Shown: positions 1 through 64,000 of the stretch, piece by piece
How the letters are laid out: each line of letters starts with the position of its first letter
Position numbering within the stretch: the stretch's first letter is position 1
From: Microcoleus sp.
Lineage (GTDB): Bacteria; Cyanobacteriota; Cyanobacteriia; Cyanobacteriales; Microcoleaceae
Reading direction: 5' to 3'
Assembly (NCBI GenBank): GCA_042408215.1
Contig: JAYFMW010000030.1
Coordinates: forward strand, 608,001 to 672,000
DNA: 64,000 nt
Translations under genes and position numbers: made by a program
The notes under the pieces: generated by a model
Database searches by the model: none
Seen by the model: only the letters and a program-made list of their open reading frames with translations
What the model was told of the DNA's origin: nothing

Positions 1-407
<407 letters not shown>

Positions 408-595
408 TTAATCATTCTACCGGTGTTGTGGCACAGAAACTTGTGTAAACTACCCGACACTGACCGCTTAGGCCTTACAGCACGGGCTTTCAGCAACCCT
501 CAAAACGACATCTGGCTTCAAAAAAATCTAGTGTCCAATTGAAATAAAATTGCGATCGGTATATTAACCAGCCCTAGCAAACCAGAAAATCAAAA

Positions 596-1642
596 ATGTT
601 AGAGTTCGATCGACTATTCCAAACGATCGCAGAATTAGTCATGCTGCATTCGCCCAGCGGTGTGGAGTCAGAAATTAACCAGCGGTTGATGGAAAAATTC
701 GCCGCCCTGGGTGTGAATGCTTGGTTGGATCGCGCGGATAATGCGATCGCCCTAATTCCGGGCCGCAATCGGCAAAAGTCGATCGCCATTACCGCCCACA
801 AAGACGAAATAGGCGCGATCGTCAAAACCATCGGTGACTACGGGCGCGTCGAAGTTCGCAAATTGGGCGGCGCGTTTCCCTGGGTGTACGGCGAAGGCGT
901 TGTCGATTTGTTGGGCGACAAACAAACAATTAGCGGCATTCTCAGCTTCGGGAGTCGCCACGTATCCCACGAATCACCCCAAAAAGCTCAGCAGGAAAAA
1001 ACTCCGCTGAATTGGGAAAATGCCTGGATTGAAACTAAGTGTACCGCCGAGGAATTAGCCGAGGCCGGAATTCGGCCGGGAACGCGGATGGTGGTCGGAA
1101 AGCACCGCAAACAGCCCATCCGCTTGAAAGATTGGATCGCAAGCTACACCCTCGACAACAAGGCTTCAGTCGCGATTTTGCTGGGTTTGGCCCAATGTTT
1201 GAAAGAGCCTGCGGTGAATGTTTATTTGGTGGCTTCGGCGAAGGAGGAGGTTGGGGCGATCGGCGCTTTGTATTTCACCCAGCGGCAGCCGTTGGACGCG
1301 CTGATTGCTTTGGAAATTTGCCCCCTGGCTCCAGAATATCCGATCGCAGACGGCGATCGCCCGGTGTTGCTGGTTCAGGACGGCTACGGGATTTACGATG
1401 AAGGGTTAAACGGGGAATTGCGCGCCGCAGCTATTCGCGCGGGCGTGGAGGTGCAGTTGGCGACTATTAGCGGTTTTGGTAGCGACGCTTCGATCGCCAT
1501 GAAGTTCGGCCATGTCGCCCGCGCCGCTTGTTTAGCTTTCCCCACCCAGAATACCCACGGTTTCGAGATTGCTCACTTGGGGGCGATCGACAATTGCGCT
1601 CGTATCCTCAAAGCTTACTGCAACGAGCTTTCGGACGAATAG
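596..1642 (+). CDS. M42 family metallopeptidase (aminopeptidase/endoglucanase-like)
   Basis: HSPSGVE, TAHKDEIG, TLDNKAS, KEEVG and NTHGFE motifs. Confidence 0.88.
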   Translation: MLEFDRLFQTIAELVMLHSPSGVESEINQRLMEKFAALGVNAWLDRADNAIALIPGRNRQKSIAITAHKDEIGAIVKTIGDYGRVEVRKLGGAFPWVYGEGVVDLLGDKQTISGILSFGSRHVSHESPQKAQQEKTPLNWENAWIETKCTAEELAEAGIRPGTRMVVGKHRKQPIRLKDWIASYTLDNKASVAILLGLAQCLKEPAVNVYLVASAKEEVGAIGALYFTQRQPLDALIALEICPLAPEYPIADGDRPVLLVQDGYGIYDEGLNGELRAAAIRAGVEVQLATISGFGSDASIAMKFGHVARAACLAFPTQNTHGFEIAHLGAIDNCARILKAYCNELSDE

Positions 1643-1664
1643 AAAAAAAACTTTCCAAAAGTAG

Positions 1665-1693
1665 TTGACAGATTGGAAAAAATTAGTTATGGT
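1665..1693 (+). promoter_or_regulatory. Sigma70-type promoter of tRNA-Glu
   Basis: TTGACA (1665-1670), 17-bp spacer, TATGGT (1688-1693), about 30 nt upstream of the tRNA. Confidence 0.7.
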
Positions 1694-1722
1694 ATTAAAG
1701 GTGCGAAACAAACAAGCCACGC

Positions 1723-1795
1723 GCCCCCATCGTCTAGAGGCCTAGGACACATCCCTTTCACGGATGCGACGGGGATTCGAATTCCCCTGGGGGTA
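1723..1795 (+). tRNA. trnE: tRNA-Glu (anticodon TTC)
   Basis: GCCCCCATCGTCTAGAGGCCTAGGACAC...CTTTCAC...GGGGATTCGAATTCCCCTGGGGGTA; cloverleaf with TTC anticodon and TTCGA T-loop; CCA not encoded. Confidence 0.97.
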
Positions 1796-1938
1796 TTGAA
1801 AATTTAACTCCGATATCAAAATGATATCAAGCAACTGTGGGGTTGGCATATTGCCAGCCCTTCTTGCTAGGTATAATTTTTGCTTTTGGGGTTCGGCAGA
1901 AACTTAGTCTTTGGTTAGACATTTCCAATCCGCAGTCA

Positions 1939-2130
1939 TTGGTGCAACTTAAGACTTAAATTCATGATAAATCTCGCTCGTAGTCGAGTCTAGATCCCCC
2001 TAAATCCCCCTTAAGAAGGGGGACTTTGAGTGCTTCTTGTCCCCCCGATGTTTTGGGGAGTAGGGGTTGACTTTGAGTGCTTCTTGTCCCACCCCCTACT
2101 CCCCTTATTAAGGGGGGTTAGGGGGGATCG
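1939..2130. repeat. Cyanobacterial REP/MITE-like element (ATCCCCCTAAATCCCCCTTAAGAAGGGGGACTT family)
   Basis: Same core recurs at ~10441, ~20337 and ~50737. Confidence 0.75.
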
Positions 2131-2240
2131 AGAGGACTGTAGAAGAAAGACATGATTAAGGGCGCAAATCTTTTTCTCAATAGGTCAACCTATAAATAGC
2201 CGACTTCTTTAATAAGTCGGGTATCGGGGTATTCTTTTTT

Positions 2241-2568
2241 TTATGCTTGGGAGTTAGAGAGAAGAATCTGCAAGCGTTCTCGCACAGAACATGACATTTG
2301 ATAGAAAGAACTCCACTCGACAAAATCGATATCATCTCCTAATTCTCCCGCCCTAAATTTTTGGTAAAACTCAAGGTATGGCATTTTATACTGGGTTTCA
2401 AATTGTTGTAAATCTGTTTCTAGTTCTGCGGCTTGTTGTTGAGCAATGGCAATTTCGTGGGCGATGATTTTGGAGAGTGAAAGTTCTAGGAATTCACTGA
2501 CTTCGCCTCGGTTATAGAGTGCTTCTAAAATTTTGAGTTGTTCGAGAATTTGATTTTTTGGTGGCCAT
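2241..2568 (-). pseudogene. Frameshifted small antitoxin-like hypothetical protein (~108 aa if repaired)
   Basis: Removing one A from the A6 run after ATG GCC ACC gives MATKNQILEQLKILEALYNRGEVSEFLELSLSKIIAHE...GELGDDIDFVEWSSFYQM...QA*. Confidence 0.6.
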
Positions 2569-2619
2569 AATCAATGTGTTTATATTTTGGCTTGAGTTGA
2601 GTTTAACCTAATTTAATGG

Positions 2620-3236
2620 TAAAAAACCCGGTTTCTTTAGTTGGCTGGTAGCCAGAAACCGGGTTTTTTTACGAAATACTTGGTTGTCACCCGCAGATTA
2701 GGTAAAAACCCGGTTTCTTTAGTTGGCGGGTAGCCAGAAACCGGGTTTTTTTACGAAATACTTCGTCGCCACCGGTAGATTCAGTAAAAAACCCGGTTTC
2801 TTTAGTTGGCTGGTAGCCAGAAACCGGGTTTTTGTCGAAAAATCCCCCATCAAAACCCGCAGATTAGGTAAAAACCCGGTTTCTTTAGTTGGCGGGTAGC
2901 CAGAAACCGGGTTTTTGTCGAAATACTTGGTTGTCACCAGCAGATTCGGTAAAAAACCCGGTTTCTTTAGTTGGCGGGTAGCCAGAAACCGGGTTTTTTT
3001 ACGAAATACTTCGTCGCCACCGGTAGATTCAGTAAAAAACCCGGTTTCTTTAGTTGGCTGGTAGCCAGAAACCGGGTTTTTGTCGAAAAATCCCCCATCA
3101 AAACCCGCAGATTAGGTAAAAACCCGGTTTCTTTAGTTGGCGGGTAGCCAGAAACCGGGTTTTTGTCGAAATACTTGGTTGTCACCAGCAGATTCGGTAA
3201 AAAACCCGGTTTCTTTGTCGGAGTGCGTAAGTCCTG
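2620..3236. repeat. Tandem array of AAAAACCCGGTTTCT/AGAAACCGGGTTTTT palindromic repeats with an exact 248-bp higher-order duplication
   Basis: Two identical 72-aa ORFs offset by 248 bp (2719, 2967); ends in GTCGGAGTGCGTAAGTCCTG; family recurs at ~43710, ~49275 and ~57977. Confidence 0.9.
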
Positions 3237-3316
3237 TTACTGATTCATCTTATTGCTTTTTAGAGGCGGAACAGCTTATTGTAATTAGCAATTAGAGAAA
3301 ATTTAAGTAACCAGCC

Positions 3317-4744
3317 ATGCTGATGAGCCAGTGTCTAAACCCTGATTGTCTCAACCAAAACCCATCCGGTACTAACTTCTGTCATAAATGTGGAAATAAA
3401 CTGCTATTGGGCGATCGCTACCGAGCCCAAAAAATTATTGGACAAGGGGGATTTGGGCGCACTTTTCTGGCTATTGACGAGTATAAACCCTCAAAACCTC
3501 CTTGCGTTATTAAACAATTTTATCCTCAATTTCAAGGCACTTCTAGTATCCAGAAAGCTGCTGAGTTATTTGAGCTTGAAGCAGTACGCCTAGAACAGTT
3601 GGGTAAACATTCTCAAATTCCCGAATTATTAGCATATTTTAGTCAAGATGAACGGCAGTATTTAGTCCAAGAATTCATCGACGGTGAAAATTTAGCCAAA
3701 ACACTAGAAACTAAGGGATATTTTAGCGAAACGCAGATTCGTGACTTGCTTAAGAATTTATTGCCAGTGTTTGAGTTCATTCACTCTCGCCAAGTCATTC
3801 ACCGAGATATCAAGCTAGAAAATATTATTTTGAGGTCAAATCGTGAATTAGTTTTAGTTGACTTTGGCGCGGCAAAATATGCGACTCAAACAGCTTTAGC
3901 GGTAACGGGAACAATAATCGGAAGTGCTGGATATACAGCACCGGAACAAGCAGCAGGGAAAGCTATTTATGCTAGTGATATTTATAGTTTAGGTGTGACT
4001 TGTCTATGTCTGTTAACTCAAGTTGAACCGCTTGAATTATTCGATGTGAGCGAGTTTGAGTGGGTGTGGCGAGAACACTTAAAAACGTCTGTTAGTTCAG
4101 AATTGGGTCAGATTTTAGATAAAATGATTCAACCTGCTATTAAGAAACGTTATCAATCTGCTACTGAAGTGTTGCAGGCTATTGCTTCTCAATCACCTCA
4201 ACCATCACCTCAAGTATCTCCTCCGCCACCAGACTCCCTGAAATCAGCGCGGGGTGTTGACTATACTCGTCTCCGGGATTTATTGGCCACAGGGGAGTGG
4301 AAAGAAGCGGATGAGGAAACACTCAAGGTGATGTTAAAAGCTGCTAGACGGGAGAAGGAAAGCTATTTTAATAGGGAATCGATCGAGAATTTTCCTTGCG
4401 ATGATTTGCGGACGATCGACCAATTGTGGGTAAAATACAGTCAGGGTCACTTTGGCTTTAGCGTCCAGAAAAAAATCTGGTTGGAAGTAGGCGGTAAAGT
4501 TGATTATGATACAGAATGCAAGTTGGGCGATCGTGTCGGTTGGCGAAAGAGGAGAAAGGGGAGGAAAGATTGGTTGAAGTACGATGACCTGACGTTTAAT
4601 CTAAAGCAAGCACCACGGGGACACCTCCCGTCGTGTGCGCGTGTGTTTGCGTGGGAGGGAGGAGGATTGGGTTGGGTTGTTGGGGTGTTGGGGTGGTTGG
4701 GGTTGGTTGTGTGGTTCTCTCTTCTCTCGCATCGAGAACTGTAA
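3317..4744 (+). CDS. Ser/Thr protein kinase (N-terminal 4-Cys motif) fused to a C-terminal GUN4 domain
   Basis: CLNPDC..FCHKCG; GQGGFGRT, HRDIKLEN, VDFG, GYTAPEQ; GUN4 motifs GVDYTRLRDLLA..WKEADEET, FPCDDLRTIDQLWVKYS.GHFGFSVQK, APRGHLP. Confidence 0.93.
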   Translation: MLMSQCLNPDCLNQNPSGTNFCHKCGNKLLLGDRYRAQKIIGQGGFGRTFLAIDEYKPSKPPCVIKQFYPQFQGTSSIQKAAELFELEAVRLEQLGKHSQIPELLAYFSQDERQYLVQEFIDGENLAKTLETKGYFSETQIRDLLKNLLPVFEFIHSRQVIHRDIKLENIILRSNRELVLVDFGAAKYATQTALAVTGTIIGSAGYTAPEQAAGKAIYASDIYSLGVTCLCLLTQVEPLELFDVSEFEWVWREHLKTSVSSELGQILDKMIQPAIKKRYQSATEVLQAIASQSPQPSPQVSPPPPDSLKSARGVDYTRLRDLLATGEWKEADEETLKVMLKAARREKESYFNRESIENFPCDDLRTIDQLWVKYSQGHFGFSVQKKIWLEVGGKVDYDTECKLGDRVGWRKRRKGRKDWLKYDDLTFNLKQAPRGHLPSCARVFAWEGGGLGWVVGVLGWLGLVVWFSLLSHREL

Positions 4745-4856
4745 GCTGTAATCTCTAGCGATTTCAGCCCTTTGTCAAGTCTTTTTTCTCGAACCTTTTT
4801 CTACGAAGTTATCGGCTTTTGGTCATTTCATTACCTGCTACTTAAATTAATAATCA

Positions 4857-5111
4857 ATGCCAATAAAAGTCAGAGATATAATTAAACAACTAGAGGCAGA
4901 CGGTTGGTATCTAGCTAGAACACGAGGGAGTCACCGCCAGTACAAACATCCTACCAAATCAGGTTTAGTTACAGTTCCGGGTAAACTATCTGACGATTTG
5001 GCTCCTGGTACATCCAATAATATTCTCAAACAAGCTCAATTCAAAGAAGTTAAAGAGCAACAAAAACCTAACGAAGTCGAAACCAATCATCAAGATGAGG
5101 ATCTCAACTAA
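4857..5111 (+). CDS. hicA: HicA family mRNA interferase toxin
   Basis: DGWYLARTRGSHRQYKHPTKSGLVTVPG motif; coupled to hicB. Confidence 0.9.
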   Translation: MPIKVRDIIKQLEADGWYLARTRGSHRQYKHPTKSGLVTVPGKLSDDLAPGTSNNILKQAQFKEVKEQQKPNEVETNHQDEDLN

Positions 5112-5320
5112 TGCGTTATGCCATTGTCATTGAAAAAACACCCAATAACTATTCAGCATATCCACCAGATTTACCCGGATGTGCAGCCACAGGCGCTACC
5201 CTTGCGGAAGTACAGCAACAAATTCAAGAAGCGATCGAATTTCACTTAGAAGGATTGCGAGAAGAGGGTTTACCGATTCCCGAAGCAACTACACTTTGTG
5301 AATATGTAGAAGCAATGTAG
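5111..5320 (+). CDS. hicB: HicB family antitoxin
   Basis: YAIVIEK..NNYSAY.PDLPGCAATGAT.AEV...I.EAIEFHLEGLREEG. Confidence 0.9.
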   Translation: MRYAIVIEKTPNNYSAYPPDLPGCAATGATLAEVQQQIQEAIEFHLEGLREEGLPIPEATTLCEYVEAM

Positions 5321-5356
5321 CGTTAATACACCAATATTTGTCAAACGACAACTATA

Positions 5357-5720
5357 TCATTCCAAATCCGCAAGAGCAACTTTCAAGCAAGCACGAACCT
5401 CCTTCCAATCGCGTTCCGACAAATGACCAATTAGAACTAAATTGGAAGATGGCGGTAGAGTCACAATAAAACTGCGAAAAACTGAAGCGACTCGTAAACC
5501 TGCTGCGGCCCAATCTTGGAGAATATAATCAGTTGAACCTAAAGCAGTTGTCTGTGTAGTAATGAGTCCAGCTATTACATCAGAGCGGATTGTGTTATAT
5601 AGCAATCCTAAATCATTTGTGAATTTCTTACTCCCTCCCCTTAATAAGGGGAGGGTTGGGGTGGGGTAAAAAACTTTACGACTCCTGCAAGGATTGCTAT
5701 ATATAACTGATGATAGAATT
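5357..5720 (-). pseudogene. PemK/MazF family toxin, N-terminally deleted and interrupted by a MITE
   Basis: ILSSVI|YNTIRSDVIAGLITTQ...DWAAAGLRVASVFRS; the frame rejoins after removing 5598-5701; N-terminus missing at the junction with the antitoxin stop. Confidence 0.7.
5598..5701. mobile_element. MITE-like element with TATAGCAATCCT terminal inverted repeats
   Basis: TATAGCAATCCT...AGGATTGCTATA inserted in the toxin ORF. Confidence 0.75.
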
Positions 5721-5937
5721 ACATCTCCTCGTTTTCAGGAAAAAGGGCGGTGGCGTACTGCAAAGAAAATGTGGTAACATCAATTTTATCTTCTTCATTC
5801 CAAGTCTCACTTTCATCGACGATAGATAGATTTTGCTGCACCAAATCGTTGAGAATAAGAGTTGCCAAGCGTAATCTATCGGTTGGCGAAAGGGTAGAGA
5901 GAACGCGATCGTAAACTTCTCGAACAGTAGTTGACAT
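5719..5937 (-). CDS. Small putative antitoxin (partner of the PemK-like toxin)
   Basis: 72 aa, LSPTDRLRLATLILNDL...W.EED; directly upstream of the toxin remnant. Confidence 0.65.
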   Translation of the reverse strand: MSTTVREVYDRVLSTLSPTDRLRLATLILNDLVQQNLSIVDESETWNEEDKIDVTTFSLQYATALFPENEEM

Positions 5938-6057
5938 AGCAAATCCTCTTGCTTCTTATCTTGTGGAACACTTAGGGAAGATTGATTTTAGTATAGCTCA
6001 AAAATTTAATAAATTCATGCTATACTTAAATTCTAATTTTTCACCTCACATTCACCT

Positions 6058-6483
6058 ATGCCAACTTTAACATATCTTGGCACTCTCATCATTTCCACAC
6101 CAGAAACCTGTGGAAAACGCCCCCGCATCGCAGGGACTAGAATAACTGTTCAACGAATCGCCGTTTGGTACAAAATGGGGATGAAACCAGAAGAAATTAT
6201 TGCATAAATTCCCCACTTAAATTTAGCACAAGTTCATGCAGCATTAGCTTACTATAGCAATCCTAAATCATTCATGCAGATATGTAGGGGCGGTGCCCCC
6301 GTGCCCGCCCTCTCCGAGGGATTGGGCAACCACGGGGAGTAGGGGTCGGATTGCCCCTACAAGAATTATGAAAATGATTTAGGATTGCTATACTACGCCA
6401 ATAAACAGCAGATAGATGCTGATATTGCGACGGAAGACGCTGAGTGCGATCGCGTAGCCAATGAACACAAAGCGGGGAGTTAA
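6058..6483 (+). pseudogene. DUF433 antitoxin pseudogene (in-frame stop plus MITE insertion)
   Basis: MPTLTYLGTLIISTPETCGKRPRIAGTRITVQRIAVWYKMGMKPEEIIA*IPHLNLAQVHAALAY|YANKQQIDADIA... Confidence 0.8.
6253..6392. mobile_element. MITE-like element with TATAGCAATCCTAAATCAT terminal inverted repeats carrying a GTAG-type REP
   Basis: TIRs match the 5598-5701 element; internal GTAGGGGC...GCCCCTAC. Confidence 0.78.
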
Positions 6484-6547
6484 TCTTGAGCCAAAATCCC
6501 ATCTTCCACCCTCATCTCCTGTTATTTAATGATTAAAGCTAGGATGG

Positions 6548-8095
6548 TTGACACTCCCCGGTCTGAAGACGCGGGGATTCTTAAGGACAAACTTTGGGGG
6601 ATGAATCCGCCCAAAGTTTAATTCTTAAAGGGTTAGTCAGTAACCCGCTACCCACTCGCTCAATTATTGAGTCTATGGCTACTTTTGATTTCCTAATGAT
6701 GTTTGCCGCACCGTTAATATCTGCATTCAGAATTAATTTCTGAGCAGAACGGTACAAACCTCGTTTAATTCTTTTACCAGACGGTTGCCAATTGTCGGGT
6801 TTTTCACCGACTTTCACTGGCAACAAATCTCGGTCTAAAAAACTTGATTTTGAGGTGTAAGATTCGTCTTGCTCTACAAATCGCCAACCCCTTAAGTCAC
6901 ACTCTTGTTGTAATCTATCTTTAACTTTGGCGGTAGGGATTTGGACAAAGTTTTGGTGATTTTTGCCTCCCATATTAACTTCTTGCTTTTGTCCTTTATT
7001 CCAGCCAAAAACCAGGACATTGATTTGGTGATTTTCGCAATAATTTATGATGGTTCTAACTGCTTTGTTGACAGCATCTCTCATTCTTCTGGTGCGAGTT
7101 TCTGACAACTGTTGCAGTCTCTTTGACGAGAAACCTTTGGGTAATTTATGTATTGTGTGTTCTGATTGAATTCTCGCTTTTTCTTTGTTAAACCATTGGT
7201 TCCAAGACTTGAGTCTATGTCCATCAATAATGAATGGCTTACCATTACTAGAGACACAAGTTAACCAGTTATTGATGCCGTGATCGATACCCAGAACCCC
7301 TGTTACTTCCAAGCTGCAACTAGGGGCTTGTTCAGTCAGGGATTCGTGGACATATTCGACCCAGACCTCACCATTTCTAGGGATTAGCCTGAGTTCTTTA
7401 ATCTGGCAATCTTTCAGCCTTTCTGGTAAAGTCACCCACAGAGCATCTGCCCCAAAGTGTTCTTTGCCTTTGGTTCCCAGAGGTAGCCTTACCCGATTGC
7501 CGACTATTTTCAAGGCTTGCCCAGGGTATGAAACTTGGTACATTGCTCCCTTGGTTCTGTACTTTGGCAATCTCGGTTTTTGATTAAGTTGCCCCTTTTT
7601 AGCCAGCCTTTCTAAGGCTCGGAAAGAACTAAAGGATTCAGCAACAGACTTCAGGGATTGTTGGGCGACCTGCGAGTAGAGTAGACCGTAATTTTCGTTG
7701 GGTTTGGCAATTTTGTACAGGTCTGGGTATTTAATTACGCCTTTGTCTTTAAAGTACCGTTGCCTACTTTCGTAAGTGCCGACATTAAATAGATTGTTTG
7801 ACCATCTGAGGATTTGCTCGACAATGGTTTTGTCAAGTCCCGTTAAATGCCAAACATCTTTTTGTACTGCGTACATTTAACTTACTGGCTATGGTGACAC
7901 TAGGTTTAGTATATATCGTGAATTAACAAGTTAATTAATACTCCACAAATCTTTACCTTTGTCTCAATTGCTAGAAGTATTTGTCCGGGGACGGTTAAAC
8001 ATTATGTTATATTGAAACTTACGAACAGGCAGGATAAATCCTGCCACGCCCTTTCATCCCTGGACTAAAGTCACAGGGTTTTCAGGGTATTTCTT
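6548..8095 (-). mobile_element. IS200/IS605-family (IS1341-like, TnpB-only) element
   Basis: Right end GAATCCCCGCGTCTTCAGACCGGGGAGTGTCAA and left-end hairpin shared with the copy at 60758-62204; TTTAT immediately 5' of the left end. Confidence 0.85.
6581..7876 (-). CDS. tnpB: RNA-guided endonuclease TnpB
   Basis: GIDHGINN, QDESYTSK, LNADINGAANI RuvC motifs. Confidence 0.93.
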   Translation of the reverse strand: MYAVQKDVWHLTGLDKTIVEQILRWSNNLFNVGTYESRQRYFKDKGVIKYPDLYKIAKPNENYGLLYSQVAQQSLKSVAESFSSFRALERLAKKGQLNQKPRLPKYRTKGAMYQVSYPGQALKIVGNRVRLPLGTKGKEHFGADALWVTLPERLKDCQIKELRLIPRNGEVWVEYVHESLTEQAPSCSLEVTGVLGIDHGINNWLTCVSSNGKPFIIDGHRLKSWNQWFNKEKARIQSEHTIHKLPKGFSSKRLQQLSETRTRRMRDAVNKAVRTIINYCENHQINVLVFGWNKGQKQEVNMGGKNHQNFVQIPTAKVKDRLQQECDLRGWRFVEQDESYTSKSSFLDRDLLPVKVGEKPDNWQPSGKRIKRGLYRSAQKLILNADINGAANIIRKSKVAIDSIIERVGSGLLTNPLRIKLWADSSPKVCP

Positions 8096-8149
8096 ATAAA
8101 ACTCCACCCTAGCCAACAATATCTACAGTCCCCAGTCCACTTCTAATAT

Positions 8150-8870
8150 TTAGCCAGCAGGTGGCACTATAAGACGACTGAGTATATCTTGATCTCTAAT
8201 TTGAGGATTGGAGACATTTAGATCGAAATCCCTACCTATCTCACCTCCATACTGCCAAAGTAGCACTGGTACACCAGGAATAGATGTTGCTGGCGAAGCA
8301 TCTGCTGAGTTAAAGTTGAGTTTCGGCGAACTGGGTTCTCTAAAACGATTTCCGTAGTTAGCAATCCATAATCCATTACACTTAGCTCCCATTACGGATA
8401 GCTGAATTCAAAGCTTCAGAAGTTGTAGAATCCCCTGCATTTAGATAGACGCAAGGAAGAAGCTTTACCTTACTACTCAAGCTACGCACTGCTGTTGACC
8501 AACCTAAGTAATAGTCTGTCGAAAGTGGAGTGTCAGATTCTACGTCTAGAAATATGTAGTATTCACCTCCCTGTGATTTAAGGTAGTCCTCTCCAAAGCT
8601 AAAAACAACATCTTTTGCTTGATCGGTGCCATCCCGTAGCCCTTCGTTCTTGCCAAGTCCTACTTGGGTAGTGTACCTACCAATAGGCAAAACTCGAATC
8701 CCCGCCAGGTGTAATGGAGGATTTTCTTTACGGAAATATTCACCATCTCCCTGATAATCAATCCCGCTAAAATAGCGTCCCCAAAACAGAGGTTTTGTGC
8801 CCAGTACATCAGTCGAATCTTGAATATCTCTGGGCTGAGTTACGCGAAACAAAGTGTCTACACCGTACAT
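8150..8870 (-). pseudogene. DUF1906/GH25-like glycoside hydrolase (putative peptidoglycan hydrolase), split by a 1-nt frameshift
   Basis: MYGVDT..FWGRYF..YIFLDVE..PCVY (8382-8870) continues into GLWIANY..LLWQYG..DFDLN (8150-8392); extra G in AATGGGAGC at ~8389. Confidence 0.7.
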
Positions 8871-8940
8871 TTATTTAGTTCTCCTTAATCATGGATTTTC
8901 ATCAAAAACAGTCTGCCACCCTTACAAACAACTTGAGGCG

Positions 8941-9531
8941 TTATTTAGAAACTCTATGTAGCCACATTGTTGCAGTAGATTCGATGTTGCTACTATCCCA
9001 GGTGTCATAAAATTCAAAAGCTTGATCCAAGCTAAAAGCATTGCCAGCGGAAGATATTAACCTGCGACTGTATAGTTTATTTTCACCTTTGTTATCTGGT
9101 GAGGATGGTGAATTCTTAAGATACCCATCGTAGAACCATTCTCCTGTGGGATCGTTTACAAAAAAATCACCGTTTTTGTGATAACCACGAATAACTAAAA
9201 TGTGCCCCGAAGCCGTCCAATAGCCATGCAATATACATATTTTCCCAGAATCAAGAGAGCGAGTAATGTTTGAAAGACTTCCGTTCAGTGTCAAATCATC
9301 TCTTAACCCTAAACCTTCTAACAACATCCTAATTCCATCGGGAGCACCGTGATCTATGCCAAGTCTATCAAAACGTTTTTTAACATCATCTTCGTACTGT
9401 GGGAAGGAACCTAAATCTGGAACCTTAAAATACTTCAAACACATTGCTGAACTTGTAGCACCGCAGGTGCGCCAAGGATCAATCTCGTTATCTTCTTGAC
9501 TGAAATACGGAACCTTATGATTAATAGCCAT
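8941..9531 (-). CDS. C39-like (papain-fold) peptidase
   Basis: VPYFSQEDN..CGATSSAMCLKY..GHILVIRGY..FFVNDP catalytic C/H/D pattern. Confidence 0.82.
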   Translation of the reverse strand: MAINHKVPYFSQEDNEIDPWRTCGATSSAMCLKYFKVPDLGSFPQYEDDVKKRFDRLGIDHGAPDGIRMLLEGLGLRDDLTLNGSLSNITRSLDSGKICILHGYWTASGHILVIRGYHKNGDFFVNDPTGEWFYDGYLKNSPSSPDNKGENKLYSRRLISSAGNAFSLDQAFEFYDTWDSSNIESTATMWLHRVSK

Positions 9532-9717
9532 AATTTACCCCAAGTAAGTACAGCTTGTTTTAAAAGCTGGTTATTAAATTGATAACCTTAACCCGATCGC
9601 CCTGTCGGTGAGAAAAAGTGAGCGATCTTTGTAAAGTTTTTATAATGTTTCCTGAAAGGCTACTGGTAAGCGGGTTAGAAGCCTGTAAACCTAAAATAAT
9701 AGGTCAAGGTAGTAGCG

Positions 9718-10182
9718 ATGAGTGGACAAGAAGCGCTTACCATAATCGATCGACTTTTACAAGCTGCTAACCAAGGACAAAAACTCAACGATCTGCAATC
9801 TGCTGTGTTTCTGGAAACTTGGGCCGAACATTCCTATTCGGAAATTGCTCAGCAGTTAGGTTACGAATACGACTACATCAAACAAGTGGGTTCTCGGTTG
9901 TGGCGAAGTCTCTCCCAAATCTTGGGCGAACCAGTCTCCAAGAGCAATATTCAAGCTGTTTTGCGTCGCTACCAACAATCGCAATCGGCTAAGCAAGATT
10001 TGGGTGAAGCGATCGACCTTTCCCGGTTTTATGGTCGTCCAGAGGAACTGCAAATGCTAGAAATTTGGATGATTGAAAATCGCTGTCGTTTAATGAGTAT
10101 TTTTGGACTCGGTGACATCGGTACAACTGTCGGCTGTCTTACTCTGATAATTGTTGTCGGCATCGATCGAGATAAATTGTAG
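9718..10182 (+). pseudogene. Truncated HTH-NB-ARC(STAND) protein
   Basis: Cyanobacterial N-terminal HTH (LNDLQSAVF..W...SYSEIAQQLGY..YIKQVGSRLW..LS..LGEPVSK) then DLGEAIDLSRFYGR..L..W...CRL..I.GLGDIGT, cut at the Walker A. Confidence 0.72.
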
Positions 10183-10296
10183 CTACCCGGCCGGATTTAG
10201 CCGCACACAATCTTCAAACAGTTGTGCAGCCTCGCTGAACTTTTCCCGATTGTAGAACATCTAGGCACTTTCAAAAGCTGTTTTCGCGATCGACTT
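10139..10296 (-). pseudogene. C-terminal TPR-like fragment of a signalling protein (adenylate cyclase-like)
   Basis: KTAFESA*MFYNREKFSEAAQLFEDCVRLNP / VATIYLDRCRQQLSE*, with a stop and a frameshift. Confidence 0.35.
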
Positions 10297-10384
10297 ATAT
10301 CGTTTCCGGTTGCATCGGAATGATACCGAGGACACGGCTTGGCCTTAGTCCCTACCCCATTAATTGTAGGGATACGGCACTGCC

Positions 10385-10602
10385 CATTGGTGACAACTTA
10401 AGACTGAAAGCCTTGGAATCTCTCGTTTTTAGCTGAGTCTAGATCCCCCTAAATCCCCCTTAAGAAGGGGGACTTAAAGAGGCTTCCTGTCCCACACCCC
10501 CTACTCCCCTACTCCCCTTCTTAAGGGGGGCGCCGGGGGGATCTGGCCTTAATAGTCAAACAGAATTCTCTGACTGGGTTTGACGTTAAGTTGACACCAA
10601 TG
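10385..10602. mobile_element. MITE-like element (CATTGGTG.CAACTTAA TIRs) with REP cargo, nested in another REP
   Basis: CATTGGTGACAACTTAA...TTAAGTTGACACCAATG; internal CCCCTAAATCCCCCTTAAGAAGGGGG. Confidence 0.7.
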
Positions 10603-10847
10603 GGCACTGCCGTGTCCTCCGTTTATATCATTCCGATGAAGAGAGGATTTAATATTAGCCGATCGAATTTCCGGCAGTTTCTAGTCAGGAATGCGAGTCC
10701 TTTCAATCAGGACTCATATCTAATCCGGTAGCATCGGAATTATTCATCTCTCTCTTCTCTCCCTCTGCGCCCTCTGCGCCCTAGAAAGGTTAAATCATTC
10801 CGATGCAACCGGAAACGATATCATATCAATTCCGGTTGCACCGGAAT

Positions 10848-11047
10848 GATTGTTGATTGTTGATTGTTGATTGTTGACTGTTGACTTTTGACTGTTGACT
10901 TTTGACTGTTGACTTTTGACTGTTGGCTGTTGGCGGTACGAATGTTGTCATTCCCAATGCCCCATGCCCCATGCCCCATGCCCCATTCCCCATTCCCCAT
11001 TCCCCATGCCCCATGCCCCATTCCCCATGCCCCATTCCCCATTCCCA
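10848..11047. repeat. STRR heptamer arrays (GATTGTT/GACTGTT then CCCCATG/CCCCATT)
   Basis: Direct 7-mer tandem repeats. Confidence 0.92.
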
Positions 11048-11054
11048 AGTATAT

Positions 11055-12734
11055 TTATTTTTCAGCGATTTTATCGAGTTGTTCCTTAACCAACAAATCT
11101 AACAACGAACGCAACATAAATAAACCGCCGAATCCTGAGAGAGCAAAAACTGCGATCGCCCCCATTTTGTATCCCCCCACCAGCAGCACTGCACCCGACA
11201 GCAACATCAAACCAGTCAGACCAGCAAAAATTAGAGTTTTCAGGGCTAAATTAATGCGTTTCAAGGCTCTTTCGCTCTCTATATTTCGCACTCTAATTTG
11301 CAGTTCGCCATCTTCTATCCGCTGCTCTAAACGTTTGAAAAAAACTTCCGCTTTACTGGGCTGCTGTAACTTATATGTAATAAAATTTCGCGCTTGTCTG
11401 GCTAATTCTCCGATCGCACTTCCCCGCCCTTTACTGACCGCAATACTCTTGACAAAAGGCTGAGCAGATGCTAAGAAATTGTAGTGAGGATCGAGAGTTC
11501 TGGCAATGCCATCGAGCGTCGTCAATGACTTGACAATAAACATCATTTGTGCAGGCAAGCGAAACGGCTGCTGCTCGAACATGATGTAAAGTTCGTTCTT
11601 AATTTCATTAAAAGCTTGAAAGTCGATCGGCTTATCAATAAACTTATCCAACAGAAAAGTAATCAGCCGCCGCACCGGCATCATATCCGGCATCCGGTCA
11701 ACTAAGCCGATCGCAATTAAAGTATCGAGTACCCCATCAGTATCCTTTCTCAACACAGCAAAAAAAGTCTTGACCATTTCGTCTTTAGCCAAAGACTTAA
11801 CTTCTGCCATCATCCCAAAATCGTAAAAAATCAAGCTCCCATCTTCAGTTACAGCCAAATTTCCCGGATGGGGGTCAGCTTGAAAAAAACCGTCTATTAA
11901 CAACTGCTTCAAATAACAGCAAATTCCGAGTTGATTGAGTTTCTGAATATCTACTCCAATCGCCTCTAAACTAATGCGATCGTCCACCTTAATACCGGGA
12001 GCATATTCTACAGTAATCACTTTTTTATTAGTGTATTGCCAATAGACTTTTGGGACAATAATCCGAGGATATCCTTTAAAATTATCGCCAAAGCGATCGG
12101 CATTTTTGCCTTCTTGCACGTAGTCTATTTCTTGATATAAAATCTTAAAAAACTCATGATATATAGCTTCCAAGTTGTACTTGCGCGTCCAAGGAAAATA
12201 GCGATCGCAAAAACGGATCACTTGGTAAACGGCCTTAACATCCAAATCAAATAACTTGGACAATCCCGGACGTTGCACCTTCACAACCACATCTTCCCCA
12301 GTGTGCAATCTAGCTCTATGTACCTGTCCGAGACTTGCTGCTGCGATCGGAAACGAGTCAAAATCGCGATACAAAGTATAAATATCTTTGCCCAACTCAG
12401 ATTCTACCAGGGCGATCGCCTCTTCGGAACTAAACTCAGGAACCCGATCCTGCAACTGTTCGAGTTCCTTGACATACTCAAGGGGGAGCAAATCCGCGCG
12501 AGTCGAAAGAGACTGGCCGATTTTAATAAAAGTCGGGCCCAAATCCAACAAAGTATTGACCAACCAATGAGCGCGAATTCTTCTAGTATGGGCAGATTTA
12601 TTTTGCAGCAGTCCATCCCACCACAAATAAAACAAAAACTTTCCCGCCGCTGCAAAAACATCTATTTGTCGTGCTAGCGGCGAATATTGAGAACGTTGCC
12701 AACGTAGGAGTTTGGGTGCAGTTTTTGTGAGCAT
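11055..12734 (-). CDS. ABC1/UbiB (AarF) family atypical kinase
   Basis: LGPTFIKIGQ, AAASLGQVH, VVVKVQRP, QADPHPGN, YDFGMM; C-terminal TM helices. Confidence 0.93.
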   Translation of the reverse strand: MLTKTAPKLLRWQRSQYSPLARQIDVFAAAGKFLFYLWWDGLLQNKSAHTRRIRAHWLVNTLLDLGPTFIKIGQSLSTRADLLPLEYVKELEQLQDRVPEFSSEEAIALVESELGKDIYTLYRDFDSFPIAAASLGQVHRARLHTGEDVVVKVQRPGLSKLFDLDVKAVYQVIRFCDRYFPWTRKYNLEAIYHEFFKILYQEIDYVQEGKNADRFGDNFKGYPRIIVPKVYWQYTNKKVITVEYAPGIKVDDRISLEAIGVDIQKLNQLGICCYLKQLLIDGFFQADPHPGNLAVTEDGSLIFYDFGMMAEVKSLAKDEMVKTFFAVLRKDTDGVLDTLIAIGLVDRMPDMMPVRRLITFLLDKFIDKPIDFQAFNEIKNELYIMFEQQPFRLPAQMMFIVKSLTTLDGIARTLDPHYNFLASAQPFVKSIAVSKGRGSAIGELARQARNFITYKLQQPSKAEVFFKRLEQRIEDGELQIRVRNIESERALKRINLALKTLIFAGLTGLMLLSGAVLLVGGYKMGAIAVFALSGFGGLFMLRSLLDLLVKEQLDKIAEK

Positions 12735-12825
12735 AATATTCACGATCGAGTTCAATGCACCGCAAAAAGTTTAACTAGGTCATCAGCAATTAGAAAAATA
12801 ACTAATTGCCCATTTCTGGGCCTAT

Positions 12826-15042
12826 TTATTCTTCCAGACTAGAGAGTTCCCCTGGAAATTGTGGCAGAGTCAGAGTAAAAGATGTACGCCACAACCGATC
12901 GCCTTCAGAACTCTCGGACGGACGGCTATCAACATCAATACTACCATTCAAGTGCTGTACTAAATACTTTACCAGAGTCAGACCCAAACCGGTGCCGGGG
13001 ATAGCTTGGTCAGTGATACCAGTGCCGCGGCGGAACTTTTCAAAGATGTGTGGTAAATCAGCAGCAGAAATACCACACCCGAAATTAGATACTGTGAGGA
13101 CAAAGTAGCCCCCTGCTGCGGACACCTCCAAAACTACCACAGTTCCAGAAGCCGAGTATTTGCCGGCATTCGTCAGCAGTTCCAGCAAGATCCGATTGAG
13201 GCTGTCCCGGTCAGTTTGCAAAGCAGATAATGGATTTGGCAAATCCACCTTCAGAGTCAATCCCTTGTCTGCCCAGTTTTGCTCACAATCAAGGGCCAAA
13301 TCTTGAATTAAATCCTTGAGATCGATCGGCAGTATAGAAATAGGGACTGGAAACGGCTCAAATTGCTTGAGCGCCAGCAAATCGTTAACCAGAGCGGTTT
13401 CCCTAGAACACTGCTGCTCTAGAATGTCGAGATACTTAGCCCGACTCGCCGGCGAATGTTCAACTTGTTTGAGCATCAGAATTGCCAGCTTCATGATTGT
13501 CAAAGGGGTACGCAACTCGTGACTCATCACGGCGAGAAACTCGTCTTGAATCTGCTTCAACTGGCGCAGTTGCTCTTGTTGATTGGCAGATTGCTCGTAT
13601 AACTGCCCTTGGACATCTTGACTTTGCTTTAACTGAACGTTTCTGTCTTCGACAATAGCTTGCAAGTCCTTGAGCGTCTGAGTTTGGAGCATCGCCTGGG
13701 TGACTTGAGCAGCGACTAATTCTAGAACTTCCAATTCTTCAGGCCTCCAAGTACGGGGCGAGGAGTGCTGCAACATCAAGAACCCCAACACGGTGTCTGG
13801 TTCCCTCGCGCCCACTAGAGGCACCAGCACCCAGGCGCGAATGCCTTTGAGATTCAAGATTTCTGCGGGCTTTTGGTGTTCATTGCCGATCGATTCACCT
13901 GCGTCAGCCAGGGCGAGGGATTTAGGTGCGCTCTTGAATGCTTCCAGACACAAACTAGATTCCGACATCCAAAAAGCCGGGGAATTATTTGATTTTGAGT
14001 TGGGGATTTTGGTTTTGGAATTAGCAGTTTTATCCTTGTTTTTGGTTTTGGCTCTCGAGCTTTTTTTCCCCGCTGCGCTTTGTTCAATTGCCTGTTTGCT
14101 TTGATCTTTTTGGCGCTCGGATTCGCAAACTAATACGACTTTTGCTTTGGGAGTTTGAGTGGAGGATCTACTTTTTAAGAGTGGGTCTGTATATTGCAAG
14201 AGCAGGATTTGACCTCGATCTACTTCCAGGATATCTGTGGTATTTTCAATAACTCGCTGCAAAATTAGATCGATTTCTGAACTCCTGTCGATCGATAAAG
14301 CAACTCTGCGGAGGAGATGTTGATATTTAGCTTGTTGCTGCAACTGTTGGTTTAAACTGGCAATTTCTTGAGTTTTTTGAATGTGAGAAATCGCGCAGGC
14401 GATCGCGTCTGATACTGCTTCGACGCGCTGCCGATCGGCAGCAGACCACTCGTAAGGTTGCGACTTGACAATAATCATAATGCCATTGATCGCCCCCCCG
14501 AATCGTGCAGGCGCTGCCAAAATAGCCCGCACCTCGATCGGTGTCGCAGCGGCATTCGGCGCGTTTGCAGCCCTTTGAGCTTGAATATCGGAAATCACCA
14601 CCACCTCGCCATCTGTCAGCACCTGAGCTAAGACTGGTGAAATTAAGGGCGAGTTTAAGATTGTGGTTTGGTGGAATTGCGGTGTTTGAGTGAAATCTGC
14701 TGCGGTATCGGAGGATAAAGGGCGATCGCTCCCAATGTGCCAGCAAGCATTCGGAATTGCGACTCTGTTGTCAGTTACAGCAGCAACCAAACAACAATCA
14801 GCCCCCCATGCTACGCCCAAAGTATTGGCTATTTGCAGCAGCATTTCTCGATCGGGGCTGGTCGCGACAATTTGGCAAATTTGTGGCCCTCCAAAGGCAG
14901 GATCGACCTGGTACTGCATTATTCGATCCAGAAATTTTTGGACTGATAAGGGTTCTGCGATTTGCGGTAGATGTAATGGGTAAGACTCTGACGTCGCCCG
15001 GTTGAGCGGAGCCAAATCTGGATTTCCCTGATCGTTAGTCAT
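12826..15042 (-). CDS. GAF-GAF sensor histidine kinase
   Basis: Two GAF-like segments; H-box MSHELRTPL, N-box ELLTNAGKY, F-box IFEKFRRG, G2 GTGLGL. Confidence 0.88.
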   Translation of the reverse strand: MTNDQGNPDLAPLNRATSESYPLHLPQIAEPLSVQKFLDRIMQYQVDPAFGGPQICQIVATSPDREMLLQIANTLGVAWGADCCLVAAVTDNRVAIPNACWHIGSDRPLSSDTAADFTQTPQFHQTTILNSPLISPVLAQVLTDGEVVVISDIQAQRAANAPNAAATPIEVRAILAAPARFGGAINGIMIIVKSQPYEWSAADRQRVEAVSDAIACAISHIQKTQEIASLNQQLQQQAKYQHLLRRVALSIDRSSEIDLILQRVIENTTDILEVDRGQILLLQYTDPLLKSRSSTQTPKAKVVLVCESERQKDQSKQAIEQSAAGKKSSRAKTKNKDKTANSKTKIPNSKSNNSPAFWMSESSLCLEAFKSAPKSLALADAGESIGNEHQKPAEILNLKGIRAWVLVPLVGAREPDTVLGFLMLQHSSPRTWRPEELEVLELVAAQVTQAMLQTQTLKDLQAIVEDRNVQLKQSQDVQGQLYEQSANQQEQLRQLKQIQDEFLAVMSHELRTPLTIMKLAILMLKQVEHSPASRAKYLDILEQQCSRETALVNDLLALKQFEPFPVPISILPIDLKDLIQDLALDCEQNWADKGLTLKVDLPNPLSALQTDRDSLNRILLELLTNAGKYSASGTVVVLEVSAAGGYFVLTVSNFGCGISAADLPHIFEKFRRGTGITDQAIPGTGLGLTLVKYLVQHLNGSIDVDSRPSESSEGDRLWRTSFTLTLPQFPGELSSLEE

Positions 15043-15418
15043 AGCAGACAAACCTTTATTTTAATGTGTTTGAGCCTGCGAGTCCTGCAAAGCATAGAAC
15101 CTATCAAACCCCCGCTAACCCTACGGGTTAGCGGGGGTTTGTTGACAGTTATTAGTATTCAGCTTTGCTAGAGACTGGTTGGTGACACCCCTGTCCCTAA
15201 CCTGTGATGTTTTCTATTTAAGTTTGTGATTTTAGCAAATTTCTTTTGTGATACCACAGTGCCGTGTTGGTGACGCCGATCGCACAAAATTCCCTCTAGA
15301 AAAATAAAAGTTTCCGCTCAATCAGATAGCTTCCGACTTGAAAATCAAAAATTGCAATTTACAACTGCTATTGAGGCACTCAGACCGCCCTAAATATAAA
15401 TTTATGCGGCTGCCTGAG

Positions 15419-16294
15419 TTACTTATTTTCGGCTTCCTGTTGGGCTTTTTCGCTATTTTGGCGGTAAAGAGCCGTCCGGTTAGTAGCCGTTGTGTAGCGG
15501 GGATGCTGTCCAGGGACTGCTGCCATCAAATCCGAAGCTTGCTGCCACTTAGCAGCTACTACTAACCAATCCTCGCGAGATTGGGCTGTTTTGCCCTCTC
15601 TGGCTGCTTGCTCAGCCAGCCGCACAGCTTGTGCAAAAGAGTCAACATTAGAGCTAGCAGTCTCCTGAGAAATTTTATGAGCAGGTGTTACCTCGCCGGC
15701 GGGAGACGCCACTGCTTGGGTTGTGACTGAGGTGCTGTTTGCAACTTGGGAATTTAGTCCTTTGTAGATGGTGGCCACCACTGCGAGCAACACCACGCTC
15801 AGACAGACGCCACCGATGATACCACGCTGAAATTGCCGCGGTTCCTGCATAAATCGACGAGGTGCCCCCATTCTAGGTAAAGCCAGTTTCGGGCCTCTCT
15901 CTTGGCGTTCCTTTTGAGCTAGAGCGAAACGCTGCCAAAAATTGGGTTTGATCAGTTTAATTTCTTGCGACCACAGCAGTTGATTTTCCGGATCGCGACT
16001 AATTTCTTCCAGCCACAGCAATTGGTGTTCTCGAACCAGGCGGCTATTGATGTTGACTCGGCGAATATTGCGGGGCGAAATTCCCTCCAAAATTTGCCGC
16101 ACCCGATCGACCAAGTGAGACTGTTCGAGCAGCTCGACTTTTGCAGCCTCGCACAGCAGTTGCAGCACCCCATCTGCAAACACAGCCCTGGTTCTGACAC
16201 CTACCTGTGCGAGTTTGTCATTGAGAACTTGAATGATCGCTGCCACCGAGCCCTCGTGAGCCTGTCTGGCAATATTATCTATTTGATTCGTCAT
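15419..16294 (-). CDS. Conserved cyanobacterial hypothetical membrane protein
   Basis: 291-aa ORF with one TM helix; N-terminal ARQAHEGSVAAIIQVLN and C-terminal helical domain. Confidence 0.75.
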   Translation of the reverse strand: MTNQIDNIARQAHEGSVAAIIQVLNDKLAQVGVRTRAVFADGVLQLLCEAAKVELLEQSHLVDRVRQILEGISPRNIRRVNINSRLVREHQLLWLEEISRDPENQLLWSQEIKLIKPNFWQRFALAQKERQERGPKLALPRMGAPRRFMQEPRQFQRGIIGGVCLSVVLLAVVATIYKGLNSQVANSTSVTTQAVASPAGEVTPAHKISQETASSNVDSFAQAVRLAEQAAREGKTAQSREDWLVVAAKWQQASDLMAAVPGQHPRYTTATNRTALYRQNSEKAQQEAENK

Positions 16295-16339
16295 CGGAAT
16301 ATATTAAAGCTTAGCAAGCTGTTAATTGTTAACCTAAAC

Positions 16340-17690
16340 TGCTATCTAAAACCCGGACAAACCCGGATATTAGTTGACACTTCATCAGGTAGCGACGGCG
16401 CAATTAACCCTCTGTGTCCAGACTCGGTTTAGCCATCCGAGCAGATTTTTCCAAATTAATAGAGGCATTGAAGTCCCTGTCAACTAAAAGTCCACAAGCA
16501 GAGCAATCGTAAATCCTTGCGCTCAACGACATCGGTTGCTTGTCACCACAGTTAGAACATAACTGAGTAGAAGCATACCAGCGATCGACTTTAACAACAC
16601 AGGAACCATAACGCTCTGCTTTGTACTCAATTTGTCGTCTAAACTCGTAGAAATTAGCGTCTGCCACAGCACCCGCCAGTTTATGGTTAGCCATCATCCC
16701 AGACAGGTTTAAATCCTCAATCGCTACAACCGCGTGGTTTTTGCAAATGTAATTTGTAGCTTTATGAGTCGCATCAAGTCTGATGTTTTTCACTCGCTGA
16801 TGAGTTGAAGCTAACCTTAACTTTTGTCGTCGATATCGATTACTACCCTTTTGTTTTCGCTGCAACTGACGCTGCATCCGCGCTAGTTGCTGACGTGCTT
16901 TCCCATAAGCCTGGGGATTGGCAATCACAACGCCACTAGATAGGGTAGCCAACTGCTTAATTCCCACATCCACACCCACAAAATCCCGCGACTTCGGCGT
17001 CACTTCTGGCTCTATTTCATAACTAAAGCTGATGTACCAGTTGCCAGCCTCTTGTGAAATGGTAAATGTTTTTGTGGTGACGTGGGGCAAGCCTTCAAAT
17101 GTAGATACCCAGCCAATTGTGGGTAACTTCAAGCGAGGGCCGCCTACAGCTATTGGTCTGCCACTAGCATCGATGGTAAAACTATCGTGTCTGCCCTTTT
17201 TCTTGAACTTGGGATAACTTGTCCTACCAGAAAAGAAGTTCCCAAATGCCTTGCCTAGATGGTCAAAAGCATACTGAGTTACTTTTTGACAAATGCCTTG
17301 TTCTTTGATCCAGGGATAGACAGGCTTAACGTGATTGTTAAAAAACTTCTTTAAAACCAAAGCATTAGGCTTCAATCCCTGGGAGTAGAGTGCGCTCCAG
17401 ATTCCTAGTCCCCAGTTAAATGTAAACCGAGCAATACCTGCGTGTTTTGCCATTAACACGGCTTGGGCATCGGTTAGTTTAAGCTTGGTTTTGAGGGAAG
17501 TCAGCACAAGTCTGTGAATAATTTAATTAGTTTTGATGTTAACACAACCGATTGCGAGCGTCACGAGAACAGAAACTAAACGAGGAAAGTCAGAAGTTGT
17601 CTACAGAATCAGCGATCGAGATTTAGCGACCGGAGCATTATACCACTATGTCCGTATATGTCCGGCTAAGTTAAGATTAAATTGCGCCTC
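16340..17690 (-). mobile_element. IS607-like non-autonomous TnpB element (no serine recombinase); boundaries approximate
   Basis: Short CCGGAC/GTCCG direct repeats at both ends (ACCCGGACAAACCCGGAT; TATGTCCGTATATGTCCGG) flanking tnpB. Confidence 0.55.
16404..17507 (-). CDS. tnpB: RNA-guided endonuclease TnpB
   Basis: HAGIARFTFNWGL, GVDVGIK, IEDLN, CSNCG..CSACG zinc finger, DRDFNASINL. Confidence 0.93.
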   Translation of the reverse strand: MLTSLKTKLKLTDAQAVLMAKHAGIARFTFNWGLGIWSALYSQGLKPNALVLKKFFNNHVKPVYPWIKEQGICQKVTQYAFDHLGKAFGNFFSGRTSYPKFKKKGRHDSFTIDASGRPIAVGGPRLKLPTIGWVSTFEGLPHVTTKTFTISQEAGNWYISFSYEIEPEVTPKSRDFVGVDVGIKQLATLSSGVVIANPQAYGKARQQLARMQRQLQRKQKGSNRYRRQKLRLASTHQRVKNIRLDATHKATNYICKNHAVVAIEDLNLSGMMANHKLAGAVADANFYEFRRQIEYKAERYGSCVVKVDRWYASTQLCSNCGDKQPMSLSARIYDCSACGLLVDRDFNASINLEKSARMAKPSLDTEG

Positions 17691-17823
17691 TCGGATCTGA
17701 ATTTTCACCTATACAGGCGATCGCTGACACTCCCAGGTTAAAATGGACAAGTGTAAATCTTGCATACTGCTCCGACTTCACAAACATCGCAACAGCATCT
17801 CAGAGACCAACAGGAAATAAACT

Positions 17824-18369
17824 ATGGGCAAAGTAATTAGCGGTAAAATTTTTGTTGTAGACGACAACATCGATACAGATCAAATTATCCCTGCCGAATA
17901 CCTGACCCTGGTTCCCTCAAAGCCGGACGAGTACGAGAAACTAGGCAGTTACGCGATGATTGGGTTGCCCGATCGCTATGGCAAGTTTATCGAAGCTGGT
18001 GAACAGAAAACCCAGTATTCGATTATAATCGCTGGCGAAAATTTTGGCTGCGGTTCTTCGCGAGAGCACGCTCCGATCGCTCTAGGTGCCGCTGGCGTCG
18101 CAGCTGTGGTGGCTCTGTCTTACGCTCGCATCTTCTTTCGCAATTGCTCAGCTACTGGTGAATTGTACCCGATCGAATCAGTCGATCGACTCTGTGACTT
18201 ATTTGCTACGGGCCAAGAAGTGACGATCGATTTTACAGCAGGGCGAATCATCAACCACACTCTCGATCGAACTTACTCCCTCAAACCTTTAGGAGAAGTA
18301 GAGCCCGTCATTGATGCCGGAGGGTTGTTTGACTACGCGCGCCAAACGGGAATGATTGCCGCTCGGTAA
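17824..18369 (+). CDS. leuD: 3-isopropylmalate dehydratase small subunit
   Basis: DNIDTDQIIPAEYL, GENFGCGSSREHAP, YARIFFRN. Confidence 0.95.
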   Translation: MGKVISGKIFVVDDNIDTDQIIPAEYLTLVPSKPDEYEKLGSYAMIGLPDRYGKFIEAGEQKTQYSIIIAGENFGCGSSREHAPIALGAAGVAAVVALSYARIFFRNCSATGELYPIESVDRLCDLFATGQEVTIDFTAGRIINHTLDRTYSLKPLGEVEPVIDAGGLFDYARQTGMIAAR

Positions 18370-18856
18370 AAGAGGGCAACCACAGGGGGATTGCCCCTAC
18401 AGAAACCCGATGGCAACCACGGGGGGATTGCCTACAAAAACCGGGTTTCTTGATTTTGTTTGTATTGATTTCCGCCTACTTTAATTTTGAAAGTTGGTAG
18501 TGCCTAACAAGTAATGATACTTGCTAGAGTAGTGTGGTAGTTCTGGCGTTGCTGAGTGAAAGTATGGTAAAACTTCATTAAGATTGTAAGCATTGACAAG
18601 CAATAGTAGTATCATATAGTCATGAGGCAGCTCCGATTCCCATTTATGCGAATGATGGCGCTTGTTGATAGGTCTTACAATATTATGCGAAAAGCAATCC
18701 CAAACGCCTTGTGCAATGGGATAGGTCCTGTACTTGGGCCCAGGCGGGTCAATCCGCTCAAAGTAAAAAAGAAAGGGGAGGGACTCAATGCCTCCCATGT
18801 CATGTAATAGATGACTATACTTTTACAAGCTATGAATCACAGAGTTCCTAACCCTC

Positions 18857-20263
18857 CTAGCGCCCAATTTCAACATCTTCAAGGATACCAAGTGCGTCAG
18901 GTACTAGCACGGCTGCGGAGTAATATGCAGTAACAAGGTAGGACATAATCGCCTTTTCACTAATACCCATAAATCTAACAGATAGGCCAGGTTGATATTC
19001 GTCGGGTATTCCTGTTTGTTGTAAACCGATCACGCCCTGATCTTCTTCACCAGTACGCATCACAAGAATAGAACTGGTTTGGTTTTTGGTGATGGGTATC
19101 TTATTACAAGGAAGAAGAGGTACACCACGCCACGCAATAACTTTACTTCCATCCATGTCGAGGTTTTGTGGATAGATGCCCAAACGGTTACATTGGCGAC
19201 CGAAGGCTGCAATAGTGCGAGGATGGGCTAACAAAAACTTCGACTTTCTGCGGCGAGTCAGCAATTCATCTAAGTCATCAGGAGTAGGCGCACCAGTGCG
19301 GGGGTGAAGACGCTGTTTAAGGTCAGCATTGTGCAGTAAACCAAATTCACGGTTATTGATCAACTCATATTCTTGACGTTCCCGTAATGCCTCAACAGTC
19401 AGACGCAATTGTTGTTCCGTCTGATTCATCGGTTCATTATACAAATCAGCCACGCGAGTATTGATCCTTAACACAGTTTGGGCAATACTTAACTCATATT
19501 CCCGGGGAGAAAGTTCGTAGTCAACGAAAGTCCCTGGTAATTGAGTTTCTCCAGTATGTCCTGAAGATAAAGCAATAGCCGCTTCACCCTGCTTATTCTG
19601 TGGTAATTGTGCGCGAGTTACGGCTCGATCAATATGAGACTGCAAAGCCTCCGACTGGTTTAGCACTTCCCTAAACGCTTGTTGTGGTAAGGCTAATACT
19701 GTGCATCGGGTGAGGGCCTTAACGGTAAACTTCCAACTGCTTTGAGACGCTACTAAAACCTCATCGCCAAAATGATCCCCATCGGCTAACGCGCCCAATA
19801 AAGGTTCTTCTTCATATTTGGCAATACCAAATTTATTAACTTTACCATGAGCGATCAGAAAAAGCCGATCGGCTGGCTGACCTGACTGTACGATGATGTC
19901 ATCGGGTGCAAACTCCTGTTGCACAAACCGACTGGCCAAAGCCGTCAAAACTTCAACATCATCAAACCCTCGCAGCAAGGGTAATTCACAAAGTTCTTGG
20001 GGAATTACCTGGACATTCGCTCCCGTATTGGTGAAAGTAACTCGCCCATCACCTACGGTATAGGTTAACCGACGGTTTACCCGATAATTACCACCTTTGA
20101 TCTGTACCCACGGCAACATCTTCAACAACCACCGCGAGGTAATTTCCTGCATTTGCGGTGCAGATTTAGTTGTTGTTGCCAAATTACGGGCTGCGGCTGT
20201 ACCTAAACTCTGTTGAGGTTGTCCATTCTCAACCTCCAAACTCGAATCATTAGAATATGTCAT
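18857..20263 (-). CDS. cnb: Cyclic nucleotide-binding protein / family 2B encapsulin shell protein
   Basis: [35 protein letters not shown], internal cNMP-binding domain, [23 protein letters not shown]; in the geosmin cluster. Confidence 0.9.
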
Positions 20264-20300
20264 TATCTCATCCTCTAATTACTCACAAAAATGCTGAATA

Positions 20301-20761
20301 ATACCAATTTCATCGATTCTTACTACATTGGGTTGATCCCCCCTAACCCCCCTTAAAAAGGGGGGAATAAGAAATTTGCTCAAAGTCCCCCTTTTTAAGG
20401 GGGGAACAAGAAATTTGCTCAAAGTCCCCCTTTTTAAAGGGGGGAACAAGAAATTTGCTCAAAGTCCCCCTTTTTAAGGGGGGAACAAGAAATTTGCTCA
20501 AAGTCCCCCTTTTTAAGGGGGGAACAAGAAATTTGCTCAAAGTCCCTTTTTTTAAGGGGGGAACAAGAAATTTGCTCAAAGTCCCTTTTTTTAAGGGGGG
20601 AACAAGAAATTTGCTCAAAGTCCCTTTTTTTAAGGGGGGAACAAGAAATTTGTTCAAAGTCCCTTTTTTTAAGGGGGGAACAAGAAATTTGCTCAAAGTC
20701 CCCCTTTTTAAGGGGGATTTAGGGGGATCGTTTTTGTAGCAGTGTTTTATGAATTTGGTAT
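20301..20761. repeat. MITE-like element (ATACCAATT TIRs) containing 9 tandem 39-40-bp hairpin repeats
   Basis: Unit AAGGGGGGAACAAGAAATTTGCTCAAAGTCCCCCTTTTT x9; same shell with a single REP at 50704-50868. Confidence 0.88.
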
Positions 20762-20879
20762 CAAATAGTTGAGAGGTCAAAGTAATCAATTTTTTGTCAA
20801 AAATTACTGGATTTAACCCTAAAAATAGAGCGTAATTACCAATTGACAAAAATCAATTACCTTAACCTCTCCGAACCAA

Positions 20880-22289
20880 TTAACGACCGACTTCTACATC
20901 TTCGAGGATGCCGAGGGCGTCAGGAACTAGGACGGCTGCGGAGTAGTAAGCTGTGACGAGATAAGACATAATTGCCTTTTCGCTGATGCCCATGAAGCGG
21001 ACAGATAAGCTAGGTTGATATTCGTCAGGGATACCAGTTTGATGTAAACCGATAACGCCTTGTTTTTCAAGACCAGTGCGGAGTAAGAGGATAGAACTGG
21101 TACGAGCATTGCTGATGGGGATCTTGTTGCAGGGAAAGATTGGTACACCACGCCAAGCTGGAACGTGGTTGCCGCCCATCTCAACACTTTGTGGGTAGAT
21201 GCCCATGCGGTTACACTCACGAGCGAAGGCTGCGATCGCACGGGGATGAGCCAGGAAGAACGCCGGCTCCTTCCATACCGTAGCCAGCAATTCATCCATA
21301 TCATCGGGTGTAGGTGCGCCCGTGCTGCTATAGATGCGTTGTTTGAGGTCGGCGTTATGCAGCAACCCAAATTCGCGGTTGTTGATCATTTCGTGTTCTT
21401 GACGTTCCCGTAATGCCTCAACGGTCAGACGCAATTGTTGCTCGGTCTGATTCATCGGTTCATTATACAGATCCGCAACGCGAGTATTGATCCGCAAAAC
21501 GGTTTGGGCGATGCTCAAATCATATTGACGGGGTGAGAGATCGTAATCAACGAAAGTACCAGGCAATTCAGTCTCGCCGCGATGACCCGCAGACACATTA
21601 ATAGCAGCTTCACCTTCAGTAGTTTGTGGCTGGCTGAGGAGAGCACGGAACCGATCGACCTGACTTTGTAAAGCTTCGGACTGGTTAACGAGTTGCTCAA
21701 ACGCACTTTGAGGTAATGCTAAGACGATACATCGGGTGACAGCTTTGAGGGTATACTGCCAGGTGTCTTGAGACTGTACTAAAGACTCATCACCGAAATG
21801 ATCGCCATCCGCGAGTACATCTAAAACAACCTGCTCGTCATACTTGCCAAGACCAATCTTGTTAACTTTACCACGGGCGATCAATAATACTTGATCGGCT
21901 GCTTGACCTATTTCAACGATCGTGTCCCCGGCTGCAAATTCTTGCTGTACAAATTGGCTTGCTAACGCGGTTAAAACTTCCGTGTCTTCAAAACCTCTCA
22001 GCAAGGGCAATTCAGTCAATTCTTGGGGAATTACTTGGACAGTTGCGCCAGTGTTGGTAAAAGAAACTCGTCCATCACCTACGGTATAGCTTAAACGACG
22101 GTTAACGCGATAGACACCACCTTTGGTTTGTACCCAAGGTAAAAGTTTTAATAACCACCGTGAGGTGATTTCCTGCATCTGTGGTGCAGATTTGGTGGTT
22201 GTTGCCAGATTACGGGCTGCGGCTGTACTTAAACTTTGTTGAACCTGTTGATTCTCAAGATCTGAACCTGAATCACTAGAATAGGTCAT
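20880..22289 (-). CDS. cnb: Cyclic nucleotide-binding protein / family 2B encapsulin shell protein
   Basis: Paralog of 18857-20263 with the same motifs; directly downstream of geoA. Confidence 0.9.
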
Positions 22290-22474
22290 AATTTAGCTCT
22301 CGACTTTCTGGTTACTAAAAAACAATGCGGTTTCACTTTACCAAATACCGATCAAGAAAAACCAAAGTGGACAAGAAAGATTATCTGGTAAAAAGGTTAC
22401 GATGAGATTGTTTTTTTACAAAAATATACAATCTCAACATAATTTTGACAAACAGAGATAATTTGAATCAAATT

Positions 22475-24748
<2,274 letters not shown>

Positions 24749-24755
24749 CTATTTT

Positions 24756-27050
<2,295 letters not shown>

Positions 27051-27150
27051 CTATTTTTTGCCGACCAACGGCTGAGCTGTGGCGGTTGGCGAGCATTCTC
27101 GTCGCCCTAGCCACGTCCCATCTGTGGTTTCTTTGTGATTGTACTGTAGG

Positions 27151-27591
27151 CTATTTCAGATCCACGGTAGCGATCGACTCAATAAAATTTAACAAAATAC
27201 GTTGGTGAAGCTGACCGAGCGATCGCACATCTCCTGACTGCTCAGAAAAGCATTTTCCAGCCCGAATCTGCTCCGGTGTCAACAACTTCATATCCCAACC
27301 CTCAAGCAAAACTAAATCCTTGACATCCACACTAAGTTGTGCATGAAAAACGTGGCGAACAACATCTCCTTCTGTAGCGCAACAAAAAAGAGAAACACTT
27401 GCAGGAATATAACTAATTTCTTCTTTCAATTCCCGCAGTACAGCAACTTCCGGCGTTTCCCCCGGTTCCATGTGTCCGCCAAACAAAGCCCAATTTCCCG
27501 GATACCTAATATTAGGAACATCATCCCGCAACTGGCAGAGAAACTTGCCGTCTTGGTACAAAATCGCGATCGCAACGTGAATTTCAGTCAT
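27151..27591 (-). CDS. NUDIX hydrolase
   Basis: Nudix box GGHMEPGETPEVAVLRELKEE. Confidence 0.92.
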   Translation of the reverse strand: MTEIHVAIAILYQDGKFLCQLRDDVPNIRYPGNWALFGGHMEPGETPEVAVLRELKEEISYIPASVSLFCCATEGDVVRHVFHAQLSVDVKDLVLLEGWDMKLLTPEQIRAGKCFSEQSGDVRSLGQLHQRILLNFIESIATVDLK

Positions 27592-27730
27592 TTGTTATTT
27601 GTGATTGGTTATTTGTTATTTGTTATTTGTTATTTGTTAGATCAATTCCGGTTGCACCGTCAGGTGATTGTTGACGGTTGACGGTTGACAGTTGACGGTT
27701 GACAGTTAACAGTTAACAGTTAACTGTTAA
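27590..27730. repeat. STRR heptamer repeats (TTGTTAT; GTTGACG/GTTAACA)
   Basis: Direct 7-mer tandem repeats. Confidence 0.85.
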
Positions 27731-27857
27731 CTCGAATTTACTATTCCGATGAAGAGAGGATTTGATATTACATCCTTGTTTCCAGGCTCAGCCTCCAATT
27801 CCAATTACCAATTACTAATTACCAATGCCCGATGCCCGATGCCCAATTCCCAAATGC

Positions 27858-28301
27858 CTATTTCCCCTTGTCTGCGGCGGGTGTACGCTTGAGCTGTTCA
27901 ATTTCCTCAACATAAACCTCACCTAAATCTTTACCCGCCAAATCCTTCAGCTTAATAGTTTTATACCGGACTGCGCCCTTAAGCAACACTTCATCGCCTA
28001 GTTGTGGCAAAACTTGCTTGGTTAAAATCCAAATACTGCCGGTATCATCCTGAAGTTGATAAGCCGCATTCCCCACAAACGGAGCGCGATTTTCCACCTT
28101 TCCCCGGAGATAAACTTCCGCATCCACTTGCCGCTTTTGTTGAACTTCGCCAATACTAGCCACATTCAAGCCAAGATTAAGTTGAGACATAGGTGAATTG
28201 CCACAACTGAACAAAGCGCTGGCGAATATTAGCGATAATGTGCCGATGCAGCCCTCTTTGATAAAAAACTTAACCCAAACTTGCTTAATTGCAGTAGTCA
28301 T
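27858..28301 (-). CDS. Putative OB-fold lipoprotein
   Basis: Lipobox ALFSC; VYLRGKV..AYQLQDDTGSIWI..GDEV OB-fold pattern. Confidence 0.65.
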   Translation of the reverse strand: MTTAIKQVWVKFFIKEGCIGTLSLIFASALFSCGNSPMSQLNLGLNVASIGEVQQKRQVDAEVYLRGKVENRAPFVGNAAYQLQDDTGSIWILTKQVLPQLGDEVLLKGAVRYKTIKLKDLAGKDLGEVYVEEIEQLKRTPAADKGK

Positions 28302-28445
28302 TAGTCAAATGATTTGAGATTGGAGATACGACTTACTCTAACAGAATCACCAGAATCGATCGCAACTCAGAAGAGACTGCTGTACAGTCCTTGACGGGGA
28401 TTAAGCTAAAATCTAAAATCGTCAGCCCCTAACCCAGAGTCTACA

Positions 28446-29318
28446 ATGGAAGCCAAAACTGCTCGCATATTAGATGGTAAAGCTTTAGCCCAAAAGATTC
28501 AAAGCGAGCTGAGCGATCGAGTTCGTTCCCTACAAACCCAGATTGGGCGTCCTCCGGGCCTTGCGGTGCTCATGGTTGGGGACAACCCAGCCAGCGCAGC
28601 TTACGTGCGAAATAAAGAGCGAGCCTGCGCTAAAGTTGGCATAGCCTCCTTTGGTCAGCATTACCCAGCAAACGCCACTCAAGCCGAACTAGAACTTGCA
28701 ATTCATGCACTCAACGAGGACGATCGAGTAGACGGCATTTTAGTACAACTGCCGCTACCAGAACACTTAGACGCAATTTCCCTACTGTATCAAATTGCTC
28801 CCGACAAAGATGCAGACGGACTCCACCCTATAAATTTAGGCCGCCTAGTGCGGGGCGATCGAGGTTTGCGAAGTTGTACCCCAGCCGGAGTGATGCGACT
28901 GCTGCAAGAATACCAGATTGATTTGAAAGGAAAAAACGCTGTAGTTTTGGGCCGCAGTATTTTGGTGGGTAAACCGATGGCGCTGATGCTGTTAGAAGCC
29001 GATTGTACGGTGACAGTAGCTCATTCGCGATCGCAAAACCTAGAATCAATCACCAGCCAAGCCGATATCTTAATCGCCGCCGTCGGCCGCACAGAAATGA
29101 TTACAGCTAATATGGTCAAACCGGGAGCAGTAGTAATCGATGTCGGTATCAACCGCGTTGTCAAGCCAGACGGTACTAGCCGTTTGGCCGGAGATGTGGA
29201 CTTTGATGCTGTTAAAACAGTAGCCGAATTTATCACCCCGGTGCCGGGAGGAATCGGCCCGATGACTGTCGCTATGCTGTTAGAAAATACCGTTTCTAGT
29301 TACAGCATTAAGAAGTAG
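28446..29318 (+). CDS. folD: Bifunctional methylenetetrahydrofolate dehydrogenase/cyclohydrolase
   Basis: [46 protein letters not shown]. Confidence 0.97.
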
Positions 29319-29592
29319 GGTGCGTCGCTGTGAGATTTTATGTCGTAGTTGAATATTGAAGGGTGGTGACGCACCTGACTCCACGGTCGGGTGCGTCGCT
29401 GTGAGATTTTAGGTCGTAGTTGAATAGTGAAGGGTGGTGACGCACCTGACTCCACTGTAGGGTGCGTCGCTGTGAGATTTTATGTCGTAGTTGAATATTA
29501 TCGATGGCGACGCACCTTACTCCACTGTAGTGGTGACGCACCTGACTCCACTGTTGTCAATGATAAAATGACACTATGGCAATGCACCCTAC
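29315..29592. repeat. REP array (71-bp units, GTAGGGTGCGTCGC...GCGACGCACC) upstream of RAYT
   Basis: Units start at 29315, 29386, 29457, then degenerate. Confidence 0.88.
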
Positions 29593-29600
29593 TAACGATT

Positions 29601-30161
29601 ATGTCAAATTATCGTAGAGCATTTGTACCGGGAGGTACTTACTTTTTCGTTTTAAATACATACAAAAGGATTCCTTGGCTTTCAAGCGATATCGGTCGCG
29701 CAGGGCTGCGAAAATCTATAATGAGAGTCCAAAAACTCTATCCTTTTAAAATTGATGCGATCGTGCTTTTGCCGGATCACCTTCACATGATGCTGACTTT
29801 GCCGGATGGCGACAGCAAGTACCCCACTCGTTTGAGGTTAATTAAAGATTTTGTAACCCGATATTACGGGCATAAATTGGGAATAGAAGCAGAAATTAGT
29901 CAGTCTCGTAAAAAACGTAAGGAAAGTAACCTTTGGCAGCGTAGATATTGGGAACACGTTATTCGCGATGAAAATGATTACGCTCACCATTGCGATTACA
30001 TTCATTATAATCCAGTTAAACATAATTTGTGTCGGTCTCCGAAGGATTGGGAATTTTCTAGTTTTCATCGATTTGTTGCTCAGGGGATTTATCCTGAAGA
30101 TTGGGGCGCGAATGAAGTACCGTTAATTCCTGAAGATATTGGCGGAGAATTATATTTGTAG
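29601..30161 (+). CDS. REP-associated tyrosine transposase (RAYT, HUH/Y1)
   Basis: MSNYRRAFVPGGTYFF, VLLPDHLH (HUH), LWQRRYWEHVIRD, DYIHYNPVKH, W.FSSFH; flanked by REPs. Confidence 0.92.
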   Translation: MSNYRRAFVPGGTYFFVLNTYKRIPWLSSDIGRAGLRKSIMRVQKLYPFKIDAIVLLPDHLHMMLTLPDGDSKYPTRLRLIKDFVTRYYGHKLGIEAEISQSRKKRKESNLWQRRYWEHVIRDENDYAHHCDYIHYNPVKHNLCRSPKDWEFSSFHRFVAQGIYPEDWGANEVPLIPEDIGGELYL

Positions 30162-30172
30162 GCTGGCGCCAA

Positions 30173-30560
30173 GTAGGGTGCGTCGCTGTGAGATTTTATG
30201 TCGTAGTTGAATATTGAAGGGTGGCGACGCACCTTACTCCACTGTAGGGTGCGTCGCTGTGAGATTTTATGTCGTAGTTGAATATTGAAGGGTGGCGACG
30301 CACCTTACTCCACTGTAGGGTGCGTCGCTGTGAGATTTTATGTCGTAGTTGAATATTTAAGGGTGGCGACGCACCTTACTCCACTGTAGGGTGCGTCGCT
30401 GTGAGATTTTATATTGGATTTGCAGATTTAAGGGTGGCGACGCACCTTACTCCACTGTAGGGTGCGTCGCTGTGAGATTTTATATTGGATTTGCAGATTT
30501 AAGGGTGGCGACGCACCCTACTCCACGGTAGGGTGCATCGCTGTGAGATTTGATGTCGAA
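30173..30560. repeat. REP array (5 full 71-bp units plus a partial) downstream of RAYT
   Basis: GTAG starts at 30173, 30244, 30315, 30386, 30457, 30528. Confidence 0.92.
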
Positions 30561-30572
30561 TCTGATTTGCAT

Positions 30573-31457
30573 TTAGAAGGGAAACCCTGGAGAACATAAC
30601 CGCAAATAAATATCCCGTTGAGTATCAGAAAAAGCTCTTCTGCCATGCATGATTCTAGTATTGTCAACCATTAGGATATCCCCTGTTTGCCAGGATATCT
30701 CTGTAGTTATTCTGTCAGCCACTTCATTAAGCTCAGAAACAATATCCTCAGTAATTTCTGCATCATCATCAAAGCGAAGTGCGTTTGGAGCTGCCTGTTT
30801 TACTGGCAATAAACTGTTGATAAACGTCGGATATTTTCCACATCTACTTGGATGTATTGCTGGACAAATATATTGAAGATCGATTGATTCATCGGCGTTT
30901 ATTTGCCATATTAAATTATTGCTTCTACAGGTCTGTTCTAGGACTCTTAAATCATCAGTTTTGTAGCGTTTCTGCCAAGCCTCCTTATCCAAATGACCCA
31001 AATTATACTTTAATTTTTTATTAGTAAATAACTCTTTGAGTGGACTACTGAGTTCATTAAACAATTGCCTGCCATCACATATTATTGTTTCACCGTCTTG
31101 TGATGCTGGATGAGCACAGAAGAACCAAACCATCAACGGAATATTTTGCTGATAGTACATTTCTCCATGCAATTTAATCTCATCCTGAAAATCATTGACG
31201 CTTAAAATAGTTGCATTCCCATTAATTACTCGGCGATTAAATAGGCCTCCGGTGTAATCCAGAAAATCTTTACTAAGGGAGTTAGTGAATTGGGTAAAAG
31301 TGTCAACACTATTTTCAAACCCTCTAAAAAGCAAGACACCATAAGATTGAAACAGGTTAATAATTTCTTCCCTGTCCAGGTCGAAAATATTGATATTATC
31401 CCTGTTGATGATTTGTTGACCAACATTTTCTGATAAAAGCTGTGTATTTACCTTCAT
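30573..31457 (-). CDS. TauD/TfdA family Fe(II)/2-oxoglutarate dioxygenase
   Basis: GVLLFRGF, LHGEMYY, GETIICDG, WQTGDILMVDNTRIMHGR. Confidence 0.87.
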   Translation of the reverse strand: MKVNTQLLSENVGQQIINRDNINIFDLDREEIINLFQSYGVLLFRGFENSVDTFTQFTNSLSKDFLDYTGGLFNRRVINGNATILSVNDFQDEIKLHGEMYYQQNIPLMVWFFCAHPASQDGETIICDGRQLFNELSSPLKELFTNKKLKYNLGHLDKEAWQKRYKTDDLRVLEQTCRSNNLIWQINADESIDLQYICPAIHPSRCGKYPTFINSLLPVKQAAPNALRFDDDAEITEDIVSELNEVADRITTEISWQTGDILMVDNTRIMHGRRAFSDTQRDIYLRLCSPGFPF

Positions 31458-31566
31458 ATCTATCTCCTAGCTATTTTCTATTTTGTACAGAGCGTGGTTG
31501 ACAATATCAGTGCCCATGCCTTGATATTTCTAAATATTCCTCAATTCAAAATTCATCAAACCTACC

Positions 31567-32341
31567 TTACTCTAGCAGTTCAGGTTGTTGATGTACCATT
31601 AATTCGTAAAGCGGTTGAAAGCTAAACCAGCCTAGCTGATGTGAGCCTACCAGGCGCTGCGTCAGACGAGCATTGTCGGAGTCGATGAGGATGGGGGTGC
31701 CCGCCACCTCTGCCATCAACTGCGCCTGACAAGAACGTTCCATTGCGACAAACCACCAAGCCGCTTCATCAACTGAATGACCCACCGTGAGTAGACCGTG
31801 GTTGCGGAGGATAATGGCTTTCTTCTCCCCTAGTGCTTGGGCTATGCGCTTACCTTCCTCAAGTTCAAGAACTACTCCCGTGTAGTCATCAAACAGGCTG
31901 TGGTCTTCGTAGAAGGAACAGGCATCTTGGGTGAGGGGGTCGAGGAGACGACCTAGGCTAGACCAGCTTTTGCCGTAAATTGAATGAGCGTGTGCTGCTG
32001 CTACGACATCAGGACGGGCTGCATGAATTTGAGAATGGATTGCATAAGCCGCCGTGTTAATAGGCTTGTTCCCCTCTATAACTTCACCCTGATGGTTCAC
32101 CAGGAGCAGGTCGCTGACCCGGATGAGACTGAAGTGTCTACCCAAGGGATTGACCCAGAAGCAATCCAGGTGTTCAGGGTCACGGACGGTAATGTGCCCT
32201 GCGATGCCCTCACTAAACCCAAACTGTCCAAACAAACGTAATGCTGCTGCAAGGCGCTGCTTGCGATGACGGCGTTCTTCCTCGACCTTAGCAAAAGTCG
32301 GAGGCTCAAAAGATGACTTGGAGTTCTTTTAATGTAACCAT
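31567..32341 (-). pseudogene. Class II aldolase/adducin family protein (NovR/CloR-like), 5' frameshift
   Basis: GHITVRDPE, AIHSQIH, AAHAHS, LRNHG; N-terminus MVTLKE.. (ATG at 32341) is 1 nt out of frame with FEPPTFAKVEEERRHRKQRLAAALRLF. Confidence 0.75.
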
Positions 32342-32530
32342 AGATTTGGTTTCTCTGTCTGCTTAATTGTCCGGTGAGTTTGTTAGCAGGGCTATGCCCA
32401 GGACTAGCAATGGTAATTGTCCTGCTACATAAGATTGACATAAAGTTGACAAGAATAACATCTCGGACACTTAAAACTTACCTCCTGTGTCTGCCTAGGG
32501 AATCGGCTCCTTCTACTCAACAGGCGTTAT

Positions 32531-32598
32531 GTCGGGAAACGTCGATGAAACTGCCGTTTAGTATCATCTCCTATAGGTATTACCGCTCCCTCCGAACC
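32531..32598 (-). other. Possible group II intron 3' remnant (DV 3' half plus DVI)
   Basis: Minus strand GGTTCGGAGGGAGCGG...ACGTTTCCCGAC. Confidence 0.4.
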
Positions 32599-32615
32599 TC
32601 TGCAAACCTACTTAC

Positions 32616-33971
32616 CAAGACAATGGGTCTAAAGCCCCGTCCTTCTAGGACGGCTTTAATTTCTAGAAAGTGTAAATAATTCTTAAACCTACGCACTTTT
32701 TAAACACAGTGATTTGTAAAAATGAGAGAATAATGGCATGATTGTACTAGAGTTTAAGTTAAAGGGCAAAGCGCAGCAATACCGGATTATCGACGAAATG
32801 ATCCGCACAGCTCAATTTGTCCGAAACAAAACTCTTAGACACTGGATCGACAATCAAGGAGTTAAGCTAGTCGATCTATACAAACAATGCGCCATCATGG
32901 CCTCAGAGTTTGAATGGGCAGGAAAACTTAACTCGATGGCACGTCAAGCTTCTGCTGAACGCGCCATTTTTGCTATCCAACGTTTTTTTTCAAATTGTAA
33001 AACTAAGAAGCCAGGAAAAAAGGGCTACCCGCAGTTTAAGAAACACACCCGTTCTGTAGAATATAAGACTTCAGGATGGTCGCTTTCTACAGACAAAAGA
33101 TGTCTAACTTTCACGGATGATTTTGCCGCTGGAACATTTAGGCTACTTGGTAGTCGAGATTTGCACTTCTATGCACCTGGTGAAATCAAACGAATCAGAG
33201 TAATCCGTCGTGCCGATGGCTACTACGCTCAGTTTTGTATCAACGTGGAACGGACAGAGGAAACAATTCCTACTGGCAAAGCCGTAGGGTTGGATGTAGG
33301 TTTAAACCATTTCTACACCGACAGTGCCGGGGCAACGGTTCCAAATCCTCGACATCTCCGTAAAACTGAAAAAGCTTTAAAGCGATTACAGAAACGAGTT
33401 TCTCGGAAAAAGAAAGGTTCGGGCAATCGTAAGAAAGCTATCAATAAGTTAGGTAGAAAACATTTGAAAGTCAGTAGACAGCGCAAAGACTTCGCCATTA
33501 AGACGGCGTTGTGCGTAGTGAAATCTAGCGATTTCGTAGCCTACGAAAATCTTCAAGTGAGAAATATGGTGAAGAACCATAAACTTGCTAAATCAATTAG
33601 CGATGCAGCATGGTCACAGACTCGATCGTTATTTGCAATACTTTGGAAAAGTGTACGGTAAAACAGTAGTTGCTATTGCTCCTCAGTATACTTCCCAAGA
33701 TTGTTCAAGTTGTGGGAATCTAGTTCAGAAATCGCTGTCAGTCAGGACTCATGTTTGTAATTGTGGTACTGTGTTAGACCGCGACCATAATGCAGCTTTG
33801 AATATTTTGGCGAAAGGATTGAGGCAAGTAGGAATCAATTTAAATACGGTGGGGCACACCGAAATTAACGCTTGGGGACAGACCGACCTCTACTCGTTGG
33901 TGGTAGCATCAACGAGCAAGCCGACTGACTGAACCAAGAATCAAGAGTGCCTTCAGGCCGAGGAGTGTCAA
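32616..33971 (+). mobile_element. IS200/IS605-family TnpB-only element
   Basis: Follows TTAC; left-end hairpin AAGCCCCGTCCTTCTAGGACGGCTT; right end ...GAGGAGTGTCAA. Confidence 0.85.
32738..33932 (+). pseudogene. tnpB: TnpB, frameshifted near 33620
   Basis: GLDVGL and YENL in ORF 32738-33661; YTSQDCSSCG..DRDHNAALNI in ORF 33585-33932. Confidence 0.87.
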
Positions 33972-34069
33972 GAAGTAAATCCTGACTCTTCAATCTCAAA
34001 TCTCAATTCTCAAATCGATTGACAGCGTAGACCAAATTTGAGAAAGTTCTCAAAACTCAAAACTTCAAC

Positions 34070-34165
34070 TAGCACCGCAGGAGTCCCGCGCTCTACCTGA
34101 AAGGTGTCGGGAGGAATGGGCGGCGATTGAGGGGTTCGATGCCCCGAAAATCGCCAAATGCGGTA
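34070..34165 (-). mobile_element. Orphan structured IS200/IS605-like end remnant
   Basis: Hairpins GGCGATT..GGGG/CCCC..AATCGCC and ATTCCTCCCG...GCGGGACTCCTGCGG. Confidence 0.3.
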
Positions 34166-34305
34166 TCTACACACATATAGCTGAAGGCAGAAGGTAAAAG
34201 GTAAAAGGCAAAAGGCAGAAGGCGGAAGGAAAATGCAATACTAGCAATAGTTTCAGCGATTAAGGATATCCTAACCGCCACTCAGGTTCCTATAACTAGA
34301 TATTT

Positions 34306-35058
34306 ATGATGTTTTTCAATAAACTTGTTCAACTTCTGCAACGACGAACTCGGGCTAAAAAATTAGGACTCAAGTTTAATCGAGTTGCTAACTTTAATTT
34401 GCCCGACAATCTCATGGTACTGGGAAAGCGCCAAAATGTAAACTTGCCTTCAGAAAAAGGCATGGACGGAGAATTTATCGAAGTGCTTTTAGATGACTGC
34501 TACGGAGTAGAGCAATTACCTCCGTCCCTGCTAAAAATTATAGATATTGGTGCAAATGTCGGATTGTTTCCCGTCGCAGCCAGAAATAGATTTCCCCAAG
34601 CCGTCATTCACGCCTATGAACCCAATCCTAACCTGGAAAGCTACCTCAAACATCAATCTGAAATAGCCAAATTTGAATATTTCATGGAAGCGGTAGGAGT
34701 CCAAGATGGGAAAGTAACGCTTGACATCCGGGAAGTATCTGGCAAAACGCGATCGACTGTCAGCGAAAGCGGCGACATTCCGATGGTATCGTTGAAAAGG
34801 GCGATCGAGCGAATTGGCGGCCGCGTCGATTTAGCTAAAGTAGACTGCGAAGGTGCAGAATGGCTGCTATTTGAAGATACAGATACTTGGCAACTCGTGC
34901 AAAACCTGGCTTTAGAATATCACTTATGGTCTGGACACAGCCACGCCGAAACTCGACAAGTTATTGAAAACTTAGGATTTCAGATCAAAAAGCAAATACC
35001 AATAGATAAATGGTACGGCTTGATCTTAGCATCCCGAACTCAGCTAACCAGCATTTAA
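34306..35058 (+). CDS. FkbM family SAM-dependent methyltransferase
   Basis: IIDIGANVG, AYEPNP, AKVDCEGAE, LEYH. Confidence 0.9.
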   Translation: MMFFNKLVQLLQRRTRAKKLGLKFNRVANFNLPDNLMVLGKRQNVNLPSEKGMDGEFIEVLLDDCYGVEQLPPSLLKIIDIGANVGLFPVAARNRFPQAVIHAYEPNPNLESYLKHQSEIAKFEYFMEAVGVQDGKVTLDIREVSGKTRSTVSESGDIPMVSLKRAIERIGGRVDLAKVDCEGAEWLLFEDTDTWQLVQNLALEYHLWSGHSHAETRQVIENLGFQIKKQIPIDKWYGLILASRTQLTSI

Positions 35059-35092
35059 ATTGCACCCATAGGTTCAAACATAGGTTGAAATT

Positions 35093-35944
35093 TCATCGAT
35101 CAGCGCTATCATGCGTGGGAACCCAAAAACTTTGCTGCCCCTGAATTGAAAGCTGAATTACTTGATTTTTAGCGACGCTAATCATGGCATATTCTGCTAG
35201 ATAAGCGCGAATTTCGGAGGGTTCACAAACCACTCCTCCATCGAAAGGCAATAGGGCTGTTGTGACTGCGAGTGCTAAATCTTTAAACATTTTTGCTGTA
35301 GTATAGGGAATTTTAACTTTCAGAAACATGAGGACAAAAAAGAAATTACCAGATGGTAAAAATCCCCCAAATCCCAAGACAGACTTGACTTCGTAGGGGA
35401 TAATTAAAAATTTTTTTTCGAGAATAAACGGGCTGTATTCTGCCTCGGATATGTAAAAAACATCAAATATTTTTATATCTAATTTCCGCAAGATTTCTCG
35501 ATCGATTCCAAGGAATGTAGGGATGTCTAAACCCAACGGCCTGAGCCGTTCTGAAATCATTGGCATTTGAGCAACTAAGTCTTCGCTAATTAAGGAAATA
35601 GCTGTATTTTCTGCTGTGTTCCAAGAATTCCATTCGGGTTTTGTTCCTGCTGCTGCTAGCAGCCTCCAGCATTTCATTTGCTCTTGAGGGGAAGTGCCCT
35701 CGATCAAGCGGAGGAAAGATTCTGGTAATGACTCTTTTAATTCCCCGTAGGGATGAGTTGTGAACACACGCACCAAGGCACAGGATTTTGCTCCCGTTTG
35801 CGCATCGCAAAAATGTTCGTAAATATACTTAGCAATCTTTTCGCTGGCTTCAGTCATACTAGCAGCATCTCTACCGAACTGGCGGAGCACTAAGCTGCAT
35901 TTCGCCAGATCTTTCGAGGTAAATTGGTTCAGATCGTACATCAA
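35093..35944 (-). CDS. Hypothetical protein resembling the N-terminal sensor domain of cyanobacterial kinases (possibly truncated)
   Basis: MYDLNQFT..CALVRVF.THPY..IPYEVKSVLGFGG.LPSG; no output domain. Confidence 0.55.
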   Translation of the reverse strand: MMYDLNQFTSKDLAKCSLVLRQFGRDAASMTEASEKIAKYIYEHFCDAQTGAKSCALVRVFTTHPYGELKESLPESFLRLIEGTSPQEQMKCWRLLAAAGTKPEWNSWNTAENTAISLISEDLVAQMPMISERLRPLGLDIPTFLGIDREILRKLDIKIFDVFYISEAEYSPFILEKKFLIIPYEVKSVLGFGGFLPSGNFFFVLMFLKVKIPYTTAKMFKDLALAVTTALLPFDGGVVCEPSEIRAYLAEYAMISVAKNQVIQLSIQGQQSFWVPTHDSADR

Positions 35945-36323
35945 AAAACGCTCTCCCAGAACTCAAACACTCTTTTCTATTTATCATTACGGCTGTTGTC
36001 GCATCCGGAATCGTACTGAGAGTTCCCGAAAGTATTAGTTAATATACGCACGCATCTTGGGCCGCCACATCCCACGGCTGGGTTGAACAATACAGCGGAA
36101 ACCGCTGTTATGAGGTACGCCCACTTATCGTTCAATCCTCGTAGGGACACGGCTCTTGGAGTGTCCCTACCGTGTTTCATAACAGCGGGAACTGCTGTAT
36201 ATTCATAGGAATTACGCACAGACTCTACTTGTAGGGTGTACCCATAAGCGCCTTACTACTGATGCTTCACCCCTAAATCTCGCTCAAACGGCTTGAGATT
36301 ATTTGTTGGAGATGTCTAATTGT

Positions 36324-37721
36324 CTACTGAGTAGGTTGAGACTTCGCTTGCAGTGCATCCTTAGCCGACAATCCCTCACCTGGAACACCAAAATACCACA
36401 AACTAGCAGCAGCTTCGGCGCGACCAACAGATTTCTTTGGTTGAAACAAAGTTGTAAAACCAAAAACCCGGCGAATATTTGCCAAATCTCCATTGTTAAA
36501 ATCAGCTAAAATTGCCCGCGATGCTTGGGAGTCAATCTTAGACGCATCTTGAAAACCCCACTTTTCTTTCACCCCGTCAATGTTAGCTGTCGGCAAAACT
36601 TGACGAGTATCTAAAGGTACTTTCCAGAGAATCATTGTTTCGCGAGTTAAAGGTGCATCCGGGCGAAATTTAACATCTTTACTTTCTCCTGAAAGCGAAC
36701 TCGCAATTAAACCTGCTTCTGCTAAACCTTGAATTGCTGGAAAATCTGGGTCTGTTTTTGGCACATCAGAAAATGCCGGTTCACTAGACTCTACTGCTAA
36801 TCTAATTTGTTTCGCTTGACGGCTAGCATAAATCTGATTGTTCGCAGCTATCAACCAGCGAGCATATTCGCGACGAGTGACAATTTTGTTGGGTTCGGGT
36901 AAAGTGTTGCCAGTTTCTAAATTTGCACCGGATTTCGATCGCACTTTCAGCACTTCCAACTCAGCCAAATCTGCCACATACTGCCGCAACTGTTGAGGAA
37001 TTTGGCCCTCTTGTTCGCTGACTTTTTGAGATTTTGGCGCAGGCGATGGCGTTGAATTAGTTTCACCTGCATTAGGTGCATTCGGTAGCGGTGAAGGAGA
37101 TGTGCTAGACTTAGAATTACTAGGTTGAGGGGTAGCAGCAATTTCTCCGCTTCCCTTGCCGTACTCAATCCCAAATTCTGTAACACCTCCTACTTTCTGA
37201 GTAGGAGAAAGCGACACTGTTACCCGTAAATTATCTCGCCTTGCTACTAAAGAACCTTGTCCGTCGGTGGTTGGGCGGCTGATTATTTCCCAGTTGCGAC
37301 GCTGAAACTCATTCTGATAAAAGTTCTGAACGGAATTAACCGGATCGGTGCTCTCGTAGCGCAGCTGCACATTTTTTGGCGACGGGGCGGTTGGCTCTGT
37401 AACTTCGAGCAACTGAGCATTAGGATAGAGAGGAATCTCTGTTGGGAAGTCCCCTGGTAGCTTGGCGGTTGTGCTGGTGTCAACTGCTTTCGCTGGTGGC
37501 GGATTCGTGAAAGCCACGGGATTTTCTTTTAATTTGGGATCGGCGGCTAAAGATTCTTCGAGGGCCTTGCTGTTGGGGCTGTTTGCACAAGCTGTCACAG
37601 AAACCAGCAGACAGATAGCCAGCCAAGTATTTACAGTAGCGAGTATATTGGTTTTACTGGTTTTAGCTGGCGATCGCCCCTCTGAGGAGTCTCGCCCTTG
37701 AGTAAATATAATATTCAGCAT
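36324..37721 (-). CDS. S-layer homology (SLH) domain lipoprotein
   Basis: Lipobox VTAC; SLH motifs TRREYA, FSDVP..DPDF.AIQGLAEAG, FRPDAPLTRE. Confidence 0.85.
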   Translation of the reverse strand: MLNIIFTQGRDSSEGRSPAKTSKTNILATVNTWLAICLLVSVTACANSPNSKALEESLAADPKLKENPVAFTNPPPAKAVDTSTTAKLPGDFPTEIPLYPNAQLLEVTEPTAPSPKNVQLRYESTDPVNSVQNFYQNEFQRRNWEIISRPTTDGQGSLVARRDNLRVTVSLSPTQKVGGVTEFGIEYGKGSGEIAATPQPSNSKSSTSPSPLPNAPNAGETNSTPSPAPKSQKVSEQEGQIPQQLRQYVADLAELEVLKVRSKSGANLETGNTLPEPNKIVTRREYARWLIAANNQIYASRQAKQIRLAVESSEPAFSDVPKTDPDFPAIQGLAEAGLIASSLSGESKDVKFRPDAPLTRETMILWKVPLDTRQVLPTANIDGVKEKWGFQDASKIDSQASRAILADFNNGDLANIRRVFGFTTLFQPKKSVGRAEAAASLWYFGVPGEGLSAKDALQAKSQPTQ

Positions 37722-37790
37722 AAATCCCTCGTTTGCGGATATATTTCTAGGCTAGCGCAGATCGATCGGGCAAATATAATTTTTCCAAAA

Positions 37791-38336
37791 ATGAACCTCC
37801 TGCATTTACTCCTAGTTACTGCAACATTACTGGTATCGCCTGTCAAGTTTGCCAGTCCCCTAAGAGCTCAACCAGCCCCCCTACCTGTCGCACTTCCTCA
37901 ACCAGATTGGCAGCCATTCTGCTCGGCTGAGGGTTTTTTTGCGATCGGTATGCCAGGAAATATTAAAATTAATTCCGAAACTTTTTCAACTCAAATTACC
38001 GCTTATACATACAGATCGAGCTTAACAAAACAAGAAACTTATTTACTTCAATACTTCGACCTAGATTTTCCCCTCAGCAATACTAATATCAAAATCACTT
38101 TAAATAATGCCGTAGATTTTTTTGTCGTGGGTGCCAATGCTAGATTGCTGCAAGTGCGCGATATTTCCCTGGGTAGCTATCCGGGAAAAGAGTTTGAGTT
38201 TCAGTCGCTTTCCCCCAACGCACCTGTAGGTATCGGTCAGGTATTTTTAGTCGATCGGCGAATTTACGGGCTAGTCGCCATTACCCCAAAACCAGAAAAT
38301 GCTCAAAGATTTCTAGAATCTTTTCGTCTTTATTAA
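37791..38336 (+). CDS. Secreted hypothetical protein
   Basis: Signal peptide; W.PF.S.EG.F.I.MPG...FL.SFRL pattern. Confidence 0.65.
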   Translation: MNLLHLLLVTATLLVSPVKFASPLRAQPAPLPVALPQPDWQPFCSAEGFFAIGMPGNIKINSETFSTQITAYTYRSSLTKQETYLLQYFDLDFPLSNTNIKITLNNAVDFFVVGANARLLQVRDISLGSYPGKEFEFQSLSPNAPVGIGQVFLVDRRIYGLVAITPKPENAQRFLESFRLY

Positions 38337-38344
38337 GGAAGGAA

Positions 38345-38760
38345 TTAGTCATTAGTCATTAGTCATTAGTCATTAGTCATTAGTCATTAGTCATTAGTCA
38401 TTAGTCATTAGTCATTAGTCATTAGTTATTAGTTATTGGTGATTAGTCATTAGTCATTAGTCATTGGTCATTAGTCATTGGTCATTAGTCATTAGTCATT
38501 AGTTATTGGTCATTAGTCATTAGTCATTAGTCATTAGTTATTGGTTATTCGTTATTCGTTATTGGTGATTCGTTATTCGTTATTAGGAAAAGGAAAGGAT
38601 TAGTAATTCCCCATTCCCCATTCCCGATTCCCCATTCCCGATTCCCCATTCCCGATTCCCCATTCCCGATTCCCGATTCCCGATTCCCGATTCCCCATTC
38701 CCGATTCCCAATTCCCAATTCCCCATTCCCGATTCCCCATTCCCCATTCCCCATTCCCAA
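38345..38760. repeat. Long STRR arrays (ATTAGTC, TTATTCG, TTCCCCA/TTCCCGA)
   Basis: Direct 6-7-mer tandem repeats. Confidence 0.95.
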
Positions 38761-38931
38761 TTTGGGATTTTTGTACTCTATCTAACGACATAGATCCCAG
38801 TTACACCTGTGGAGCGATGTAGCTATTTACCCAATTATTTATATTGAATATCAGGTTTTTTAAATCCCACCAAGCACAAACGAAGAATCAGTCCTATCAC
38901 CTAAAACTTACCTGTAGGGTATTCAAATATT

Positions 38932-39396
38932 ATGAACCAACTAACACCAATTTTTCTCGGAGGTATTTTATTATTTGGAGCCGCTGCTTGCAGCGACGGT
39001 GCGAAAACCAGCGCTGATGCTCCTAATTCTGCCACACAAACTACCGCTAGTCCTCCCTCAGCCAAGACAGTTAACAAAACTCAGGGCGATGCAACTAGCG
39101 ATGTTCGCAGATCACAAGCAAATGCTGATATCAGGGCGCGAGAACAGCGGAACAATTTGACTGGTGGTGATGCCATCAGAGCTGATGGCGACCTCAAAAG
39201 TGAAGTCCGCTCTAAGTTGGAAGTAAATATTACCAAAGGTCAGCTAACAATTGAAGCAAAAGACGGGCTTGTCACCGTAGGAGGCACTGTTCCTTCTCAA
39301 CAAGACCTAGCTAAAATTGAGCCCCTAGCTAAAGAGATTAAAGGTGTCAAAAAGGTGAATGTTACGGCTGTTGTAGCCCCATCTACACCGAAATGA
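38932..39396 (+). CDS. BON domain lipoprotein
   Basis: Lipobox [34 protein letters not shown]. Confidence 0.85.
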
Positions 39397-39400
39397 GCTT

Positions 39401-39600
39401 GAATTGGGAATGGGGAATGGGGAATGGGGAATTGGGAATGGGGAATTGGGAATTGGGAATGGGGAATGGGGAATGGGGAATTGGGAATTGGGAATGGGGA
39501 ATGGGGAATTGGGAATGGGGAATTCGTAATTGGTAGTAACTCACCATAACCAAGAACAATTAACCAAGAACAATTAACCAAGAACAATTAACAATTAACC
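39401..39600. repeat. STRR arrays (GGGAATG/GGGAATT; AACAATT)
   Basis: Direct 7-mer tandem repeats. Confidence 0.9.
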
Positions 39601-39761
39601 AATTCATGAAAAGTAGTTGAAGTTCAGCCGGAAGATAGAGACAGCAGTTACCCCCAGCGACTGATGAAAATTCCTTGCAAAAATGACTAACTGTAGCAAG
39701 GTCAGTAAGCAGAAAAAAAGTTCTGTAGTTGTGTAAAAAAACTTGATTAAGGAGAAAACAA

Positions 39762-40958
39762 ATGGCTTTAGGTAGACACAAGCGGGCTGTAGGATCATTT
39801 TCTAATTATCGAGATACTGAACTCGCTCTCAGGGAACTGCAAAGTGCAGGGTTTCCGATGAATAAAGTTTCGGTAGTCGGGGAAAATCTCGATCGAGGCA
39901 AAATTGCTGGTGCTAACGTCAGCAAGAGTAGCGAGGAACAAGTTGGCGGTGGCGCCTCATCAGGGGCGACAGCGGGAGTTGTGACTGGGGGTTTGATTGG
40001 GTTGCTCGGAGGTATTGGTGCGGTGGCGATTCCGGGAGTGGGCCCGGTGATGGCGGCGGGCGCTCTTGCAACTCTGCTGGCCGACACTGCTTTAGGAGGC
40101 GCGATTGGGGCGGCGGCGGGAGGTTTAGTTGGCGGTTTGGTCGCTTTGGGAGTTCCTGAAGACAAAGCTAAAATTTACAGCGATCGCATCTCGCGCGGAG
40201 AATATTTGGTATTCGTAGAAGGAACAGATGCCGAAATCGCCACAGCCGAAGCAATTTTCAGGGTGCGGGGGATTCAAGATTGGGGTATTTACGACGTACC
40301 GGCACACACCCATCGCAGAGCTTCGGGCCGCCACAAACGCGCTGTGGGCGTATTTTCCACCCGCCGCGAGACGGAACAAGCGCTCACAGAGCTTAGAACT
40401 GCTGGTTTCGACATGGATCGGGTTTCTGTCATCGCCAAGGATGCTGACTCCCAAGGCGAAATCGCAGGGATTGATGTGGAAGACAGCGCGGATCGCAAGG
40501 TTGATGAAGGTGCCACCAAGGGCGCCCTCACAGGCGGCGCTTTGGGCGGTTTGACTGGTTTGTTGGTGGGTCTAGGTTTGCTGGCAATTCCGGGAATCGG
40601 GCCGATTATGCTGGCTGGAGCTGAAGCTACGGCGATCGCCACTACACTTGCTGGTACAGCTTTGGGAGCGACTGCGGGTGGCTTGATCGGAGCTCTAGTC
40701 GGTTTGGGAATTCCCGAGGCAGAAGCTAAAGCATACAGCGATCGGGTAGCTCGCGGAGATTACCTGGTACTGCTCAACGGAACTGAGGCAGAGGTCGCCA
40801 CAGCCGAAAGAATTTTCGGCCGCTCCGGCATTCAGAATTGGAGTATCTACGACTATCCCAGTGTGGATACCGCTCGCAGCGATTACGGTGTTCCGGGCGC
40901 TCCTGGTGTTGATACCACGGCTGACCAAAAAACTGGGATACAAGCCCCGTCCTTCTAG
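39762..40958 (+). CDS. General stress protein (duplicated 17M/YflT-like domains with Gly-zipper TMs); native C-terminus replaced by a mini-IS insertion
   Basis: Two repeats of RHKRAVG.FS..R.TE.AL.EL..AGF.M..VSV plus GAGG-rich TM segments. Confidence 0.8.
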   Translation: MALGRHKRAVGSFSNYRDTELALRELQSAGFPMNKVSVVGENLDRGKIAGANVSKSSEEQVGGGASSGATAGVVTGGLIGLLGGIGAVAIPGVGPVMAAGALATLLADTALGGAIGAAAGGLVGGLVALGVPEDKAKIYSDRISRGEYLVFVEGTDAEIATAEAIFRVRGIQDWGIYDVPAHTHRRASGRHKRAVGVFSTRRETEQALTELRTAGFDMDRVSVIAKDADSQGEIAGIDVEDSADRKVDEGATKGALTGGALGGLTGLLVGLGLLAIPGIGPIMLAGAEATAIATTLAGTALGATAGGLIGALVGLGIPEAEAKAYSDRVARGDYLVLLNGTEAEVATAERIFGRSGIQNWSIYDYPSVDTARSDYGVPGAPGVDTTADQKTGIQAPSF

Positions 40959-41108
40959 GACGGCTTTTTGCTAGAATACAGATAGTCGCCGAGCGGGCAT
41001 TGGGAGACTCTAAACGGACGTGGAGCGACGGTAAGACTACCGCTTGCGGAGCGCGTTGCTATGAAGCGTCAAGGAATCCCCGCACCTTTAGGTCGGGGAG
41101 TATGTCAA
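40926..41108 (+). mobile_element. 183-bp non-autonomous IS200/IS605 mini-element (left end plus omegaRNA-like right end)
   Basis: Left end matches the 32616 element; ends GAATCCCCGCACCTTTAGGTCGGGGAGTATGTCAA; excision restores the host reading frame. Confidence 0.85.
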
Positions 41109-41197
41109 ATTTACGACCCAAATCAGGGCGTTAGCAGCAGCCGTCGGCGGTAAGTGACCTCAGCGTTTGCGAATCGAGATTGAAGCGCCAAATAATC

Positions 41198-41236
41198 TCA
41201 AAAGTCGGCAATTTCCGAGAAATTGCCGACTTTTGA
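41198..41236 (+). terminator. Rho-independent terminator (bidirectional-type hairpin)
   Basis: TCAAAAGTCGGCAATTT CCGAG AAATTGCCGACTTTTGA. Confidence 0.7.
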
Positions 41237-41524
41237 TTGGTTATGGAAACTAAAAAAACTGCACGTTCAAAAGTTTTATTTTGATTGGCGTTCTGGGCCC
41301 GGCAAACCCTGTTCCGTGCAAGCGGCTCGACAGTAAAATTAATTCGTCAAATTAATTTTTACACCCCAAATCCGCAGTGGCTTTTGTATCTGTATCACTC
41401 ACTACTGCTCGATTCCCAACTACCCAGTACGATCAAATTTTATGAATTACTTTACAGCAGATCTTGCTCGGTTAGTCCGCCAGCGACTATCTTTAAGTTA
41501 TGGGGCAGCTAATTTCAACAACTT

Positions 41525-41637
41525 ATTCTTGCACCTCTGTCAGGAACAGGCAAGATGCCTGTTCCACAAAAAGTGAATTTTCTTGTGGGGCGGGCATCCT
41601 GCCCGCCCGTGAAAGCCTTATTGACAATGGTGCAAGA
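41525..41637. repeat. MITE/REP composite (TCTTGCACC...GGTGCAAGA)
   Basis: TIRs enclosing GGAACAGGCAAGATGCCTGTTCC and GGGCGGGCATCCTGCCCGCCC hairpins. Confidence 0.65.
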
Positions 41638-42483
41638 TCTCAGTTGGATTGGGCTGCCGAATTGCCGTTGGCAAGACTTGCTACAGGAATACAGTTTTCT
41701 TGGGAATGCCTTAGCGAATCATTTGAGAAGCCCAGGAACAGCTTTTATGTCCGGGAGTGCGTCTGGTGTCAGGTGTTCTGTTAATTAGAACCGCAAGCGC
41801 TCATGGATCGACGAGACATTAACAGCAAGCACAGAAGCGCGGGAGCAGGGGAACGGCTCGCGGCGCATTTTTTCGCGAAATCGCAGCCCAGAGGTAGTGT
41901 CTTGCTTGCTTCGCCTGGGAGTCGCTCAGCACTCAGAGGAAAACAACCTTCCTGTTGGCTTTCACTGGAACACTACACAGTGGGGGGAGGTGACACTAGC
42001 TGAGCTGGCCGGGCGCTGCTGGGTCAGGTCACTCGAAGCTAGAAGGCAGAAGGTAGAAGGCAGAATGGTTTAAGTTCCGATACCTTGTTTCTTTCTGGTA
42101 CTAATAAATTCGATCGCCTGTATCGGCTTTTCGGGTCAGAATGCGGCACTGATGTCGTCAGCGATACTACCAATACTCGATCGCTCTTGTCTACGAGCGA
42201 TCGACAAATTCTCAGTATTTTGGTAAATGGTTAGTAGTTAATAGTTCGCCGTTAGCAGTTAGTAAAAAATACAGCTAACAGCTAAAAAATAACATCAACC
42301 GACAACTAAATACTAGCATAATAAGACTCGAATCGCAGGGTGCTGCGGTCAATAAACCACTTTGGTAAATTCTTGCTGTTGCCGTCAGTATTTCTTGAGA
42401 AAACTGACTGGCAAACTCGAACTAAAAAAGTTTGTAGACAGCAGAAACAATCGAAAAATTAAGGAAACTAACGCAACTTTTTT

Positions 42484-43545
42484 ATGAATTTCACTGAGCT
42501 TTTAAGTGCTGATGAACTTTTAACTAGACATAGAAACGGGGAACGAGATTTTCGAGGGGCTAACCTCATGGCAGCTCATTTAATGGAAGCTAATCTCAGT
42601 CGGACAAATTTGAGCAACGCTAATTTAAAAAAGGCGAACTTAATCAGAAGCAAACTGATTGCAGCCAACTTGAACGGAGCCGACTTGAGCGGAGCGAATT
42701 TATCTAAAGCTAAACTGATTGAAACTAACCTCGGCAGTTCTAGTTTAACTGGAACTATTGCCATCGCAGCGGATTTTAGCGGAGCCAATCTCACGGGAGC
42801 GATATTATCTCATGCTGACTTGAGCAAAGCTATTTTAATTGGAGCGAGTTTAGTAGGAGCTTGTTTGCTTAATGGCTCGAAACTAACTGAGGCTAATTTG
42901 AGTGGGGCGACAATGAGCCGAGCAATTATGAGCGGGGTTGATTTAACCAAAGCAAATCTGACTAGATCGATTATGAGCGAGGTTGATTTGAGCGGAGCAA
43001 ATATGAGTGGAGCGACTCTCATTCGGGCTTATATCAATCGTGGAAATCTCAGCGGTATCAATTTGGTTGAAGCTTATTTGAGCGAAGCAAGTCTGCGGGA
43101 GGCTTGTGTATGTGCTGCTAATTTGAGCGGTGCTGACTTGAGCGGTGCTGACTTACAATCCGCTAATTTAAATGGATCTAACTTGACCGGTGCCTACTTA
43201 CAAGGCGCTAATTTGAGTAAAGCTAATCTGAATGGTTTGATTCTGCAAAACGCTGATTTGAGGGCTGCCAATTTAAACAAAGCTTCTTTGCGGGGAGCTA
43301 ATTTGAGCGGTGCTAATTTGTCGGGAGCTAGCTTGCTGGAAGCGGATTTGCGGGGGGCAAATTTGAGCGGTGCTAATTTGTCGGGAGCGGGTTTGCTGCT
43401 GAGTTCTTTGGCGGGAGCAAATTTGACAGGGGCTAATTTATCCGAGGCTAATTTGATTGGGGCGAGTTTGAATGTTGCTAATTTAAATGAAGCGGCTTTG
43501 GGCGGGGCAATTTTGCCGAATGGAGCTACTCACAGTCGCGATTGA
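42484..43545 (+). CDS. Pentapeptide repeat protein
   Basis: GERDF start and continuous A(N/D)LxG repeats. Confidence 0.93.
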   Translation: MNFTELLSADELLTRHRNGERDFRGANLMAAHLMEANLSRTNLSNANLKKANLIRSKLIAANLNGADLSGANLSKAKLIETNLGSSSLTGTIAIAADFSGANLTGAILSHADLSKAILIGASLVGACLLNGSKLTEANLSGATMSRAIMSGVDLTKANLTRSIMSEVDLSGANMSGATLIRAYINRGNLSGINLVEAYLSEASLREACVCAANLSGADLSGADLQSANLNGSNLTGAYLQGANLSKANLNGLILQNADLRAANLNKASLRGANLSGANLSGASLLEADLRGANLSGANLSGAGLLLSSLAGANLTGANLSEANLIGASLNVANLNEAALGGAILPNGATHSRD

Positions 43546-43803
43546 TGGGTTGATTAACCGAAAATAGTTTTGGTTACACCTGTTCGATTGCTAGGAAATC
43601 CCCGCCCTAAAAAGGGCGGGGAGGATATCAATTATGTTTGGGGGCGATCGCCATTCAATTAGTATAGTCGGAGCGGGTTTATTTATAGCCTTGGACGCAC
43701 GAGTGGTCAGAAACCGGGTTTTTGCTGAGAAGACGCGTTACAGCACGTTTTAATGAAAAAAACCCGGTTTCTTTGGTCGGAGCGCGTAAGTCCTATCAAC
43801 TAT

Positions 43804-44151
43804 TTAAGCTGAAATATGGGGTTTCCATTGGTTGCGGATAGCTTGTACCAAAAGCCCTTCGCCGTTCCGCACTATTCCCCGGCGGCGATTTTCCTCAACT
43901 ACAAATATCGCATCTCGAACTACTTCAACATTGTTACTTAGAATCAAAGTCTTTAGCCAAGGGTTAAGCTGAAATCCAGCCATTTCCACTTGCTCCAAAA
44001 TTGGATTAGACATAACTTTAAAAGTAGATGGTTGAGTTTTCGGAGAATTGGAGACAGTTTCAGCTAATGCTAGCAGGCGATCTAGATGTGCTATGCCATA
44101 AGCATCAGCAAATTCTTTAGCTGTCTGGATGTACTCAATTAGTTGTGTCAT
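43804..44151 (-). CDS. Hypothetical protein
   Basis: 115-aa ORF ending VRNGEGLLVQAIRNQWKP; divergent from the STAND pair. Confidence 0.65.
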   Translation of the reverse strand: MTQLIEYIQTAKEFADAYGIAHLDRLLALAETVSNSPKTQPSTFKVMSNPILEQVEMAGFQLNPWLKTLILSNNVEVVRDAIFVVEENRRRGIVRNGEGLLVQAIRNQWKPHISA

Positions 44152-44235
44152 ATTTATCTTCTGGCTTTTTCAAAGTTTGCGGTGGAAGGCTTAGCACTAA
44201 ATAACAGCTTATAAGCTACTTTCAAAAAAGTCCAA

Positions 44236-44279
44236 GAAAAATATTTCCGGTATCATAAAAATAACCGGAAATATTTTTC
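44236..44279. promoter_or_regulatory. Perfect 16-bp inverted repeat, candidate operator
   Basis: GAAAAATATTTCCGGT-N12-ACCGGAAATATTTTTC between divergent genes. Confidence 0.5.
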
Positions 44280-44370
44280 CGATTGTTCAAAGAAGCGGAA
44301 AATTTTTCAAGTTTCGCGCTAGTTATGATAAAGTCAACAAGAGAGACACCAAGTTCTGAGAGGGGTTGAG

Positions 44371-45471
44371 GTGACTGGGACTGTGAACTTATGGCAAAGC
44401 TTTTTAAGATTAAAAATAGTTACTGATTATGGCTTGAGTCGGACAGAGACAGCTATTCTTCTGGCTAAGTTTCCCGATGAAAACACGGTCAAGAGTAACA
44501 GAGAGGTTGCAGATGGAGGAATCACAGAAGAAAATTCTGACATCCCGATCGACCCTGAGAATGTTCGGCGGCAAATGTGGACGATATACAATGAGCGTTT
44601 CTGTCCAAAAGAAGACCGGGAAGGTTTTTTGGGTTATAACGACAGAAGTAGCCGGGAGAAAGAGCGTGCACTTCTAGATTGGCTGAAACCCCAGTATTCA
44701 AACTGGGTGTCAAGTCAAAGGAGTGCATTCAGTACAGGCGATCGCATCCCTGCTATTTCCTCTAACCCTTTTATTCCTCAGACTGGTAAAATTGACGACC
44801 CGCAACTGTTTTTCGGCAGAGATCGGGAAATTAGGCGAGTATTCGAGGTTCTTAACAGCAATGACAGTGTAGCTTTAATAGGAGAAGAAGGCATCGGGAA
44901 ATCTTCTCTGTTATGGGCTATTTGTCAACAGGCTAAAAATCTCCTATTCTCATCACGGCGACCAATTTACTTAGACCTCAATGGAGTCAGAGATGAAGAT
45001 GACTTCTACACAGCTTTGTGTGAAGAAGTTGGCATCTCTAAAAGTAATGGATATATGCTCACTCGTGCTTTGAAAAACCATAAAGTGCTGCTGGCTATAG
45101 ATAATGTTGGAAAGATGACTTGGGACGGTTTTACCCGTGGAGTGAGAGATCACTTGCGGGGTTTAGCTGAGGGGCAAAATGCACCTTTGCAACTGATTGT
45201 AGCTGCTAGCGAACCTCTCGATAAACTCTTTAATGACAGTCAGGATGAAGGGAAAACATCTCCGCTTGCGGGTATTTGCCCAGAAGAGAATATTAAGCGT
45301 TGGGATGAAGCAATTTCTGGTGCATTTATTAAAGCTCGTCTTGCTGTGACTTTGGTGCGTTTTACTGAAGAGGAAATAAGCCAGCTAGTACAAGAAAGTG
45401 GCGGTCATCCACGACGACTGATGCAGTTGTGCTATCAAAATTATGCGCGATATGTGGAGGATGTAAAATGA
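44371..45471 (+). CDS. N-terminal HTH-like domain plus STAND/AAA ATPase
   Basis: NPF...FFGRDREI, Walker A GEEGIGKS, Walker B LLAIDN, GGHP. Confidence 0.8.
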   Translation: MTGTVNLWQSFLRLKIVTDYGLSRTETAILLAKFPDENTVKSNREVADGGITEENSDIPIDPENVRRQMWTIYNERFCPKEDREGFLGYNDRSSREKERALLDWLKPQYSNWVSSQRSAFSTGDRIPAISSNPFIPQTGKIDDPQLFFGRDREIRRVFEVLNSNDSVALIGEEGIGKSSLLWAICQQAKNLLFSSRRPIYLDLNGVRDEDDFYTALCEEVGISKSNGYMLTRALKNHKVLLAIDNVGKMTWDGFTRGVRDHLRGLAEGQNAPLQLIVAASEPLDKLFNDSQDEGKTSPLAGICPEENIKRWDEAISGAFIKARLAVTLVRFTEEEISQLVQESGGHPRRLMQLCYQNYARYVEDVK

Positions 45472-48242
45472 GCGATCGCAACACCGACGTTCCCCGTTTA
45501 GACTTAGCTCCTAAATTAAAGCGACCTCTTTCATTATCAAAGCCCATTGATTACTTGCGGTTATTATACTGGGTGTTTTTCTTTCCCCAAGCCTTGCGGT
45601 GGTATGTAGATACTTTCGGGGGTGGGTATATTCCTAAAAATAAAATCAATTGGCGAAAATCATGGGAGTTGCTGCGCCAGAATCCGATCCAGCGTCAGTT
45701 GTGTTTACAAGGATTCGCATTGACAGTGATTACATTTTTGGTTGTGAATATCATTTTTCATAAAATAGGAATTCTACCCTATTCGTCTAGCGTGATGTTG
45801 GGCGTAGCATCGGGGCTATGGGTTTGTTTGACATTTGGAAGCGGGTTGGGCGTAGCATTTGGCGTGGTGTCTGGCGTAGGGTTCACCGTAACGTTTAGTG
45901 TAGCATCAGGCTTAGCGTATGCTTTGGGATACATCCGCAGATACTTCTTTGCAGGCTGGGATGGTAGATTTTTACTAGGTGTCTTATTAAATATCGGAGT
46001 TGAGGTGATATTACCGGGGGTGGCATTAGGCTTGCCATTTGGCTTGGCGTTGGGCTTGTTGTTAGCGTTAGCCCTCAGCGTGGGAACCCGTGCAGCAGAT
46101 GAAGAAACAGATGATGTGACAGAGAACAAGATACCTGAAGGGGCAATTTTTATAGATATATCTCCATTTTTCAAGGTAATTTTTATTAGTCTTGTATTGA
46201 TTTGGTTAGCCGTAAACTTATTGATGGGCAATGTGACAGCTATTGTCGCGCGCTTATTACAGGTGGCAATCTTCTTAGCTGCCGCTGCGACAGGTTTGCT
46301 GGCTATACTCCGTCCTGAAAATTGGTGTTTGAGTCTACTGTTTGGTGTGCGATCGCCCGCTCGGAAATACTGGCGGGTTCCCCATGTAACTCCTATTCCT
46401 ATGCCGGGACTCTCTTCTCAGTTGACAAATTGGTTGCAGCACGATTGGGAAACAGGTATTTACAATGCCAACCAGTTACTTGCTTATTCTCTCCAATTCA
46501 TTCCAGTTATCCAATCAATCAACCGAGTTTTAGCACTGACACCCGAAGAGCAAGTCATCTATCGCGTGAGCCAATTAGCCGAAGATCCTCATGCTTGGCG
46601 GCTGCTGTATTCGGCTTCAGCAACTCTGATGGAAACAATAAATTTGTCTAAAGATACAGAAACTCGTCTGGATACACCTGCTCGCGCTGCTGCTGCTGGT
46701 TTTTGGTACTTGTATCAAAAGAAACCAGCTCAAGCTTGTGAAGCTTTTCAAGAGGTGTTTGGTCTCCCCTATGGAAAGGAAATGTTGGCTCTGGCTGGCA
46801 ACTTGAGATTACTTAACGACTCGACATCTATTCCTCTTATCGCTGAAGTCCAATTGTTTGCTGTTCCCAATGAACCTCTTCTGCGTCCATCTACCTGGCA
46901 AGCGATCGCCTCTCTGAGTCGAGTAGTTGAAGATGTCAAAGTCGTTCAGCGCAGCGTGTCTCGTTCTGTTAGAGCAATCGCCCTCAATCGAGCATTAGGA
47001 GAAATTAAAAACCTTTTAGAAACAGCAGATACCTTGCCAAAACCAGAGAGACAGCTAATTATTAACATTGCTCGGGCTTGGAAAGAAGATTTGTTACAGA
47101 TAGCTAGTGAGCAGAGGCAAGATTCCATCGCTGAGCCAGTACGCAATCCCTACGTTGTTGGCGATCCAGTCCAAGGCAAACTATTTGTCGGTCGCAAAGA
47201 TATCATCAGACAGCTAGAGGAATTGTGGGTGGCGACAGGAAATCAACTTCAGTCTGTGGTTATCTACGGTCATCGACGCATGGGCAAAACTTCTATTCTG
47301 CTTAACGTGGCTAATTCCCTAGGTTCACAGGTAAAAGTAGCCTATGTCAATCTATTGCTAGTGGGAGATAGTCCTCAAGGAGTTGGAGATGTGCTGATGG
47401 CAATTAGCGATAAAATTTCTGATGCTGTCAACATTCCACCTCCTGCCGATGCGGATTTGCTGAATCTTCCCTATCGTACTTTTCGGCGCTATTTGAAACA
47501 AGTAGAGGCAAATCTGAGTGAAACGGGTTTGATTATTGCTTTAGATGAGTTTGAGAAGATTGAAAAACTGATTGAGAAGGGAAAGATTGACAGTGACTTT
47601 ATGGAGGTTCTGCGCGGGATGGTACAAATGAGTCCTAAAATAGCTTTTGCTTTGGCTGGTTTGCATACTTTAGACGAGATGACTGGGGATTACTCTCACC
47701 CTTTCTTTGCTAGTTTTATTAATATCAAGGTTAGCTTCATGGAAAGTGCAGCTACCCGTCAGATTCTTGCTAATCCACAGGAAGATTTCCTTCTTGACTA
47801 CGCGCCAGAAGCGTTATCTGCAATCTATGCTTGGACTAATGGACAGCCTTATTTAGTTCAGCTAGTGGGATTTCAGCTAGTTCGCCGCTACAATGACCAA
47901 GTTTTTGAGATGGGAAATGCTCGCGATCCGGTCTTTACGGTAGAAGATGTGAGGGCCGTTATTAATGACCATGAATTCTTTCAGCGGGGACGCTACTACT
48001 TTGATGGCGTTTGGGGTCAGGCGGCGCGGGGTGCTCCCGGACAACAAGAGGTATTAAGAGCGATCGCACCTCACCGAGAAGGACTCGATATCAACACGCT
48101 AGCTGAAATTACTGGTATGAACGAGACAAATTTACAGCCAGCACTTGATTCTTTGATACGTCACGATGTAGTTTGGGAAATTGATGGCAAGTGGAGCATT
48201 ATTGTCCAACTATTTCGCGTTTGGGTGGATAAATGTATATAG
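45468..48242 (+). CDS. Multi-TM membrane protein with C-terminal STAND/AAA ATPase
   Basis: ATGA overlap with the upstream gene; TM-rich N-terminus; NPYVVG..FVGR, Walker A GHRRMGKT, Walker B IIALDEFE, GQPYLVQ, winged-helix-like end. Confidence 0.83.
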   Translation: MSDRNTDVPRLDLAPKLKRPLSLSKPIDYLRLLYWVFFFPQALRWYVDTFGGGYIPKNKINWRKSWELLRQNPIQRQLCLQGFALTVITFLVVNIIFHKIGILPYSSSVMLGVASGLWVCLTFGSGLGVAFGVVSGVGFTVTFSVASGLAYALGYIRRYFFAGWDGRFLLGVLLNIGVEVILPGVALGLPFGLALGLLLALALSVGTRAADEETDDVTENKIPEGAIFIDISPFFKVIFISLVLIWLAVNLLMGNVTAIVARLLQVAIFLAAAATGLLAILRPENWCLSLLFGVRSPARKYWRVPHVTPIPMPGLSSQLTNWLQHDWETGIYNANQLLAYSLQFIPVIQSINRVLALTPEEQVIYRVSQLAEDPHAWRLLYSASATLMETINLSKDTETRLDTPARAAAAGFWYLYQKKPAQACEAFQEVFGLPYGKEMLALAGNLRLLNDSTSIPLIAEVQLFAVPNEPLLRPSTWQAIASLSRVVEDVKVVQRSVSRSVRAIALNRALGEIKNLLETADTLPKPERQLIINIARAWKEDLLQIASEQRQDSIAEPVRNPYVVGDPVQGKLFVGRKDIIRQLEELWVATGNQLQSVVIYGHRRMGKTSILLNVANSLGSQVKVAYVNLLLVGDSPQGVGDVLMAISDKISDAVNIPPPADADLLNLPYRTFRRYLKQVEANLSETGLIIALDEFEKIEKLIEKGKIDSDFMEVLRGMVQMSPKIAFALAGLHTLDEMTGDYSHPFFASFINIKVSFMESAATRQILANPQEDFLLDYAPEALSAIYAWTNGQPYLVQLVGFQLVRRYNDQVFEMGNARDPVFTVEDVRAVINDHEFFQRGRYYFDGVWGQAARGAPGQQEVLRAIAPHREGLDINTLAEITGMNETNLQPALDSLIRHDVVWEIDGKWSIIVQLFRVWVDKCI

Positions 48243-48262
48243 TGTGCTTGCGTAAGTCCTGA

Positions 48263-48619
48263 TTAGGTTCGCCACTGATTAAGCCAGCGGACTTGCCCTT
48301 TCCAGTCAGCAGCTTGTGTTTCTGAAAGCAGGCGATCGAGGGAAGCAATTAGACTAGATAATGTCCAACTGTTTTGAGCAGCCAAAATGATGCCACCATG
48401 TTCGGGATAACGCTGAGCTAAAACCTGAAAATCGCGGATATTAAACGTAAAAATACACCGCCCTCGCGCTGTTGCTTCTAGCAATTGAGCCTCATCGCTA
48501 GCATCTAAAGCCATCCACTCAGTCGGTGTCCGAGTGACATCGTGACTGCGAGATAAAAGGGCGGCTTGCAAAGCTTTAATAGAGGTATCGGCATCTAGAT
48601 GCAATAGTGGTTTAGACAT
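48263..48619 (-). CDS. DUF5615 family PIN-like toxin
   Basis: LHLDAD..HDV..DASDEAQL..A...GRCIFTFNIRDF..H.GIIL. Confidence 0.85.
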   Translation of the reverse strand: MSKPLLHLDADTSIKALQAALLSRSHDVTRTPTEWMALDASDEAQLLEATARGRCIFTFNIRDFQVLAQRYPEHGGIILAAQNSWTLSSLIASLDRLLSETQAADWKGQVRWLNQWRT

Positions 48620-49010
48620 TAGCAGCTTCGATAATTTGCTCAGCGGCAATAGATGCGTCTATTTCTTGATGGTGAGCCGCATAAAAAGCGAGAACTTCGT
48701 TCACTTGAGCTTCACTTAAGTCATACTCAGTGGCAATTTGGTTTGGAGAAAAACCCCATTTCTGCGCTGCGATAACTACTGTTTGCACCCGCAACCGAGT
48801 GCCGCGCAAAACGGGCGCGAGTTCGCCGCTAGCGCCGCGCACATAGGTGATTTCAGGAAAAGCGCGATCGTCATTCCGCTGGTTGAGGGTAGCGACTTTT
48901 TCGGCTACAGCCCAGAGAATAAACTGATCGAAGGAAATGCCTTGGAGTGTCGCCAATTTTTCAGCTTCTTGCTGTAGCTGAACGGGTAAGTTTAAGGTGT
49001 GGGATGTCAT
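48612..49010 (-). CDS. DUF433 antitoxin (with N-terminal RHH-like segment)
   Basis: PVLRGTRLRVQTVV..IATEYDLSEAQV.E.LAFY; overlaps the toxin start. Confidence 0.85.
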   Translation of the reverse strand: MTSHTLNLPVQLQQEAEKLATLQGISFDQFILWAVAEKVATLNQRNDDRAFPEITYVRGASGELAPVLRGTRLRVQTVVIAAQKWGFSPNQIATEYDLSEAQVNEVLAFYAAHHQEIDASIAAEQIIEAANV

Positions 49011-49494
49011 TGATGCAACTTCCGTTTGCGAATATAATTGCAGTTTGGTGGTAGTTGAGTTTGAGAGTTTCTCAATTTTTCAAGTCTTGGAAAAACTTTA
49101 GTTTTTATTTTAGCGCAACATCTCTGGGGGATGTAGGGTGATGATTAAGAATCCATACCTACTGATAAAAAAGCCGTAGCTTGCGGGGATCCCAGCCATC
49201 ACCCTTTCCCTAAAAATACCAAAGGACGATCGATCTTTCACCTAAATCAATCTCGATTTATGCACTCCAACCAAGAAACCGGGTTTTTACGCTCATCTGT
49301 CGTCTGTAACGCAGTATTGTGGCAAAAACCCGGTTTCTGAGATCCTCTGGGTCTCTTTGCTCGCACTGCGAGAGTTCGATCGCTCTTTGCTACTTTTTGT
49401 AAAATTTTTCGGAAACCTACTTGCAAAATTTTAAACACCGTGCTATTGTTAAAAGGTTTGAGACTTAACATCAATAAAGGTAAAACCCCGCAGA

Positions 49495-49917
49495 ATGAAA
49501 CAATTGGGAACCCATCTGGTCGCTGATGCTTGGCAGTCTCCTGGAGACCTGCTCAACGATCCTGAACGTATCCGCCGCGCTATTCTCGATGCGATCGAAG
49601 CCGGAGGAGCTACTCTCATCGATTTGTGCGTACACCAGTTTAGTCCTCACGGAGTGACGGCTACGGCTACTTTGGCCGAGTCTCATATAGCAATCCATAC
49701 TTGGCCTGAACACGGTTATTTTGCCGCAGACTTATTTTTCTGCGGGGCCGGCGACCCTCACAAGGCCATGAAGGTGCTACAGACAGCTCTGGAAGCTAAA
49801 CAGGTAAAACTCACCGAGTTCACGCGCGGTTTCGAGCCAGGGGTGGGCATCTTAGGTATTGCTTCCGAAGAGCAGTATGCGCCTCGTTTAGTAGAAACGA
49901 GTGCTGTCCGAGGATGA
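49495..49917 (+). CDS. speD: S-adenosylmethionine decarboxylase proenzyme (SpeD/SpeH family)
   Basis: GTHLVAD, HQFSPHGVT, LAESHIAIHTWPEHG, DLFFCG. Confidence 0.9.
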   Translation: MKQLGTHLVADAWQSPGDLLNDPERIRRAILDAIEAGGATLIDLCVHQFSPHGVTATATLAESHIAIHTWPEHGYFAADLFFCGAGDPHKAMKVLQTALEAKQVKLTEFTRGFEPGVGILGIASEEQYAPRLVETSAVRG

Positions 49918-50002
49918 TGAGCCAATGAGCGTAACTTTGACTATTTTATGCTAGGTGTTGGTTAAAATCCCACGGATCGAGTCGTGGGATTGTTTTTGAA
50001 AT

Positions 50003-50611
50003 TTACTTTTTGATCAATAAAGGGCGGACAACTAAATAACCAGCGCCGAAAGCGGCAATGACAATCAGAAAAATGGCGATCGCTAACCACAATCCGCTTA
50101 AGTCTGAAGATTTTTTTGGTTGAGAACGCAAACGGTAAGGAGTTTCGGGTACTTCTGTAAATAGTTTTTCTGGAAGTTGATCGGGAATCACCGGGTCCGT
50201 TGCTTCCGATGCTGGTGCTGGGAAAGGGAATGCAACCGTTTGAGCTGCGGGGGTTACTTCCGGTATAGCATAGTTCATCTGCTCGGTTGTAGGCGCTGGG
50301 CGAGGCGCTTGGGCGCTGAAATTGTTGAAATTGACTGGGGGCATTTGAGGCATCCCTATCTGGCTGACACTATAAGCGGAGTTGACTGCTTGCTGTAGGT
50401 ATATGGATGCTTGAACTACTGTTTCTACTTCTCGCCGCAGTTGTTGATTTTGTTGGACTAATTGCTGATTGTGGGTTTTGAGAGAGTCAAGCATTGCTTG
50501 GGCGGATTGCAACTCGGCGGTGACTTCTCGGTAGAGGGAAATGGGTACTGATGGAGAGTAGTTATTTGAGTTGGCGGAGGAGTTATTGTCAGGTAAGGTA
50601 GTATTTTGCAT
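50003..50611 (-). CDS. Conserved cyanobacterial coiled-coil/TM hypothetical protein
   Basis: YSPSVPISLYREV.AELQ coiled coil; C-terminal TM. Confidence 0.75.
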   Translation of the reverse strand: MQNTTLPDNNSSANSNNYSPSVPISLYREVTAELQSAQAMLDSLKTHNQQLVQQNQQLRREVETVVQASIYLQQAVNSAYSVSQIGMPQMPPVNFNNFSAQAPRPAPTTEQMNYAIPEVTPAAQTVAFPFPAPASEATDPVIPDQLPEKLFTEVPETPYRLRSQPKKSSDLSGLWLAIAIFLIVIAAFGAGYLVVRPLLIKK

Positions 50612-50703
50612 AATTTGTAGATAGGGAGGGTGAACTTTTTTAGTTTAGCCTGAGAGTATTTGCAATGCGATCGATCGCCACAGGATTCGTCAAGATATTT
50701 GTT

Positions 50704-50868
50704 ATACCAATTTAATGGGTCGTTGCACATATCTCGATCCCCCTAAATCCCCCTTAAGAAGGGGGACTTTGATCGGAATCTTGTCCCACACCCCCTACTC
50801 CCCTACTCCCCTTATTAAGGGGGGTTAGGGGGGATCAGATTCTATGCAGCCTCATAAAAAATTGGTAT
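50704..50868. repeat. MITE-like element (ATACCAATT TIRs) with REP cargo
   Basis: ATACCAATTT...AAATTGGTAT enclosing the CCCCTAAATCCCCCTTAAG REP. Confidence 0.72.
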
Positions 50869-50922
50869 TACAGATATTGATAGTCAGTTTAATTAAATCT
50901 TAGAAGTTTTCAGTCGATCGCT

Positions 50923-51342
50923 ATGAACAACCATCCAACCGAACAAAGTATGTCACAAAAGTCAAGTGCGGAGGAAATGAAATACGGCGAACGCCAGATT
51001 TTGGAAGGGGAGTTAATTACCTTCCCGAATCCGCGAGTCGGGCGGCGCTACTCGATTAACATTACTTTACCGGAATTTACTTGCAAGTGTCCGTTTTCGG
51101 GCTATCCCGATTTTGCGGCGATTCATATTACTTATGTGCCCGATGAGCGGGTGGTGGAATTGAAGGCGCTGAAACTGTATATTAACAGTTATCGCGATCG
51201 CTACATTTCTCACGAAGAATCGATCAATCAAATTTTAGATGATTTTGTCGCAGCTTGCGCGCCGCTGGAAGCGACGATTAAGGGCGATTTTTTGCCGCGA
51301 GGGAATGTGCACACTGTGGTTGAGGTGCGGCACGAGAAGTAA
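50923..51342 (+). CDS. queF: NADPH-dependent 7-cyano-7-deazaguanine reductase
   Basis: PEFTCKCPFSGYPDFA, VELKALKLY, SHEE, PRGN. Confidence 0.95.
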   Translation: MNNHPTEQSMSQKSSAEEMKYGERQILEGELITFPNPRVGRRYSINITLPEFTCKCPFSGYPDFAAIHITYVPDERVVELKALKLYINSYRDRYISHEESINQILDDFVAACAPLEATIKGDFLPRGNVHTVVEVRHEK

Positions 51343-51391
51343 TAGGTAGAGCCTTTAGATGTGCGTTCCGGGGCTTGTGCTTGGAAGAAAT

Positions 51392-51811
51392 TCACAAAGC
51401 CAAGTGATAAGTATTTCTACCGCGATCGGGCAGAACGATTAATCGTTGGTGGATAATATCTGGTTGCAAACCTAAACTTTCTAAAGGAATCAAACCTAGC
51501 AAGGAGTCTTCACATCCTGGCAATTCCATACAATTAAACTCTCCTTTTCGCCCTTCCACAGCCAGACTCAATCTCTTAAACAGACGTGCTTTTTGGACTC
51601 CGGCTGCTGTCTTAACCTCGATTTCTTCATCCAGTGTTAAACCTAATTGAGCGATCGTTGATGCGGGTAAGCAGAGGCGCGTAGCACCCGTATCAACTAT
51701 CACATTTTCTAAGGTGACAGAACGAACTTGCTCGGCTGGTATAAAGCCTCTTTCTTGCAAAATTTCATCGACTAGGTTGGTGACTGTTATGGTGGCGGTA
51801 ACTAAACCCGT
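51392..51811 (-). CDS. Retropepsin-like (clan AA) aspartyl protease; canonical start apparently lost (ACG at 51811)
   Basis: IVDTGATRLCLP and LLGLIPLE motifs; in-frame GLVTATITVTN upstream of the TTG start. Confidence 0.7.
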   Translation of the reverse strand, partial: TGLVTATITVTNLVDEILQERGFIPAEQVRSVTLENVIVDTGATRLCLPASTIAQLGLTLDEEIEVKTAAGVQKARLFKRLSLAVEGRKGEFNCMELPGCEDSLLGLIPLESLGLQPDIIHQRLIVLPDRGRNTYHLAL

Positions 51812-51879
51812 TTTTTGAGCGAGTTTTTGTGACCTAATCTGAGTGAAAATTATACTCTCTTATGCTGGTACTTATTGCG

Positions 51880-52009
51880 GTAGGGTGCGTCAGGTTTGAG
51901 ATTCTCAATCAGCAGGAAAAGTCTGGTTCTGACGCACCGTTTTTTGTGTGCGTCAGTTGTGAAATTGTTGGTTTGGATCGAAAATAACGCGCTGCTGACG
52001 CACCCTACA
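51880..52009. repeat. Dispersed GTAG-type REP doublet related to the RAYT arrays
   Basis: GTAGGGTGCGTCAG...CTGACGCACCCTAC. Confidence 0.7.
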
Positions 52010-52010
52010 G

Positions 52011-53423
52011 TTAATTTTGATTGGCTAGAGAAGTCGGCGCTATTTCGCCCTTTCCTTCCTCTTGTTTCGATTCTGCCAACTTGTCCAAAATCTCCACAAC
52101 TTCTCTTTCAAAAGTTACCTGAGCGCGATTAGTACGCCCACCAACATAAAGTTTGCCGTCTTTTTCCAACGCCCAAATCTGCGAATGAGACAGATAGCTC
52201 ATCAGCACGCTGAGCATCAGCAACCCAAAGCCAGTATAGACGATCGGGATTCCCGGATCGGCTTTAATTTGCAAGCCCGTGCTACCAACAACTTCGTCTA
52301 CTGTCAGCATCACTCCATTCACTTCAACTGCTGTACCGGCGCGAACTGTCGTTAACAATTTGCCATCCATACCGTAAACTAACATCGTTCCTTGCAAGTC
52401 TTTTGCTAGCAGAGAAACTCCCGCACTCAAATCGGGTTTAGTCGGAATCCAAGTACCCCAAATCCGCCCTTTACCTTGAGTGTCTAACTGAGCCATTTCC
52501 AGTTGAAAAACGGGGCTTTTGTTGAGGCGAACTCGCACGGCCGCTATGGCCCAATCTGCTTGATAAAAAGTCACTCCTCTGTATTTTAGTGGCTGGTTGA
52601 CATGAATGGTTTGGCGATCGACCTCTTGGCCTGCTTTATCCAAAACTGACAAATCAGAATAAAATTGGTCGATCGCACCACTAGGAGTATAATCGATCCA
52701 GAAGCGATTGACTCGCATCGACCAATCCTTCGGGATTTGCGGCGCCGCCCAAGGCCCCGCATCCGTGATATTTTTCACCTGAAATGTTTCGCCACTGGGA
52801 ACCATTTCTTGACCGAGAAAACCAGTCATTGCGCCCCACATCGCCCCAGCTAAAATAATTAGCATACTGGCGTGAACAATAATCGGGCCGATTTTGCCAA
52901 TTATGCCTTTGCGGGCGTAAACTTTGTCGCCTTCTCGAAAGATCAGATATCTTTTTTGCTGCAAAAGTTCTTCTAAGAAAGTTAAAGAACCTGTTTCTAA
53001 TTCAGCACTGAGAGCTAATTTTTCAAACTGCTTCGGTTCTTCATAAAATTTCCAGCGGCGGGCGGCTTTTAAGGCTGGAAATTGTCTGGTAAATGTACAG
53101 GCTGTCAAGCTGCTTCCGAAGAAAATTAGGATTGACAAAAACCACCAAGTGCGATATACGTGGTCGAGTCCTATAATTAGCAAAACTTTCCAAGTTAGGA
53201 AACCGAAAAGGGCGGGATGTTCGGGATAGTTGGATTGGTAAAAGTCTACGGATTGACCTTGTTCGATGACAGTACCGGAAATGCTAAAAAATGCGATCGC
53301 CAGCAACAAGATGATAGCCAGCCGCAAATCCGCTAACAGGGGTAAGACTTCACGCTTGAAAAACTTTTGAGGGGCCGTCGCCCAGTCAGATAGTTTAGAT
53401 AGAAATACTTCTTTTGATGTCAT
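52011..53423 (-). CDS. ccs1: Cytochrome c biogenesis protein Ccs1/CcsB (ResB family)
   Basis: [48 protein letters not shown]. Confidence 0.93.
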
Positions 53424-53731
53424 TGGTAATTATGAAGGAAGTTCGGCAACGGATTGTGTAACGGATGTAACGGATGTAACGGATGTAACGGAGGTCAGTC
53501 AGAAGGAAGAAGTCAGAAGGAAGAAAGAGGAGGGAAAAACAAAAAACGAAGAAAATATTATTATTTTTATCTAGCAATTCTCAATCAATCTTGAATTATT
53601 TCTCTTTTCTTTCTTTCTTTCTTTCTTTCTTCCTGTTCTTCGCGTCTTCGCGGTTCGTTAAAAAATAAGTTTGCGAAGCCTGCAATGATTCCTAGAACTC
53701 TAAATAAGGACGGTCGTCCTTACTACAAACC

Positions 53732-54463
53732 CTAGGCTGGAAGTATTCGCGAAATTAGCGAGAAAACACCAAATCCTACTAATAAAATACCGCTAACAGG
53801 CGTAATCCAACTCGACCAGCGGCGCAATTCTAAGAACTTTTTAATACTCGCAGTAAAAGTGCCTGCTATAATCAGCGGAGCCACGTAGCCAGCAGCATAA
53901 AACAGTAAAAATACACCACCTAAAATTGTATCTCCCGTCTTGGAAACCCAAGCTAATAGGGTAGCTAAAACAGGAGTGCTGCACGGAGAAGCTACTAAAC
54001 CAAAAGTTAAGCCCAATAAGTACGATCGCACACCAGCAGGCAAATTCTTTGGCACCCATCCCACAGCATCAAAAGAGGGCATTTGCAAAGGCAAAGCTTC
54101 GAGCAAATTCAGCCCCATTAAAATAGCGATCGTGCTGACAACGATCGGCAAACCTATGCCAATTTTACCATAAACCTGTCCAGCAAAGGATGCTACAATG
54201 CCCAAACCAGCAAGGGTGGTGGCCAATCCCAGGGAAAACCACGCCGACTGGGTGGCGGCTTGGAGGCGGCTTTTTGCTTCGTATCCGCCGATATAGCCGA
54301 TCGTAATCGGCAACATTGAAAGCATACAGGGAGTTAAGCTAGTTAGCAACCCAGCCAGAAAGATCGCTCCGACGCTAACTAAACTGAGTTGTGTCAGTTG
54401 AGTGTTGACTAAAGTATTAGCAAATTGTGCTAGTTCGTAAAGTTTGGTTTGCAGGGTTTCCAT
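53732..54463 (-). CDS. ccdA: Cytochrome c biogenesis protein CcdA
   Basis: TSLTPCMLSMLP and VASPCSTPVL redox Cys motifs. Confidence 0.93.
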   Translation of the reverse strand: METLQTKLYELAQFANTLVNTQLTQLSLVSVGAIFLAGLLTSLTPCMLSMLPITIGYIGGYEAKSRLQAATQSAWFSLGLATTLAGLGIVASFAGQVYGKIGIGLPIVVSTIAILMGLNLLEALPLQMPSFDAVGWVPKNLPAGVRSYLLGLTFGLVASPCSTPVLATLLAWVSKTGDTILGGVFLLFYAAGYVAPLIIAGTFTASIKKFLELRRWSSWITPVSGILLVGFGVFSLISRILPA

Positions 54464-54872
54464 CGCGAGTGTTTGGTGCTGTTCTGACTCTATTTAAAAT
54501 TGTAACAGATACGGGGTGAGTCGGTTAAAAATTGGAAATTTTAGTTAAATTGACTGAAAGCATCTAGAGTACAAGCCCCTGGACTCATTCCTTCGCAGAC
54601 TCAGGACGGATCGATAAAAAACGTGGTATCCTATAAACCTGCTAAGTAGAAGAGAAATGGAAGTCGAGAAATGGAAGTCGGAAGAATGCTCAGATAGCAA
54701 GCTTTTTATCCACCTGTATCTTACGTTTAATTAGGTGGATTTACTTAACTGATTTATCCGTTAGGTCGCTTTCTTCCATCTAAAATCTAAAATCTAAAAT
54801 CTAAAATTGATGAACTGGCTAATATTAAAAAAGTAGGCCACACCCCGATTTAATTTGATACCTTCATTGACA

Positions 54873-55604
54873 TTAATCAAAGGAACTTGAATTGAAATTA
54901 CTGGCCATTTCTTCATTGATAGATCCGTCAGGCATAACTGCCCCAGCCAGGACCGCACCTTTGAGATTTGCTCCCGTTAAATCAGCACCTTCTAAATTAG
55001 CATTGCTCAGGTTTGTGACTTGTTTGGAACCTCTAAAAAAGAAGCTTTGTAAGTCCGCACCTGTCAAATTACTGTCCCCCAAATTGGCATATTGCAAATC
55101 AGCACCGTGGAGCGTCGCATCAGTTAAATTAGCTTTGGTGAGATTGCTTCCCCAAAGTCTAGAATATAACACGTTAGCATCTTGTAAATTGGCAAAAGTA
55201 AGATTGGCTAAAGTAAGATTAGCATCCCACAATCTGGTGCGATTTAAATTAGCTGCGGTCAAATTAGCTTTGCTGAGATCTGTTCCAAAAATATCAGAAT
55301 CTGCTAAATTTGCACCGCTGAGATCTGCGTCAGAAAGGTCTGCATTTTTCAAGTTAGCACCTGACAAATTAGCCCCGCTTAAATTAGCCCCGCTGAGGTT
55401 AGCTTCTTGGAGATTGGCACCTCGCAAATCGACCCCACTCAAATCGCACTGCTTCCAGAGAAAGCTGACGCACCAATTATCTTTTAATAGCTGACTCAGA
55501 TCCTTAGCATTGGCTGCCATAACTGGAGGAGTTAAACAAAGAGTGAACAGGGCGATCGCCAATACAGTCGCCGCTATTTTTTTCAACTTCATAACTATTT
55601 TCAT
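54873..55604 (-). CDS. Secreted/lumenal pentapeptide repeat protein
   Basis: Signal peptide, C..C motif, ANLSG repeats. Confidence 0.87.
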   Translation of the reverse strand: MKIVMKLKKIAATVLAIALFTLCLTPPVMAANAKDLSQLLKDNWCVSFLWKQCDLSGVDLRGANLQEANLSGANLSGANLSGANLKNADLSDADLSGANLADSDIFGTDLSKANLTAANLNRTRLWDANLTLANLTFANLQDANVLYSRLWGSNLTKANLTDATLHGADLQYANLGDSNLTGADLQSFFFRGSKQVTNLSNANLEGADLTGANLKGAVLAGAVMPDGSINEEMASNFNSSSFD

Positions 55605-55658
55605 GGGCCGTAATTTGTGCAATAGATTCTTGTATAATTATAGCATAGCAAATAATCT

Positions 55659-55788
55659 TAGTCCTGGACGCAACGGGCATCGGGATCATCGACTTGTCGG
55701 GTGCTCTACTACTTTCATTATGAACGGATTACCAAGGGTTTGAGATAGTAGAGCACCTTACTAATTGTGACACTTGCGTCCAGGACTG
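55659..55788. mobile_element. MITE-like element (AGTCCTGGACGCAA TIRs)
   Basis: AGTCCTGGACGCAA...TTGCGTCCAGGACT. Confidence 0.6.
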
Positions 55789-55926
55789 AGTTAGATAGGG
55801 AGTTTTTAACCGCAGATATCAGCGGATGAACACAGATAAACGCCGAGGGAATTTCATCTGTGTTTATCTGCGTTCATCTGCGGTTAAAAAAACATTCCTA
55901 TTCGCTCAACTTCACCTACTTAATAA

Positions 55927-57264
55927 TTAGCCAATTCTCAAGGCGGCATCACCGACTGGCAAGTCATTGGGACGAGAAACAGTAGAAAAGTTAATTGCAA
56001 AAGCGGCGTTTTGAACTGCTGCGGGGGTGGCATTTTGAACTGTTGCCAAAGTTGCCCCTCCCAATTGAATCAGAGTGTTGCTTCCAGATGCAGTGAATGC
56101 GACGCTTGATAAAGTGCCAGTAATCCCAAGGCGATCGCCCTCACCAGGCCTAAAATCAAGAAGTATATCGCTTAGAGTATCCAAAGCCAGATTTTGACCG
56201 GCAATCAGAACAAAACTATCAGCACCTGCACCGCCAGTGAGAGTATTGCTCCCAGCATCTCCAATCAAAATATCATTGCCATCGCCACCAATTAAAACAT
56301 CGTTTCCTTTGCCGCCTCGCAAAAAGTCGTTACCAGCATCGCCATTGAGAGTATCGTCGCCGAGATTTCCAGTCAAAATATCGTTGCCAACACCACCGCT
56401 AATTAAGTCGTTACCTTTGCCACCTCTGAGAAAGTCGTCACCAATTTCGCCACTGATGGTATCATTACCTTGGCTGCCATTAATTGCATCATCAGTGGGT
56501 GAACCGACGATGCGATCGTTGCCGCTACCTCCCAGTACACCGCTGGGATTTTGCTGAGAGTCTTGGGAAGTGACTTGATAGTTATTGGGGGTGTTTGGCA
56601 ATCTGAGCGATCGCAAAGGCAGATTTACGAAATTGGTACTGTTAATCAAATCGTTGAGCACATTAACATCGCTAATGATGCTAGAAACCCGACTGGGGAC
56701 AATGCCTTGAACGACTTTTGCGCTCGAAATGCGATCGCCCTGCTGCACCGCATTCACCGTATCAAAACCTTGAGTAACGTAGCCAAAAACAGCATAATTG
56801 CCATCCAAAAACTCCAAATCATCCAAAGCAAAATAGAACTGCGAAGAAGCCGAGTTCAAAGCACTAGAACGAGCCATTGCTACAGCCCCGATAGTATGCT
56901 GCAACTGCGGAGTTTGCGTTACTACTTGATTGTAAACAGGTTCCGTCGCTCCTTGCGGCTTAATTTCCAAAGAAATAAAACGCGCCTGATTAGTATCCGG
57001 GTCAACAAAATTACCCGTTCCCAATTGACTTGCTGGAATTGTAGTATCTTTGCTGCGCGGATCGCCTCCTTGCACCACAAAAGGAGTGGGCTGACGCACA
57101 ACTCGGTGAAACATCACCCCATCGTAGATGCCACGCTCAACTAAGTCAACAAAATTGCCGGCAGTAATTGGGGCATTAATGCCATCTACTTCTATAATAA
57201 CGGGCTGACCGTTAATTACCTGGACTACTGTAGCTTTGCCGGTTAACGGGAGTGCAGTGCTCAT
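55927..57264 (-). CDS. Cyclophilin-type PPIase fused to RTX Ca2+-binding repeats
   Basis: [41 protein letters not shown]; GGxGND nonapeptides. Confidence 0.9.
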
Positions 57265-57396
57265 GGGTAAATTGCTATTTTAGTGAGTAATATTTGGGTT
57301 TTAGGAACAATTGGTCAAAACAATCCACGAATTGCCCCTACCCATTTAATCAGAAAACTGTAAACTTGTGTTAAGTACATTTCTAGTTCTCAATTT

Positions 57397-57948
57397 ATGC
57401 TCTCCCGTCGCCACTTTTTTAGCACTTTATTGGCCATTTGTCTAGTTTTTCTAAGCTTCAATTTTGCCGCCCCGGCTTCAGCCCTCGGCGGCAAGCTTCC
57501 GCAGGTGAATCAAGCGGCACCGGAGTTTACTCTGCCGACTAACAGCGGTGACGGACAAGTCTCCCTCTCTGATTATCGCGGTAAGTGGCTGGTAGTCTAT
57601 TTCTATCCGAAAGACTTTACATCTGGTTGTACGATCGAAGCGCGCAGATTTCAGCAAGACTTGCCGAAATACTTGGCAAAGAATACTCGAATTATCGGCA
57701 TTAGCGCTGATGATGTCAATTCCCACGCGGAATTTTGCGATTCTGAAGGTTTGAAATTTCCGCTGTTAGCTGATACGGACGGTAAAGTGAGTAAAGCTTA
57801 CGGTTCTTGGATGAGTTTTATCTCAGCGCGGCACAGTTTTATTATTGACCCAAAGGGCGTTTTGCGGGCAACTTTTGTCAAGGTGAATCCGGCGATTCAC
57901 TCTAAAGAAGTGCTGGCCAGGTTGCAGGAATTGCAGGCTGAGGGGTAA
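57397..57948 (+). CDS. bcp: Peroxiredoxin Q/BCP with Tat-like signal
   Basis: SRRHF; YFYPKDFTSGCTIEA. Confidence 0.9.
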   Translation: MLSRRHFFSTLLAICLVFLSFNFAAPASALGGKLPQVNQAAPEFTLPTNSGDGQVSLSDYRGKWLVVYFYPKDFTSGCTIEARRFQQDLPKYLAKNTRIIGISADDVNSHAEFCDSEGLKFPLLADTDGKVSKAYGSWMSFISARHSFIIDPKGVLRATFVKVNPAIHSKEVLARLQELQAEG

Positions 57949-57976
57949 TCGGATGTTTGAGATTTTCTAACCAAAG

Positions 57977-58131
57977 GAACCGGGTTTTTTGCTAAAAACT
58001 TCGGGACCACAACTTCGGTAAAAAACCGGGTTTTTTACTAAAAACTTCGGGACCACAACTTCGGTAAGAAACCTGGTTTTTTGCTAAAAAATTCGTGGCA
58101 GCCCACAAATTCGGTAAAAAACCCGGTTTCT
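57977..58131. repeat. AACCGGGTTTTT/AAAAACCCGGTT repeat array
   Basis: Same family as 2620-3236. Confidence 0.8.
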
Positions 58132-58150
58132 GGGCCCCATCCTAGACAGA

Positions 58151-58657
58151 TTAATTGTCTGACAGGCTTCTCTTTCTGCTAGAAATGCGGCGTTCGGGGT
58201 CAATTCCCTCGAAGGTTGGCGGCAACCAAACTCGGATTACCAGCAACATTCCCAAAACTAGCAAAAATCCACCGGTTGATAAGATTTGAACCCAGGGAGT
58301 TTCCAGCACTCCCCGCACGATAACTTCTCGCAAAACTGATACAATACAAACTTCCACAGCTACGCCGATCGAAACGCGCTGCTCTTGCAAGTAAATAATT
58401 AGCAACCGAAATAACTCAACCAAAACTAAGAGAAATAGAATGTCTGCTGTGACTTGCTTGAAATTCAAAGGAGGAAGCAGCGAGAAAAACATTTCTCGCA
58501 GTTCGAGCACCATGAAGCAGAACAAACCGATACACAAGGAAATTACAATTAAGTCTTGGACTGTTTCCAGAGCGCTAACGATTAGTCTCAGATTCAACCA
58601 TTGCGGGGGGGTACTGGACGAGTTGTTTAAAGGCTTTTGCATTGACGGCTCCTGCAA
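58151..58657 (-). CDS. Phosphate-starvation-inducible PsiE family membrane protein
   Basis: DILFLLVLVELFRLLIIYL..VEVCIVSVLREVI. Confidence 0.85.
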   Translation of the reverse strand: MQEPSMQKPLNNSSSTPPQWLNLRLIVSALETVQDLIVISLCIGLFCFMVLELREMFFSLLPPLNFKQVTADILFLLVLVELFRLLIIYLQEQRVSIGVAVEVCIVSVLREVIVRGVLETPWVQILSTGGFLLVLGMLLVIRVWLPPTFEGIDPERRISSRKRSLSDN

Positions 58658-59024
58658 CTTGTTTGACTTTTTTACAGCTTAAGTTAAATTGAGCTGAAGT
58701 GTGACAATATAAGGGTTTAATTTATTTATAACCATGATAAAACTTCCCTCAGTTGAAAATTTTACACAAACTTTTATTTGCCTCGCAGGTGGGTTGACAT
58801 TTCGCCAAGGTTTATGGTATTAAAGGCTGGCGATTAGAATTTTTGACAGCTAAAAGCCAAAAGTCAAAATGCTGAAATGCTGTAATTGTTATACAATATG
58901 AAAATTGTAAAGAATCATTTACATAGCTTGAGTTGATCGAGCTAGCGACTCTAGGCTCTAGTCATACAAAAGCCTTACAGTCAACCCAAAAACCACAAGC
59001 CACCAAGAGAGAGGATTGAACACA

Positions 59025-59627
59025 ATGGCATTTGAACTTGCACCGTTACCCTTCGCCGCTGACGCTCTAGAGTCTGGTCATATGTCGGCCAATACGTTTT
59101 CGTTCCACCACGACAAGCACCATGCTGCTTACGTGACCAACCTCAACAAATTGATTGAAGGTACTGAACTTGCGAGCAAATCTCTCGAAGAAATTGTGCA
59201 GGAATCTTCCAAAGACCCATCCAAAGCTGGCATTTTCAACAATGCAGGCCAAGTCTGGAACCACAATTTTTTCTGGAATTCCCTCAAAGCAGGTGGCGGC
59301 GGCACTCCGACTGGAGATTTAGCTGACAAAATCACCGCAGACTTCGGCAGCTTCGACGAATTCAAAGCAGAATTTAAGACGGCTGCGACAACTCAGTTCG
59401 GCAGCGGCTGGGCTTGGCTGGTTTTAGATAACGGCACTTTGAAAGTTACCAAAACTGCCAACGCTGACACTCCTTTAGCACATGGTCAAATCCCGTTGCT
59501 GACTTTGGATGTGTGGGAACACGCTTATTATTTGGACTTCCAAAACCGCCGTCCTGACTACATTGCTAATTTCTTGGATAACTTGGCTAATTGGGATTTT
59601 GCGGCCGCAAATTTGGCTGCGGCTTAG
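59025..59627 (+). CDS. sodB: Fe superoxide dismutase
   Basis: HHDKHH, FNNAGQVWNH, FGSGWAWL, DVWEHAYY. Confidence 0.95.
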   Translation: MAFELAPLPFAADALESGHMSANTFSFHHDKHHAAYVTNLNKLIEGTELASKSLEEIVQESSKDPSKAGIFNNAGQVWNHNFFWNSLKAGGGGTPTGDLADKITADFGSFDEFKAEFKTAATTQFGSGWAWLVLDNGTLKVTKTANADTPLAHGQIPLLTLDVWEHAYYLDFQNRRPDYIANFLDNLANWDFAAANLAAA

Positions 59628-59681
59628 TAGAAATTTTGTGGCAGTCGATCGCGCTGTTCGCAAAAGTCTAAAATAGTCCTA

Positions 59682-59715
59682 GAGGTAGTCACTCTTTAGA
59701 AGTGGCTGCCTTTTT
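59682..59715 (+). terminator. Rho-independent terminator after sodB
   Basis: GAGGTAGTCACT/AGTGGCTGCC stem (G-U pairs) followed by a T run. Confidence 0.65.
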
Positions 59716-59853
59716 GTCAGCTTCAAAGCCCAGATTGAGCCGTGGGAGTAATTCTCAAATCTCAAATTTAAAATTTAAAATCGGCTGAGATTGTGTTATT
59801 ATAGTATTGGTGACTATTTTATGATTTTTGTAGTTTCAGTGGCTGTTCGCGCG

Positions 59854-60147
59854 ATGACTTCTTCACCGACTATAGCTCCCGTTCGATCGAGTCAAGTTAC
59901 CCGCAAGCCTTATCCAAATTATCGGGTAATTGTTCTCAACGACGATTTCAATACGTTTCAGCACGTTGTTGACTGTTTGACTAAGTATATTCCAGGGATG
60001 ACGGGCGATCGAGCTTGGAAACTCGCCAACCAAATCCACAACGAAGGACAAGCTACTGTTTGGGTTGGCCCACAAGAGCAAGCAGAACTTTATCATATGC
60101 AATTGAGCCGTGCTGGACTGACAATGGCACCGTTAGAGTCCGCATAA
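59854..60147 (+). CDS. clpS: ATP-dependent Clp protease adaptor ClpS
   Basis: YRVIVLNDDFNTFQHV..IHNEGQA.VW.G..EQAELY. Confidence 0.93.
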   Translation: MTSSPTIAPVRSSQVTRKPYPNYRVIVLNDDFNTFQHVVDCLTKYIPGMTGDRAWKLANQIHNEGQATVWVGPQEQAELYHMQLSRAGLTMAPLESA

Positions 60148-60283
60148 AAATTTGTAGGGTTGAAGGCTTGTTTAAGTCCCGTTAGCTCAATTTGAAACTT
60201 GCCAAAATGGCAACATCACTCGATTCTCTTGATTTAGATTATTTATAAACACCGATAATCTTTTACGCAATTAGGGGAATTTT

Positions 60284-60595
60284 ATGCATCATCCTTTTGA
60301 TCTAGATACTGCTGACCTGTTAGCAATGGATTTGGATTTTGAAGAGCCACTAACTGATGAGCAGACCGCTGACATCGGAGGTGGACGAATGGCTATCACT
60401 ATGATGGTAGGTGAAGAAGGTGGTGGGATACAGTGTATCTCAGCTCCATGTCCGGGAAGTGAAACAGGAGGAGGATTTCCTCCCAAGCCCATTCCCATTG
60501 ACCCTCCGATGACCACTATGACTATAGGTGAAGAGGGTGGAGGACCTTACACGAAAGCTTGGTCTGAATGCGGTGGCGGTCCGATGATTTACTAA
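60284..60595 (+). CDS. Putative graspetide (omega-ester RiPP) multi-core precursor peptide
   Basis: Acidic leader ending ..LTDEQTADIGGG; cores ITMMVGEEGG, TTMTIGEEGG, YTKAWSECGG; ATP-grasp gene downstream. Confidence 0.75.
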   Translation: MHHPFDLDTADLLAMDLDFEEPLTDEQTADIGGGRMAITMMVGEEGGGIQCISAPCPGSETGGGFPPKPIPIDPPMTTMTIGEEGGGPYTKAWSECGGGPMIY

Positions 60596-60757
60596 TCTCA
60601 TTAGTGCCGAAACTTGTAGAGATTCGGCCTAATTCCTGAACTATTCAGATTGTTTCTGTAATGGGACTTTCAAAGCTTCAGCCTCATTTGAGTGTTTTTT
60701 CAATATATAAAAATTTGCAACACTCTCAAAACAAGTGATGCTAATTTTCATATTTAT

Positions 60758-62204
60758 AAAAGAATACCCTGAAAACCCTGCGACTTTAGTCCAGGGATGA
60801 AAGGGCGTTGCAGGATTTATCCTGCCAGTCAAATATTACCAAAATATAGTAAACTTAATCAAGGAGGTGAAACAGATGTATGCAGTGCAAAAAGATGTTT
60901 GGCATTTAACGGGACTTGACAAAACTATTGTCGAGCAACTGTTGAGATGGTCAAACAACCTGTTTAATGTTGGGACTTACGAAAGTCGGCAACGGTACTT
61001 TAAGGACAAAGGTGCCATTAAATACCCTGACTTGTACAAAATTGCCAAAGCCAACGAGAATTACGGGTTACTCTACTCGCAAGTGGCGCAACAATCCCTC
61101 AAATCTGTCGCTGAATCCTTTAGCTCTTTCCGAGCCTTAGAAAAGTTAGCGAAGCAAGGAGAAGTTAACCAAAAACCGAGACTGCCCAAGTACCGAACTA
61201 AGGGGGCAATGTACCAGGTTTCATATCCTGGGCAAGCTTTAAAAATAGTCGGCAATCGGGTAAGGCTACCTCTGGGAACCAGAGGAAAAGAACACTTTGG
61301 GACGGATGCTCTTTGGGTGACATTGCCAGAACGGCTGAAAAAATGCCAGATTAAAGAACTCAGACTAATCCCTAGAAATGGCGAGGTCTGGGTTGAGTAT
61401 GTCCACGAAAGTCTAACTGAACAAGCTCCTAGTTGTAGTCTGGAAGTAACGGGAGTTTTGGGAATTGACCACGGCATCAACAACTGGTTAACTTGTGTTT
61501 CTAGCAATGGTAAGCCATTCATCATTGATGGTCAGAAACTGAAATCTTGGAATCAGTGGTTTAACAAGGAAAAAGCCCTCGTCCAATCGACTCACGCTCA
61601 ATGCAAGTTACCCAAAGGTTTCTCTTCAAAAAGGCTGCAACAGTTGTCAGAAACTCGCGCCAGAAGGATGCGGGATGCCATCAATAAAGCAGTCAGAACC
61701 ATAATCAAACATTGCGAAGACCACCAAATTAACGTCATAGTTTTTGGCTGGAATAAGGGGCAGAAGCAGGAAGTCAATATGGGGGTCGTGACCCATCAAA
61801 ACTTTGTCCAAATACCCACAGCTAAAGTCAAAGATAGATTGCAACAGGAATGTGACTTAAGGGGCTGGCGATTTGTAGAACAAGATGAATCTTACACCTC
61901 AAAAGCCAGCTTCTTAGACCGAGATTTACTGCCAGTGACAGTCGGTGAAAAACCTGACAATTGGCAACCATCAGGTAAAAGAATTAAACGAGGTTTGTAC
62001 CGTTCGGCTCAGGGATTAACTCTGAATGCAGATGTTAACGGTGCAGCCAACATCATCCGAAAATCAAAAGTAGCCATAGACTCAATTGTTGAGCGAGTGG
62101 GTAGCGGGTTGCTGACTAACCCTTTAAGAATTAAACTTTGGGCGGATTCATCCCCCAAAGTTTATCCTTAAGAATCCCCGCGTCTTCAGACCGGGGAGTG
62201 TCAA
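60758..62204 (+). mobile_element. IS200/IS605-family (IS1341-like) element, sister of 6548-8095
   Basis: Follows TTTAT; shared left hairpin and right end ...CCGGGGAGTGTCAA. Confidence 0.87.
60876..62171 (+). CDS. tnpB: RNA-guided endonuclease TnpB
   Basis: Near-identical to 6581-7876. Confidence 0.93.
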   Translation: MYAVQKDVWHLTGLDKTIVEQLLRWSNNLFNVGTYESRQRYFKDKGAIKYPDLYKIAKANENYGLLYSQVAQQSLKSVAESFSSFRALEKLAKQGEVNQKPRLPKYRTKGAMYQVSYPGQALKIVGNRVRLPLGTRGKEHFGTDALWVTLPERLKKCQIKELRLIPRNGEVWVEYVHESLTEQAPSCSLEVTGVLGIDHGINNWLTCVSSNGKPFIIDGQKLKSWNQWFNKEKALVQSTHAQCKLPKGFSSKRLQQLSETRARRMRDAINKAVRTIIKHCEDHQINVIVFGWNKGQKQEVNMGVVTHQNFVQIPTAKVKDRLQQECDLRGWRFVEQDESYTSKASFLDRDLLPVTVGEKPDNWQPSGKRIKRGLYRSAQGLTLNADVNGAANIIRKSKVAIDSIVERVGSGLLTNPLRIKLWADSSPKVYP

Positions 62205-62245
62205 CTGTACTTGATTTTACCACATTTTTAATTATCAAATTTCCC

Positions 62246-63151
62246 ATGAACATTTTAATTCTGGGTGATGCTTCAGATGCTCATGCTGCTCATGTAAAGG
62301 ATGCTCTCACCCAAGCCGGTGCAGCGGTAGATTATTTGGATACCTACCTATTTCCAAGACGGTTACGTCTGTCTTGGCGACCTGATACTCAGGTAGGATG
62401 CTTAACTCTACCGTCCGGTCGTCAGTTGCATCTCCAAGATATTCACAGTGTATTTTGGCGGAATTTTTCCGGTGTTTACATTCCACCTTTAAAAGATCCA
62501 AATCAACAGCAAGTTGCATTGAATGATTCAATGAGTACAGTGCGATCGCTAATGCAAGCTTGTCCGGCTCGCTGGATTAATTCGTGGCCGGCCTACCAAT
62601 TTCACAAAGAAAAACCCCTACAACTGAGCAAAGCAAAACAAATAGGAGTGACGATTCCTGAAACTTTAATCAGTAACAATCCAGAGCAAGTTAGGGAATT
62701 TGTCGAAGCTCAGAAACAAGTAATTTTTAAGCCTGTTTATGGTGGTGCTCATACGCAGTTGGTGACAGAGGCGCATTTAGAACCTAATCGGCTGGACTTG
62801 GCTTTGAGAATTTCTCCTGTCACAATACAAGAATATATTCCTGGTACAAACATTCGCAGTTATGTCATGGGTGAATCAGTCTATTCTGCGGAAATTCGCA
62901 GTCCAGCTTTGGACTTTCGGGAAGATTTAGAGTCCGAGCTAATTCCGATAGATTTGCCAGAATTAGTTAAAAAACAATGTTTGGCAATATCAAAGGCATT
63001 TATGCTAGAATGGACTGCTATTGATTGGCGTGTCAAGCCAACGGGTGAGTATGTATTTTTGGAGGCAAATCCTAGTCCCATGTTCAGACATTTTGAGCGT
63101 CAGACTGGTTTTCCGATTACCCAAAAATTAGTCAATCTCTTGATGTATTAA
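62246..63151 (+). CDS. RimK-like ATP-grasp ligase (graspetide macrocyclase candidate)
   Basis: MNILILG..DAHA, KPLQL..A..IG..IPETLISN, IFKPV.GG, IQEYIPG, AIDW, FLEANP. Confidence 0.85.
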   Translation: MNILILGDASDAHAAHVKDALTQAGAAVDYLDTYLFPRRLRLSWRPDTQVGCLTLPSGRQLHLQDIHSVFWRNFSGVYIPPLKDPNQQQVALNDSMSTVRSLMQACPARWINSWPAYQFHKEKPLQLSKAKQIGVTIPETLISNNPEQVREFVEAQKQVIFKPVYGGAHTQLVTEAHLEPNRLDLALRISPVTIQEYIPGTNIRSYVMGESVYSAEIRSPALDFREDLESELIPIDLPELVKKQCLAISKAFMLEWTAIDWRVKPTGEYVFLEANPSPMFRHFERQTGFPITQKLVNLLMY

Positions 63152-63158
63152 CTGGGAT

Positions 63159-63653
63159 TTAAGAGGCGATCGCAATTTTGCCAATCATCCCCGCCTCTGT
63201 ATGTCCAGCCACGGTACAGCGTAGGTTGTAGGTTCCCGACTTCATCGGGATAAATACCCATTCTGCCATAGCTCCGGGTTTAAGTTCCAGCTCGTGAATA
63301 GCTCCTTTAATTTCCACTTTCCCAGCTTCAACTTTTTGAGTCCAACTCGCATCAGCAAAGTTTTTAGCAGTAAAATAATGTTTCTGCGGACTGGGATTTT
63401 TCAGCACTAATTTATAGCGCTTTCCTGACTCAAATTGTAGCTGATTGGGAAAAAATTTTAGTTCCCCAGTTTCGCTACCCAAACTAACAGTAATTTCTGT
63501 TATGGGTTGGCGTGACAAATCAGCGGCATTGGCAGCCGCAGGGATTGAGATGGTGCCTAAACAGAGAATTAGCCCTAAAATTAGCTTGAGGGTTTGTTGG
63601 CACCGCTGGCTGTGGTAGAATTTCACTAATTGCGATCGAAGTGATTTGATCAT
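63159..63653 (-). CDS. Cupredoxin (plastocyanin/azurin-like) domain protein
   Basis: Signal peptide; KHYF and C-terminal CTVAGHTEAGM copper ligands. Confidence 0.85.
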   Translation of the reverse strand: MIKSLRSQLVKFYHSQRCQQTLKLILGLILCLGTISIPAAANAADLSRQPITEITVSLGSETGELKFFPNQLQFESGKRYKLVLKNPSPQKHYFTAKNFADASWTQKVEAGKVEIKGAIHELELKPGAMAEWVFIPMKSGTYNLRCTVAGHTEAGMIGKIAIAS

Positions 63654-64000
63654 GAGATTAAGGATTAGCTAAATTTTACTAACTCCGGCGATTGAAATCG
63701 CTTGTACCTATGAACCGGAATGATTTAACCACAGAGGCCGCAGAGGACGCAGAGGAGGAAAAGAGAGAGATGAATAATTCCGATACAACGGGATTTGATA
63801 TGATTCTAAAATCTAAAATCTAAAATCTAAAATTGACTGACTTGCCAAGTTTCATCCCAAGGTCCGCCCCCAACTTCTAAACCACACAAAGAACTTTGAG
63901 CCTCTACAATAATTCTATAACGTTGGTTGCCTTTTTTGTCAATATTTTTACCCAATAATTCTCGCAGTTGTAGGCGTAAATTGCCGTGGGTTGTATCTCG

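Follow-up and report, generated by a model that had tools for sequence, protein, structure and literature searches.

A probable order-wide module of variable spacer and frame-proof tail at the end of a kinase-GUN4 gene of Microcoleus sp.

The end of a kinase-GUN4 fusion gene in the window (the whole 64,000-nt stretch of Microcoleus sp. DNA that was analysed) was considered as lying, at positions 4631-4758, on a module found across the order and made of a variable spacer, a frame-proof tail, a downstream block and a convergent Y1 transposase gene, and not as a DGR variable region; we give this reading a probability of about 0.7. A complete copy of the module would consist of the GHLP codons, a private spacer (27-144 nt), a constant tail of about 44 nt, the non-coding block and the convergent Y1 gene, whereas the Microcoleus copy has lost the Y1 gene and shows a decayed block followed by hicAB (Table 1). 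Across the order, the module is carried by GUN4-fusion genes (kinase, caspase, TPR and others).

Table 1. Features of the kinase-GUN4 gene end and its downstream flank, with positions in the window
Feature	Positions	Strand	Basis
Kinase-GUN4 fusion gene (Ser/Thr protein kinase, 475 aa)	3317..4744	+	ORF and Pfam
GHLP codons, fixed left boundary of the variable spacer	4619..4630	+	Identity between related pairs ends directly after
Private G/T-rich spacer of 84 nt ("form A"), encoding SCARVFAWEGGGLGWVVGVLGWLGLVVW	4631..4714	+	Composition; read in type-1 frame
Candidate C-terminal membrane helix, coding for the hydrophobic segment GLGWVVGVLGWLGLVVWFSLL	4664..4726	+	Kyte-Doolittle
Canonical G-quadruplex motif inside the spacer	4669..4693	+ (coding strand)	Motif search
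Constant three-frame tail	4715..4758	+	Stops 4742-4744, 4749-4751, 4756-4758
Decayed copy of the conserved block	4759..4842	+	Collinear alignment with the blocks of L003, L061 and L056
hicA-hicB toxin-antitoxin pair	4857..5320	+	Pfam HicA_toxin E 1.1e-20, HicB_lk_antitox E 2.8e-12

Both domains of the fusion protein were assigned with Pfam: Pkinase (PF00069) on residues 35-287 (E 2.3e-39, 135.8 bits for a cut-off of 31.7) and GUN4 (PF05419) on residues 310-441 (E 1.6e-41, 142.2 bits for a cut-off of 29.2). The GUN4 match covers profile positions 2-126 of 141 and leaves the last 15 positions unmatched. Canonical Gun4 of the same genome (locus L001; PF05419) resembles this protein in the GUN4 domain up to GHLP, but has the fixed end LSNQLRGVQPFSALMAHPAWLK, is matched up to profile position 141 and carries neither spacer nor tail. 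As to whether the type-3 tail described below could be the canonical last GUN4 helix, the Pfam GUN4 matches of seven proteins ended at profile positions 124-136 irrespective of tail type. An AlphaFold2 model of residues 300-475 (58-row alignment) was confident for the GUN4 domain; pLDDT fell under 50 in the spacer (fragment residues 146-162) and reached only 56-63 in the terminal helix (161-173), which gives nothing firm on tail docking or on a membrane helix.

The tail closes each reading frame with its own ending: SLLSHREL in the frame in use (type 1; TAA at 4742-4744), SLFSRIENCKL (type 2; TAA at 4749-4751) and SSLASRTVSCNL (type 3; TAG at 4756-4758). The initial annotation had described the segment as open in three frames, each with a short terminated C-terminus, and its stops were found where it had placed them. 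As the three stops are spaced exactly 7 nt, any spacer length leads to a clean stop after a short C-terminus of the (L/F/S)-x-S-R type. The tail core is present in three copies in the genome, all three at GUN4 gene ends, and a short inverted repeat (TCTCG-CAT-CGAGA) lies inside the tail. Stops at +16, +23 and +30 were counted in 42, 41 and 42 of 42 loci, the retention of the type-2 and type-3 stops being partly by construction, because loci were fetched with patterns that need the type-3 or type-2 reading with its stop. Decayed tails are under-sampled in this locus set; L005 and L006 are such cases in the Microcoleus genome.

For the codon test, peptide patterns were back-translated with every synonymous codon allowed, and 301 genomes were searched. 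The pattern S-R-L-V-x-C-N-I-stop gave 65 matches (one plainly unrelated) versus 2 for the reversed control, with arginine encoded by AGA in 64/64 and leucine by CTT in 63/64; F-S-R-V-E-T-C gave 90 matches versus 0 for controls, with serine encoded by TCT in 89/90 and arginine by CGC in 88/90. Within these genes, codon choice is free in the GUN4 domain, where the four codons account for only 19%, 16%, 14% and 33%. The type-1 stop (TAA, TAG or TGA), which is required by neither pattern, was kept in 64/64 and 83/90 pattern matches and at 42/42 loci. At the level of codons, these counts show a conservation of tail DNA that exceeds the need of any single reading frame. Selection at the peptide level acts on the tails as well, as seen in G123, whose type-2 tail is spelled with other codons.

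Two paralogues in the same genome end in LFSRVETCKA (L002) and SSLASRLVKCNI (L003), and together with the kinase-GUN4 gene (SLLSHREL) each of them retains all three tails. On the same tail DNA, 8 orthologues from the genus use type 1 and 3 use type 3, and relatives at 77-84% identity use type 2. Of 42 loci from many genera, 16 use the type 3 frame, 17 type 2 and 9 type 1; among the best 120 database relatives of the C-terminal region the ending was type 1 in 54, type 2 in 27, type 3 in 29 and none of these in 10, a split that becomes 27 : 27 : 29 once the 27 orthologues carrying the gene's own tail are set aside. Alignment of paralogues and relatives thus shows the same tail DNA read in three frames that are about equally used, and bears out two earlier proposals, namely that GUN4 proteins commonly end in three tail types and that these tails are the same DNA in shifted frames. 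For annotation, these tails account for the three unrelated-looking motifs at the ends of GUN4 fusion proteins. Alternative frames of the spacers contain a stop in 46/84 cases, and in many genes (e.g. L002) the other frames are therefore unreadable from upstream.

Two loci counted as a related pair if 450 nt or more of their 600 upstream nt aligned at 80% identity or better. In 10/10 such pairs (flanks 80-98.5% identical), the G/T-rich spacers shared matches of 11 nt at most and differed in length and frame, the variable stretch being bounded by GHLP and TCTTCTCTCGCG. The fastest-changing pair, L088/L089, is 98.5% identical upstream and 96.8% downstream, has spacers that are unrelated, 41 nt long in one gene and 39 nt in the other and not read in the same frame, and lacks the conserved block behind the tail. 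Comparison of these near-identical genes shows a variable stretch that is sharply bounded and swapped wholesale. The earlier proposal that the tail absorbs frameshifts holds at the family level, where length-variable, phase-free spacers are exchanged as whole units (L088/L089 for example). The base composition of the spacers does not change with codon position (A.13-.16, C.13-.14, G.37-.40, T.33-.34), unlike that of the adjacent GUN4 domain, which has the usual codon periodicity.

Positions 4631-4730 contain 48 G, 37 T, 11 C and 4 A, and positions 4651-4714 contain 39 G, 21 T, 4 A and no C, in agreement with the A/C-poor segment of the initial annotation; the whole gene (3317-4744; 1428 nt) contains 408 A. 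Nowhere else in the 64 kb, on either strand, is there a 100-nt window with at most 4 A (or T), and here such windows start at 4624-4631; from about 4604 onwards the sequence is open in every frame. A sequence search of the genome found no second copy of the form A spacer. Eight species share the same 84-nt spacer (pN/pS 0.32), an unrelated stretch (form B) replaces it in 3 orthologues, and metagenome contigs from two other studies have zero differences across 4534-4751 and do differ in the flanks. The contigs of run X12 left 4713-4901 uncovered, a gap that was given no weight. These comparisons, made on contigs, in which rare variants within a population do not show, lend no support to a current hypervariation of this copy: form A is, by the orthologue alignments, stable and inherited unchanged in its lineage under purifying selection. 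Such a segment, shared by orthologues under purifying selection, had been named beforehand as evidence against diversification; it is found for form A, but the tails are homologous DNA in shifted frames. The Kyte-Doolittle mean over 19 residues of GLGWVVGVLGWLGLVVWFSLL peaks at 1.98, and this hydropathy suggests that form A encodes a hydrophobic, membrane-helix-like and possibly membrane-anchoring C-terminus. The G-quadruplex motif was found in 8/42 spacers versus 3.5 expected from shuffles.

Conservation of the DNA continues for about 190 nt beyond the tail in most of the 42 loci, and this non-coding block elsewhere joins the tail to a convergent gene for a RAYT-like Y1 (HUH) transposase; neither the block nor the Y1 gene had entered the initial annotation. 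The convergent ORF of relatives matches Pfam Y1_Tnp (E 4.3e-19), and it scores 70 bits on NCBIfam REP_Tyr_transpos (NF047646) versus 24 bits on IS200, which, being below the 80-bit cut-off, designates a RAYT-like protein and not an equivalog. It is a class-2 Y1 HUH protein that has both the HUH (NHVH) and the Y (YIHANP) motif and is extended at the C-terminus; a PDB sequence search gave no match at E up to 0.01. Full-length genes were found behind the tail at 6 loci and only C-terminal remnants at 8 more, the Y1 stop lying 85-131 nt past the tail core in relatives. Read from these alignments, the conserved block is the 3' flank or remnant of the convergent RAYT-like gene, and the comparison of loci shows the module linked, by association only, to the Y1 gene or its C-terminal remnants. 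The position held in related loci by the Y1 gene or its remnant is occupied here by hicAB. No Y1 gene of the family facing GUN4 tails was found in the Microcoleus genome, and an intact full-length copy was present in only 6/41 genomes of the genus, although frame switches have occurred within the genus. Neither inverted element copies nor REP palindromes were found flanking the Y1 gene at L067, L069, L075 and L037. Locus L098 is truncated at the TCTCGCGTCGAGAC/TTGTAG junction.

The closest published parallel is the prochlorosin precursor gene procA, which faces a convergent tnpA_REP in marine picocyanobacteria (Laurenceau et al., bioRxiv 10.1101/2020.03.09.984088). There too, a C-terminal coding part varies by indels and faces a Y1 gene of the TnpA_REP/RAYT class, intergenic sequence and distance are conserved, remnants of the transposase C-terminus are numerous, and G-rich/G4 and hairpin motifs are present. 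Diversifying recombination was proposed by its authors, with no strong evidence for or against causality by their own account (10.1101/2020.03.09.984088). In procA the target is a RiPP core peptide, whereas here large signalling proteins vary at the end of their GUN4 sensor domain, and nothing in that paper corresponds to the constant three-frame tail (10.1101/2020.03.09.984088). Measured against the procA/tnpA_REP arrangement, relatives have the convergent Y1 gene (6 full-length, 8 remnants) and conserved sequence between the two genes, the window has the decayed block only, and the genome is without the Y1 family. A cyanobactin precursor also faces the same kind of Y1 gene. REP/RAYT systems (REPtrons) share with the module a class-2 Y1 HUH protein, whose best score is on the REP-associated model (PMC6006769; NF047646); the module differs in a score below the cut-off, in having no flanking palindrome array and in a candidate target found only at GUN4 gene ends.

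A dedicated mechanism may not be needed: old spacer alleles could be exchanged by homologous recombination, with the GUN4 domain and the tail as arms, and be modified by G-run slippage and diversifying selection, Y1 being a passenger. Conserved flanks, sharp boundaries and whole-spacer block replacement fit this reading, as do the star-like gene tree of 11 orthologues (one supported split, with form B on the side that also holds form A), which is as expected, the partly alignable spacer of L037/L038 with its indels and substitutions, and a second contig of run X6, where 127 different nt take the place of 171 nt between flanks 93-96% identical. It leaves unexplained, however, the origin of very many private spacers and their shared G/T bias at all codon positions, no identical spacer was found in two different contexts among the sampled loci, and the Microcoleus genome yielded no silent donor cassette (the spacers of the kinase-GUN4 gene, L002 and L003 match only themselves, other genome matches being 17 nt at most); we hold recombination alone to be unlikely, though a serious contender. 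Slightly less probable is that tail and block form one cis-acting DNA element (a Y1 recognition end, a terminator or a binding site) into which GUN4 genes run, the peptides being incidental. The non-coding DNA past the stops is indeed conserved as strongly as the tail, including the Y1 3' end where the Y1 gene is gone, and the two positions forming the type-1 stop vary A/G roughly independently, with the stop lost in 7/90 tails. But the tail motifs persist as peptides in drifted DNA (L005, the L006 group, G123), FSRxExCxL is read through as protein interior in tandem-GUN4 proteins, all frames give similar L-x-S-R endings that are equally used, and the core is confined to GUN4 gene ends. Nor was a structured RNA element found there: the tail hairpin (4-5 bp) never covaries, RNAalifold on tail and block (25 sequences, + strand) gave 4 invariant pairs with the covariation term at 0, and the 4 weak hits from a search of 8 loci against Rfam (E up to 1) all lay outside the tail and block.

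Slipped-strand phase variation at a contingency locus, or programmed frameshifting giving several isoforms, is very improbable, for all that the spacer contains G-runs and form A is open in all three frames: spacer length is equal in 8 species, the G-runs of form A reach 4 nt at most, alternative spacer frames are often stopped, and the contigs of four runs showed no length variant (contigs drop rare variants). It is still harder to believe that an ordinary hydrophobic C-terminal anchor accounts for the low A through its amino-acid make-up, with a three-frame tail arisen by chance. Codons made of G and T only do encode Gly, Val, Trp, Leu, Phe and Cys, and the segment reaches membrane-helix hydropathy under purifying selection in its lineage; yet G/T richness is the same at all three codon positions, form B orthologues have no membrane-helix-like segment and all three frames of the tail are in use across the order. 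As a full explanation the anchor is refuted; it may still describe the role of the form A copy alone. Scarcely credible, finally, is mutagenic retrohoming of the DGR type at a remote variable region. The variable region does lie at a gene 3' end, before constant sequence with a small hairpin, and cyanobacterial DGRs target kinase and caspase fusion proteins, with hypervariation at the C-terminal end of multidomain proteins bounded by constant sequence (PMC7517822). The GUN4 module differs in having no template or RT link, no adenine-specific pattern, a variable length, a GUN4 fold and a candidate enzyme of another class. A search of the whole genome with any 36-nt window of 4600-4760 under a "same base or A" rule returned only the locus itself (21 hits) and a poly-purine repeat (4 hits), so no template differing only at adenines was found; variants differ in length and at all bases, and are not equal-length variants in a C-type lectin or Ig-like fold. 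For the Microcoleus genome the DGR is refuted by this template search unless the template sits in unassembled DNA. PF00078 was found at four loci of the genome; judged by their motifs, the two short ORFs resemble RTs of group II introns. The targeted, length-changing diversification put forward in the initial annotation is thus retained as regards spacers of variable length replaced between relatives, and abandoned as regards a DGR-like process, with no A-rich template in the genome, RT genes resembling those of group II introns and variation in length, not at adenines.

The preferred reading, a spacer and frame-proof tail within an order-wide module, would involve renewal of the spacer between two fixed boundaries, by local break-and-repair or by recombination, a process that the Y1 nuclease may set off by acting at the constant tail on single-stranded DNA. 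Frequent changes of frame in the lineages would be what keeps the tail frame-proof. A bolder version is tentative, and we would sooner expect it to fail than to hold: GUN4 sensor domains of kinases, caspases and NLR-like proteins would carry an RT-independent diversifier, in which a domesticated Y1 nicks single-stranded DNA at the tail, repair adds G/T-biased filler of random length and the heptad-spaced triple stop completes the protein, as a bacterial counterpart of the junctional diversity of antigen receptors, related to the process suspected for prochlorosins. Points against a role of Y1 are the Y1-less Microcoleus genome, the frame switches in a genus where few genomes hold an intact copy, the pair L088/L089 without block, a Y1 cleavage site that is a candidate only, a tail hairpin that never covaries, and a G4 in only 8/42 spacers. 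In contingency loci and in V(D)J junctional diversity, a length-variable stretch likewise shifts the downstream reading frame; D segments of antigen receptors are usable in several frames, and their junctions are G-rich. Unlike contingency loci, the GUN4 spacer is not a simple repeat and no switching was seen in the run contigs. We know of no terminal transferase or RAG-like step for the GUN4 tail module.

Literature searches found no paper on a three-frame GUN4 gene ending, and a gene ending readable in all three frames, equally used, has to our knowledge not been described. Such a tail implies upstream length changes that have been frequent enough, for long enough, to shape DNA currently unused by a given gene. 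The loop after GHLP of GUN4-like domains would be a place where diversification concentrates in many signalling and cell-death proteins of multicellular cyanobacteria and, with procA and the cyanobactin precursor, it points to a testable diversity-generating role of domesticated HUH transposases.

The kinase-GUN4 gene ends in a spacer, running from the GHLP codons to a constant DNA tail whose three frames spell three protein ends (types 1 to 3). Base counts made for this ending in the initial annotation were exact on recount (4 A per 100 nt at 4631-4730, zero C at 4651-4714), and an A-poor stretch like 4631-4730 is unique within the 64 kb, both strands being checked. The genome holds six GUN4 loci; the tail core is common to three kinase-GUN4 paralogues (L002, L003 and the window gene) and absent from the rest of the genome, the frame differs in each, and the unused frames still spell the other two tails. 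Within the genus, orthologues from 24 genomes show form A (type 1, the window gene's ending) in 8 species, and form B, an unrelated stretch joined to the same tail DNA in the type-3 frame, in 3 species; type 2 is in use among database relatives at 77-84% identity. The three tail types listed in the initial annotation are thus real, types 1, 2 and 3 numbering 54, 27 and 29 (others 10) among the best 120 of 4188 database relatives, and the paralogues and form A/B orthologues confirm that the tails are homologous DNA read in shifted frames. After removal of 27 form-A orthologues from these 120 the counts become 27, 27 and 29: the three types are used equally, which is what random spacer length would give. 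In the alignment of database relatives (A2), many carry two or three tandem GUN4 domains, where the inner domain ends in an FSRxExCxL motif read through into the next domain.

Positions of features in the window and in loci fetched for comparison (L-handles)
Feature	Positions	Strand	Remarks
Two ORFs, window	2719-2937, 2967-3185	-	72-aa translations identical, 248 nt apart; ~250-nt tandem duplication directly upstream of kinase gene
Kinase-GUN4 gene, window	3317-4744	+	475 aa; kinase domain residues 35-287, GUN4 residues 310-441
Canonical G4 motif, window	4669-4693		inside spacer of kinase-GUN4 gene
Three-frame ends SLLSHREL, SLFSRIENCKL, SSLASRTVSCNL	stops 4742, 4749, 4756	+	stops spaced 7 nt
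Block 3' of tail, window	4759-4842		decayed, collinear; then hicAB
TnpB-like ORF, window	6581-7876	-	431 aa; OrfB_IS605 and Cas12f1-like TNB domain
G-quadruplex motif array, window	10967-11046		evenly spaced; probably tandem repeat
G-quadruplex motif array, window	38623-38758	-	evenly spaced; probably tandem repeat
G-quadruplex motif array, window	39406-39513	+	evenly spaced; probably tandem repeat
L006, second kinase-GUN4 paralogue	G000:C30:488177-489685	-	same contig as window; spacer G/T-rich
L097 Y1 gene			opposite GUN4 tail
L100 Y1 gene	556-1365	-	faces 92-aa ORF
L100 92-aa ORF	127-402	+
L101 precursor gene	2300-2455	-	L102 same layout
L101 Y1 gene	1501-2241	+	gap 58 nt to precursor gene

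Across 42 loci the spacer measures 27-144 nt and its base shares are alike at all codon positions (A.13-.16, C.13-.14, G.37-.40, T.33-.34), unlike the adjoining GUN4 domain, which has normal codon periodicity. GGGGG, GGTGG and TGGGG are its top 5-mers, and 8 of the 42 spacers contain a canonical G4 motif, versus 3.5 expected (at least 8 in 2 of 500 shuffles). No second copy of the spacers of the window gene, L002 and L003 was found in the genome. For the comparison of pairs, loci identical over 140 nt were excluded as one locus retrieved twice. All 10 pairs with at least 80% upstream identity have spacers that match over at most 11 nt and differ in length and frame, identity ending after the GHLP codons and restarting at TCTTCTCTCGCG; L088/L089, the most similar of these pairs, shows 98.5% identity upstream and 96.8% downstream, with unrelated spacers. 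The same abrupt replacement is seen within the genus at L056, L057 and L060, and spacer turnover is abrupt.

The initial annotation had proposed a targeted, length-variable stretch whose frameshifts are absorbed by the tail, which holds at the family level (the 10 pairs) but not for the window copy, which is fixed. Its analogy with a DGR was wrong and this reading was rejected: no template obeying the adenine rule was found in the genome, the short RT ORFs of the genome are presumably group II intron-like, judging by their motifs, and the variants differ in length. The manner of spacer rewriting is one that we infer.

Tail conservation acts at the DNA level. Peptide patterns with all synonymous codons allowed were searched in 301 genomes of the order, using the reversed pattern as control. 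The type-3 pattern matched 65 times, across 48 genomes and 30 genera (1 plainly unrelated; control 2), with AGA for Arg in 64/64 and CTT for Leu in 63/64 tails; for the type-2 pattern there were 90 matches, spread over 67 genomes and 38 genera (control 0), with TCT for Ser in 89/90 and CGC for Arg in 88/90, a single type-2 tail (genome G123) being spelled with different codons. In the GUN4 domain of those genes AGA, CTT, TCT and CGC account for 19%, 16%, 14% and 33% of the codons used for the respective amino acids. The type-1 stop (TAA, TAG or TGA), required by neither pattern, is kept in 64/64 type-3 and 83/90 type-2 matches. Stops at +16, +23 and +30 are present in 42/42, 41/42 and 42/42 loci irrespective of the frame in use, retention of the type-2 and type-3 stops being partly by construction and decayed tails under-sampled, since loci were retrieved via one of these two readings. 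A tail-like peptide survives in just a single frame in the decayed tail of L005 (ending RIASRLSACYR) and in the L006 group (ending FLLSRRDL), where the DNA 3' of the stop is unrelated. The L006 tail itself has drifted to FLLSRGDW (FLLSRRDL or RRDV in other species), and a tandem repeat with a 7-nt unit (AGTCATT-like) lies 3' of it in place of the block.

Conservation runs past the last stop as a block of ~190 nt in most of the 42 loci, with a consensus including TAAGGCTTTCAG, TAAAGATTTATAACAGAGG, CCACGAAGCCATG and TTTCCGATACCTGGCAC; the block matched no Rfam family, and its consensus structure was limited to an invariant 4-bp hairpin. A convergent ORF is found in 6 loci, its end lying 85-131 nt past the core, and 8 further loci hold only its C-terminal remnants. 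It encodes a Y1_Tnp protein with a C-terminal extension, scoring 70 bits with the REP-associated tyrosine transposase model (below the 80-bit cut-off) versus 24 bits with IS200. An intact full-length Y1 gene occurs in 6 of 41 genomes of the genus, and none of the RAYT-like group in the window's own genome. Its contexts within the genus varied (L097, L098, L100, L101, L102). At L098 (G009:C410), which has no GUN4 gene, the block and distal tail lie ~100-130 nt after the Y1 gene and the tail is broken off at TTGTAG, beside a G-rich stretch, a break that may be a cleavage or junction point. The Y1 gene of L099 (G014:C68) is cut short near residue 218-246 and directly adjoins the GUN4-domain start of a kinase-GUN4 gene; it looks as if a deletion took domain, spacer, tail and block. 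The 92-aa ORF of L100 has a leader-like EEELELDDVQLATVVGGG motif (VVGGG), then a Gly/Ile-rich repeat, and no NCBIfam match.

The window copy, a descendant that is fixed and under selection, lacks its candidate enzyme. Across the eight form-A species 13 of 41 codons vary from GHLP to the stop, and the 33-codon spacer has a pS of 0.079 and a pN of 0.026 (ratio 0.32). Contigs from sequencing runs of two other studies (X9, X10), in which rare variants are invisible, show 0 differences in 4534-4751, 6 in 4487-4533, 3 in 4752-4760 and no indels relative to the window copy. In a second contig, from run X6, 4549-4719 is swapped for 127 other letters between flanks 93-96% identical. Form B falls on the form-A-containing side of the sole well-supported split, implying at least one rewriting inside the genus. 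Form A encodes GLGWVVGVLGWLGLVVWFSLL, with a 19-residue hydropathy of up to 1.98, and its end is a candidate membrane anchor; AlphaFold2 gave a confident GUN4 domain, a spacer pLDDT below 50 and an end helix at 56-63.

The closest published case is procA facing tnpA_REP (bioRxiv 10.1101/2020.03.09.984088), which has in common with the GUN4 module the convergent layout, a conserved intergenic spacer, fragments of the transposase C-terminus, G-rich motifs and variation by indels; the three-frame tail is a feature of the GUN4 module, without mention in that preprint, whose authors reported strong evidence neither for nor against causality. The accessible parts of the GUN4-fusion paper PMC7159879 and the cyanobacterial DGR paper PMC7517822 make no mention of the tail, and apart from these two no literature joining GUN4 with frameshifts, RAYT/TnpA or hypervariability was found. 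In two Microcoleus genomes (L101, L102), the Y1 gene lies opposite the 3' end of a cyanobactin precursor gene (52 aa, anacyclamide/piricyclamide-type; TIGR04446 at 56.5 bits versus a cut-off of 35); besides the GUN4 ends, this is another type of variable C-terminal peptide facing a RAYT-like Y1 enzyme.
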